Position numbers and translations under genes: made by a program | In this document: in pieces, positions 1 to 35,949 of the stretch | Numbering within the stretch: position 1 is the stretch's first letter | Layout of the letters: each line of letters begins with the position of its first letter | From: a virus | Taxonomy: Duplodnaviria > Caudoviricetes | Direction: 5' to 3' (one strand) | Length of the DNA stretch: 35,949 nucleotides | IMG/VR virus record: IMGVR_UViG_3300020460_000030 | Location: 1-35,949 of that record | Notes under the pieces: generated by a model | What the model was told of the DNA's origin: nothing | Database searches by the model: none | The model's input: only the letters and a program-made list of their open reading frames with translations

Positions 1-96
1 AATATATATATTGATGACCCTGAAGATAGATTGCCTGATGATGAAATTAAAGAATGGCTTGAAGATAACTATAATATTGATGAAGATGAAGACTAA
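1..96 (+). CDS. 3' end of an acidic hypothetical protein (partial, runs off window)
   Basis: Frame 1 reads NIYIDDPEDRLPDDEIKEWLEDNYNIDEDED* with TAA at 94-96, overlapping the next start. Confidence 0.7.
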   Translation, partial: NIYIDDPEDRLPDDEIKEWLEDNYNIDEDED

Positions 97-235
97 AATA
101 AAAGAAACGGTTAACAATCAATTTCGTGTGTTATGGAGTGATAATGAAGGCCTTAGAGGCGGTTATGAAGACTTTAATAGTAAAGCATTAGCTGAAAATT
201 ATATTAAAAGATTACAATATGAAAAACAAATTTGA
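86..235 (+). CDS. hypothetical protein (49 aa, MKTKIKETVNNQFRVLWSD...)
   Basis: ATG at 86 (or 80) overlaps the upstream gene end; the track's TTG at 11 lies inside the upstream gene. Confidence 0.6.
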   Translation: MKTKIKETVNNQFRVLWSDNEGLRGGYEDFNSKALAENYIKRLQYEKQI

Positions 236-497
236 TACAGAATATATTAACGATCGTGTTGAATCTATGCTTATTTCTAAAATTGCACACTATAGATTAC
301 AATTAAGAAATGAATTTAGAACAAGACACAATCAAAAATATCCTGAACTACATTATATTAGTGTTAAAGGTTCTATAAGAAATTTAAGAGTATGGAATAA
401 AATGGCATATTTAATTGATGAAGCAAAATATAGAATGCCTCACAATCCGGTAGAACCATATTCAGTTTATATGGCCAAAAAACTTACAACAACATGA
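219..497 (+). CDS. hypothetical protein
   Basis: 92-aa ORF overlapping both neighbours (ATGA junction at 494-497). Confidence 0.7.
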   Translation: MKNKFDTEYINDRVESMLISKIAHYRLQLRNEFRTRHNQKYPELHYISVKGSIRNLRVWNKMAYLIDEAKYRMPHNPVEPYSVYMAKKLTTT

Positions 498-787
498 CAC
501 CTGAACAACTGGAACAGTTAGCTGAACTTATAACTCAAAAAATTATAAATGAGTTTGATAGACGAATAGCTGAAAAAATCCAGCCTATGACTCCTGATGA
601 ATTTTTTCATCATCAAGTTGATGGCTTCGGTAATATAAAACATATAAGTAAAAAACAAATATTACTTGCCCAGCTACAACAATTAGATGAAAAATGGAAA
701 GAGTTATTAGAAGACGAAAAGTATGAGCTTTTAGTTGAGCTTAAAGAAATATACGAAAAAATAAAAAAAGAAATAGATAAATTATGA
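494..787 (+). CDS. hypothetical coiled-coil protein, C-terminus weakly UVR-motif-like
   Basis: ATGA-coupled at both ends; helical C-terminus LLEDEKYELLVELKEIYEKIKKE. Confidence 0.7.
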   Translation: MTPEQLEQLAELITQKIINEFDRRIAEKIQPMTPDEFFHHQVDGFGNIKHISKKQILLAQLQQLDEKWKELLEDEKYELLVELKEIYEKIKKEIDKL

Positions 788-1122
788 ATGAAATATTATA
801 TACATTACTTGTTACAGTAACTATATATCATGCTGACCCTAAACAAACAGACAATACCCCATTCATTACAGCATCAAATAAAACTATTGATAGTTTAAAT
901 CCTGCTAAACATAGATGGATAGCTGTGTCGCGTGATTTAGAAAAGCTTGGATTTACTTTTGGTGCTTGTGTATATATTGAAGGAATAAATGAAGAATTAG
1001 ATGGTGAATGGGAAGTGCAAGATAGAATGAATAAGCGCTGGAAAAAACGTATTGACTTATTAGTTAATAAAGATCGAATGTGTTGTAAATGGGAAAATAT
1101 AAAATTAAAATTAATAAATTAA
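784..1122 (+). CDS. 3D-domain (MltA/RlpA-like DPBB) protein, putative peptidoglycan-active
   Basis: Motif order VTVTIYH..QTD.TPFITAS..IAVSRDL..FG..VYIEG..EVQDRM..RIDLLV typical of 3D domains; hydrophobic N-terminus. Confidence 0.75.
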   Translation: MNEILYTLLVTVTIYHADPKQTDNTPFITASNKTIDSLNPAKHRWIAVSRDLEKLGFTFGACVYIEGINEELDGEWEVQDRMNKRWKKRIDLLVNKDRMCCKWENIKLKLIN

Positions 1123-1126
1123 AATT

Positions 1127-1345
1127 ATGAGAAAATATATTACAGAAAAAATTAAAGTTGAATCAGATGCCATTGATTATATGGTATATGATTATGATAT
1201 GAATACTCTTACAGTTAAATTCAACTACGGCAAAGAGTATATGTATTTTAAAGTACCTTCAGATACATTTATTTCTATGAAATATAGTGAATCTATTGGT
1301 AAATTCTTTAATAAAAAAATTAAAAAAGAATATAACTTTGCATGA
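1127..1345 (+). CDS. KTSC domain protein
   Basis: VES.AI....YD....TL.VKF..G..Y.Y..VP...F......SIGKFFN..IK pattern. Confidence 0.85.
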   Translation: MRKYITEKIKVESDAIDYMVYDYDMNTLTVKFNYGKEYMYFKVPSDTFISMKYSESIGKFFNKKIKKEYNFA

Positions 1346-1503
1346 GTTTAGGTAAAATTGTTATAGAAAAAGAGGTATATTTAATAAATACTTGCGTATC
1401 TTTGCAATTACAAGAAGATACTATTAATAGAATTTTAGCTCATTATCCTCCGGGAACTCCTTGGGAGTGGTTTGATAAATGTTCGTTTGATGATGTGTTA
1501 TGA
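1342..1503 (+). CDS. small hypothetical protein (53 aa, MSLGKIVIEKEV...PGTPWEWFDKCSFDDVL)
   Basis: Read by hand; ATGA overlap with the KTSC stop; fills the gap. Confidence 0.55.
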   Translation: MSLGKIVIEKEVYLINTCVSLQLQEDTINRILAHYPPGTPWEWFDKCSFDDVL

Positions 1504-1549
1504 GTTGTTCGGTTATACACTCGGAGGTTATGAGCTTAACTAATTGAAT

Positions 1550-1654
1550 ATGAGCAGGTTACAAATATACAAGCATTTAATAAGAAATAATATTTTTAAA
1601 ATACGAGATAAAATAAAAGAGATACAAAAGCCTTTTATAAGAAAGCGTAGATGA
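1550..1654 (+). CDS. small basic hypothetical protein (34 aa, MSRLQIYKHLIRNNIFK...)
   Basis: Read by hand; its stop overlaps the sigma-factor ATG (ATGA). Confidence 0.5.
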   Translation: MSRLQIYKHLIRNNIFKIRDKIKEIQKPFIRKRR

Positions 1655-2433
1655 AAAACTTCAATAAGAAAATATATTCTTTAAACATGCAGGACACTGC
1701 ATTGCATTTACCTCAACATGAAATACCTATGGAATATTATAAGATGGCTTCTAATATTGCAAATAGTTTTTCTAAAGAATATAATGCAATTGGTGTGCTA
1801 GACCTAAATGATTTAACTCAGGAAGGTTATTTAGCTTTATTAATTTCATGGCGTAATATTAAATGGAATATTATAAATGAAATAAAAAATAAAGTTGACA
1901 AACAAAAAGCATTATCTAAATACTTAAAAAAAAGTATTACAGGTATTGTAAGAGACCGTATTAAAAAAGATGCTGATGGTGTTAATTTACCAGTTAAAGG
2001 CATTTGGAATAATAAGGAAAAAAAAAGAATGACAGACGGCTTTAGTTATGTTACTGCATTATTCCCGCAGTGGTTTGATACAGACATAATTAATATAGCC
2101 GAGGAAGAAGTGTACGAATATGATTATGAAATGTTAGGAGAGTACATAGACGAATGGGCCCAGAAGCATTTACCTAAATATCATGTGATGTTAAAAATGT
2201 TATATGGTATTGATGATATTTATTCTAAACCTAAAAAGATAGCAGAGATTGCTAAATTTTTTAGTATGCCTATGGAAAATGTAAAAAAACAAAAACAAAG
2301 ACTATTAATAAAAATAAAAAATAACATGCAGGCACTCAAAGAGTTAGCTTACTTCGTTGCTATACACGATATAAAAAGCCGCTCTCAGGTACATGATTTT
2401 GCACAAAAATATTTGCAAATTTATAGAGATTAA
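1651..2433 (+). CDS. phage RNA polymerase sigma-70-like factor
   Basis: Region 2.2-like LDLNDLTQEGYLALL; region 4 HTH-like MLYGI...KKIAEIAKFFSMPMENVKKQKQRLLIKIK. Confidence 0.75.
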   Translation: MKNFNKKIYSLNMQDTALHLPQHEIPMEYYKMASNIANSFSKEYNAIGVLDLNDLTQEGYLALLISWRNIKWNIINEIKNKVDKQKALSKYLKKSITGIVRDRIKKDADGVNLPVKGIWNNKEKKRMTDGFSYVTALFPQWFDTDIINIAEEEVYEYDYEMLGEYIDEWAQKHLPKYHVMLKMLYGIDDIYSKPKKIAEIAKFFSMPMENVKKQKQRLLIKIKNNMQALKELAYFVAIHDIKSRSQVHDFAQKYLQIYRD

Positions 2434-2475
2434 TGTCCCAAATGTGATATTTTGCACTATAATTATTATGTACTT

Positions 2476-2811
2476 ATGGATAAATTTAAAACTAAATATC
2501 AATTTGTACCATCTGTAATAGATGAGATACAGTATATAAAAAGAGATAATACTGAGTCTTCTTATAAAGACCAAAATCTTAATTTTAAAAATCCTAATTA
2601 TACTGCAAGTCATGTTAAAGCCGTGTCCGGCTCTAAATGTATTTCTGTTAAAGCAAACAGATTATCAGGTAAAAATGTTAATACTGAAAAAAAGATTTAT
2701 AAAAAAATTGAACTGGATAATAAAACTTCTTCCATATTTGGTGAATTACATAATATTAGGCATCGTAGGCTATTCAAAAAGAATGGTATTATATACGATC
2801 TAATTAAGTAA
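2476..2811 (+). CDS. hypothetical protein
   Basis: ATG at 2476 preferred over TTG 2452; codon usage fits the genome. Confidence 0.6.
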   Translation: MDKFKTKYQFVPSVIDEIQYIKRDNTESSYKDQNLNFKNPNYTASHVKAVSGSKCISVKANRLSGKNVNTEKKIYKKIELDNKTSSIFGELHNIRHRRLFKKNGIIYDLIK

Positions 2812-2825
2812 GTACGTTACAAATT

Positions 2826-2972
2826 ATGAAGAAACGTGATTATATAGATGATGATGTAGAATACGTAATAGGCGATGGTATTATTACCTATTATAGAAAT
2901 GGAATTTATACTAACTATAAAATAATTGAATCTAATGAACCTAAAAGAAAAATTAAGTACGATCCAGAATGA
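2826..2972 (+). CDS. small hypothetical protein (48 aa, MKKRDYIDDDVEYVIGDGIITYYRNG...)
   Basis: Read by hand; A-rich start (aaattATG); overlaps the ERF start. Confidence 0.5.
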   Translation: MKKRDYIDDDVEYVIGDGIITYYRNGIYTNYKIIESNEPKRKIKYDPE

Positions 2973-3516
2973 GTTTAAGGCTAAAAAGTCTAGATACAAT
3001 TCATTTGGTAAATATAACTTTAGATCAGCTGAAGATATATTAGAAGCATTGAAACCATATAACAAAAAATATGGTGTACATTTTACAGTAAAAGAAAATT
3101 TGACCGTAATGGGTGTTGATTTTCCTATATTACATTCAACAGCAACCATTGTTGATAATAACTCAGATGAGTTTATAGAAGCAACCGCTATTGTTGGTGT
3201 TGATTTAAATGCTAAAGGCCAACAGATGCCACAAAGATTTGGTAGTGCATCTTCATATGGTAAAAAATATGCATTAGGTAACTTGTTATTAATTGATGAT
3301 ACAGCCGATTCTGATGCTATTAATGATCACGGATTTTCTAACAAGGTAAAAACATTAGAAAAAAAAATTATGGCCGATAAAAGACCTCTAATTAATTCGT
3401 CTAATATTGATAAAGCTAAAACATTTTTAGCAAATGGTGGATTAATGAAAACGTTAGAAGAAAAATATATTATAACTGACGAAGCGAGAACGGAATTAGT
3501 TAGTGAACAAGAATGA
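2935..3516 (+). CDS. ERF-family single-strand annealing recombinase
   Basis: KL..IQ.E.KA.K..YNSFGKYNFRS.EDILEA.KP ... Q.FGSASSY.KKYAL..L..IDD..D.D. Confidence 0.85.
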   Translation: MNLKEKLSTIQNEFKAKKSRYNSFGKYNFRSAEDILEALKPYNKKYGVHFTVKENLTVMGVDFPILHSTATIVDNNSDEFIEATAIVGVDLNAKGQQMPQRFGSASSYGKKYALGNLLLIDDTADSDAINDHGFSNKVKTLEKKIMADKRPLINSSNIDKAKTFLANGGLMKTLEEKYIITDEARTELVSEQE

Positions 3517-4234
3517 AATAATTGAAAAACTCAAAGATGACGAACACTATTATGGTGATTTTGGAAAAAAGTTTTTATCTAATAGCGATATATCCGCATT
3601 ACTTAATAACCCTCTTGAGTTTAAAAAGCCTTTAAAACCCAGTCCGGCATTAGTGATTGGAGGTTATTTTCATACTTGTATATTAGAACCAGATAAATTA
3701 GATAAATATAAAATTATAGAATCGTCGAGTAGAAATACAAAAGTATATAAAGAACTTTCAGAAGGTGATATTTGTTTGCTTGAAAAAGAAGCTGACGAAA
3801 TACAACTTATGAGAGAAAAAGTATTGAGTGTAGATTTATTTAAAGATTTAATACAAGAAGGCAAAATAGAATATGAAAAGCCCGGTGTTATAGATTTAGA
3901 AGGTCTATTATGGAAAGGTAAAGCTGATATAATAAATCATACTAATCAGCTTTTGGTAGATTTAAAAACTACTAGTAACATCAATTCTTTTCATAAGTCA
4001 GCCTATAAATTTAATTATGATAGCCAAGCTTATATATATTCTAAAATGTTTGGTTATGAACTTGTATTTATTGTTATTGATAAGAATACACATCAATTAG
4101 GGTTGTTTGATTGTAGTGAAGAGTTTTTGCAATCAGGCCAACTTAAAGTGTCTAAAGCTGTACAATCGTATAATGAATTTTTTGCAGGCGATGGTATAGA
4201 TTTAAGTCAGTATTATATAAATAAAACTCTTTAA
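3503..4234 (+). CDS. RecE/exonuclease VIII-like PD-(D/E)xK nuclease
   Basis: LSNSDI, G.YFHT.ILEP, KGKADII, VDLKTT, YDSQAYIY motifs; adjacent to ERF. Confidence 0.8.
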   Translation: MNKNEIIEKLKDDEHYYGDFGKKFLSNSDISALLNNPLEFKKPLKPSPALVIGGYFHTCILEPDKLDKYKIIESSSRNTKVYKELSEGDICLLEKEADEIQLMREKVLSVDLFKDLIQEGKIEYEKPGVIDLEGLLWKGKADIINHTNQLLVDLKTTSNINSFHKSAYKFNYDSQAYIYSKMFGYELVFIVIDKNTHQLGLFDCSEEFLQSGQLKVSKAVQSYNEFFAGDGIDLSQYYINKTL

Positions 4235-4250
4235 TTTAAATTTAATTATT

Positions 4251-4418
4251 ATGCCAAGAACAAAAAAAAGAACTTGTGATGTAACAGGAGTTACAACAAG
4301 TGAAAACAATTTTTATTCAAATCACACGCATGTAAAAGCGGTAGACAATTTGCGCAGACAAACAGGTGCAAATAAAGAACAATTAAAAAGAATGTTTAAT
4401 CAAATAGCTACATACTAA
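4251..4418 (+). CDS. small hypothetical protein (55 aa, MPRTKKRTCDVTGVTTSENNFY...)
   Basis: Read by hand; AT-rich leader; TAATG coupling to the next gene. Confidence 0.7.
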   Translation: MPRTKKRTCDVTGVTTSENNFYSNHTHVKAVDNLRRQTGANKEQLKRMFNQIATY

Positions 4419-4732
4419 TGGCAAGTATTATATCCGGAAATATTAATTTATCTAAGATAGATAAATCAAAAATTTACGAGGGTAAAAAAGGAAAGTATTA
4501 TCCCGTTACTGTTGTTATAAATAACGAAATAGGTGAATATGGTGATTCAGGTTATATAATGACTGAGCAAACTAAAGATGAAAGAGAAGCTAAAGAAGCT
4601 AAAAATTACTTAGGTAATGTAAAAGTTGTGTGGACAGACGGCCAAAATGTTTCAACTGCCGATAGACCAGTGCAAGCATCAATTGAAATGCAACAACCTA
4701 TAAAAACAGAAGAACCAGATTTACCATTTTAA
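4418..4732 (+). CDS. putative single-stranded DNA-binding protein
   Basis: Beta-rich 104-aa protein with acidic-aromatic tail EEPDLPF; lies between recombinase and primase-helicase. Confidence 0.7.
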   Translation: MASIISGNINLSKIDKSKIYEGKKGKYYPVTVVINNEIGEYGDSGYIMTEQTKDEREAKEAKNYLGNVKVVWTDGQNVSTADRPVQASIEMQQPIKTEEPDLPF

Positions 4733-4734
4733 AT

Positions 4735-6444
4735 ATGAATACAACCGAGATAAACGGTTTTCAAATTGATAAATTTAATCAATATAATTTGAATGTTGGC
4801 AAGCGAGAGGGTATATGCCCTCTTTGCTCTGCTGACAGAAAACCACAGAATCGTAAAGCTAAATGTGCTATGTACGATTGGGAACGAGGGCTCGGTACTT
4901 GTATGAATTGTAATGAAGTATTTCAATTACATACATTCAAAAGAAAAGGCGGTAATAATAAGGTTTATAATAAGCCTAAACAAATAGCCAATCCACTGTT
5001 AAGCGATAAAGTAATTAAGTGGTTTGAGAGCAGAGGTATTTCAAATAATACCTTAATTAAAATGAAAATTACTGAGGGTAAAGAGTTTATGCCTCAGACA
5101 GGTAAAGAAGAAAACACAATTCAATTTAATTACTTTATAAATAATGAATTAATTAACATAAAGTATAGAGATGGAAAAAAGAATTTTAAACTTGTTAAAG
5201 GAGCAGAAAAAATATTCTATAATATTGATTCTACTATCGGTCATGACTATGTTGTTATTGTGGAAGGGGAAATGGATGCTTTATCTTGCTATGAAGCTGG
5301 GATATTTTCTGTTATATCCGTACCAAACGGAGCTACAATTAATAATAATAATCTTGAGTACCTTGACAATTGCGTGGATTATTTCGAGTCAAAGGAAAAA
5401 ATCATACTCGCAGTTGATCAAGATGAGGCAGGAGAAAATCTTAAGCAAGAACTTATTCGGAGACTCGGAGCAGAAACGTGTTTTACGTGTGATTTCGGAC
5501 TTCACAAAGACGCTAATGAATTTCTCATACATAACGGCCGCGATATGCTCGCTGATGTTATTAAAAACGCTAGTCCAGTACCTATTGAAAACGTTTTAAC
5601 ATTAAAAGATGTAAACGATGAATTACAAGAATTTATTGAAGAAGGGTTTAAACCTGGTTATCAAATCGGTCTTGATAACTTTGATAGCATATTCAGTACT
5701 TATACTGGGCAGTTTATCACCGTTACCGGCGTTCCCAGTTCTGGTAAGTCTGATTTTGTTGATAGAATGGTGGTGGGATACCAATTAAAATATGGTTGGA
5801 AAACAGCGTTTGCATCACCAGAAAATAAACCTACATTTTTACACGCACATAAATTAATGCGTAAGATCGGTAATTGGATGCCAACAAAAGAAGATATAAA
5901 TACAAATAAATGGAAAGAAGTTTCAAGTATTGTAAATGATAATTTCTTTTTTATTGAAAATGAAAGATATGATTTAGATTCTGTGCTAAACAAAGGTGCA
6001 CAGCTAGTTAAAAGAAAAGGTATTAAATGTTTAGTAATAGATCCATATAATAAAGTTAAAATGAATGGTGCTGCTGCTATGAGTATACCGGATGCAACTA
6101 TGGAATACTTAACACGTATTGAAGCATTTGCAAAAAAATATGATGTGCTTGTAATTGTTGTTGCACATCCAACTAAAATGTATAAAAGAGACGACGGCAC
6201 TTTAGATGAACCTAATATGTATAATATTAAAGGTGGAGGTGAGTGGTATGATGCAAGTTACCATGGGCTTTTAGTGCATCGTAATTATGAAAAGAAAACA
6301 GTTAAAGTTAAAGTATTAAAAGTTAAGTTTCAAAATTTAGGTGAAAATCAAGCAGAAGCTCATTTTAAATGGGATCATATAAGTGGTAATTATTTACCGG
6401 TACTCGATATAACAAATGAAATTATGCCATGGGAAGTGGATTAA
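4735..6444 (+). CDS. T7 gp4/Twinkle-type DNA primase-helicase
   Basis: Zn finger CPLC..CMNC; TOPRIM VEGEMD and DQDEAG; SF4 Walker A GVPSSGKS; LVIDPY; VAHPTK. Confidence 0.93.
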   Translation: MNTTEINGFQIDKFNQYNLNVGKREGICPLCSADRKPQNRKAKCAMYDWERGLGTCMNCNEVFQLHTFKRKGGNNKVYNKPKQIANPLLSDKVIKWFESRGISNNTLIKMKITEGKEFMPQTGKEENTIQFNYFINNELINIKYRDGKKNFKLVKGAEKIFYNIDSTIGHDYVVIVEGEMDALSCYEAGIFSVISVPNGATINNNNLEYLDNCVDYFESKEKIILAVDQDEAGENLKQELIRRLGAETCFTCDFGLHKDANEFLIHNGRDMLADVIKNASPVPIENVLTLKDVNDELQEFIEEGFKPGYQIGLDNFDSIFSTYTGQFITVTGVPSSGKSDFVDRMVVGYQLKYGWKTAFASPENKPTFLHAHKLMRKIGNWMPTKEDINTNKWKEVSSIVNDNFFFIENERYDLDSVLNKGAQLVKRKGIKCLVIDPYNKVKMNGAAAMSIPDATMEYLTRIEAFAKKYDVLVIVVAHPTKMYKRDDGTLDEPNMYNIKGGGEWYDASYHGLLVHRNYEKKTVKVKVLKVKFQNLGENQAEAHFKWDHISGNYLPVLDITNEIMPWEVD

Positions 6445-6710
6445 AAGATAAAAAGAAAAAGAAATGGATGCCGCAGTATATCCCAACAGCGGAACAAATA
6501 AAGCATAGAGATTATTGTATTAAAAATGATATAAGAATCTCGCCTGCAGGTATTTATGATGATCCAAACAATTGGCATATAGAAATTAGATTAGGCCCAT
6601 ATAAGCGTGGAGAAAAAGGATATAAATCTCCTAATGTATATGATAAAAAAACAATATGGCCTGAATATTATAGAATGTGTAAATATTATTATGATAAGCA
6701 TACAAGATGA
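6429..6710 (+). CDS. hypothetical protein
   Basis: 93-aa ORF bridging helicase and thyA. Confidence 0.65.
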   Translation: MGSGLKDKKKKKWMPQYIPTAEQIKHRDYCIKNDIRISPAGIYDDPNNWHIEIRLGPYKRGEKGYKSPNVYDKKTIWPEYYRMCKYYYDKHTR

Positions 6711-7521
6711 ATATAGAGGCTTATTAGCCGGTACATTTTACAATGGGAAGTCTAAACAAGATAGAACGGGAGTGGGCACAAGATCTGTGTTTGGTCGAAT
6801 GATTACGCATGATATGGAGCTAGGCTTCCCATTATTAACAACTAAAAAAATTTATTTTAATCATGCAGTTACGGAATTATTATGGATATTACAAGGACGT
6901 ACTGATCTTAACTACTTACGCGACAACGGCGTTAACTATTGGGATTCTGATTATAAGCGATCAGGTAGAACCGATAATACGCTTGGGCCTGTTTATGGCT
7001 ATCAGCTTAGGAACTTTAATGGTGTCGATCAGCTTAGAAAAATACTCCTCGAAATTAAAGAAAACCCAAGCTCGCGGCGCATTATGGCAAGCTTTTGGAA
7101 TCCCTGCGATTTGGATAGTATGGTTTTACCTCCCTGTCATTATGGTTTTCAAATATATATAAATGATGGAACAATGGATTTATGCTGGCAACAGCGATCG
7201 GTTGATATATTTCTTGGGCTTCCTTATGACATTGCTATGTATGGTTTATTATTACTTATGCTTGCGGTGGGAAATGGATATACGCCAGGGCGGCTCATTG
7301 CTTCCCTTGGTGATTGTCATATTTACAATAACCACCATGATCAAGTTAGACAGCAATTATCCCGCAGTTTTCGGAAACTTCCTAATGTTACTGTCGATTT
7401 TGGACTTAATATTATTGAAGGAGAAGAACAATTTTTAAGAATACCAGTGGAGGATATGATAAATATTTCGGGATATGACCCACATCCTCCAATAAAAGCA
7501 AAATTAAATACAGGATTATGA
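6691..7521 (+). CDS. thyA: thymidylate synthase
   Basis: DRTGVGT, FPLLTTKK, LGPVYGYQ, PSSRR, catalytic LPPCH, QRSVDIFLGLPYD, GDCHIYNNH; ATG 6691 preferred over the track start. Confidence 0.96.
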   Translation: MISIQDEYRGLLAGTFYNGKSKQDRTGVGTRSVFGRMITHDMELGFPLLTTKKIYFNHAVTELLWILQGRTDLNYLRDNGVNYWDSDYKRSGRTDNTLGPVYGYQLRNFNGVDQLRKILLEIKENPSSRRIMASFWNPCDLDSMVLPPCHYGFQIYINDGTMDLCWQQRSVDIFLGLPYDIAMYGLLLLMLAVGNGYTPGRLIASLGDCHIYNNHHDQVRQQLSRSFRKLPNVTVDFGLNIIEGEEQFLRIPVEDMINISGYDPHPPIKAKLNTGL

Positions 7522-7847
7522 AAAAATTATTATTATTATTGTTACCTTTAATTGGTTATTCACAAATGCAACAAACATTTAGTGGAGAAACAATTTATAT
7601 AAATGGCGATGAATATGAAATTATTGGCAAAAGCTATGATGAAAGCATCTCTTTTATAAATGAGATTACAATTGAAGATGCTATAGATGCTCCTTCAGAT
7701 TATGATGCTGTTTATAATTATGATATATATAGAGAAAATAATTTTAATATTAATCTAAATATATTTGAAGAAAAAACAGGACAAGCTATTATTAAAAAAT
7801 CAAATGATGAATATTATTTAATTAATTTATATGGAGATAAATATTGA
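7518..7847 (+). CDS. putative exported protein with signal peptide
   Basis: MKKLLLLLLPLIGYS|Q N-terminus; acidic mature part. Confidence 0.7.
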   Translation: MKKLLLLLLPLIGYSQMQQTFSGETIYINGDEYEIIGKSYDESISFINEITIEDAIDAPSDYDAVYNYDIYRENNFNINLNIFEEKTGQAIIKKSNDEYYLINLYGDKY

Positions 7848-8604
7848 AAAAGGTAAATACAAAATATACCATATTCCAGGCAAAAAAATTGGGTGTACAA
7901 CAAATATTAAAAAACGTGTTGAACAAGAACAAGGATATAAGCCGGGTGAATATGAAATATTATATGAAACAGATGATATAAGTGAAGCATCAAAAGCAGA
8001 AAAAGCTTTACAAAAAGATTTAGGCTATAAAGAAGATATTAAATTATATAAAGATTTATTTAAAAAGACTATGAATAAGCACAGCTCTTCCGAAGCAACT
8101 ACAACATATAAAGTACCTATTGATAAAATAAATGCAAAGTTTTTAGCTGATATGAAAATAGAAACTTTATATGGCACATTTGTATTAGACTCACAAGATA
8201 AAATTGAATGGGTATTAAGTAATGTAAATCAAAGTCAATATGGCCCGGACACTTGCTATACATACAACAAAGCAATGTCTGAAGCTGGTGCATTTCAAAA
8301 ACAAGAAAGCGATATTTACTTTGATGAAATAAGAAGCTGGGCAGATATTAGAGGTATTGTTAAAGAAGGCAATGATAAAGTACAGTATGTCAAACTAATG
8401 GAAGAAGCCGGTGAGCTTGCTCAAGCTTTATTAAAAGATAATGATAATGAAATAAAGGATGCTATAGGTGATATGGTTGTTGTGCTAACTAATCTTGCAT
8501 CGCTTAGAGGATTTAAAATAGAAGATTGCATTAATCACGCATATAAAGAAATTGCTAATAGAACAGGTAAAATGGTTAACGGAACATTTGTAAAAGATAA
8601 ATAA
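7831..8604 (+). CDS. fusion of N-terminal GIY-YIG-like domain and C-terminal MazG-like NTP pyrophosphohydrolase
   Basis: YKIYHIPGKKIGCTTNIKKR..E; C-terminal WA..RG..KLMEEAGELA..EIKDAIGDMVVVL..AY.EI..R.GK. Confidence 0.8.
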   Translation: MEINIEKGKYKIYHIPGKKIGCTTNIKKRVEQEQGYKPGEYEILYETDDISEASKAEKALQKDLGYKEDIKLYKDLFKKTMNKHSSSEATTTYKVPIDKINAKFLADMKIETLYGTFVLDSQDKIEWVLSNVNQSQYGPDTCYTYNKAMSEAGAFQKQESDIYFDEIRSWADIRGIVKEGNDKVQYVKLMEEAGELAQALLKDNDNEIKDAIGDMVVVLTNLASLRGFKIEDCINHAYKEIANRTGKMVNGTFVKDK

Positions 8605-8882
8605 TGAGTGCTAGAAAAGATAAAATAATAGGACGTGTAATTGAAAAAATACTTAAACGATCTGAAGCAGGATACAAAAAGTATGGTGTTGGATTAGATA
8701 AAGATGAACAAACACTTGATACATGGCTTAATCATTTACAAGAAGAATTAATGGATGCTGTTAATTATATTGAAAAAGCTAGGTCTGTATTACGTGATGA
8801 AATTGAAGAATGTTATATACGGGATAGTAAAAGTATAAGTCGTTATCCTGAATCTAATTACTGGACACAGGATGTTACATGA
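8604..8882 (+). CDS. conserved phage protein, possible all-alpha NTP-pyrophosphatase-like
   Basis: RS..G.KKYG...WL.HLQEELMDA.NY pattern with an EExxD acidic cluster. Confidence 0.5.
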   Translation: MSARKDKIIGRVIEKILKRSEAGYKKYGVGLDKDEQTLDTWLNHLQEELMDAVNYIEKARSVLRDEIEECYIRDSKSISRYPESNYWTQDVT

Positions 8883-9334
8883 AAAGAAAGTATAAAAAGA
8901 AAGGCCCAGTACAATCAAAAAAAATATCTTGTGATGGTATTAATTTTGCTTCCGGTCTTGAAAAATATACTTATTTAGCTTTAAAAAAAGCAAAGCTATT
9001 TGAAGGTTATGAAAATGAAGTATTCCAACTTATAGAAGGTTTTAACTTTAATAATATATCTTATGAAAAACAAGCAAATGGAAAAGGAGAATATGTTAAT
9101 AGAGGACAAAAAAAAATATTAGGTATAAAGTATACGCCTGATTTTGTTGGTAGAGATTATATAATAGAGTGTAAAGGAAGAGCCAACGAGTCTTTTCCTA
9201 TAAGATGGAAACTATTTAAATTATGGCTCACGAAAAAGAATATTGGAAAGACGCTTTACAAACCGCAAAATCAAAAAGAAGTAGACAAGACAATGAGTTT
9301 GATAAAGCAGCAGAGAAAAAAAAATCAAGGTTAA
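8879..9334 (+). CDS. T7 endonuclease I-like Holliday junction resolvase (PD-(D/E)xK)
   Basis: FASGLE, YTPDFV, IIECKG motifs. Confidence 0.8.
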   Translation: MKRKYKKKGPVQSKKISCDGINFASGLEKYTYLALKKAKLFEGYENEVFQLIEGFNFNNISYEKQANGKGEYVNRGQKKILGIKYTPDFVGRDYIIECKGRANESFPIRWKLFKLWLTKKNIGKTLYKPQNQKEVDKTMSLIKQQRKKNQG

Positions 9335-9456
9335 TGTACAATAGGCGGCTCTTACAAAAAGAAATTAAAGAGTTGCTTAAAAAGAAAGTTATAAAATATG
9401 GAGAAGTTGTTAGACTACATAGAAAATACGGAGTTCAGTCTACAGGAATATTATAA
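9334..9456 (+). CDS. small basic hypothetical protein (40 aa)
   Basis: TAATG coupling at 9332-9336, but overlaps the next ORF by 59 nt. Confidence 0.35.
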   Translation: MYNRRLLQKEIKELLKKKVIKYGEVVRLHRKYGVQSTGIL

Positions 9457-9526
9457 AGAAAGAATAAGTTGGCATATGAAAATGTTAAAATATTATTTAG
9501 ATGAGGAGCACAGGTTGGGAGCTTAG
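9398..9526 (+). CDS. small hypothetical protein (42 aa, MEKLLDYIENTEFSLQEYYKERISWHMKML...)
   Basis: Read by hand; A-rich start (aaaatATG). Confidence 0.45.
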   Translation: MEKLLDYIENTEFSLQEYYKERISWHMKMLKYYLDEEHRLGA

Positions 9527-9644
9527 TGCAGGATTATATCCTGGTGTTCTTATAGGTGTAAGAAGTTACCCAGAAGATAAATTTACAGAGCATGTATTTT
9601 ATTTACCGTTTGTAGAATTATGTTTAACAATACACTATGAATGA
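9501..9644 (+). CDS. small hypothetical protein (47 aa, MRSTGWELSAGLYPGVLIGVRSY...LPFVELCL)
   Basis: Read by hand; protein-like beta pattern; overlaps neighbours. Confidence 0.65.
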   Translation: MRSTGWELSAGLYPGVLIGVRSYPEDKFTEHVFYLPFVELCLTIHYE

Positions 9645-9798
9645 AGAAGCACTAGAGGAATACGTTAGGAAGCGTTATTCTAGAACATTTAAAAATAAAC
9701 CTGTTATTATAACAGAAGAAGAGAATTTTATTACAATTAAATATAATAAGGACGCAAGTCCAATAATACTTAGTAAAGATGTACTTACAATTATATGA
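9637..9798 (+). CDS. small hypothetical protein (53 aa, MNEEALEEYVRKRY...SPIILSK)
   Basis: Read by hand; fills the gap with short overlaps. Confidence 0.6.
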   Translation: MNEEALEEYVRKRYSRTFKNKPVIITEEENFITIKYNKDASPIILSKDVLTII

Positions 9799-9994
9799 TA
9801 TGTTATTAAAATCTGCAAAAGCAGATAAAGCAAAAGCAATGCTTAGCTTAGATTTGTTAAGCGAAAAAGCTGCGGGTATAGGAGATCATTCAACAGATGA
9901 TTTTTATAAAAACGCAGAGCAAGCACTACAAATGTTAGTTGATGCTGATGATAGAATTGAAGCATTAAAAATTTATTTTGATGAAAGAAAGTAA
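9779..9994 (+). CDS. hypothetical helical protein
   Basis: 71 aa, with a GIGDHST turn between two helices. Confidence 0.75.
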   Translation: MYLQLYDMLLKSAKADKAKAMLSLDLLSEKAAGIGDHSTDDFYKNAEQALQMLVDADDRIEALKIYFDERK

Positions 9995-10196
9995 ATTAAT
10001 AGAGATGCAACATAAGTTAGAAACTTTAGGTGCAGCAGTTAATAGGCTAGTTCAAGAACTAACACATTTAAAAGATTTAAGTATAGGAACAATGGAGTTA
10101 GTTAAAAAACTACCAGGATATAAAAAAGCTTTAGATAAACTAAAAGAAGATTTTAAGAAAAAAAATGAATCTATTCAAACAAAGGATACCGTATAA
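9981..10196 (+). CDS. hypothetical coiled-coil protein
   Basis: ORF overlapping neighbours; ATG at 9981. Confidence 0.7.
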   Translation: MKESKLIEMQHKLETLGAAVNRLVQELTHLKDLSIGTMELVKKLPGYKKALDKLKEDFKKKNESIQTKDTV

Positions 10197-11133
10197 ACCA
10201 TTTGAATATCCTGAATATTATACAGATGGTTGGCTAAAACAAGCACAAGCATTTTGGTTACATACAGAAATACCAATGCAAGGCGATGTTAAAGACTGGA
10301 ACGAAAAATTAACTAAATCTGAAAAAAATTTAGTAGGTAATATATTATTAGGTTTTGCACAAACAGAATGTGCAGTATCAGATTATTGGACACAAAAAGT
10401 TGTGGGGTGGTTTCCAAAACATGAAATACAACAAATGGCCATGATGTTTGGTTCGCAAGAAACAATACATGCTGTTGCATATTCTTATTTAAATGAAACG
10501 CTGGGTTTAGAAAACTTTGAGGCGTTTTTGCATGAGCCCGCTACAGCCGCAAGATTTGATAATTTAGTTAGCTACGAGGGCAAAGAGCCAGTTGGTATTG
10601 GTAAATCACTTGCTGTATTTTCTGCTTTTGCCGAGGGTGTTTCTTTATATTCTGCATTTGCAGTACTTTATTCTTTTCAGTTACGTAATTTACTTAAAGG
10701 TATTGGACAGCAAATGAAATGGAGCGTGAGAGATGAATCATTACATAGTAAGATGGGGTGCAAATTGTTTAGACATATGTGCCAAGAAATTAACGGATTA
10801 CAAAATGAATGTTATGAACACGTTATTAAAGCAGCAAAAACAATGCTACAAGCAGAAGAAAGATACATTGATAAAATGTTTGAACAAGGTGACATTGAAA
10901 ACCTCAAGTCTTACGACCTCAAACAGTTTATACGAAAACGTCTTAATGAAAAAATTGTTGAGCTCGGTTACAGCAACCAACGGGAGCACTTTGAATTTGA
11001 CGAAATCGCAGCGAGCAATCTTGACTGGTTCTACCATCTTACCGGGGGGCACACTCATACTGATTTTTTTGCTGTTAGGCCTACTGATTACTCGAAAGCT
11101 AATGAAGGTGAAGACTTTGAAGATATATGGTAA
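10165..11133 (+). CDS. nrdB: ribonucleotide reductase class I beta subunit
   Basis: KPFEYP, FWLHTE, ligands QTE / ETIH...Y / FAEG / RDESLH; C-terminal DFF..RPTDYSK. Confidence 0.95.
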   Translation: MNLFKQRIPYKPFEYPEYYTDGWLKQAQAFWLHTEIPMQGDVKDWNEKLTKSEKNLVGNILLGFAQTECAVSDYWTQKVVGWFPKHEIQQMAMMFGSQETIHAVAYSYLNETLGLENFEAFLHEPATAARFDNLVSYEGKEPVGIGKSLAVFSAFAEGVSLYSAFAVLYSFQLRNLLKGIGQQMKWSVRDESLHSKMGCKLFRHMCQEINGLQNECYEHVIKAAKTMLQAEERYIDKMFEQGDIENLKSYDLKQFIRKRLNEKIVELGYSNQREHFEFDEIAASNLDWFYHLTGGHTHTDFFAVRPTDYSKANEGEDFEDIW

Positions 11134-11282
11134 AAAAAGGATGGAGAATATGGGCAAAAGCTTTAGGTGAAAAGGCTGAAGAAAATGCTGATACTGTGGC
11201 TTTTGTAAGAACGTTATTAATTACGCAAGCAATAATAACAAATATTTTAATATCAATAAATATAATAATTAACTGGTTATGA
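11127..11282 (+). CDS. small membrane protein (51 aa, MVKKGWRIWAKALGEKA...TNILISINIIINWL)
   Basis: Read by hand; C-terminal hydrophobic helix; ATGA junction with the next gene. Confidence 0.7.
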   Translation: MVKKGWRIWAKALGEKAEENADTVAFVRTLLITQAIITNILISINIIINWL

Positions 11283-11599
11283 AGAAATTATTTTTAATTT
11301 TATTTAGTACAATTTCTTTTGCACAATCACCACAAATATACGGTTTATGGTATAATCAAGAAGGTGAATATGTTAAAATATTTCAAAATGATACATTTAA
11401 TAGATTTATTATAGATAAAAATACTAAAGAAACTATAAGTATATCAAAAGGAATTATAGAATATATAAATAAAGAATTAAGAATTGTAAGAAAAGATACA
11501 ACTGATACATATGATCTTTGCTATTATATAGGAAATGAAACTATGGTAATATGCAAGCCTCGATCGGTAAAGGCTTGGTTATGGTACAAAGTAGAATGA
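11279..11599 (+). CDS. putative exported beta-rich protein with signal peptide
   Basis: MKKLFLILFSTISFA|Q then IYGLW (lipocalin-like GxW start). Confidence 0.7.
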   Translation: MKKLFLILFSTISFAQSPQIYGLWYNQEGEYVKIFQNDTFNRFIIDKNTKETISISKGIIEYINKELRIVRKDTTDTYDLCYYIGNETMVICKPRSVKAWLWYKVE

Positions 11600-11946
11600 G
11601 AATATGTAACGTTTGTAATAAAGCTAAAAGTAATTTTTACTTTAAGCACGCGGGTAAAAAAACATGCTCTGTATGTGAATTTAGATTTAAAACGTCTTTT
11701 TTAAGATTTCTTGTTAAAGATAAAAAGCTAACTCCTAGAGAAAGATTATCAAATAGATTAGGTTACATGGGATCAGCATTTATAATGTTGTCACCATATC
11801 TTTTAAAATATGATAATATCGGAGCTATTACCTATATAATAGGTGGTATACTTTTAACACCACAAGTATGTTTAGCTAAACAATGGAATATAGTAATTCT
11901 TAATTTAAATATAATAATAGGATATTTAATATATATAATTAATTAA
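11596..11946 (+). CDS. Zn-finger plus about 3 transmembrane helices
   Basis: CNVC..CSVC followed by three hydrophobic segments; ATGA-coupled start at 11596. Confidence 0.65.
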   Translation: MRICNVCNKAKSNFYFKHAGKKTCSVCEFRFKTSFLRFLVKDKKLTPRERLSNRLGYMGSAFIMLSPYLLKYDNIGAITYIIGGILLTPQVCLAKQWNIVILNLNIIIGYLIYIIN

Positions 11947-11947
11947 T

Positions 11948-13702
11948 ATGTGGAATAACGACTGGAAAAAAGGGGAAGATTACCCAACATGGGGTGATAC
12001 AGATGTATATAAAAAAACAATAACAGGTGGTTATTTAATTAATGGTGAATCACCACGTGATGCCTATATGCGTGTAGCTAAGACTGTTGCTAGAAGATTA
12101 TATAAGCCTGAATTAGCAGATAAGTTTTTTGATTATATATGGAAAGGTTGGTTGTGTTTAGCTTCGCCTGTGCTATCTAATACAGGTTCGGATAGAGGAT
12201 TGCCTATAAGCTGTTTTGGAATTGATGTTGCAGATAGCATACAAGATATAGGTAATAAAAATTTAGAAATGATGTTACTTGCAAAACACGGTGGGGGTGT
12301 AGGTATCGGAGTTAATATGATTCGTCCCGCCGGCTCTAAAATTACAGGAAATGGAACTTCAGACGGTGTTGTCCCTTTTTGCAAAATATATGACTCAACT
12401 ATACTGGCGACCAATCAGGGTTCCGTTAGAAGAGGAGCTGCAAGCACTAATATCAATATTGAACACAATGACTTCCTCGAGTGGTTGGAAACTAGAGAAC
12501 CTAAAGGAGATGTCAACAGACAATCTCTTAACTTGCACCAGTGTGCTGTCGTTGGCGATAAGTTTATGCGAAGACTTGAATCAGGAGATCCTGAAGCAAG
12601 GCAAAAATGGTCAAAGCTTATCCAAAAGCGCAAAGCAACTGGCGAACCATACATCTTATTTAAAGGAAATACAAACAAATCTAATCCAGAAGCATATAAG
12701 AAAAATAGTTTAAAAGTACATATGACTAATATATGCAGTGAAATTGTATTGCATACAGATGAGTCACATTCTTTTGTTTGTTGTTTATCATCAGTTAATT
12801 TAGATAAATACGATGAATGGAAAAACACAAACCTAATTTATGATGCAACGTGGTTTTTAGATGGTGTATTAGAAGAGTTTATTCAAAGAGCAAAGAATAT
12901 GAAAGGGTTTGAAAACTCTGTGCGCAGTGCAGAAAAAGGCAGAGCTCTAGGTTTGGGAGTGTTAGGCTGGCATAGTTTATTACAAAAAAACGGAATTGCT
13001 TTTGAAAGTTTATTAGCACAATTTAAAACACGTGAAATATTTTCAAAAATACAAATAGAAACAGCTAGAGCATCAAGAGCTTTAGCAGAAATATATGGTG
13101 AGCCTTTATGGTGTGTTGGAACAGGTTTTAGAAATACACATTTAAGAGCTGTTGCTCCAACTGTGTCTAATAGTAAATTAGCAGGTAATTGTTCACCAGG
13201 TATTGAACCCTGGGCAGCTAATGTATTTACCGAACAATCTGCTAAAGGAACATTTATAAGAAAAAATTTAGAACTTAAAAAAGTACTTAGAAAAATTGGT
13301 ATCGATAATAAAGAAACTTGGGATAAAATTTTGGAAGATGGTGGATCCGTTCAAGGACTTAAACAACTTGATGGATGGTTTTACGATGGAAGAGGAAGAA
13401 TATATGAATCCAAAGAAAACGAAGACGCCGAAAAAGTAAAAGACGTTTTCAAAACATTTAAAGAAATTAATCAGCTAGAGCTTGTTAGACAAGCAGGTAT
13501 AAGGCAAGATTATATTGATCAGTCTGTTTCACTTAACTTAGCATTTCCTTCTGAGGCCACGCCTAGATGGATTAATCAAGTTCATATTGAAGCATGGAAG
13601 CGCGGAATAAAAACTCTATATTATATGAGGACTGAGTCCGTATTAAGAGGAGACATAGCAGCAGCAGCTATGGATCCGAATTGTTTAAGCTGCGATGGAT
13701 AA
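11948..13702 (+). CDS. nrdA: ribonucleotide reductase class I alpha subunit (short, no obvious ATP cone)
   Basis: SPVLSN, PISCF, GGGVG, NQGSVRRGA, TNICSEI, RALGLG, APT.S.S, DQSVSLN, KTLYY, C-terminal CLSCDG. Confidence 0.96.
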   Translation: MWNNDWKKGEDYPTWGDTDVYKKTITGGYLINGESPRDAYMRVAKTVARRLYKPELADKFFDYIWKGWLCLASPVLSNTGSDRGLPISCFGIDVADSIQDIGNKNLEMMLLAKHGGGVGIGVNMIRPAGSKITGNGTSDGVVPFCKIYDSTILATNQGSVRRGAASTNINIEHNDFLEWLETREPKGDVNRQSLNLHQCAVVGDKFMRRLESGDPEARQKWSKLIQKRKATGEPYILFKGNTNKSNPEAYKKNSLKVHMTNICSEIVLHTDESHSFVCCLSSVNLDKYDEWKNTNLIYDATWFLDGVLEEFIQRAKNMKGFENSVRSAEKGRALGLGVLGWHSLLQKNGIAFESLLAQFKTREIFSKIQIETARASRALAEIYGEPLWCVGTGFRNTHLRAVAPTVSNSKLAGNCSPGIEPWAANVFTEQSAKGTFIRKNLELKKVLRKIGIDNKETWDKILEDGGSVQGLKQLDGWFYDGRGRIYESKENEDAEKVKDVFKTFKEINQLELVRQAGIRQDYIDQSVSLNLAFPSEATPRWINQVHIEAWKRGIKTLYYMRTESVLRGDIAAAAMDPNCLSCDG

Positions 13703-13716
13703 CTTAAATTAATATT

Positions 13717-13917
13717 ATGGCAAAGCGATTTACATTTTCAGACGCTAAAGCAAAGATTAAAGAGTTAGAAGAAGAGTTAAAGAAAAAAGCAGGTGATGCT
13801 ATTCTTGACACTTCTGATAATGTATTCTCTGCTAAAGAACTTAAAAAAATTAGGTTTTTAGAAGCGTGGGCAATATTAGGGCCTATAGTAGGTATACTAA
13901 TAGGATTAATATTTTAA
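13717..13917 (+). CDS. small tail-anchored membrane protein
   Basis: Coiled-coil N-terminus; C-terminal TM WAILGPIVGILIGLIF. Confidence 0.75.
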   Translation: MAKRFTFSDAKAKIKELEEELKKKAGDAILDTSDNVFSAKELKKIRFLEAWAILGPIVGILIGLIF

Positions 13918-13953
13918 AAAACAAAGGGGCAATTAAAAGCCCCTTTTGTTTTT
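13916..13953. terminator. bidirectional intrinsic terminator between the convergent arms
   Basis: aaaaacaaaGGGGC-aattaaaa-GCCCCttttgttttt; T-tracts on both strands. Confidence 0.85.
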
Positions 13954-14562
13954 ATATGCTTTTCTCATTGCTCTTTGAGGTGTAGAGTCCTCTTCTATAC
14001 CGCTATTAAAGCTAGGTTTATCATTCATTAAAAATCTACTGAAATCACTATTATCTCTATTAAGGCTAAAAGATCCTAAATTAAATTTATTATCTAGTTC
14101 TAATTTATTTTCTGAATTTATAGCTTCGCGCGCTTGTTTAGCCGCCTCTGCCGTAGAGAGCATCATATTTTTAGATTCTTCTTGTGAATCTTTTGATTTC
14201 ATATACCCTGGAATATCTTTTGGGCCTTCGTAATCTTCACTTATTTTTTTTGCTTGCTCTCCTGTTGCAGCGCGAGAAGCAAAATCTCTTAAAAATTCTT
14301 TTCTTCTTTTTACCCTTTCTTTTCTTAAGTCTCTTGCTTTTTCAAAATCTCCACCAAATTTTCTAGCAGCAAGTCTAGCCATTCTTCTGTTTTCTCTTTC
14401 TTGCTTTATATTACTTCTATTATCCGCTATATTTTGGATATTAGTTAATAAATCTTGCTCTGATTTGTCAGAATCTCTAAATGCTTTTCTTGATTCTTTA
14501 TTTTTTTTTCTTAATTTTTTAATTTCATCAGAGGTTCCTAAAGATGATAATATTCTTCCCAT
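13933..14562 (-). CDS. hypothetical charged protein, last gene of the late arm
   Basis: 209 aa, K/R/E-rich, helical. Confidence 0.75.
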   Translation of the reverse strand: MGRILSSLGTSDEIKKLRKKNKESRKAFRDSDKSEQDLLTNIQNIADNRSNIKQERENRRMARLAARKFGGDFEKARDLRKERVKRRKEFLRDFASRAATGEQAKKISEDYEGPKDIPGYMKSKDSQEESKNMMLSTAEAAKQAREAINSENKLELDNKFNLGSFSLNRDNSDFSRFLMNDKPSFNSGIEEDSTPQRAMRKAYKNKRGF

Positions 14563-14580
14563 TATTTATTTATTTAAAAA

Positions 14581-17500
14581 TTAACTTACTTTTCTTTCTG
14601 CTTTATTTGCTGCGGCTTCCCAAGGTAATTTAGAATGACCTTCTGGAAATTTTTTGCCATTATAAACAACCTTCTTATCAGGTGTTCTTTTATATTGCTT
14701 TCCTTTATAAAAAATAAAATTATTATTATAATTTAGTATTCCATTTTTTATATCTTGTAAATGCTTTTTTTCATGAGCAATAACTTTTTTTCTTTTTTCT
14801 TTTGACAAACCAGGCTTTATCTGCATAGTGCCATCTTTATATGCTCTACCTAATACGCCCTCGGGTAATCCTTTTTGCAAAAGATCGTCTAGTTTAAATT
14901 CACCTTTTTTTCTTCTTTTTCTTTTAGGCTTTAAAAGTTTTTCAAATAAAGCATCATTTGCTTTTTTTAATTCTTTATCTAACTTCTCTGCTTCTCTTTC
15001 TTTTTCAATAAGACCAACATCCCATTTACTATAACCTAAAGCTAAAGCAATACTTTGCCACATTTCTGTATCACTATCAACAGAAGCTCTTAAGTTTTCA
15101 AACTTACGTAAAGCTCTGTCTAATGGTATATTAGCTGTAGCTGATAAAATCTGAGCGGCTGCCATATATGCTGGATTGTCTATAGATGTAGGGCCTAACT
15201 CTTTTATTTTTTCTCTATTTTGTTTATATTTGAACGCTCTACCTGCGGACATTAATTTACTTAGTTTAGAATCTATAGGAGGCGATAATGTTGTAATTTC
15301 CATTGCCGCTTTTTCAAAATCTTTTTTGCCTTTAGCTTGATCTATAACTTCTAATACAATATTTTTTGCGGCAGATACAGCAGCTCCCGCTATACCAGAT
15401 CCTCTAAGTAAAGTATCGGCTATTCCATTACCAATACGCCCAATAGCTTCTTTTTTCTTTTCGTCTTCGTCATCATCGGAAAACAACATTGCAAACATTG
15501 CACTTTGTAAAGCTGTGAAAATAACATTTTGAACGGCTCCATAATAAACTAGTTTAGATAAATTAGTTTTCCAATCACCTCTATTATTAATCAAATCTAA
15601 AGCAGCTTTTTTAGTCAACCTAGTATATTGCATAGGTGTATTAGCAAAAGCTAGTATAAGGCGCCCTAAAGGGCTTGCTTGTTGAAGCGATACTCTATCT
15701 GGTCGTGATGATTGTTGTGATTCTTCTGTTATCTCTTTAAAATCAAGAAATGCTTTTTCTTTAGCTTCCTTTTCATTAAGCCCTTGCTTTAAATATGTTT
15801 TAATTCTATTTCTATAAAACGATGCACCACCAAACGATATCGCAAAACTATCCGCCATTTGTGTAGGTAAAAATCCTTTTTTAAGTAAAGCTGAAAGCCC
15901 AGCCCTAAATTTATTTTCAGATGTTTCCGCTGTTCTAGCAATTTCATCTGCATTAACATCAGTTTTTAATCCTGATCTTCTTGATTTTAAAAAGTCAGAA
16001 TTAAATATTTCTGAAAAATCTGCCCAAAATTGTTTTTGATTTGCTGCTGTTGCTGCTATTCTTATTGGATTATTATCTGTAAAGTTTATATAATTTAAAG
16101 CAGAAAGCGTTTGAAGCAGTGCAGAACGGCTATTAAAAAACATTATAGTACCAACAGAATCATTAACCCAGTTTAAATATAAATTACTAAGCCTATTACC
16201 ACCAGTTGGTCTGTTCCTACCGGTTTTCATTCTATAAAGCATGTCTTCTAAAGCTTCAGTATATTTATCCCCGTATATGGCTTTTAGTTTATTTATGTTT
16301 TCTTTGCTATACACAATGTCCACATTATTTTGCCATTGCTCTAAATATTTTTTTCTTGAAACAGTATTAGTATAATTAACTAAATCAGTTGTTATAGTAC
16401 CTGCCAGCCAATCAGTACCTGTAGGGTCTGGGTAACCATCAGGTGTTAGCGATTGAATTTGATTTGCAAAATCTTTTAATTCTTTCTTAGATTTTACATA
16501 TTTATTTACAGCAGCAATTTCTTTTTGCTTAAGTCCTAAATCTTTAGCATTAACTCCTTGCTTAGACCACAAGTGTATTCTTATAGCATTTTCATTAGTA
16601 AAATTATTTATGCCTTCTTTACTTAATTTAGCGGGAGTATTTTTAATTTGTTTTTTTAAGTTTTCCCATGACTTTAATGAAACTTGTTTATCTATTTCAA
16701 AATCACGTATACCTCTGGCGTATGGTGTTATAATATTTTTTTTATACCATTCTAAATTTTTTTCACCTGTTTTACCTTTACCAAGAGTTGGATATATAAG
16801 GCCCATGTAATCTTCTGCGGAATAAGGTACAAAAAATTTAAAAGGATTATTTTTCTTACCTAATATGTTAGCTGTTGCTTCAGAAAATTTCTGTCTTGTT
16901 GGTACACCTTTAACTTGTTCTAATATTCTATTAAATTCAGTACTTAAAGATTTTTGTGCTACAGCTTTATCTTTATTACTTATAAATGGATTAGGATCTT
17001 TACCAAAATAATCAACTTTATTAGCTACATCTGGAATAACATTTACTCTTTCAACATAAGAATCCTCTTTAATATTAAACTCTTGTCTCATTTCATTTCT
17101 TCCATACTCATTATCTATAAGATCTGCATTTTCTTTAGATAAAAGCCCTTGCTTAAATTGTTTTTTAACATCAGGAAGTATTTCAGTAGCAAAATTAGGT
17201 TCGTTATTAAATATAGCTTTTGCTAATATTCTAGCAGCAAAAAGATTAGGAACAGCATGCTCCCAAACAGTTTCAATACTAGGGTCTTTTTTTAATTTAT
17301 TTATTAAATCTTTTTCTATATAAACAATTTCAGCCATTAATGAGTGTACGTGGTTTCTTTCTTGTACAGACCCAGCTAATAATTGTAAAAAAGAATTCCT
17401 ATGCTGCATATTTTTTCCCTCACTAAATAAGTCTGCTGCTTTATTCCAAAATGCAGTACCCATTTCATCATTTTTAGCATTGTAAATTCTAAAATCTTCA

Positions 17501-20500
17501 ACAAGCACTTTGGGGTCTTTTGCTAACTTATTACCTATTTTATATCTTTGACTTGGTTTTGTTTTGCCATATTTTTGCAAACGAGTTTTTATACCGTTAT
17601 ATTCAAATCTTTCTGAATTTTTTGGATAATCTATTTTATCAATTTCTTTTTTTGCAAAATTCCAATTTTGTTTAGCTAATTTACCTTTAGCATCTTCTTC
17701 TTTACCAAAAACACCAAAAACCATACTTGACGAAAGCAAACCATTTGGAAATTCTTTATTAAAAAACTTTACGCTATTAATATATTTATTTAAATTTTCT
17801 TTAAAATTAGTACCATCAAGACTTAAATCAACAAATAAATCAGCAGTGCCCACATCAACTAAAATATCTCGTACCCATGCTTTTTGAGCAAGCGCAAGAG
17901 GAATACCTTGTTGTTGTTGAAACTGTTGTGCTTGATCTGGGTTTGCTACAGCAAATTTATTAACCGCGTCTTTAGTTAAAAGATAAACTAACGCATCATT
18001 TAAAGCCCTATTTCTTCTATCTGATCTTGTATTAGATTTAATATTTGGATCATTAAAATAACCTAATACAGATTCTTTTGTTGCTTTGCCATCTTTCCAA
18101 CTTTGTAATAAATCTTTTGTTTCTTTATTTTGTATTTTATTTATATTTTTCTTATCAACAAAAGCTTCAGCAACAGTTTTCCAGTTTTTAGATATATAAT
18201 CTATTTGATTATCTTTTCCTAAATTTTTAATAGTATTTTTAATATCCTTGCCTATTTCTCTATTAACTATAGCTGCAGCAGCTTTTTCTTTTATAGTTGT
18301 TTTTTGCTTTAAAGAAGCTTTAGGATTCTTTTTAAGTTGATTTTGTATATTTAATACAGCTAATTGTGCAATATCAGCGGTAACTTTATCACTTATACCC
18401 TTAGGTAAATTAATTTTTTCAGATATTGGTTTATCTATTACAGCTTCAGGTGCTGCTTCAGCAGTTACTTGTATACTTTCAGGAGCATCTAATTTTTTAG
18501 CATCAGATGTTTTTTGAGAACCAATTCTTTTTTCTGCAATTCTTTTAGCTCTTTGAGTACCTATTTCTTTTAACCAGCCACCTAAAGATCTACCTTGCTC
18601 AGGATCATAAGCTAATGCAATTTCTCTTAAACTATTGGCGCCGCCTATTTCATCGGGCCTACCAAACGCAATGTCTTGTTCAAACTCGCCTTTAGTATAG
18701 CCTTGCTCTCCCTCAAAATTTTTAGCATATATTTTATTGGCTATTGAAGCGGCTAAAGGTTCGTAGGCTAAAGCAATTCTAGTAGCTAATTCACCGGGCA
18801 TAGTACCTACTTTATATTTATTAGCTTCTTCTTGTAATATATTTCTGTCTAAAGATTTTTGTGCAATACCTTTATCTTCTTTTTCAATAAAAGCTTTTCT
18901 TTCTTGTAGCGTTGTTTTTTTATTAAAATTATTATATTTTTTTATAAATTGTATAAAGTTTGTGCCAGTTAAATTTTTTAAAGGCAAAGCATTTTCTGTA
19001 TTTTTATTAAAAATATTTTTTACAAAATCAGCAAGTTTTTTAAACTTTTGGCCTTGCTCTAAACTAAGATTTTCAATTTGTAATGCTTTAAGCTCGTCTG
19101 CATATGCTGCTAAAAATTCTTCATTTAATTTTTTACCTTTATAACCTCTTTCTCTATATATAGATTCTATTTTTTTTGCCATGTCAAGAGCTTTTTGAGT
19201 TTGTTCATCAAGCCCAGTCATACTTTTAATTTCAATAACCAATGCTGCTAACTCTTTTTCATTAAAAGAATCAAATATTAAATGTAAAGCTTCATGGTGT
19301 ATGGAATTAGCCGCATATAAATCCCCTTTGTCTAAATTTTTTTCTTGATTTTCTTTTGAAATAATTCCAAAGCGACCTTTTTTTACAGCGTTATTTTCTC
19401 CTTTTAATAAATTTTGTACTTCCGGATCATTAAGGCCCTCTTTACCAAATTCATTTTCAATAAATTTTTTAATTTCTTTATTTGTATTGAATACAGTTAT
19501 TGTTTTGCCTTTAAATATACCCGTTTCATCAGAATTAATATAATCAATAAGAGGTTCTCCATGGTTATCTATATCATCTAAAGCTATTTGTTTATATATT
19601 TGTCCTTTAACATTATTTACTTTTTTAGTTTGCTCAACTAATTCGTTTAAAAGGTCAAACCCAACATTTTCTTCTCCACCGTTTTCTTGTATTTTATTTT
19701 CTATTTCTTCAAGATTTTTTTCTTCTTCAGATAAATTTTGAAGTTCTTCAAATACTATTTTTTTTCTATTACCACTTAAATTTCTTAACTTAGTAGAGTT
19801 AATATAAGCTTTAACTACATCAAGTTCTTTATAAAAAGATTCATCTTTTTTATCTAATTCTTCTAAAAGTGAATCTCTTGTTTGCTCATCAATTTCACCT
19901 TGCCCAAATCTTTCGTATATATTATTTTTTTCCTGTTCATATTGTTTTTCAAATTCTTCCGCTAATCCATTTGAAACTGTTTGTGCTGATTCTGGGTCCA
20001 TTGAAGCAATTTGTTCCATTACTTCTCTTTTACCTGTTCTAAATACTTTACCACCAAATGCTATAGGTCCTGGAACAATAAAAGATTGTGCGGCCACTTC
20101 ATAAAATTCTTTTCTATTATCTAAAATAAAATCTGTATAGTCTTTTACTTTTTCAAAAGTACCAGGGTTTACAGCTTCTTCAACTCCTGTTAAACTAACA
20201 AAAGACTGTCCGCCCTCTGTTATTGATTCAACAGCACCAGGCAAAGCTACTGTCCTACCAGCTCCTATCGCTGTACTTTTTAAAGTTTTTAAAATATTGC
20301 CCCTTACCGCATTTCTAACAAAGCTTTTAGGTATTAATTTTGCACCTCCTAATGTAACAAAATTTGAAACTAATTCAAGCCCAGCAGCTTTTCCGCCTAT
20401 TGACATTGCTTTATCTATATCTGCTTCTCCTAAATTAACAATATCTATTATAGCTTGAGCTTGATCTTCATTAGGAAGTTTATAAAAATCTTCCATAGAA

Positions 20501-21369
20501 ATACCTAATTTTCTAGCAGCTTTACGAGAAGCTATATCCATAGCTGCTTGGCCAGACTCTTGCACAAATGTAGATCCGCTACCTGTAAATATTGAAACAA
20601 GCATTTGCGGTAATTGATCACCCAATATTTTAGGCACAGCGTTTTCATCCATTAACTGGCTAAAAGATTTAATTGAATTATCATCATTAAATACCTCAAC
20701 TGCTCCTACTTCAGAAATTTTATCTTGATATTCTTTACTTTTAATAATAGATTCTAAAAGATTATTTTCATTTGAAATTAATTCTTTTTCAATATCTTGT
20801 AGTCTTTGTCCTTTAGTCGTTGTTTTTTCGCCTATTGTTACCCCCGATTTTGGAGATATAGTACCTCCAAAAGATATTAAAGTATCATTTGATAAGCCAT
20901 CGTTTAATAACCTTTCTTTTTCTTCTTGTAATTCTTTTTGTTTTGTAGCAGCGGTTTGATATTTAAAATCAGTAATAGCTTTAGGAAATGTATTAGCAAA
21001 AGTATTAACAAATCTTTCTTTAAAAGAATCTTTATCTACTTCAATATCACCAAAAAAAGTATCATAAAATGTTCTTTTTTCTTTCTTTGGTACTCTTTCA
21101 ATGTCTGACTGCCTAGTTTGAGATCTTACACTAGTTCTTGGTGATTCCAAAGAACCAACTGCCGGCTGTGAAACCAAATCTTCTAGTGTTATTTGCCCCG
21201 CTGCAGGTGCAGTTGTCTCCGCAGGGGGCTTTTGAAAATTTTCAGTACTATTTATTAATTCTTGTTTTTTAAGCAAAGCTCTTCTTTCAAGTTCCTCTTG
21301 TTCTATTCCTTCTTGTTCAAGAGCTCTTATAAAATTCATTAATTCTAATTCTTGTTCAGGTGTTAACAT
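14581..21369 (-). CDS. giant multidomain internal virion/ejection protein (2262 aa) with two HExxH zincin motifs and a sigma-region-2-like segment
   Basis: Follows the tail, GNAT and two ejection-like genes; HHEALH...NEEF near aa 692; AHEKKH...LPWE near aa 2199. Confidence 0.75.
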   Translation of the reverse strand: MLTPEQELELMNFIRALEQEGIEQEELERRALLKKQELINSTENFQKPPAETTAPAAGQITLEDLVSQPAVGSLESPRTSVRSQTRQSDIERVPKKEKRTFYDTFFGDIEVDKDSFKERFVNTFANTFPKAITDFKYQTAATKQKELQEEKERLLNDGLSNDTLISFGGTISPKSGVTIGEKTTTKGQRLQDIEKELISNENNLLESIIKSKEYQDKISEVGAVEVFNDDNSIKSFSQLMDENAVPKILGDQLPQMLVSIFTGSGSTFVQESGQAAMDIASRKAARKLGISMEDFYKLPNEDQAQAIIDIVNLGEADIDKAMSIGGKAAGLELVSNFVTLGGAKLIPKSFVRNAVRGNILKTLKSTAIGAGRTVALPGAVESITEGGQSFVSLTGVEEAVNPGTFEKVKDYTDFILDNRKEFYEVAAQSFIVPGPIAFGGKVFRTGKREVMEQIASMDPESAQTVSNGLAEEFEKQYEQEKNNIYERFGQGEIDEQTRDSLLEELDKKDESFYKELDVVKAYINSTKLRNLSGNRKKIVFEELQNLSEEEKNLEEIENKIQENGGEENVGFDLLNELVEQTKKVNNVKGQIYKQIALDDIDNHGEPLIDYINSDETGIFKGKTITVFNTNKEIKKFIENEFGKEGLNDPEVQNLLKGENNAVKKGRFGIISKENQEKNLDKGDLYAANSIHHEALHLIFDSFNEKELAALVIEIKSMTGLDEQTQKALDMAKKIESIYRERGYKGKKLNEEFLAAYADELKALQIENLSLEQGQKFKKLADFVKNIFNKNTENALPLKNLTGTNFIQFIKKYNNFNKKTTLQERKAFIEKEDKGIAQKSLDRNILQEEANKYKVGTMPGELATRIALAYEPLAASIANKIYAKNFEGEQGYTKGEFEQDIAFGRPDEIGGANSLREIALAYDPEQGRSLGGWLKEIGTQRAKRIAEKRIGSQKTSDAKKLDAPESIQVTAEAAPEAVIDKPISEKINLPKGISDKVTADIAQLAVLNIQNQLKKNPKASLKQKTTIKEKAAAAIVNREIGKDIKNTIKNLGKDNQIDYISKNWKTVAEAFVDKKNINKIQNKETKDLLQSWKDGKATKESVLGYFNDPNIKSNTRSDRRNRALNDALVYLLTKDAVNKFAVANPDQAQQFQQQQGIPLALAQKAWVRDILVDVGTADLFVDLSLDGTNFKENLNKYINSVKFFNKEFPNGLLSSSMVFGVFGKEEDAKGKLAKQNWNFAKKEIDKIDYPKNSERFEYNGIKTRLQKYGKTKPSQRYKIGNKLAKDPKVLVEDFRIYNAKNDEMGTAFWNKAADLFSEGKNMQHRNSFLQLLAGSVQERNHVHSLMAEIVYIEKDLINKLKKDPSIETVWEHAVPNLFAARILAKAIFNNEPNFATEILPDVKKQFKQGLLSKENADLIDNEYGRNEMRQEFNIKEDSYVERVNVIPDVANKVDYFGKDPNPFISNKDKAVAQKSLSTEFNRILEQVKGVPTRQKFSEATANILGKKNNPFKFFVPYSAEDYMGLIYPTLGKGKTGEKNLEWYKKNIITPYARGIRDFEIDKQVSLKSWENLKKQIKNTPAKLSKEGINNFTNENAIRIHLWSKQGVNAKDLGLKQKEIAAVNKYVKSKKELKDFANQIQSLTPDGYPDPTGTDWLAGTITTDLVNYTNTVSRKKYLEQWQNNVDIVYSKENINKLKAIYGDKYTEALEDMLYRMKTGRNRPTGGNRLSNLYLNWVNDSVGTIMFFNSRSALLQTLSALNYINFTDNNPIRIAATAANQKQFWADFSEIFNSDFLKSRRSGLKTDVNADEIARTAETSENKFRAGLSALLKKGFLPTQMADSFAISFGGASFYRNRIKTYLKQGLNEKEAKEKAFLDFKEITEESQQSSRPDRVSLQQASPLGRLILAFANTPMQYTRLTKKAALDLINNRGDWKTNLSKLVYYGAVQNVIFTALQSAMFAMLFSDDDEDEKKKEAIGRIGNGIADTLLRGSGIAGAAVSAAKNIVLEVIDQAKGKKDFEKAAMEITTLSPPIDSKLSKLMSAGRAFKYKQNREKIKELGPTSIDNPAYMAAAQILSATANIPLDRALRKFENLRASVDSDTEMWQSIALALGYSKWDVGLIEKEREAEKLDKELKKANDALFEKLLKPKRKRRKKGEFKLDDLLQKGLPEGVLGRAYKDGTMQIKPGLSKEKRKKVIAHEKKHLQDIKNGILNYNNNFIFYKGKQYKRTPDKKVVYNGKKFPEGHSKLPWEAAANKAERKVS
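21131..21241 (-). other. candidate -1 programmed ribosomal frameshift cassette (slippery heptamer, pseudoknot, 34-codon transframe tail)
   Basis: In-frame A_AAT_TTT (21241-21235); spacer CAAAA; stem 1 GCCCCCTGC/GCAGCGGGGC; stem 2 CAACTGC/GCAGTTG. Confidence 0.6.
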
Positions 21370-21371
21370 AA

Positions 21372-23093
21372 TTATTGATTAAAAACGTTTGGATATCTTT
21401 TTTTAACAGCTTCAAATTCGGTTGCATCAAGTGCTCCATCATTATTAATATCAAACTCTGGATATTCGTTAGCTAATGATATTTTAATATCTCTCCCTCG
21501 GCCCTGAGCCGCTTGTATAGGATCGTTAGTTCCTGGTTTAAATCTTGGAAGCCATTCTGTTGGGGCAAGCCCATGAGCTTGACCAACTTTACGCCATTGC
21601 GTATCTAAATCATCATCAAATCTTATAATTATATCTTCTCTTGGTCTTTGTATATTAGTTAATTTATGATTAGTAATTCTATATCCTATTGGCTGAGTTT
21701 GAATCTCTATAGCTTTTTTAACTAATTTTGCTTTTTCTTCGTCATTTTTTTCTGCAGCAATTCGATCAAGCATTGCTTGTGATACTTGTCCAAAAACAGG
21801 CTGTGGATTGTGAAATCCTTTATTTACCAAACTATTAAATAAATCTTTTTGGTATCCCATTGGATCTCTTGTTTTAAACTGATCTAAACTTTCAGTTGTA
21901 CGTTTGTCACCATCTGTTACAGCTATACCTTGATATGAACCAGACATTACATCAGAACCGTCTTGATTTTTATAAGTCATATTAGGTAAATTATTTTGAA
22001 TAGATTTAACATCTGCTATATTAGCAAATTGATCTTGTGTTTCTAAATAGTATCTACCTCTTGATTGTTTTAGATTTTGTACTTTTTCAGTATTAATACC
22101 ATAAATGCCCCTAGCTCTATTTATCCATTCATCTCGCAATTTTCTATCGAGCATTGTTCTTACACCATCGTCTTTTTCTTCTGCAGATAAATTTGCAGGG
22201 TCAATTTGTGTTTGTGCAAGAGCTAAAGTTTCATCTTTTGTTAAACCAAAATGATCAACTAATAAAGATCTTTTTTTTCTTATAATTTTATCGTCTTCAT
22301 TTCCATTTTGTGATACAATAGTATCTAAATTATCTAATGCAATATCTTTAGCAGATAAATTTACCGAACCGTCATTGCCGATAGCTTTTTCATCAAAACC
22401 TAATACATTACCGCCAGTGCTTGTTTGAACTTTCATAGCACCTTGTATAGAAGCGTCTATATCCTCTTTTTTTAATAATTTATCATTTAATTTAGCAAAT
22501 TCACTAACAGCTACTCTATATTCTTTACCTTCTGGTGTTGTAGAAACAAATTCAAGTTGGCCATCAACAGTTTCAAATTTTCCGTTAGGAGCTCCTCTTT
22601 CAAAATCCATAGCCATCATTAATACATCATTATCTGTAAAATCAGATAATTCTCCATCCGCCATCATTTTATTAGCGTTGTTTACAAATAATTTAGCACC
22701 TTGTTCTACGTTTTTTAAATAACCAACCTGGCTTTTTAATTTAGACATTTCATTTGCATATGTATCATAATCTCCAGTATTTTTAAGTTGGGTAGTTAAA
22801 TACCCACCATAATCAGCTAAAGATCTTCCCGCATTATTTAAAAATGTATCAATGCCCTTTTGACCAGTTTGAGAAGTTATATTTAGATCATTCATGTCAT
22901 CCATTAAAGCATTACTAAGCTTCATTTGATAAACTTGTTGCCTTAATGCAGATTCTCTCCTTTTAAGTGCTTGATCTTCTCTTAATCTTTGTTCAGCAAA
23001 AGCAGAATCTATAGCATCACCAACCATTTTTTGTGATGCTGCACCACCTGGTTGAAATTGAAATGCGTCTTTATATTTACTGTATGTATCCAT
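21372..23093 (-). CDS. putative internal virion/ejection protein with C-terminal EF-hand motif
   Basis: Helical 573-aa protein between the pilot-like and giant genes; DINNDGALDATE loop. Confidence 0.65.
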   Translation of the reverse strand: MDTYSKYKDAFQFQPGGAASQKMVGDAIDSAFAEQRLREDQALKRRESALRQQVYQMKLSNALMDDMNDLNITSQTGQKGIDTFLNNAGRSLADYGGYLTTQLKNTGDYDTYANEMSKLKSQVGYLKNVEQGAKLFVNNANKMMADGELSDFTDNDVLMMAMDFERGAPNGKFETVDGQLEFVSTTPEGKEYRVAVSEFAKLNDKLLKKEDIDASIQGAMKVQTSTGGNVLGFDEKAIGNDGSVNLSAKDIALDNLDTIVSQNGNEDDKIIRKKRSLLVDHFGLTKDETLALAQTQIDPANLSAEEKDDGVRTMLDRKLRDEWINRARGIYGINTEKVQNLKQSRGRYYLETQDQFANIADVKSIQNNLPNMTYKNQDGSDVMSGSYQGIAVTDGDKRTTESLDQFKTRDPMGYQKDLFNSLVNKGFHNPQPVFGQVSQAMLDRIAAEKNDEEKAKLVKKAIEIQTQPIGYRITNHKLTNIQRPREDIIIRFDDDLDTQWRKVGQAHGLAPTEWLPRFKPGTNDPIQAAQGRGRDIKISLANEYPEFDINNDGALDATEFEAVKKRYPNVFNQ

Positions 23094-23094
23094 T

Positions 23095-24324
23095 TTAACC
23101 TGATTTATTTACTGCGTCTGTTATAAATTTACCAACACCTCCTCCAATAGCTTTACCTGCAATTGTTCCTAATCCAGGTGCTGCAAATGATGCTACTGCA
23201 CCAATTCCGCCTATAAGATCTGCTTTAGCTTGTGCTCTTGCTGCGTCGGCAGCTTGCTTTCTAGCTAATGCTCTGTCGTTTTGACCTTCTAAAACGTCTA
23301 ATTCTCTTTCTTGATTTTTTAGTTCAAACTCTCTTTGAGCTTGGTCTATAGCAAATTTTCTATTATTTAAATTTGTAATATATTGATTATTTAAATTTGC
23401 AGAATATTTTGCTTGATCAGATAATAAATTTGCACCAGCCATATCAAATCTAGCTCCGAGTTCAGCCATTCTTGTATCTTGCTGAGCATTAAATTGTTCT
23501 AATCTATTTTCAGCTGCAAAAGCATCTCTTGCAAATTGATTTTGTGCTTGAGCATCAAACATAGTCATTCTATTAAATTGGCCAGCATTAAATTGTTGAG
23601 CTCTATTAAAAGCATCTGCGCTAAATCTTCTTGCTTGGTTTTCTTGTCCTACATTAAATTGTTGTTGGCCTAAGTCAAATTTTGATGCTAAATTTTCTTG
23701 TGCTAGTTGAGATCTTTGTAATTCAGATTCACCTTGTGCTCTTAATAATTCATTTCTTTTTACTTGTTGATCAATATCAGCAGCAATATTTGCTTTTGAT
23801 CTTGCTGCTTGCGCTGCAAGTGCTGTAGCTCCTCCGGCCCCAGTTCCTGCTTGTGCTGCAAGATCTTGTGATGCGGCTAAAGCTTGGTCTGCTTCTTGTG
23901 CCGCTATTTCAGCTCCAGCAGTTGAAACTTGAAGATTTCGTAAAGTATTAGTTAACCCAGCATCAGCACCTCTCATAAGCCCGCCAACATTTGTTTGGCC
24001 GGCAGTATAACCTCTTTGCTGTGCCTCTCGCATGCTATCTGCCGTTAATACAGCATCTCGTTGCGTAGCTAATTGCGCTGGATCTTGTTGTAACCCTGCT
24101 AATCTATTTTGTCCTGCTTGTAAAGCCGCTAAAGCTTGAGTATTATCTAATTGTTGTAATTGATCTTGAAATTCAGGAGCCTGCATACCTTCATAAATAT
24201 TATCATATCTAAAAGCATCCATAGCTGCTTGTGTTTTATCAAGAGCCTGATTAGCTGCTCTTTGTTCGCGTCTTCTTGCTCTGCCTCCAAATAGTGAGGC
24301 AACTCCTTTTACTACACTTCCCAT
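23095..24324 (-). CDS. putative DNA ejection/pilot protein
   Basis: A/Q-rich coiled coil with 11-residue repeats; Gly/Ala-rich hydrophobic segments at the termini and middle. Confidence 0.7.
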   Translation of the reverse strand: MGSVVKGVASLFGGRARRREQRAANQALDKTQAAMDAFRYDNIYEGMQAPEFQDQLQQLDNTQALAALQAGQNRLAGLQQDPAQLATQRDAVLTADSMREAQQRGYTAGQTNVGGLMRGADAGLTNTLRNLQVSTAGAEIAAQEADQALAASQDLAAQAGTGAGGATALAAQAARSKANIAADIDQQVKRNELLRAQGESELQRSQLAQENLASKFDLGQQQFNVGQENQARRFSADAFNRAQQFNAGQFNRMTMFDAQAQNQFARDAFAAENRLEQFNAQQDTRMAELGARFDMAGANLLSDQAKYSANLNNQYITNLNNRKFAIDQAQREFELKNQERELDVLEGQNDRALARKQAADAARAQAKADLIGGIGAVASFAAPGLGTIAGKAIGGGVGKFITDAVNKSG

Positions 24325-24761
24325 TAGTATTTCATTATTAATTCGTAAGACGGTGTTTCATCAACATAATAGTCCGCCTTTTTATATTTATCTAATAACA
24401 CACCAGGTTTTGCCCATGCAAAAGAATATTTATATCCTAAATCTTCAGCAAAATCTGTTGTAAAGTCTATTAAGAGTTGCAACGCATCACTTCTGTCAGT
24501 ATCTTTATACGATTTATCGCTAATTACTACAGCTGGAATTGCAGTCTTACTATTTGTCATCCATAGCCACATAGCTGCAATAGGATCATTTTCCTTGCAA
24601 ACCATAAAGCCACCTAGACCTTCTCTTTTCTTTTCTTCATTGCCTATTTGAAAAGCACCTGGAAGAAAATCTCGCGGTATTGGCTCTTGTTTATAAGCTT
24701 CCCACCACGATGGCAAAAAATCCCAATCGGATTCTTGTAATTTTCGTACTTGTAATTTCAT
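24324..24761 (-). CDS. putative GNAT-fold acetyltransferase-like protein of the podovirus tail/core module
   Basis: VRKL.E.D...L..WW; G.MV..PIAA.WL; AEDLGYKY.F; L..KYKK..Y; position after the tail gene. Confidence 0.6.
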   Translation of the reverse strand: MKLQVRKLQESDWDFLPSWWEAYKQEPIPRDFLPGAFQIGNEEKKREGLGGFMVCKENDPIAAMWLWMTNSKTAIPAVVISDKSYKDTDRSDALQLLIDFTTDFAEDLGYKYSFAWAKPGVLLDKYKKADYYVDETPSYELIMKY

Positions 24762-24766
24762 ATAAT

Positions 24767-25006
24767 TTAATTTGATGAATTAACTGCTTCTGAATTTATA
24801 GCAAACAGTTCTTTTTTTGTTTGTGCATTAGTACCTGTAAGTTTTAATCTTACTTTCATAAAAACACCTTTTACTCCAGAAACAAGTTTATCAGCATCGG
24901 CAACAACAGCACCACCGGTTACTTTATATGTAGTTTGCTGTGAAACTATTGGTGTAAAATATTTACCTTCTTTTTTTTGAAACGGAAATGTTATTATTGT
25001 ACTCAT
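24767..25006 (-). CDS. stand-alone C-terminal segment of the tail stabilisation protein
   Basis: F.KKEGKYF...GVKG.F..V.L...KELFAINSE...SS; TAATG-coupled to the upstream tail gene. Confidence 0.6.
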   Translation of the reverse strand: MSTIITFPFQKKEGKYFTPIVSQQTTYKVTGGAVVADADKLVSGVKGVFMKVRLKLTGTNAQTKKELFAINSEAVNSSN

Positions 25007-28000
25007 TATGCACTTTGATTTATAGTTAATGTTTGTTTTGTTAATCCCGTAACTCTACTATTATTATATAATTCAATTTCAATTTGGGCAGATCTTGAAC
25101 TGCCTGAGCTATTATTTGCAACATTAATTGTAAAAGGATATTTACCACCATATATATTAATATCGTCTGGATCAATTATTAAAACAGCACTAGCTGTAGG
25201 ATTAACTGCTGTTCCTTGTGTTGTAGCAGCAGCTAAATATAGCCAATCTGTGCCGTCTCCAGTATTTTTTGGAGTTACACTTACAACAACATTAGCTTTT
25301 TCTCCAGCTACATCTCCTATAACTACATTTGCATTGGGAGAAGATAAACCATTAGTAAATGAATACGTTGTTGGAGAAATAGTCCCCATAGCTGCTGTTA
25401 CTTCACCTGAACCTGTTATTGTAGCGGTAGCAGTTGTATTTTGATATATTTTAGGCAATACAATTGATGCCTGATAATAATCTTGCGTATAATCAGTTGT
25501 AAAAGTTGTTATTTCAGTTACATTAGTATCTTCTACATTATAAGTAACTGCAAAAGAACTTGGTAACATAACTTTAGTCGTACCTGTAACATTCATTCTA
25601 ATAATTGCAGTACGCTGGCTTTCAGCAGCGTATGGGCTTATTGTATAAGCATTACCAACAGATACTCCAGTTGGAGGTGTTAATGTACCTGTTGAAGGTG
25701 TTGCCCAAGTTAAATTATACAATGCGGTAGCACTCCCTGCAAAAGTCATATTTTCATTAGTAGCCGCGGTAGGCATTGTGACAGGTACATTATAAGTTAT
25801 TTGATTAGTCTGTCTTGTATAAGGCAATGGTGTAGTTATAATATTACCTCCCATACCACTATGAACATTACAATAATAATATAATGGACTAGTTGTTGTA
25901 CTAGTTACAACTATTTGTGTTTGTGCGCCCGCAGTACCAGGAGTACCCGTAACAGTAACATTATCTGTAAATGGATCTGCAGGTGAATTATTAGGGTTTT
26001 TTGAAAACCTTAAAGGATGTCCGCTATTACTACTATCACTTTGATCAAATATATAAGTTTTACCTATAGTAAGTGCAATATTATCTTGTCTTATACCATC
26101 TAATGTATATCTATTAAGATTACCAGTATAATTTATAACTTTAACAGGTATTGTTTCTGTACCTGTTATAGCCCCTGTATTTAAAGAATTCAATGATCCC
26201 ACTCCTACAGTAATATTATAAGGATTTATAAAATGTGTACTGCTTGGAGCAACAACTATATCTTGTGAAGTTGCACCTGAAGATAGCTCTACCAAAGTAG
26301 GACTTACTGCCGCATCAGAAACAGAATCACCAACACTTATACTAAGAAGTGCTACGGTAAACGCAAGAGATGCACCGGTACCACCAACCGCTAATTCAAT
26401 AGTTTGATTTGATGTACCAACAGTATAACTTATATTAAATACTAATTTGCCATCAACAATAGTTGTTGGATTTGTTATATTAACTGTTTCAGAGCCTGAA
26501 TAAGTTAAGGTAACATCAGATACTGAATTAAATTTAAAATCAGCATTTTTAGGCTCTACAAAAACAGCCCAAGTAATTGTTTCACCTTGCTTAGCTCTTG
26601 CTACTCTTTCTCCTGTTATTAATGTATTTGCGCCTGCATTTGCACTACTTCTTGTAACTTTTAATGAAATATCAAAACAATTTACATTTGTAGGTACAGT
26701 GCCAATATCTGATAAATCAGTTCTTAAAAAATCTAATTCCCATCCAGTATCACCTTCATAACTTATAGTATTAAAAGTTTTAACAAGGGAAGGCCCATCA
26801 TTTAATATAGGCTCTATATAAGAATCTGCAGCAGCTGCACCATAAAAACTATTTCTATTTACATCTTCTGAGTTATGCTCATATAATTTACCAGAATTAA
26901 ATGTATAATATTTATTATTTAATGTTAATCCACTTTCTTGCTTAAAAGATTTAAAACTTGTCCACCCTTTAGCGTTTTCATCAAACGAAATTGTAAAATA
27001 ACCATCAGCAGCTGTTGCTACATTTGTATCAGTTTCGCTATCATAACAATCGCCTATAATAGTTAAATTATATAACCCATGATATTCATCATAAGAGCCT
27101 ATAACTTGTGTAGCATGAGATAATGCATCTCTAAAAAAATCACTCATTCCAGAATTTGATATATCTACGATTCCGTTTTGTGATAATCTTAATACTGAAC
27201 CTCTATTTTTATCGGTAAAATATCTTGCATATCCATATGCTGCAAAAGATTCAGGATTTTTTGATATTCCAAAATCTCCAGCATAAGGTGCTATAGTTCC
27301 TAAAAATTGTGTATTACTAGTTACAGGAACTGCACCACCTTCAGCAGAGTATATAAAGTCTTTATTTATAGGTGATCTAGATAATTTATCTTCCTGGAAA
27401 ATAACTATTTGAGTATCGTCGGCATAAAGTTTTTGCACAGATCCATCTTGAGGATCTAATGATATAGTTAATCCTCCCTCAGCTTCATTAAATTGATTTA
27501 TATAATTTACATTAGTTCTTGAATTAAATAAACCACTCGAATGTATAAGCGTATTAAATCTTCTTTCTTCAGCAAAATTTTCTTTTACAACGTAAGCTCT
27601 AACTCCTACATCAAAAGCTTTTTCGTTAAAGCCCGCTCTTAATCTATTTACTTCTATATGTGTACCTGACGTAAAATTTAATAAATAACAATTAAAAAAT
27701 CTAACATCTATGGTTGCACCCGCATTATTTAAAGCTGATATTAAACCACCTGTAGAAGTTTCAAAGAAAATATCTAAATCTGACTCTACTGGCTCTGTTT
27801 CGTAAACAGACACTCCTGAAGATATAGATGCTCCAGCGTCTGTTATAGTTGGCACATTAGCAGTGCCGGCTGGGTTATTAATTGATTGTACTTTTGTTAA
27901 ACTAGAAGTAGTTTGATTAGCCCCATTTAAAATTTTAGGATATACAGAAACATCACAAGGTGATATTGTATTACTTGTGCTTGGTGGTATTACAGCGGTT

Positions 28001-29457
28001 TGATCTCTAGGTATTTTATTTATACTATCACCTAACCTTGCAATAACATTAGCACCAGTAAGTGCGGAAATCCAATTATAATATTCTTGCTCTCTTTGTT
28101 TTACAACTATTTTATATGAATAAGCCCAATCAAGAGCTTTTAAAGTTGCTACAGCTGCTGATGAAAAAGATACTCTTAAAGCATTAAATACATTAGTACT
28201 ATTAGATTCTCCTGTTGCTGCGTCAATAAATACTGTATCATTACCTGTTGAAGATAATATTACAGGTGATTGTCTTCCAAATTTATCAGCTAATACAATA
28301 CCAACTTGATAAGTACGTCTAGACTTTACAGACATTGAAGTATCTAATGTAGCATATCTAGCAGATGTTTCACCTGTTCTTGAAACACTAAATGAAATAT
28401 CTGGTATATCAAAATTTTGTAAAAAATTTCCATACACAAGTCTTCCTCCGGCTAATTCTTGTGACTTAGCTTTTTTAGGTACCGCATCTGATACTCTTGT
28501 TAATTGATCGCCCGGTAATGTTTTAAAAGGATCTTGTGATTTATAAAAAAAGTTTACCGAAGATTCTGTTGTTATAGTTTTATCTTCAACAACATATAAA
28601 GTTGAAGATCCTGTTTCTTTATAAATAAGCTCAACACCTGTAATACCATAATTTGATGGTATTGATACCGCTAATTGTACAGATTTTACAGCATTTACAA
28701 ATGTTTCTATTTCTCCAAATTCTGATATTGAACTTGTATTAATTGTATCAGGGTTTCCTAATCTTGAAAAGCATATAGGTGTAAAAGGTGCTAATACACT
28801 ATATTCTCCGTCTTCAAATTGATAACGATATGAAAATCTTACAAGTTTATTTTCTAAAAAATTAGATGTAATTACTGCACCAGTTTCATCTGTATTTGAT
28901 AATGCTAATATTTCAGCAGCTTCATATGGAGCAAATTTAGCTACAGACATAAGATTATCAACACCTACATCAAGATTATAATGGCCCTCTTCATTTCTTG
29001 CGGTATCTACATTTATTTTTCTTGGAGGATTTCTATCATCTGTAAAAAATAATAATGTATCTACTAAATTAACCCCTGTAATAGGAAAATCAACATGGAA
29101 ATTTAAAGTGTTATGAATTACCAATACCGTTGATTTATTAGCTTTTTGGTCGTATTCTATAATTGCATGCTGCTTATTAGAAGCGTTTGAATGATCATAA
29201 CTATCATTATTAGTAATAAAATAATATATTTTTTCATTACCATTATCTCTTAAACTACCAATAACTTTACCATTTGGTATTTGCTGGCCTACAATCTCTT
29301 TATTACCTAAAAGATTTTCAACAGCGCCCATATCAGAGCCCTCTGACTTACTTACATTTATATTTAAAGCTTCACGATATTCTCCAGCTTGGACAAGTCT
29401 GTCGTCCACGTCTCGATTCATTCGGCTTGCATTGAATAGCCTTTTAATTTCTGGCAT
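25006..29457 (-). CDS. tail stabilisation/nozzle protein (P22 gp10-like role) with appended beta-rich, cupredoxin-like and BACON-like domains
   Basis: MNRDVDDRLV..GEYREALN; LFFTDD.NPPRKIN; RFSYRYQFEDGEYS; RLVYGNF; YFTD..RG.VLRLS; GWTSFKS; T/S/G/V-rich C-terminal third. Confidence 0.8.
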   Translation of the reverse strand: MPEIKRLFNASRMNRDVDDRLVQAGEYREALNINVSKSEGSDMGAVENLLGNKEIVGQQIPNGKVIGSLRDNGNEKIYYFITNNDSYDHSNASNKQHAIIEYDQKANKSTVLVIHNTLNFHVDFPITGVNLVDTLLFFTDDRNPPRKINVDTARNEEGHYNLDVGVDNLMSVAKFAPYEAAEILALSNTDETGAVITSNFLENKLVRFSYRYQFEDGEYSVLAPFTPICFSRLGNPDTINTSSISEFGEIETFVNAVKSVQLAVSIPSNYGITGVELIYKETGSSTLYVVEDKTITTESSVNFFYKSQDPFKTLPGDQLTRVSDAVPKKAKSQELAGGRLVYGNFLQNFDIPDISFSVSRTGETSARYATLDTSMSVKSRRTYQVGIVLADKFGRQSPVILSSTGNDTVFIDAATGESNSTNVFNALRVSFSSAAVATLKALDWAYSYKIVVKQREQEYYNWISALTGANVIARLGDSINKIPRDQTAVIPPSTSNTISPCDVSVYPKILNGANQTTSSLTKVQSINNPAGTANVPTITDAGASISSGVSVYETEPVESDLDIFFETSTGGLISALNNAGATIDVRFFNCYLLNFTSGTHIEVNRLRAGFNEKAFDVGVRAYVVKENFAEERRFNTLIHSSGLFNSRTNVNYINQFNEAEGGLTISLDPQDGSVQKLYADDTQIVIFQEDKLSRSPINKDFIYSAEGGAVPVTSNTQFLGTIAPYAGDFGISKNPESFAAYGYARYFTDKNRGSVLRLSQNGIVDISNSGMSDFFRDALSHATQVIGSYDEYHGLYNLTIIGDCYDSETDTNVATAADGYFTISFDENAKGWTSFKSFKQESGLTLNNKYYTFNSGKLYEHNSEDVNRNSFYGAAAADSYIEPILNDGPSLVKTFNTISYEGDTGWELDFLRTDLSDIGTVPTNVNCFDISLKVTRSSANAGANTLITGERVARAKQGETITWAVFVEPKNADFKFNSVSDVTLTYSGSETVNITNPTTIVDGKLVFNISYTVGTSNQTIELAVGGTGASLAFTVALLSISVGDSVSDAAVSPTLVELSSGATSQDIVVAPSSTHFINPYNITVGVGSLNSLNTGAITGTETIPVKVINYTGNLNRYTLDGIRQDNIALTIGKTYIFDQSDSSNSGHPLRFSKNPNNSPADPFTDNVTVTGTPGTAGAQTQIVVTSTTTSPLYYYCNVHSGMGGNIITTPLPYTRQTNQITYNVPVTMPTAATNENMTFAGSATALYNLTWATPSTGTLTPPTGVSVGNAYTISPYAAESQRTAIIRMNVTGTTKVMLPSSFAVTYNVEDTNVTEITTFTTDYTQDYYQASIVLPKIYQNTTATATITGSGEVTAAMGTISPTTYSFTNGLSSPNANVVIGDVAGEKANVVVSVTPKNTGDGTDWLYLAAATTQGTAVNPTASAVLIIDPDDINIYGGKYPFTINVANNSSGSSRSAQIEIELYNNSRVTGLTKQTLTINQSA

Positions 29458-29460
29458 ATT

Positions 29461-30384
29461 TTAATGTTTAATCCACTTAGATTTACCCCTTAATACTTGC
29501 GCCATTTCTTCTGTTTTCATATTAGAAAGGCGTATTTTTGCATTACGCATTTTAGCGCTTGCTTCTTTTTTATATAATCCAGAAGCGCTTGCGCTTGAAA
29601 CCCTTAATTTTGATAAATTGTATAATATATTTGCATAAACAGCATCTTCCGCTAATTTAGGCACAAGTACATTATCAAAATTATCATTATCGCCGATACC
29701 ATCAGATATATATCTTAATACTATGATACTACCTTGTTTAAATGAAGAATCAAAAAATATTTTACCTGCTTCCAAATCTAATACATAACTTCCATTAAAA
29801 TTTTGTCTTTCAGGTTCGCTACCATATCTTCTGCCAAAATAGCTATAGTCGTCGTTATCATAATAACCATTATAATAATCAGAGGCTTCTTCTGCTGTTA
29901 AAACTCTATTTGTTGTTTGATAACGGTCTAATGTATCTGAAGTTTCTTTAAAAACTACTTTTCCGTCGTTATCGTATAAATATTTATAGTCTTCATCTTG
30001 TGTTACAGCTTTTGTGGCTTTTGTAGAACGACTTGGTTGTATTGTTTTTAAATTTCCAAAATTATCTAAAAAAGATATATTAACATAATTAACATAATCT
30101 GAAGGCAAAGACATTTGTAAAGTTTCGCTAAGTTCTACTTCAATAGTTTTTTCTGAATGAAAAATATCATAACTAAACTCCTGCACAGATCTTTGTGCCC
30201 AAAAAGCTACTTCGTATCTAGGTACTTTTGATAATATTTTTCCATCTCCTATATAAGCAATAATAAAATTATTTATTATGTCATTAAGGTGTACTCTACT
30301 ATAATAACCCGGTATTGCTAAGCCTGTTCCGCCGTCTAAAGCAGAATAATTATCTACGTCTAAAGGTCTTCTTGATATTGCCAT
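29461..30384 (-). CDS. putative head-tail adaptor/tail ring protein
   Basis: LP.DYVNYV.IS and IVLRYISDG motifs; position between capsid and tail genes. Confidence 0.65.
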   Translation of the reverse strand: MAISRRPLDVDNYSALDGGTGLAIPGYYSRVHLNDIINNFIIAYIGDGKILSKVPRYEVAFWAQRSVQEFSYDIFHSEKTIEVELSETLQMSLPSDYVNYVNISFLDNFGNLKTIQPSRSTKATKAVTQDEDYKYLYDNDGKVVFKETSDTLDRYQTTNRVLTAEEASDYYNGYYDNDDYSYFGRRYGSEPERQNFNGSYVLDLEAGKIFFDSSFKQGSIIVLRYISDGIGDNDNFDNVLVPKLAEDAVYANILYNLSKLRVSSASASGLYKKEASAKMRNAKIRLSNMKTEEMAQVLRGKSKWIKH

Positions 30385-31157
30385 TATTGTTCAGTTGCTT
30401 GAAGTTGTTGATCCTTACCTTGCCCAAATCCAGATACATCTGGTTGTTTTATAACCACACCAGCATAAGAAAGTATTTTAGCCACTAGTGCATGTTTTTC
30501 TGAAGGATGTAATCTAAAGTCATATGATTTAGCAGTTGCATTATAATCGTCCGATGCAGGATTAAATGCTGTACTATCATATATAGGTTCATTTGGAACT
30601 CCCGCCGCTATTTGTGATGCTGTTGGCATTAAATAGCCCCATTTAGGTTTGTCTGGAATTTTTATATAATCAATATTAACATCCGAAGTAATGCTATCCG
30701 GATATATTCTAATACCAGTTTCGCCAACCAAAGTAAATACAGGTTGAGTTGAAACAGGTGCGGTTAATGGAGATAAATTTATGTAACGTACTTCCTCGTG
30801 TGATGCATAATCTGCAACACTAACTGTTGTTACAGAATCTATAGTATTACTTACATTTACAACACCTAATCTATAAAAATTAGTAGGAAATTCAAATATA
30901 TTACCTGCTTTAGTTAAACTTGAATTTGCATAAAATACATTTATTTTTTCTGATGTATTTAACACAGGATCTGCAAAATCACTTTGTATATTTGCATTAA
31001 GTTCATAACCAGATTCTCTTGCAAAATAACTTTCAAATATTTCATTTTGTGCTTGATCTGCAAGTCTATTAAACTCTTCAGGAGTTATGTATCCTCTGTT
31101 ATCTTTATTAGTTATTACTAAAACGGTCTGATAAACGTCATTTATATTTATAGCCAT
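30384..31157 (-). CDS. putative head-tail connector/tail ring protein
   Basis: VY.TVL.I.NK..RGYITPEEFN..A..AQ; FP.NFYRL; YIK.P..PKW; F.LH.SE. Confidence 0.65.
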   Translation of the reverse strand: MAININDVYQTVLVITNKDNRGYITPEEFNRLADQAQNEIFESYFARESGYELNANIQSDFADPVLNTSEKINVFYANSSLTKAGNIFEFPTNFYRLGVVNVSNTIDSVTTVSVADYASHEEVRYINLSPLTAPVSTQPVFTLVGETGIRIYPDSITSDVNIDYIKIPDKPKWGYLMPTASQIAAGVPNEPIYDSTAFNPASDDYNATAKSYDFRLHPSEKHALVAKILSYAGVVIKQPDVSGFGQGKDQQLQATEQ

Positions 31158-31180
31158 TATTTTTTTTTTAAATTAGTTGA

Positions 31181-31205
31181 TATAGGGCTGATTTCTCGCC
31201 CTATA
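31181..31205 (-). terminator. intergenic hairpin (weak terminator or RNA-stabilising element)
   Basis: TATAGGGC-N9-GCCCTATA perfect 8-bp stem; poor U-tract on the sense strand. Confidence 0.5.
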
Positions 31206-31215
31206 CCAAGTTATA

Positions 31216-31983
31216 TTACGATAATTTTTTAGTAATAGATTTCATTAAGTCAACACCTTCATCTGTTTTAAAATATTGTGCTAATGCACCATAGGGATGT
31301 TGATCAAAAGGAACAGTCATTACTTTTTTACCGTTAGCAAATTTAAATACAGTATTATCATCGGTTAATTGTAATATACCTACTTCAACTGCTCTATTCG
31401 CTAAATTTCTTAATTTTATATCTTCATCTTGCGATAATTCAATAAAAAGTTCAGGATCTGATTTTGCAAATTTATAAGCATCTCTTTTTAATTCTTTAGA
31501 AGATAAAGTAGCAACCGTAGATCCTAATTCTGTTCTCATTATTGCTTCTAAGTGCTCTATATCTAATGTTCTAACTAAATTTAATGCTTCTAATTCAAAT
31601 TCTATATTATCAACTTCATCTTTTGCAATTACTTCTTGATCTATTTCTTGCCAAAGCTCATTTGCTTTTGGATGATATAAAGACAAAAGTTTTTGTAAAG
31701 ATTGTTGATGTTTAGGTACTTCTAAAACACCATCTAAAAAAATTATATGAGCAAGTGTTGCATTACCTTTTTGTTCATCTACAAATAATGATTTTTGATT
31801 GCTTGCATATCTTAATTCTCTTTGCTCATTTGTTTCTTCATCAAACCATAATAAAGGTTTTCTTGCAGTGTGTTTAGATTGTATTGTCCAACTAAGAGGT
31901 GATTTACCTCCTGTTAAAACATATGTTCTATCTTTTATTTGCCAATTTTTTTCAATTTTTGGCACTCTAATTTTTGTTTCCAT
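31216..31983 (-). CDS. conserved morphogenesis-module protein downstream of the major capsid gene
   Basis: 255-aa ORF with RELRYASNQKSLFVDEQ; position in the structural arm. Confidence 0.7.
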   Translation of the reverse strand: METKIRVPKIEKNWQIKDRTYVLTGGKSPLSWTIQSKHTARKPLLWFDEETNEQRELRYASNQKSLFVDEQKGNATLAHIIFLDGVLEVPKHQQSLQKLLSLYHPKANELWQEIDQEVIAKDEVDNIEFELEALNLVRTLDIEHLEAIMRTELGSTVATLSSKELKRDAYKFAKSDPELFIELSQDEDIKLRNLANRAVEVGILQLTDDNTVFKFANGKKVMTVPFDQHPYGALAQYFKTDEGVDLMKSITKKLS

Positions 31984-32002
31984 AATATAATATAATATAA
32001 TA

Positions 32003-32040
32003 ATTAATAAGAATTACCCCCGATAAAACACGGGGGCAAA
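32003..32040 (-). terminator. intrinsic terminator after the major capsid gene
   Basis: Sense strand TTGCCCCCG-tgttttat-CGGGGGTAA followed by ttcttatt. Confidence 0.75.
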
Positions 32041-32053
32041 ACTTATATAGATG

Positions 32054-33589
32054 TTATGCATCTTTAAATAATACGAAATTGTTTGCACCTTGAACGATTA
32101 AACATCTTTCAGATAAATAGTGCATTCTCATTTCATCAATTGGAGAACTTGAAGGTCCACCAACAGATCCAGTAACCCAAGACTTATTTTTTCTATTTTC
32201 AGTCTCAGAAGCTCTGTATCTAATATGCAAGAATGGTCTCTTGATATTTTGGCCAAGGACTTGGTCATAAACTGTAGAAGTACCAGCAGGTACTAATACA
32301 CCTTCGATGTCACCAAAACCTCCTCTTGTAGAAAAGTCATTTAAATATTTCCAGTCAGTTTTATAGAAGTCATAAGAACCTCTTCTGTAACCTGTAAATC
32401 CTAAAGTTAACGCCATATCCTCGCTGTTATTAAATACACCAAAAGAAGTTCCTCCTGAGTATCCACCATTTTGTTGTGCAAGAATGTCATCAATTTCTAA
32501 AGAAAGATTTCTATCTAAGAAAAGCATATTTTCTTCAATAGCACCTTGTTTGTCTAACTGTGTTAAAACTGCGTCAAAATCAGTTAAAGCACCGCCACCA
32601 CCTCCAGCTTGTGCACCAAATCCTGAATATACATTTCCTCTAGCTTCAATAGCTTCAAAGAAACCTTCAGTACCTCTAGCAGTTGCTGTAAGTGAAGAAT
32701 CGTAAAAATCCAAAGTAGCACCAGTGTTTAATTGTTTAACACCTTCAACCATAGTCATTTCCATATAATCTTCCCAACGTAATCTATTTTCGTGTTCAGA
32801 TTTTAAATACCATAAGTATCCGCTAGCTCCATTTTCAGAAGTAACTTCAATCCATCCAATTTGTGCAGTGTCAGAACCATTAATAGAATAATGCTCTTTT
32901 AAAATTATAGGACTGTTCTTAAATGTAGCATAGCTAGGATCTAATTTTTCAGTAAAGTTAGAAGATCCTTTTGCAAATTCAGAACCATAAGCAAGTGCAG
33001 TAAATCTTTGTGCATTTGTAATAGCAGGAACACCACCATAAGCTTTAACTTGAAAGTATTGTCCACTAACATTAGTAACAATACCTTTAATCATAGCACC
33101 AGTTCCTCCAATTGCAGATGTTGCGCTTGTTTGAGCTTGAATCATAACTGTTTGACCTTTTCTAAAGTTAACAGCTGTTGTACCCTGTGAAGTAACACCT
33201 AAGCTAGTTGGTTGAGCAGTTGGGACAAAAAAGTTTCCAACGCTACCACCTGTAGTTACTGCAGAAGCAGTTCCTGGAGTTGTACCACTAGTAGGCATAG
33301 TTCCAGCGTTACTTAAATAAACGATATTTGCATATCTTGTGTGCAATCTACCTTGCTCAGTCCAAATAATTTGGTCTGAAGTAGAAGGCATCTCCGCAGA
33401 TACCATACGTAAGAAAGAACCGATAGATCTGTTTCCATATCTTTCAACTTCTTGCTCGTATACATCTGGTAAAAATTGTTGAGCCCACTGATTAAAACTT
33501 GAATCAGTGAAATCGATATAGTTCCCTGAATATAATGCCTTAGTTTGAGTTGGTTGTAAGGCAGCGGGAACGCCACTTGTAAAAGCCAT
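32054..33589 (-). CDS. major capsid protein
   Basis: 511 aa, after the scaffold and before a terminator; QFLPDVYE.E.ERYGNR, IWTEQGRLH, LGFTGYRRGSYDFYKTDWKYLND, HYLSERCL. Confidence 0.85.
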   Translation of the reverse strand: MAFTSGVPAALQPTQTKALYSGNYIDFTDSSFNQWAQQFLPDVYEQEVERYGNRSIGSFLRMVSAEMPSTSDQIIWTEQGRLHTRYANIVYLSNAGTMPTSGTTPGTASAVTTGGSVGNFFVPTAQPTSLGVTSQGTTAVNFRKGQTVMIQAQTSATSAIGGTGAMIKGIVTNVSGQYFQVKAYGGVPAITNAQRFTALAYGSEFAKGSSNFTEKLDPSYATFKNSPIILKEHYSINGSDTAQIGWIEVTSENGASGYLWYLKSEHENRLRWEDYMEMTMVEGVKQLNTGATLDFYDSSLTATARGTEGFFEAIEARGNVYSGFGAQAGGGGGALTDFDAVLTQLDKQGAIEENMLFLDRNLSLEIDDILAQQNGGYSGGTSFGVFNNSEDMALTLGFTGYRRGSYDFYKTDWKYLNDFSTRGGFGDIEGVLVPAGTSTVYDQVLGQNIKRPFLHIRYRASETENRKNKSWVTGSVGGPSSSPIDEMRMHYLSERCLIVQGANNFVLFKDA

Positions 33590-33611
33590 GTTTTAAAATT
33601 TTAAGTTGTTA

Positions 33612-34901
33612 TTATTGTTTAAATTTAATGCGCAACTTATCCGAAGAATTACCTGAAACAACTCTAATTTTATCACCCGAAGACGTAGTAATTACAGAAT
33701 TATCTACTCTAGGATTCATATCAATATTGTTAGCTTTTTTAGCAGCTTCTTTTATAGCGTCGGCACGGCCTTGCTCATAGAAGTGATTAGCTATTTTATC
33801 GGCATTTCGTCCAGCAAATAATGCTTTATGATATTCATTAGCATTACCTAAACTACCATCTTCTGTAATATATTCATTAATAAAGTTTTTCAAGTCTGAT
33901 TGATATTTTTTTACATTTTCCGTATTATCTATTTTAAATCTATATTTGTTTTCACCAACCTGAAAATCAAAACCTTTGAAATCTTTATTGAAAACTTTTT
34001 CTGTTCGATCTAAAAATATTTTTTGTTGTTTTTGCCAATCTTCTTGTTCTTGTTGCTTAGCATTATAATACTCCATTGCTTGGACATATTTAGGATCAAT
34101 ATCTTCTTGCTTTCTTAACTTAAGATCTGCATAATATTTTTTCTTAGAATTGTCAAAATAATTTTGAGCATTATAAAGTTCTTCTTTAAAAGCTAATTTT
34201 TTAGCTTTTATATCTGTTGGTTCATCTGTTTCTTCATCATAAGAAAAGTTTTTATTCATTAAAAAACTTAAATCATCAGAATCAAGATGAGGTTTTGTAG
34301 ACTTATAATATTCTCTTAAAAGAGATATGTTATCCATCTTTGAAAAGTCTCTATTTAGATTAACATAATCTTCAAGACTTCCGCCGGTTTCTTCCATAAA
34401 TTTTATAAGATTGTCTACATTTTCTGGAAGCTCTTGTGTTTTAGCTTCCGGTAATATTTTTTCTTGTTCCTGTACGGGCTCGGGGTCTTTAGTGCTTGTA
34501 TCCACTCCTGCCTCGTCAGTTGTATTTTTTTCATCTGTAACAAGTTCTAAAGGTGATTCTACTTCTTCCCTTTGTTTTTCTTCGTTACTTTGATTTTTTT
34601 CTTTTTGTTTATTTTCTCCGGCAGGCTCTTTAGACTTTTCTTTGTCTTCCGCTTGAACCTTTTCGCTAGTTTCGGATCCGTCGCGTACAGATACCTCATT
34701 TGTGCTTTGCTTCTGAACGGCATCCTTATTTTCTTTTTGTGGTTTATCTAAATTTACTTTATAAACTCCATCAGGTTGTAATCCATAATCTGGGTTTACA
34801 TCTCCTTCTTTAATAGCTGTATCCAAAACAGCAGCTTCTTTTTCTTGCGGTGAAGTTTCTTTTTTGTCTTCAACCGGTTTTACTTGTACTTGTTCTTCCA
34901 T
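33612..34901 (-). CDS. capsid scaffolding-like protein
   Basis: Very acidic, low-complexity N-terminal third; helical remainder; sits between portal and MCP. Confidence 0.7.
   Translation of the reverse strand: MEEQVQVKPVEDKKETSPQEKEAAVLDTAIKEGDVNPDYGLQPDGVYKVNLDKPQKENKDAVQKQSTNEVSVRDGSETSEKVQAEDKEKSKEPAGENKQKEKNQSNEEKQREEVESPLELVTDEKNTTDEAGVDTSTKDPEPVQEQEKILPEAKTQELPENVDNLIKFMEETGGSLEDYVNLNRDFSKMDNISLLREYYKSTKPHLDSDDLSFLMNKNFSYDEETDEPTDIKAKKLAFKEELYNAQNYFDNSKKKYYADLKLRKQEDIDPKYVQAMEYYNAKQQEQEDWQKQQKIFLDRTEKVFNKDFKGFDFQVGENKYRFKIDNTENVKKYQSDLKNFINEYITEDGSLGNANEYHKALFAGRNADKIANHFYEQGRADAIKEAAKKANNIDMNPRVDNSVITTSSGDKIRVVSGNSSDKLRIKFKQ
34415..34534 (-). CDS. overprinted (+1 frame) 39-aa basic peptide with ArfA-like NKKKYxRKxKH motif
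   Basis: MKKIQLTRQEWIQALKTPSPYRNKKKYYRKLKHKSFQKM*, nested in the scaffold gene. Confidence 0.55.
   Translation of the reverse strand: MKKIQLTRQEWIQALKTPSPYRNKKKYYRKLKHKSFQKM
34559..34723 (-). CDS. overprinted (+1 frame) 54-aa basic protein of the MPFxSxAQ type
   Basis: MPFRSKAQMRYLYATDPKLAKRFKRKTKKSLKSLPEKINKKKKIKVTKKNKGKK*; A at -3, -6 and -11 to -13 before the ATG. Confidence 0.65.
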   Translation of the reverse strand: MPFRSKAQMRYLYATDPKLAKRFKRKTKKSLKSLPEKINKKKKIKVTKKNKGKK

Positions 34902-34930
34902 AATATATAATAAAATAATTAAACTTTTTT

Positions 34931-35949
34931 TTATTTAGGTTCAAATCTCGATAAATCAAACCCACCTAATACATCATTGCCTTTAGATTCAAAAGATTTT
35001 TTAGGCTTTTCAGTTCTAGGCGGCCCTTGTATTTTATTAATAGAAATTTTTTCTTTACTTCTATTTTGCTTTTCAACTAATTCTTTTTGGGCCTCTAACT
35101 CTAGTTGTTTTAATTTGACATTTAAATCATATTCAAACTGCATTAATTGTTTTTTTGTTCTTGCTTCAATTTCTAATTTTTTAATATCTAACTCAGCAGA
35201 ACTAGTTTGAATTTGTATTTTAGACTCTGTTTTTACTTGCTCAGCTTGTGCTTTAGCCTGTTCTATTTGAATTTGTGCTTGGCCTTGTGCTTCAGCTTGG
35301 GCAACACTAGCAGCTTGAGCTTGTTGTTGATCAGCTTGTTGTTTTTTAACTCTTCTAAATTTAAGAAGCTGATTAGCTAATTTTGTATTATTAATATCTC
35401 TAATATCAATAGCGTCTTCTAAAAATATACTGTTTTGAGCTAAAGCAGCTTGTATATTTGCTTCTAATAAAGCTTTTTCTTCTTGATCTGGTTCTAATTC
35501 TAAAAATATACCAAAATCGTGCATGTGTAATTCTTTTAATTCATTTAAAGAACCTACAGTAAATTTTCCTAATGCAGATATAAAAGCTTCTTTTTGAGGA
35601 TGATAATTTAAAACATCTTTAAATCTTAAAGATATTGCCTCAGCAATACCTAATGTAATAGACATACTGCTATCTAATATATGTCTTGTTGCAGTATTAC
35701 TATTTGCTGCAGCTAATTTTTGTACGCCTACTAATGCTTTTGGATCGGGATCAGATCCATCTCTAGCTTCATTTAATCCTGTAATATCTCGAATCATTTG
35801 AAGATATTGATTATAAGCTGTAATTAAAACTTGTATTTGATTACCTCCCCCACCTGGTAATTCTTGAATAGGCACTTTGCCTTGATTAGGATCGCCATCA
35901 ACAGTTAATGATCTACCTATTATAGATCCTGTTTGAAAATACATATTCA
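34931..35949 (-). CDS. portal protein, C-terminal part (partial, starts beyond window)
   Basis: MYFQTGS; IRD.TGLNEARDGS.P...LVGVQKLAA.NSNTAT.HI; Q-rich C-terminal coiled coil; upstream of scaffold and MCP. Confidence 0.85.
   Translation of the reverse strand, partial: NMYFQTGSIIGRSLTVDGDPNQGKVPIQELPGGGGNQIQVLITAYNQYLQMIRDITGLNEARDGSDPDPKALVGVQKLAAANSNTATRHILDSSMSITLGIAEAISLRFKDVLNYHPQKEAFISALGKFTVGSLNELKELHMHDFGIFLELEPDQEEKALLEANIQAALAQNSIFLEDAIDIRDINNTKLANQLLKFRRVKKQQADQQQAQAASVAQAEAQGQAQIQIEQAKAQAEQVKTESKIQIQTSSAELDIKKLEIEARTKKQLMQFEYDLNVKLKQLELEAQKELVEKQNRSKEKISINKIQGPPRTEKPKKSFESKGNDVLGGFDLSRFEPK

Follow-up and report, generated by a model that had tools for sequence, protein, structure and literature searches.

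Does one giant gene of this phage encode two proteins, a chain of 2,262 residues and a much shorter one made by slipping out of its frame? The window, i.e., the whole 35,949-nt stretch that was analyzed from a viral record ~55% complete, carries this gene on its minus strand, and a candidate -1 frameshift signal had been proposed near its start. We consider it probable, with good confidence, that programmed -1 ribosomal frameshifting within the giant gene would yield a 79-residue protein. That the shift occurs in cells, and at what rate, we infer from the comparisons below.

The gene order in the record is portal, probable capsid, muzzle-type tail, giant gene. A 1,483-aa protein has the crAss muzzle C-terminal domain, and its N terminus is 26 to 35% identical to proteins of Pachyviridae-, Pervagoviridae-, and Elemovirus-related Flavobacteriia podophages; a 511-aa structural protein is 40 to 48% identical to its counterparts in these phages, whose structural core genes lie in the same order as in the record. 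Judging from such relatives, the host would be of Flavobacteriia type. The giant gene occupies the position of phi18:3 gp123, whose GenBank note cites MS/MS, and its product is likely an internal virion protein that is ejected. Its C-terminal region matches Gundel gp074 (E = 8e-9 in a search among seven proteins). The giant protein had no PHROG match and no Pfam match at the curated cutoff (10 homologs gave none at cutoff in either search), blastn and tblastn of the gene against cultured phages returned nothing, and Rfam 15 had no match at the gathering threshold in the whole window. The ESM Atlas returned viral clusters without names, the nearest named sets being LPD39 and LPD38; recognition lay below the mark, and these serve as a lead only.

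Slip site and predicted pseudoknot in the giant gene

The features of the locus, all on the minus strand, are as follows.

14581..21369 (-): giant 2,262-aa open reading frame, final large gene of the structural module; yields the 0-frame product
21235..21369 (-): shared N-terminal 45 codons, a predicted acidic two-helix hairpin domain common to both products
21242..21250 (-): TAG (21250-21248) and TGA (21244-21242), closing the -1 frame
21235..21241 (-): candidate slippery heptamer A_AAU_UUU, with A-site tetramer U_UUU, in the correct phase
21230..21234 (-): 5-nt spacer CAAAA
21221..21229 (-): predicted pseudoknot stem 1, 5' arm GCCCCCTGC
21195..21204 (-): predicted pseudoknot stem 1, 3' arm GCAGCGGGGC, with a single bulged C here and none in relative L003
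21209..21215 (-): predicted pseudoknot stem 2, 5' arm CAACTGC, inside the stem-1 loop
21156..21162 (-): predicted pseudoknot stem 2, 3' arm GCAGTTG, 32 nt away
21203..21211 (-): -1 frame CxC, where stem 2 adjoins stem 1
21143..21178 (-): conserved -1 frame motif FGFTAGSWFFGI, a predicted beta-hairpin
21134..21155 (-): lineage-specific RNA hairpin, earlier proposed as a switch; not kept across the family
21131..21235 (-): -1 frame tail, 34 codons plus a TAG stop (21133-21131); basic, Cys-containing, with an aromatic end

How closely does this arrangement resemble a bacterial -1 site? Codons 43 to 45 of the giant gene read GAA AAT TTT, which places the heptamer AAATTTT at 21241-21235 (minus strand) as a phased motif that permits A-site re-pairing. 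H_HH.U_UU.Y is among the efficient slip motifs of Escherichia coli, and A_AAG and U_UUY are its top slip tetramers (PMC4066793). Every coordinate given in the initial annotation for slip site, spacer, stems, and loop was recovered on the minus strand, and its account of a -1 frame closed upstream, open for 34 codons, and giving a 79-aa product (45 shared codons plus 34 in the -1 frame) proved exact. Because TAG and TGA close the -1 frame upstream, entry to the tail would take place at or after 21241. The GC-rich island described earlier in an AT-rich gene is likewise present: the 60 nt from 21229 are the gene's GC maximum (0.55 vs. a mean of 0.30). Of the 50 X_XXY_YYZ heptamers that lie in frame in the gene, the one at this site is followed by the strongest stem by a wide margin (-20.2 kcal/mol; the next is -11.4). 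The fold has z = -2.5, with 4 of 200 shuffles equally stable, and the pseudoknot score is matched by 2.1% of 1,000 dinucleotide shuffles (P = 0.021); taken alone, the window gives a structure modestly above chance. Its stem-2 3' partner is displaced 7 to 8 nt downstream from the partner site that is usual in the family and used in L003, L270, L296, L306, and L315; the duplex is worth -8.7 kcal/mol at 21156-21162 vs. -2.3 at the usual site, unpaired in this genome.

Nine A's are a slippage-prone length, and dnaX uses either a ribosomal slip or an A-run (PMC1088944). The window has A4 then T4, short of the run of at least nine A or T taken as the mark of transcriptional slippage. A ribosomal slip at CAA_AAG was considered and rejected: stem 1 would have zero spacer, and L003 reads CAA AAC. 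Strain variation across four sequencing runs came to 7 variable sites in 451 nt, with none in 21131-21250 and no indels, a gap that is not significant, because about two sites were expected there.

Conservation and A-run forms among relatives

Is the site kept beyond this genome? An in-phase slip site followed by a predicted pseudoknot occurs in 130 of 144 distinct members, slip sites in relatives being taken as the best-scoring candidates, and the spacer is 5 to 7 nt in 121 of the 130. The slip sequence varies and its phase is kept (G_GAU_UUU in L003 and L007; A_AAU_UUU also in L274 and L304). Spacer, shuffles, and covariation all speak for a predicted 3' stimulator within the 5 to 9 nt downstream that is expected at bacterial -1 sites. 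In the set found by motif search, the predicted pseudoknots exceed dinucleotide shuffles (P <= 0.05) for 62 of 76 members vs. 1 of 9 A-run members. Among 18 sequences, which are related and were chosen by our own pseudoknot finder, two-sided changes affect 11 of 18 pairs (in stem 1, 7 of 11) and 84.9% of cells pair; none of 500 shuffles reaches the observed values, and slid controls pair at no more than 49.7%. With in-phase slip sites kept in relatives and stems that covary, the homolog comparison suggested in the initial annotation came out in its favor, and its proposal of a -1 frameshift at A_AAU_UUU with an H-type pseudoknot gains support.

Selection on the new frame was approached through searches that differed in what they fixed. 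The first pattern fixed the FFGI bases, and its result was excluded as evidence of FFGI conservation; it gave 120 loci, 33 of them in phase with an open long frame, including two nonmembers (L018 and L092). When slip site and stem 2 only were searched, 30 of 37 distinct in-phase long-ORF matches had the -1 frame motif, vs. 0 of 70 remaining matches by the strict motif expression. Across 23 new members, nucleotide changes in the codons of the three motif glycines are confined to the third position of the -1 frame, and 0-frame residues vary freely. Conversely, a motif-only search blind to slip sites found 109 distinct viral matches, each in the -1 frame relative to an ORF that is long or open; in 88 of the 109, A_AAG or U_UUY stands 45 to 75 nt upstream of the motif in the right phase, vs. 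7 and 39 in the other phases. A search of genome contigs gave 17 matches, mostly chance, of which L378, L379, L384, and L392 were counted as members; the bin labels of these four disagree and so do not fix the host.

Could these patterns arise with no ribosomal frameshift at all, through another RNA role, RNA-level conservation of the motif, or a separately initiated small gene? Such an account would draw on the 8 of 14 loci with giant-protein homologs that lack the cassette, which is thus dispensable in some lineages. It is extremely improbable, however, given that in the window, no ATG occurs in the -1 frame from the upstream stop to the motif (one does in 1 of the 109 viral matches), that variation tracks the -1 codon phase, and that slip tetramers are phase-locked 5 to 7 nt before the stem. 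By sequence comparison, then, the site is conserved with selection on the new frame, and it belongs to a conserved cassette, putatively for recoding, located 5' in the giant gene that comes last among the structural genes of Flavobacteriia-type podophages.

A second form of the cassette has a run of A's. A pattern of A8 plus the motif alone gave 105 distinct metagenome loci (A9 in 14, A10 in 89, A11 and A13 in one each, A8 in none), and the motif is -1 to the long ORF in every one. At least nine A's, the length set for slippage, are found in 105 of 105 loci and in 10 of 10 annotated relatives; in all 10 of the latter (264 kb), the sole sense-strand run of nine or more A's sits at the cassette position. 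A9 members often read A_AAA_AAG, so a ribosomal slip would also be possible in them. Nine cultured relatives have an A9 or A10 run at this position, the A-run form being present in phi38:1 and phi18:3 of Cellulophaga baltica, and relative to the frame of the upstream ATG, the giant ORF lies at -1 in phi13:2, phi18:3, phi19:3, phi46:3, and Panino. The link to cultured phages is drawn from position, frame, and composition, plus WFFG in five closely placed cases (four near-identical); cultured-phage tails gave no scoring match to the tail profile (best E > 2), and tblastn of one tail gave a single chance match (E = 6). The idea that the giant frame invariably follows from A10 does not hold generally: MW202828 has A11 in frame 0.

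The predicted short product and its possible roles

What would the second protein look like? AlphaFold2 places helices at residues 4 to 20 and 24 to 42 of the N-terminal domain (pLDDT 92), a hairpin with no Foldseek match in the PDB at E <= 0.001 and one among several small domains that are unrelated to each other, can be exchanged, and stop at the slip site. The -1 tail is single copy in the record (E = 8e-14). Its end follows the family consensus [YF]G[IF]xxG[RK][WY]FFGI, with strands predicted by AlphaFold2 at tail residues 20 to 26 and 29 to 35 (pLDDT 72 to 79) that would form an amphipathic hairpin, and the median net charge of tails across the family is +4. CxC is present in 115 of 130 pseudoknot members vs. 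0 of 12 A-run members, and the -1 frame contains 389 TGY codons vs. 1 TGG. Four tail copies predicted as a complex scored 0.02, which is evidence in neither direction. A tail-profile search found 28 proteins, all of 58 to 131 aa, 26 of which consist of a small N-terminal part with the motif in frame near the C terminus; of 10 in-frame small proteins that were checked, 9 form singleton clusters and may reflect indels from assembly.

The shift had been read as truncating the giant chain and setting a ratio between the two proteins. A short product is still expected, but mere truncation is unlikely, since the -1 tail motif is conserved at the protein level. A shift that just truncates and sets the ratio, the tail being incidental or hairpin-tuned, would accord with a -1 frame that is short, as in dnaX and copA, and with the -8.9 kcal/mol RNA hairpin of this lineage; selection on the -1 peptide appears, however, in motif-blind searches and in members lacking a pseudoknot, which makes this account very unlikely. 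Nor did the competing hairpin hold up as a switch: the -8.9 kcal/mol value is confined to the close lineage, with a family median of -3.45 and just 22 of 144 members reaching -6. Its arm GUUCUUUGG (21155-21147) adjoins the 7-bp stem-2 core (21162-21156) and overlaps only the part of stem 2 that extends beyond the mismatch, along with 2 nt in the version from RNAfold; in L003 and L007 it makes no contact with stem 2. Because the -1 tail itself appears to be under selection and the A-run offers a second route to it, the second product is likely functional.

In the mechanism that we favor, the pseudoknot would pause ribosomes on the giant gene, and some would slip back one base at A_AAU_UUU, joining the 45-residue N-terminal domain to the conserved basic tail with its predicted aromatic beta-hairpin. 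What might this protein do? Our leading suggestion, put at a little under even chances, is that it serves as an adaptor in assembly, produced in a fixed proportion to the giant cargo protein. The tail hairpin would bind a conserved virion component, which might be the portal, the tail, or the capsid interior, and the N-terminal domain would have its binding site in common with the giant protein; with both, the short protein would help to load or meter the cargo.

The hairpin could instead be a cationic aromatic element, ejected with the cargo or made late, that acts on the host envelope by membrane insertion or through a conserved Bacteroidota envelope protein. Tail charge and predicted amphipathicity fit this, as does the expectation that crAss001 cargo proteins form a trans-envelope channel (PMC10172136). 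The motif is also kept although the N-terminal domains are unrelated and the giant proteins are poorly related to each other, so a conserved partner is implied, which could be a host part. However, the hairpin is short, the protein has no signal and no long hydrophobic segment, and no result here points to a host partner; we hold an envelope role to be unlikely.

Aromatic clusters can act as Lon degrons, and an aromatic-rich tail at a fixed distance from the stop (14 to 18 codons past the motif start in 130 of 144 members) could be a C-terminal degradation tag that clears a competing N-terminal fragment while the shift lowers the dose of giant protein. This is more doubtful still: three invariant glycines with hairpin spacing exceed what a degron needs, some in-frame small proteins have no obvious slip site, and in five cultured phages the motif frame and the giant frame need different slips, with a third, motif-less frame existing as well.

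The adaptor reading can be widened, as a conjecture with roughly one chance in three, to one gene that specifies a giant cargo for ejection together with the small protein that loads it. An exchangeable tag at the N terminus would be joined either to the cargo or to the beta-hairpin, the hairpin would bind to the core of the virion or else to an envelope protein of the host, and lineages would have switched repeatedly between pseudoknot slip and poly-A slippage. Cultured Pachyviridae would need a slip for both products and thus, if this is true, would make no virion without recoding.

Relation to known recoding systems

How does the cassette compare with known cases? E. coli copA has an early -1 shift in a long gene that gives a small N-terminal protein, CopA(Z), and its slip site, pseudoknot, and position near the gene start are reportedly of similar kind. 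The function of CopA(Z) lies in the shared domain, whereas in the phages, selection appears to act on the new-frame tail, and the shared domain can be exchanged. In dnaX, a long and a short product (tau and gamma) with a common N terminus come from one gene, and the same outcome is reached by -1 ribosomal frameshifting in E. coli and by transcriptional slippage at A9 in Thermus thermophilus (PMC1088944). Yet dnaX shifts late and stops almost immediately; here, the shift would come ~45 codons in and add a conserved tail of 15 to 45 residues, in a structural gene whose cassette occurs in three polarities. IS3-family elements share A_AAG, U_UUY, the heptamer classes, and the geometry of the pseudoknot stimulator (PMC4066793), but their shift makes a long fusion transposase, whereas the phage shift would make a short product and no transposase. 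Lambda G/GT, T7/T3 gene 10, and the A2 capsid are likewise conserved shifts in phage morphogenesis that give two products at a ratio (PMC5009743); they occur close to the 3' end and extend the product, in contrast to a site at the 5' end of a podovirus-type giant gene. Lambda G/GT, moreover, belongs to long-tailed phages, in which the shift falls between the major tail and tape-measure genes; the present one has no such setting and would shorten its product. The crAss001 cargo and the T7/P22 ejection proteins are similarly large, encoded after muzzle or tail genes, packed in the head, and ejected (PMC10172136); the main text of that source mentions frameshifting nowhere, and the likeness to the cargo shown here lies in size and gene position.

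Our literature search found no paper describing the cassette. The earlier phage frameshifts compared here are tail-chaperone and capsid or tail extensions, and this one would sit in the 5' part of a gene that probably encodes an ejection protein. With its many slip motifs and its covarying pseudoknots, the family would serve as a natural library of bacterial -1 signals, and it would stand beside dnaX as a second case in which two recoding routes lead to one product. It predicts that the split phi18:3 gp122/gp123, and their counterparts in phi13:2, phi19:3, phi46:3, and Panino, are each one recoded gene. A conserved small protein, hidden from gene callers, would be spread over marine Bacteroidota-type podophages.

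Slip site and predicted pseudoknot in the window and its close relatives

How well does the candidate −1 frameshift site near the start of the 2262-aa giant gene hold up under comparison? Every coordinate and pairing of the element described in the initial annotation was confirmed in the window. A shift there would join the first 45 residues of the giant protein to a 34-codon tail, giving a 79-aa product whose end carries the motif [YF]G[IF]xxG[RK][WY]FFGI. In isolation the element is modestly above chance (fold z −2.5; pseudoknot p 0.021). Its slip site is the best among the 50 in-frame heptamers of the giant gene and belongs to a class, H_HH.U_UU.Y, reported among efficient E. coli heptamers (PMC4066793).

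14581–21369 (−): giant gene
21235–21241 (−): slip site, A_AAU_UUU
21134–21155 (−): competing hairpin

In a close relative (L003), whose giant protein is 83% identical to the window's, the heptamer is G_GAU_UUU, the bulge of window stem 1 is absent, and the stem-1 loop reads CGGCUGC in place of CAACUGC. The L003 loop has a perfect partner (GCAGCCG) 7–8 nt upstream of the window's partner position, which is itself broken in L003; with different stem-2 partners, both genomes are thus able to form the pseudoknot. This upstream site is the usual stem-2 partner in the family, and in the window it is unpaired (−2.3 kcal/mol vs. −8.7 kcal/mol at the shifted partner), which makes the predicted window stem 2 a derived form, slightly less certain than the family's. 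Among 14 loci with giant-protein homologues, the cassette is present in 6 (three being L001–L003 re-fetched) and absent from 8 (L008–L014 and L016), and the motif was not found in the fetched flanks of those eight. Separately, the ~100 nt past the motif (window 21131–21030 (−) vs. L003 3240–3340) are almost invariant though the proteins differ, which may reflect recent recombination or a further constraint.

Conservation across the family

How widespread is the cassette? The initial pattern coupled G_GGA_AAS to a 3' word and itself fixed part of the motif; of its 120 loci, 33 matched the phase of an open long frame, and 31 of those are members, every one with a −1 tail ending in a YG...FFG-type motif. 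Because part of the motif had been fixed, two further searches were each made blind to one half of the cassette. With slip site and stem 2 alone specified, the motif lay in the −1 frame in 30 of 37 distinct in-phase long-frame matches, while among the 70 other loci the strict motif expression matched none and the loose one a single non-member. Among the 23 newly found members, changes in the three glycine codons are confined to the third base of the −1 codon, and W, Y, or F occupies motif position 8 in 20, with unrelated 0-frame residues there. With the motif alone specified, all 109 distinct viral matches were −1 to a long or open ORF; A_AAG or U_UUY, the two best −1 slip tetramers reported for E. 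coli (PMC4066793), occurred 45–75 nt before it in the correct phase in 88 cases, while the two remaining phases gave 7 and 39.

The pooled searches gave 144 distinct members:

130: slip site and predicted pseudoknot
12: A-run of nine or more
2: neither

An ATG lies 47–99 codons upstream of the motif across the family, the spacer is 5–7 nt in 121 of the 130 pseudoknot members, and a stop follows 14–18 codons past the motif start in 130/144; predicted short products span 62–115 aa (median 79; 128 counted). Of the 76 members recovered by searching for the motif alone, 62 had pseudoknot scores at p ≤ 0.05 against 40 shuffles each, compared with 1 of 9 that have an A-run. The initial annotation had looked to homologues for a shared slip site and covarying stems, and both were found: beside the 130 slip sites with predicted pseudoknots, two-sided changes occur at 11 of 18 pairs in 18 window-like sequences, which are mutually related and were picked by our own pseudoknot finder (0/500 shuffles as high). 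Its proposed switch fared otherwise, as only the window's lineage and a few further ones have the competing hairpin (≤ −6 kcal/mol in 22/144). Of 58 loci, 51 have a homologue of the gene for the window's 1483-aa protein no more than 6 kb upstream, and, within the DNA fetched at each locus, 21 of 49 long 0-frame products match the window giant protein.

These comparisons show the anatomy, phase, and conservation of the cassette and selection on the −1 peptide. The cassette is real and conserved, the shift is predicted from sequence, and ribosomes very probably shift at the window site. The earlier proposal of a −1 shift that merely truncates the giant protein thus keeps its predicted shift site and loses mere truncation, since the tail itself is selected.

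A-run members and cultured relatives

At about 55% completeness, the window is a linear viral record found mainly in marine metagenome runs. Its replication genes lie on the plus strand; the minus strand carries a structural module in this order:

portal
probable capsid
1483-aa protein, with a crAss muzzle C-terminal domain
145-, 409-, 573-, and 2262-aa ORFs

Its closest cultured phages are podoviruses of Flavobacteriia:

Pervagoviridae: Cellulophaga phi38:1, Calle
Pachyviridae: phi13:2, phi18:3, phi19:3, phi46:3, Gundel
further: Flavobacterium elemo, Maribacter Panino

Gene order is common to the window and these relatives, with the giant gene last; MS/MS is cited in the GenBank note of phi18:3 gp123. 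The C-terminal region of the window giant protein matches Gundel gp074 (E 8e-9; the other six of seven proteins gave no match). Together with gene order and the comparison offered by crAss001 cargo proteins (PMC10172136), this leads us to infer that the giant protein would be packed in the virion and ejected.

Several other features of the window were observed:

1651–2433 (+): sigma-factor-like gene in the replication module (phrog_351, E 8e-6)
7831–8604 (+): MazG-like gene in the replication module
21372–21450 (−): EF-hand-like C-terminal segment of the upstream 573-aa protein (Pfam E 0.013, below cut-off), which also has a KxYP-type end resembling one class of family N-terminal domain
2018, 3359, 9108, 9316, 14501, 31160: further homopolymer runs of 9–10 A or T

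The giant protein has two HExxH motifs (aa 692–696 and 2199–2203), which we take to be possible zincin-type peptidase domains; H, E, and H of the first are invariant across 11 homologues. By eye, about aa 865–945 resemble sigma-70 region 2, a likeness without Pfam support.

A metagenome pattern requiring only eight A's ahead of the motif gave 120 loci, 105 of them distinct, with the overlap with the 12 pooled A-run members left in:

A9: 14
A10: 89
A11: 1
A13: 1

None of the 105 has A8, though eight sufficed for the pattern. The motif is always −1 to the long ORF, and the ATG is in frame with the long ORF in 103 loci and with the motif in 2. Tails are short, mostly without CxC. By eye, the N-terminal domain is very often tandemly duplicated in these loci (L405–L524) and mostly single in pseudoknot members. 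Nine-A runs are reported as slippage-prone, and dnaX is expressed by polymerase slippage in Thermus and a ribosomal slip in E. coli (PMC1088944); because many A9 sites also read A_AAA_AAG, either machine could slip at the A-runs.

In all ten relatives (nine cultured phages and one uncultured record; 264 kb fetched), four Baltic Pachyviridae and two Pervagoviridae among them not being independent, the giant-gene 5' end is the only sense-strand site with a run of at least nine A's. The run is A9 in phi13:2, phi18:3, phi19:3, phi46:3, and Panino, where, relative to the upstream ATG frame, the giant ORF is −1 and a WFFG-bearing frame −2; both products would need a slip in these five, unless the giant ORF starts at the annotated TTG or GTG. 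None of the cultured-phage tails scores against the tail profile (best E > 2), which counts against their link to the family. At the run, the giant gene is either split in public annotations or given a late TTG or GTG start:

L399, 28988–29311: phi18:3
L400, 5119–5394: phi13:2
L401, 6056–6376: phi19:3
L402, 5119–5439: phi46:3
L395, 31592–31774: Panino

Our literature search, covering mainly open-access papers, found none on the cassette. The words "frameshift" and "slippage" are absent from the main texts of the family description (PMC8776804), the Panino paper (PMC11590407), and a phi38:1 proteomics paper (PMC13288928), and the PRFect paper mentions neither Cellulophaga, Flavobacterium, nor podoviruses (PMC10885494).

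The predicted short product and its possible role

The shared N-terminal part is acidic and predicted to form two helices (pLDDT 92). Other family members carry different small domains in its place, unrelated to one another and each ending at the slip site; phi13:2 and phi18:3 have the same cassette with different N-terminal domains. The tail is basic (median +4 across the family), and its end is predicted to form a beta-hairpin (pLDDT 72–79; remaining tail 50–54). CxC is present in 115/130 pseudoknot members and 0/12 A-run members. In the −1 frame, TGY codons number 389 vs. a single TGG, an excess that suggests selection for cysteine, or could instead reflect the RNA junction.

Against 1.84 billion proteins, the tail profile gave 28 matches, all of 58–131 aa, 26 of them with the motif near the C-terminus and a small N-terminal part ahead. 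Nine of 10 matches checked are singleton clusters, so assembly indels may account for some in-frame small proteins. Several that have both an N-terminal domain and the motif show no evident slip site (P0018, P0019, P0021, P0023, P0027, and P0037) and may be stand-alone genes.

What might the short protein do? Tentatively, it could be an assembly adaptor, a role to which we give somewhat less than even weight. The hairpin is kept even as N-terminal domains are exchanged and most of the giant protein diverges, so its partner would likely be conserved too, the simplest candidate being the virion core; the ratio of the short protein would be set by its coupling to the giant gene. Alternatively, the short product may act on the host envelope, or the tail may be a degron. 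The cassette would be a previously undescribed form of programmed −1 recoding whose hidden product is under selection, and the predicted shift is testable in cultured phages.

Follow-up and report, generated by a model that had tools for sequence, protein, structure and literature searches.

We have analyzed a window of 35,949 bases, the whole of a linear virus record that is about 55% complete. Near one end of it, the genes for portal, putative scaffold and putative capsid functions lie side by side, and the middle one of these (here called the host gene) contains two further open reading frames, ORF1 and ORF2, in its +1 frame (Table 1). The host gene matched no PHROG family, and its relatives in Elemovirus, Panino and the Manatee Spring phage are annotated as structural or hypothetical protein. 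The label of scaffold is given to it on the basis of its position between the portal and capsid genes and its acidic N-terminus, and it is likely a scaffold-like head-assembly gene. The putative MCP is 40-48% identical to proteins of Flavobacterium, Maribacter and Manatee Spring phages. The best GenBank matches of the capsid and host genes include phages of Flavobacterium (Elemovirus), Maribacter and Cellulophaga as well as the Manatee Spring phage; from these matches the bacterium infected is likely a member of the Flavobacteriales. An estimated ~9,200 stored stretches in IMG/VR carry the scaffold pattern, which would make this an abundant marine phage group.

Table 1. Features of the head region of the window, in window coordinates
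Feature	Position	Strand	Remarks
Putative MCP, virion structural protein	32054..33589	-	phrog_13704, E=1e-91; downstream neighbour of host gene
Host gene, 429 aa	33612..34901	-	acidic N-terminal linker and conserved C-terminal domain
ORF2, 39 aa, overprinted in +1 frame of host gene	34415..34534	-	ATG start, TAG stop
ORF2 tail, N23-K-K-K-Y-x-R-K-x-K32-H33	34436..34468	-	invariant or nearly so in alignments; aligned to ArfA 29-48
K32-H33 codons of ORF2	34436-34441	-	putative counterpart of ArfA/BrfA KH motif
ORF2 residues 8-16, predicted helix with W11	34487..34513	-	AlphaFold2 H8-16, pTM 0.35
W11 codon of ORF2	34502-34504	-	stop in 6/16 close relatives
Spacer and initiation region of ORF2, 24 nt	34535..34558	-	one in-frame TAG, C at -3, unstructured
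ORF1, 54 aa, basic, MPF-x-S-K-A-Q type	34559..34723	-	same +1 frame as ORF2; phrog_1375, E=1.5e-4
Portal gene, 3' part	34931..35947	-	phrog_6547 portal, E=6e-45; upstream neighbour, cut by window end

Coding potential of the overprinted frame

ORF2 would encode a very basic peptide (13 K/R against 1 D/E) that matches phrog_6310 with an E value of 0.0084. Its AlphaFold2 model consists of two helices, residues 8-16 and 24-38, and has no strand. A first-pass annotation, made from the letters of the window, had described ORF2 as a second hidden peptide gene 24 nt beyond ORF1 in the same frame, with C at -3 of its start and unusual host codons (GAC GAG, GAC CCC GAG CCC, CCG) along its length. These particulars were confirmed: the stop of ORF1 ends at 34559, and GC3 in the host frame is 12/41 over ORF2 vs 42/266 downstream (Fisher p=0.046).

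When the host residues were recoded synonymously 10000 times, 4430 of the recodings retained the open +1 frame and its ATG; taken alone, the open frame is within chance. The peptide sequence is beyond it. On an HMM built solely from stand-alone homologs ORF2 scores 72.6 bits, and 2000 recodings of the host gene averaged 17.9 bits on the same model, with a maximum of 42.5. The first-pass annotation had warned that K-rich motifs can arise in this frame; the recoded mean reveals such a default K-richness, and the score of ORF2 exceeds that of every recoding.

None of 34 window genes checked ends in TAG (25 end in TAA and 9 in TGA), and both ORF1 and ORF2 do; host codons such as GTA GAx have probably forced these stops. 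Fusion of ORF1 to ORF2 through TAG read-through was considered, since both intervening stops are TAG. It was rejected because many relatives have TAA stops just upstream of the ATG, the window contains no tRNA and one of the W11 stops described below is TAA.

Conservation of the +1 frame

A search with the peptide found 80 viral loci, and at every one of them the frame is overprinted (+1) in a host gene of the kind seen in the window; one of them (L026) has an internal stop. A second search used the C-terminal domain of the scaffold alone, which avoids selecting loci on the ORF2 peptide, and its best 80 loci were analyzed. The ORF2 tail motif occurs in 22 of these (21 intact, 1 broken), and the HMM scores of the scaffold-found loci are bimodal, at 43-82 bits or essentially nothing. 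Among 20 distinct scaffold-found copies captured by the core pattern, identity over 84 shared bases is 0.71 in the +1 frame vs 0.44 in the host frame, with the same order in 186 of 190 pairs. Base entropies at host codon positions 1/2/3 are 0.99/0.55/0.34 over ORF2, the reverse of the pattern in the scaffold's own domain (0.71/0.39/1.14). Since the 20 copies had been picked through a +1 motif, entropy was recounted outside the motif: in 15 such columns of all 116 copies it is 0.95/0.70/1.06 at +1 positions 1/2/3, so that the order of codon positions is unchanged and the contrast weaker. Six distinct sequences close to that of the window give identities of 0.87 (+1) and 0.77 (host). The identity values bear out conservation of the +1 frame across homologous scaffold genes, on which the first-pass annotation had made its proposal depend.

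Of 47 distinct start contexts, 46 have ATG and one has GTG; T is the last base in 787 of 1138 comparable Asp/Asn codons. The ORF2 start has a PWM score of -2.5. The 30 starts presumed to be real, 22 of them with A at -3, have a median of 2.8 (leave-one-out), and 78% of 417 internal ATGs score lower than the ORF2 start. The initiation region is predicted to fold at only -0.9 kcal/mol (dG), and initiation in Bacteroidetes is described as proceeding without Shine-Dalgarno sites (PMC6847099). The start context appears weak but plausible. ORF2 is a real, selected gene of 39 codons overprinted in the acidic linker of the probable scaffold: its frame has codon-periodic conservation and a conserved start, and its homologs occur as separate genes.

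An accessory gene in a variable linker

ORF2 is an accessory gene. The close relatives that have a stop at W11 are L007-L012 (TAG at 5 loci, TAA at 1). These stops arise through changes in codons shared with the host frame, and L011 has further ORF2 substitutions beside its stop, consistent with decay after loss. The frame is absent in two more distant relatives (L017 and L018), and the GenBank relatives Manatee Spring, elemoF and Panino lack it over the initial 720 nt of their host gene. In a quick tree built from 87 scaffold rows, at least 9 gains or losses are needed to explain its presence.

Such a distribution, together with the W11 stops, the additional substitutions in L011 and the weak start, would suit a family that functions elsewhere and is represented here by a silent or decaying relic, preserved solely because the scaffold frame is under constraint. 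We regard this as quite improbable, because variation tracks the +1 frame rather than the host frame, even among the six near sequences, and because the window's ORF2 retains its ATG and every residue that is invariant in the family.

Other peptides share the linker. The ORF1 type, whose stand-alone family is phrog_1375, is commoner than ORF2, a related +1 motif being found in 51 of the best 80 scaffold relatives; 8 of the 21 intact ORF2 copies are accompanied by an ORF1-type peptide and 13 are not. In a clade of 12 listed loci (L140, L153, L154, L162, L164, L167, L173, L178, L180-L183), ORF2 lies about 30 codons further upstream and carries longer N-terminal extensions, and ORF1 is absent; L175, of the same clade, has ORF1 in place of ORF2. 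At L135, L138, L144, L145, L170 and L174 the +1 frame of the linker contains other Met-started basic peptides, some with Cys or with repeated S-P-x-K units, which suggests several further overprinted families. The scaffold linker appears to behave as a swappable cassette of basic peptides, and standard annotation misses conserved genes that a head gene conceals in its acidic linker in this way.

This variability bears on function. ORF2 could specify a late protein with a generic affinity for nucleic acid, such as an internal head peptide whose role is to neutralise DNA or to pair with the acidic linker of the scaffold, and its resemblance to the ribosome-rescue factor ArfA would then be convergence of K/R-rich tails. 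Its location with the portal, scaffold and capsid genes, the unrelated basic peptides that succeed one another in the linker (including the 13 intact copies that lack the ORF1-type motif, and the swap at L175) and the default K-richness of the +1 frame of acidic linkers are all in keeping with such a protein. We nevertheless consider it, the main alternative, rather unlikely; the conserved residues, neighbourhoods and 3' ends that argue against it are given in the next two sections.

Stand-alone homologs and family membership

Stand-alone homologs, which the first-pass annotation had named as a test of its claim, are present in hundreds, and nearly all are from phages. A profile search returned 757 proteins at E<=0.01 (120 listed), and a representative profile search 30. 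The 78 new loci obtained from alignment A5 comprise 10 stand-alone, 66 nested and 2 unparsed copies; the 51 from alignment A6, 42 stand-alone, 0 nested and 9 unparsed; 80 metagenome loci, 73 stand-alone, 0 nested, 6 truncated and 1 unparsed; and 18 genome-collection loci, 13 stand-alone and 5 nested. Searches of GenBank phages by tblastn with the ORF2 peptide and an ATRP-type homolog (see below) gave no match, and a DNA pattern made for P0002 and P0003, the closest homologs among called genes, found 0 viral contigs. The cluster of P0002 (41 aa) also lists an unrelated protein of 434 aa, P0007, probably as a clustering artefact.

The invariants of the family are L6, W11, two prolines, N, Y, R and K-H, and all are kept in the window's ORF2. 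K32-H33 is invariant in alignments A3-A5; across 116 nested copies K is present in 100% and H in 95%. These sequence-specific residues exceed what charge alone would need and argue against a generic nucleic-acid-binding peptide. A second subtype, with the pattern T-Q-x-E-I...A-T-R-P (the ATRP type), is homologous at 98.3% probability, and some of its members have KY or KF in place of KH.

The family gave no NCBIfam match, and a profile search of the PDB returned nothing. PHROG families 6310, 18092 and 2701 match the tail half weakly, as does DUF7230 (PF23876), in 12/24 nested-type and 9/9 ATRP-type members. No match shown reaches the curated DUF7230 cut-off of 27 bits (L195 scores 19.6 bits), P0001 is without a match, and the best nested-type E value is 0.0075. 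Two of 6 fetched DUF7230 genes end in K-Y-x-R-x-x-K-H, spaced as in the ORF2 tail, but the N-terminus of DUF7230 is an N-P-V-A helix where the ORF2 family has L-T-x-x-E-W. A literature search found no described function for DUF7230. On the profile matches we assign ORF2 to a large unnamed family of phage peptides.

Cellular copies are rare, and a core host gene was rejected: matches were found in just 3/301 genomes of the genus and 2/401 of the order, the centre genome included. A few cellular copies have apparently chromosomal settings, for example, as judged by eye, beside an msrB-like gene. Judged by eye, the neighbours of stand-alone copies are mixed and mostly small non-structural genes. 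A tRNA gene is present at 10 of 60 loci, some copies lying inside tRNA arrays; a translation-gene neighbourhood is unsupported by this mixture. Three stand-alone copies (L284, L311 and L327) flank genes that resemble structural or packaging genes, as a head peptide might, but the prevalence of small non-structural neighbours, the tRNA arrays and the few chromosomal copies speak against that role.

Some further settings were observed by eye. The copies in L198 and L201 are near a tRNA nucleotidyltransferase-like gene, with an RNA ligase-like gene also nearby in L198. In L192, L193 and L197, from Flavobacteriales bins, the peptide gene is followed by a gene of 340-360 aa and a reverse-transcriptase-like gene. 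In L347 a small basic ORF ending in Y-R-G-Q-G-K (2241-2376, + strand) lies two genes upstream of the stand-alone copy.

Hairpins in stand-alone copies

The arfA and brfA genes are described as being expressed from non-stop mRNA owing to a hairpin inside the coding region, in brfA a terminator (PMC8012679, PMC6881298). We called a hairpin strong if its energy was no higher than -11 kcal/mol, searched the 90 nt that follow the KH codons, and found one in 33 of 105 distinct stand-alone 3' regions; the other 72 have none. In all 33 the hairpin starts 0-7 nt downstream of the His codon and is complete before the stop codon is reached. Control ORF ends of the same loci, which belong to ORFs of at least 100 aa rather than to small genes and were scanned over a different span, have a hairpin in 30 of 699 cases; of these, 0 precede the stop, 8 overlap it and 22 follow it. 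The stems represent at least 8 unrelated sequences, and G-U pairs on the sense strand outnumber A-C pairs by 13 to 5. Most carriers have one downstream gene in common and are mostly of a single phage lineage, so that the number of independent settings is about 5 or 6; some stems are without a clear U-run.

A GC-rich hairpin followed by the promoter-like motif TCGTATATT is a recurring intergenic module in these phages, seen at L347 (2607-2650) and also in L185, L205, L216, L367 and L392. The hairpin of the stand-alone copies, of which L337, L347 and L392 are examples, is part of a module of this kind, which is found behind other sequences as well. RNA data for L347 (4 of 21 listed runs) consist only of small word shares and contigs, a kind of data from which transcript ends are unreadable.

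The placement of the hairpin before the stop in stand-alone copies would correspond to the non-stop-mRNA layout of arfA and brfA and adds support for a role in rescue; it would serve no purpose in a head peptide. The nested ORF2 is not arranged in this way, its TAG following six codons after KH.

Proposed function

We propose, with a probability of about 0.5, that the ORF2 peptide binds the mRNA channel and rescues ribosomes in the manner of ArfA and BrfA. Translation would start at its own ATG within the late transcript of the head genes. On ribosomes that have stalled on broken mRNA and whose mRNA channel is empty, the basic KH-bearing tail would take hold in that channel, and a host release factor would free these non-stop ribosomes with the help of the N-terminal half of the peptide. 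Having its own stop codon, the nested copy would be made alongside the head proteins without the tmRNA control expected for hairpin-bearing copies. This proposal is favored by selection on the +1 frame, family membership, the tail motif and the hairpin layout. Against it stand the missing ArfA match and loop (see below), the weak start, the W11 stops and the interchangeability of the linker peptides. A predicted complex of the peptide with Flavobacterium RF2 (domains 2-4) scored 0.01 and was counted neither way.

A literature search, largely of papers open without subscription, found none that deals with the ORF2 family or with nested genes of this sort in the phages concerned. More small rescue factors, invisible to sequence search, are expected by the authors of earlier work (PMC8012679, PMC6881298). 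The family may tentatively be viewed as one of these: a further, independently evolved group of release-factor-recruiting peptides, found nearly only in phages of Bacteroidota, hosts without a known ArfA. This wider proposal, in which we place less trust than in a rescue function as such, involves two regulatory forms, one a stand-alone gene expressed from non-stop mRNA and controlled by tmRNA, the other a swappable cassette with its own stop, overprinted in the scaffold linker and made with the head proteins. If true, phages supply their own ribosome rescue. The peptides are short, synthesisable candidates whose KH motif and in-gene hairpin are testable, and they concern a group of hosts in which arfA is so far unrecorded.

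Comparison with known systems

The first-pass annotation had seen in ORF2 a motif like that of E. coli ArfA. The likeness holds for the tail, which shares the elements NKK and YxRKxKH with ArfA; it fails for the Pfam family and for the GKGS loop. In the ArfA HMM search PF03889 was matched at E<=10 by 0/24 nested-type and 0/9 ATRP-type members, whereas gp30 of pelagiphage HTVC027P, the positive control, matches it at E=4e-4. Scored on the family HMM, residues 1-55 of E. coli ArfA reach 12.2 bits, a value attained by 0 of 500 shuffles in a comparison that was chosen after the likeness had been noticed. Profile comparison with E. coli ArfA yields probabilities of 1.2% and 12.3%, and an ArfA-labelled cluster in the ESM Atlas (23% of members) gives 0.91 and 0.90, with recognition scores under the trusted level.

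ArfA and the ORF2 peptide are both small and basic, with a helix followed by a basic tail. The match is limited to residues 29-48 of ArfA, where the Y-x-R-K-x-K-H of the family is in register with Y39-H45. The K-K-G-K-G-S-Y loop of ArfA is missing, the family reading N-K-K-K-Y with a 3-residue gap. In ORF2 the stretch that joins helix and tail is shorter by about 5 residues, and there is no hydrophobic C-terminal extension; the nested copy also has its own stop. At the position of the release-factor-binding strand of ArfA (27-30) the ORF2 subgroup has P-x-P, and the AlphaFold2 model has no strand; in the ATRP subtype a V/I-x-K/R-N stretch aligns with ArfA 25-32. Since two defining features, the Pfam match and the loop, were tested and neither was found, ORF2 is not filed as ArfA. 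The ORF2 family is also mostly phage-borne, and its host group is one in which arfA was recorded in 0 of 1,956 genomes in a survey of the FCB group (PMC11633108).

KH is described as the sole notable sequence feature common to ArfA and BrfA, where it contacts a pocket of the mRNA channel (PMC8012679, PMC6881298). ORF2 possesses a basic C-terminal tail of this type with its KH motif, and thereby resembles BrfA (B. subtilis YqkK), whose tail enters the mRNA channel (PMC6881298). BrfA is set apart by two N-terminal helices and about 62 active residues.

A sharing of the channel-binding tail alone, with the upstream strand and loop different, would also fit a peptide that plugs the mRNA channel and recruits no release factor, competing with tmRNA-SmpB or ArfB or idling host ribosomes. 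The length of 39 aa, below the 55-62 aa given for the active forms of ArfA and BrfA, points the same way (PMC8012679). We think such a plug unlikely: ArfT, also of about 40 aa, still recruits release factors (PMC8012679), and production from non-stop mRNA suits a back-up rescue factor better than an inhibitor (PMC6881298).

Phage genes annotated as ArfA or ribosome rescue, by annotation only, are already known, namely HTVC027P gp30 and Citromicrobium phage RXM g10 (PMC12753301, PMC8953757). Like ORF2 these are phage-borne small basic genes. The stand-alone gp30 scores 1.2 bits on the ORF2-family HMM, a value equaled or exceeded by 197 of 500 shuffles.

Out-of-frame nested genes are familiar in phages, two examples being E of phiX174, in the scaffold gene D, and Rz1 of lambda, in Rz. 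As in these cases, ORF2 is a small gene lying in another frame wholly inside a morphogenesis gene. It is unlike them in that selection on the bases common to both frames is governed mainly by the nested gene, in its many stand-alone homologs and in being one of several swappable linker peptides.

Follow-up and report, generated by a model that had tools for sequence, protein, structure and literature searches.

Can the acidic linker of a phage structural gene hold a second, basic gene in another reading frame, and if so, which of the two readings is older and what would the small product do? The question is raised by the window, which is the whole stretch of DNA analysed here and represents a partial phage genome of 35,949 bases (55% complete). 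An earlier note on this sequence had proposed that a basic gene of 54 codons was overprinted on the acidic linker of a head scaffold.

The host gene and its nested genes

The host gene encodes 429 amino acids on the minus strand (33612..34901), where the gene order is portal, 429-aa gene, major capsid protein and tail genes. The 3' part of the portal gene (34931..35949, minus strand; phrog_6547, E 6e-45) lies upstream and the major capsid protein gene (32054..33589, minus strand) lies downstream. A short A/T-rich spacer that is near-identical across relatives runs from the portal stop to the scaffold start (34901-34935). No match to the 429-aa protein was obtained in Pfam and PHROG searches, and its homologs carry the labels 'structural protein' or 'hypothetical'. 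The gene likely encodes the head scaffold, a name taken from its position between portal and capsid genes and from the acidity of its product (computed pI 4.9). The protein consists of a conserved N-terminal part of ~59 aa, an acidic linker (about residues 60-159) that contains two nested genes, A and B, and a conserved C-terminal domain. The capsid protein matched 85 GenBank records from Elemovirus, Panino, ctfjg026 and Cellulophaga podophages (phi38:1/Calle among its relatives); a marine member of the Flavobacteriia is therefore the likely host of this phage, as judged from these relatives.

Nested gene A (34559..34723, minus strand) was present with the sequence quoted in the earlier note, reading from 34723 to 34559 and lying in +1 relative to the 429-aa ORF (34901-33612). 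It is wholly inside the host ORF, on the same strand and in a shifted frame, which is the architecture of embedded genes of the Rz1/Rz type. Its 54-aa product, a member of the PHROG 1375 family, is strongly basic as had been claimed, with a computed net charge of +21, a pI of 11.1 and a mass of 6.5 kDa. AlphaFold2 predicted two short helices at residues 6-15 and 17-26 (mean pLDDT 86), beyond which the product has a Lys-rich tail. Scaffold GC3 was 0.41 over the first 37 codons of gene A vs 0.12 upstream and 0.16 in the C-terminal domain; this rise in G/C at third positions, also reported earlier, arises because each third position of a scaffold codon falls on the second position of a nested codon. 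When 24 window ORFs of more than 120 aa were scanned for same-strand ORFs of 28-90 aa with K+R>=0.28, only A and B were found. Gene B (34415..34534, minus strand) encodes a 39-aa basic protein in the same +1 frame as A, with a weak match to PHROG 6310.

Selection on the nested frame and its translation start

Of 100,000 trials in which the scaffold residues were fixed and synonymous codons resampled, 67% kept the +1 frame free of stops over 54 codons and 49% did so with an ATG; open-frame length was consequently dropped as evidence for gene A. The C-terminal domains of 79 scaffold homologs likewise held 88 ATG-led +1 ORFs of >=25 aa. Selection was estimated as pN/pS, from uncorrected pairwise counts among related sequences with bootstrapping over codons. 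Over gene A, nine distinct scaffold-found sequences gave 0.10 in the +1 frame (95% bootstrap 0.04-0.17) and 0.95 in the scaffold frame (0.55-2.34), and the pattern was unchanged without the first 11 codons. The same nine sequences gave 1.65 in +1 vs 0.23 in the scaffold frame upstream of gene A, and 1.23 vs 0.18 in the C-terminal domain used as a control. The comparison of both frames suggested earlier thus located constraint in the +1 frame over gene A and the reverse in the flanks, so that the embedded frame shows the purifying selection that marks an embedded gene. Among 21 aligned sequences, the most variable scaffold codon position was the third outside gene A and the first inside it, the latter being the +1 wobble position. 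This evidence is decisive: constraint on the +1 frame over gene A exceeds chance, and the small protein is kept while the overlying scaffold residues drift neutrally. Over gene B, pN/pS was 0.18 in +1 vs 1.16 in the scaffold frame.

The gene A ORF was kept in 19 of 19 loci found with the scaffold, one of them cut by a contig end. A sample independent of the peptide was drawn by searching with the C-terminal domain and taking the best 80 of 597 homologs (44-69% identity, from 3/64 parts of the collection), one of which was left out for an absent N-terminus (n=79). A family HMM built from independent gene calls matched 40 of the 79, always in +1 and always with a peptide starting with M; 6 further homologs were divergent members by eye, giving 46/79 carriers. 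Gene B alone was found in 13, other basic ORFs in 5 and no nested gene in 15. Median scaffold N-terminal length was 139 aa with gene A vs 121 aa without a nested gene. In a scaffold tree (FastTree, 137 rows) carriers and non-carriers were interleaved, a pattern that cannot separate gain from loss.

A nested two-gene cassette had also been proposed. The second nested basic gene does exist (34534-34415), but the pair is not fixed: A and B occurred together in 3/79 homologs (4 counting a degenerate copy), and at 6 loci (L007-L012), representing 4 distinct close relatives, B was interrupted by premature stops while gene A was intact. Gene B is under selection, has a weaker start context than A and is often lost or broken; its relatives were nested at 111 of 120 loci, free at 8 and cut at 1. 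Further basic +1 ORFs of other kinds were observed in the same linker, some with Cys-Gly-Cys motifs (L116, L118, L122, L127, L131, L150, L152, L154, L172), and these probably represent more nested families. One family-A copy was found in each of 5/5 positive genomes. No family-A match was found anywhere in two near-complete genomes with the scaffold, nor in the cultured phages phi38:1, phi18:3 and Panino, so the family is not a core part of the head.

The region before the nested ATG (34724..34743, minus strand) is A-rich and weakly structured, has A at -3, -6 and -11 to -15, which includes all the positions noted earlier, and holds no Shine-Dalgarno sequence at working distance; the scaffold frame reads Lys/Glu/Gln codons there. 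Adenines at -3, -6, -12 and -13 raise initiation in Flavobacterium johnsoniae, as described in PMC6847099. On a start-context matrix trained on 177 ordinary starts, all of them predicted, 101 nested ATGs scored 2.78, near the 3.54 of those same 177 starts, vs -2.92 for 1,739 other +1 ATGs, the scored relatives being non-independent samples; the Bacteroidetes-type context claimed earlier was thus borne out. Local folding was weaker at nested starts (-1.9 vs -5.9 kcal/mol), and A stood at -3 in 0.89 of them vs 0.51 of 409 other +1 ATGs within the linker. SD-like words preceded 1/75 nested and 14/40 free copies. The start of gene B in the window scored -1.2. Gene A would quite probably start independently at its own ATG, to judge from its sequence context.

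Programmed frameshifting or slippage in the A-rich run upstream of gene A, which would fuse the scaffold N-terminus to the basic domain, is very improbable. Six database proteins do join the scaffold N-terminus to the nested peptide (P0005, P0033, P0036, P0040, P0056, P0204), but all are single-member clusters from short contigs and the junction of P0204 lies elsewhere, as expected of sequencing errors. A +1 stop was located 0-2 codons before the ATG in 17/101 nested copies, only 10/101 had A runs of 7 or more, all 40 unbiased HMM matches began with M, and free homologs start at the same Met. The six fusions are probably indel errors that exposed the hidden frame to gene callers. Four of 23 listed RNA runs were analysed; all gave contigs of relatives at low share, one of them spanning the nested gene, and none is able to show transcription or translation.

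Relatives outside the scaffold and the age of the two readings

The gene A peptide matched PHROG 1375 at E 1.5e-4, as did 103 of 120 aligned family members at E<=0.001. Searching GenBank phages with the window peptide by tblastn gave no match; relatives surfaced only with other members or with the profile, which matched at least 1,536 short database proteins, a lower bound on family size. The N-terminal Met-Pro was invariant in the 120 aligned members. Close peptide alignment retrieved 74 loci, with 66 copies nested in scaffolds, 1 in another gene and 7 free. A different family motif retrieved 120 loci, with 75 copies inside scaffold genes, 40 free-standing and 5 cut or ambiguous. Stand-alone homologs, which the earlier note had claimed, are therefore numerous. 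The ORF is homologous to 40 free-standing genes with stop-rich alternative frames, its purifying selection is confined to the +1 frame and its indels are in-frame; together these leave next to no probability that it is an unexpressed by-product of an E/K-rich linker, even with +1 ORFs as common by chance as they are here. The 54-codon gene A is very probably a real protein gene.

Free copies occur in the vicinity of genes for terminase, portal or capsid, in the company of further small basic genes. Annotated examples are Barnyard gp9 and Patience gp10, each directly after the portal gene; the latter scored 21.4 bits as a homolog, where the best of 1,000 shuffles reached 9.5, and is 62% identical to Barnyard gp9 (36.5 bits). 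phiKZ gp165.1 is a marginal homolog, with 15 bits against 13.9 for the best of 1,000 shuffles. Free-standing family-A genes were observed unannotated in cyanophages S-CBS2 and P-RSP2 (L183:5001-5111; L184:4001-4123), and a run of small Arg/Lys-rich genes stands right after the portal gene in Patience (genes 111, 10, 11 and 12, L476:182-1245) and Barnyard (L461:6119-7445). The 201phi2-1 paper PMC11512511 does not mention gp383. Gene A shares the PHROG 1375 match with the free copies of S-CBS2, P-RSP2, Barnyard and Patience. Known members of PHROG 1375 are ordinary gene calls, whereas gene A is wholly inside another gene and was missed by annotation, as was also the case in Elemovirus gp18.

In 110 of 120 longer proteins (P0123-P0242) the family-A domain was N-terminal, often followed by KxA or xxGG motifs, which we take to be possible protease sites. 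Some of these longer proteins carry PF18905 or PF19846. A Pfam search of the 120 family members gave no convincing match. Membership in DUF3008 (PF11450) was rejected, as 0/120 members matched it at E<=0.1; it is the nearest named ESM Atlas cluster (0.86), with family A in 37% of its members, and serves as a lead only. Sequence matches in the PDB to designed beta-propellers were spurious sums of weak repeats. Fold searches gave no PDB match at E<=0.001 (best Z 2.1), the 47-aa model making such searches weak, and the viral fold matches were uncharacterised family-A members.

Nesting is not confined to scaffolds. A third motif found 13 loci: in 6 the copy was nested in the +1 frame of a giant ORF, in 1 it lay within a scaffold gene, and 6 were free-standing. 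Three of the giant ORFs aligned mutually, one weakly and two not at all within the fetched DNA; pN/pS for the three mutually aligned giant-gene copies was 0.20 in +1 and 1.01 in the host frame. Genome G009 has a scaffold without family A and carries the family in the gene of a 2,937-aa protein, and ctfjg026 likewise has a scaffold without it and a nested copy in a giant gene. The cultured Elemovirus elemoF 6-3D also has a scaffold without family A, and an unannotated 42-aa member lies in +1 of its giant structural gene gp18 (NC_055853 52379-52507; L463:1501-1629). A total of 68 Elemo records hold this nested gp18 copy at 99% identity or more. A partial repeat of the nested start was seen upstream in Elemovirus gp18, together with another basic +1 ORF at L463:487-609. 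L329 and L335 have family A in GC-richer giant ORFs that could not be aligned to the other giants, and L335 seemingly has a second nested-like segment just upstream. PMC7077304 held nothing on Elemo phages. Every nested host gene found belongs to the structural module.

The direction implied by "overprinted on the acidic linker" was not supported, since the small gene belongs to a widespread family under constraint and the scaffold residues over it drift. De novo overprinting with the small gene as the new frame agrees poorly with the data: homologs exist outside the overlap, and the host frame, which as the ancestral one should keep the stronger constraint, has a near-neutral pN/pS there. Because homologs occur across unrelated phages, the linker residues over gene A are neutral and outgroup scaffolds are without gene A, the small gene is probably older and the linker the newer reading. 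Free copies had a mean of 4.4 stops in the would-be host frame, and only 1/40 was without any over 36 codons. At wobble sites nested copies used T at 7% and G at 46%, compared with 29% and 18% in free copies. These stop counts and wobble usage indicate that the host frame constrains only stops and composition. Since the scaffold N-terminus matched one of five outgroup scaffolds without a nested gene above shuffles (9.5 bits; best 6.3 in 489), the comparison leans towards insertion of the gene into the linker rather than overrunning by a 5' extension.

Proposed function and significance

The chances are about even that the gene A product is a head-associated, nucleic-acid-binding passenger that is accessory and non-essential, a proposal resting on its charge, its position in the head module and its dispensability. 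The mechanism into which this fits, a captured, selected and independently started gene, is put forward as a whole at similarly even odds. A small gene that predates the overlap would have been captured inside a linker that needs only to stay open, long and acidic. Its Lys-rich codons, read one base earlier, would give Glu/Lys/Gln, and wobble bases would have been retuned to remove stops. Translation would begin on the head-operon mRNA at an A-rich, SD-less site supplied by the Glu/Lys codons themselves. Nesting would tie expression of gene A to head assembly, and the two-helix core and Lys tail of the product would bind DNA in or entering the head. A complex prediction with the capsid protein, the scaffold C-terminal domain and the peptide scored 0.00 and was uninformative either way.

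Proteomic data exist for one free homolog. Expression of Patience gp10 is shown by 7 spectra, and the protein is listed among those of the virion. Table S1 of that study (PMC4324244) divides its stringent spectra into 1 from particles, 4 from 30 min and 2 from 2.5 h, and gives 30-33 particle spectra for each of the basic neighbours gp11, gp12 and gp111. The count for gp10 is weak evidence either way, because a K/R-rich protein yields few tryptic peptides.

A real gene whose product acts in the infected cell, on the host nucleoid, ribosomes or a defence system, with nesting giving only late, high expression, is an unlikely reading, and several observations would fit it. Family A is patchily distributed and gives way to unrelated small genes at its site, behaviour typical of accessory genes for host interaction, and gp10 was seen more in infected cells than in particles in the Patience table (PMC4324244). 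phiKZ gp165.1 is transcribed as a separate unit in the direction opposite to the genes around it (PMC10914365) and tolerates transposon insertions, with 1,518 insertion reads in a table that lists 3 for gene 175 (PMC12676376); the accessible part of the Fossati 2023 supplements (PMC10449902) has no row for it. However, free copies cluster in head and packaging modules beside small basic genes that are particle-associated in Patience, and the restriction of nested copies to structural-module genes also argues against a role in the cell.

It is improbable that family A is a capsid-targeting or capsid-lining module that binds a head protein and carries fused cargo into the prohead, in the manner of the T4 capsid-targeting sequence or Patience gp4. 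Its N-terminal position in longer proteins, the motifs that often follow and the invariant Met-Pro would suit such a role, and T4 uses N-terminal propeptides for capsid targeting according to PMC9026906. Patience gp4 (PMC11965321) serves as an analogy only, its sequence having entered the comparison through the PDB search. Carriers have unrelated capsids, being cyanophages, mycobacteriophages, jumbo phages and Flavobacteria podophages, so one conserved protein partner is unlikely, and neither the sequence nor the fold searches matched any solved capsid accessory protein.

For the head-passenger proposal, the working analogy is with T4 IPI-IPIII, which are small, largely dispensable, variable between relatives and associated with head assembly (as outlined in PMC9026906); they are encoded by free genes and carry a targeting propeptide that is cleaved off, the searches found no resemblance to them in sequence or fold, and the gene A product would be packaged on this proposal. 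Patience genes 91 and 20 contain out-of-frame, same-strand embedded ORFs that proteomics found to be translated (PMC4324244). These resemble gene A in lying on the same strand inside annotated genes of a tailed phage, but they are without database relatives and generally unconserved, whereas gene A is conserved in hundreds of loci. No account of family A, or of genes nested in these scaffolds, turned up in the literature searched, which did not extend to virion-proteomics reports on Elemovirus and Cellulophaga phages.

The embedded genes known from phages are rare fixed pairs, or else new frames that arose over old genes. Lambda Rz1 lies in Rz, and phiX174 E lies in D and B in A; the inner gene shares the strand of the outer one but not its frame, and has its own start. 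D is an external scaffold, over which E is held to have arisen as a new frame. Gene A is like these in being small and fully contained, in a shifted frame, within a larger gene of the same strand. They are fixed pairs, whereas family A has many free homologs and several unrelated host genes, gene A is exchanged for other small genes at its site, and its host frame is unconstrained. Here an old, widespread family travels within other genes, and it is the linker of the host protein that is free of constraint.

At least one nested basic ORF was present in 64/79 scaffold genes, about four in five, of an abundant group of marine Flavobacteria podophages. Phage proteomics databases lack such ORFs because gene callers miss them, and 'conserved' acidic motifs in these scaffolds and in giant virion proteins only mirror the genes hidden beneath them. 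The nested copy in cultured Elemovirus phages makes expression and function directly testable. We tentatively suggest that acidic linkers of phage structural genes may be reusable slots in which +1 basic genes from old free-standing families are captured, swapped and lost, in the scaffold of one lineage and in a giant virion protein of sister lineages, with the codons of these genes supplying the acidity of the linker and the start signal of the next gene. Their products may be histone-like head proteins of abundant marine Flavobacteria phages, a class that has so far gone unrecognised.
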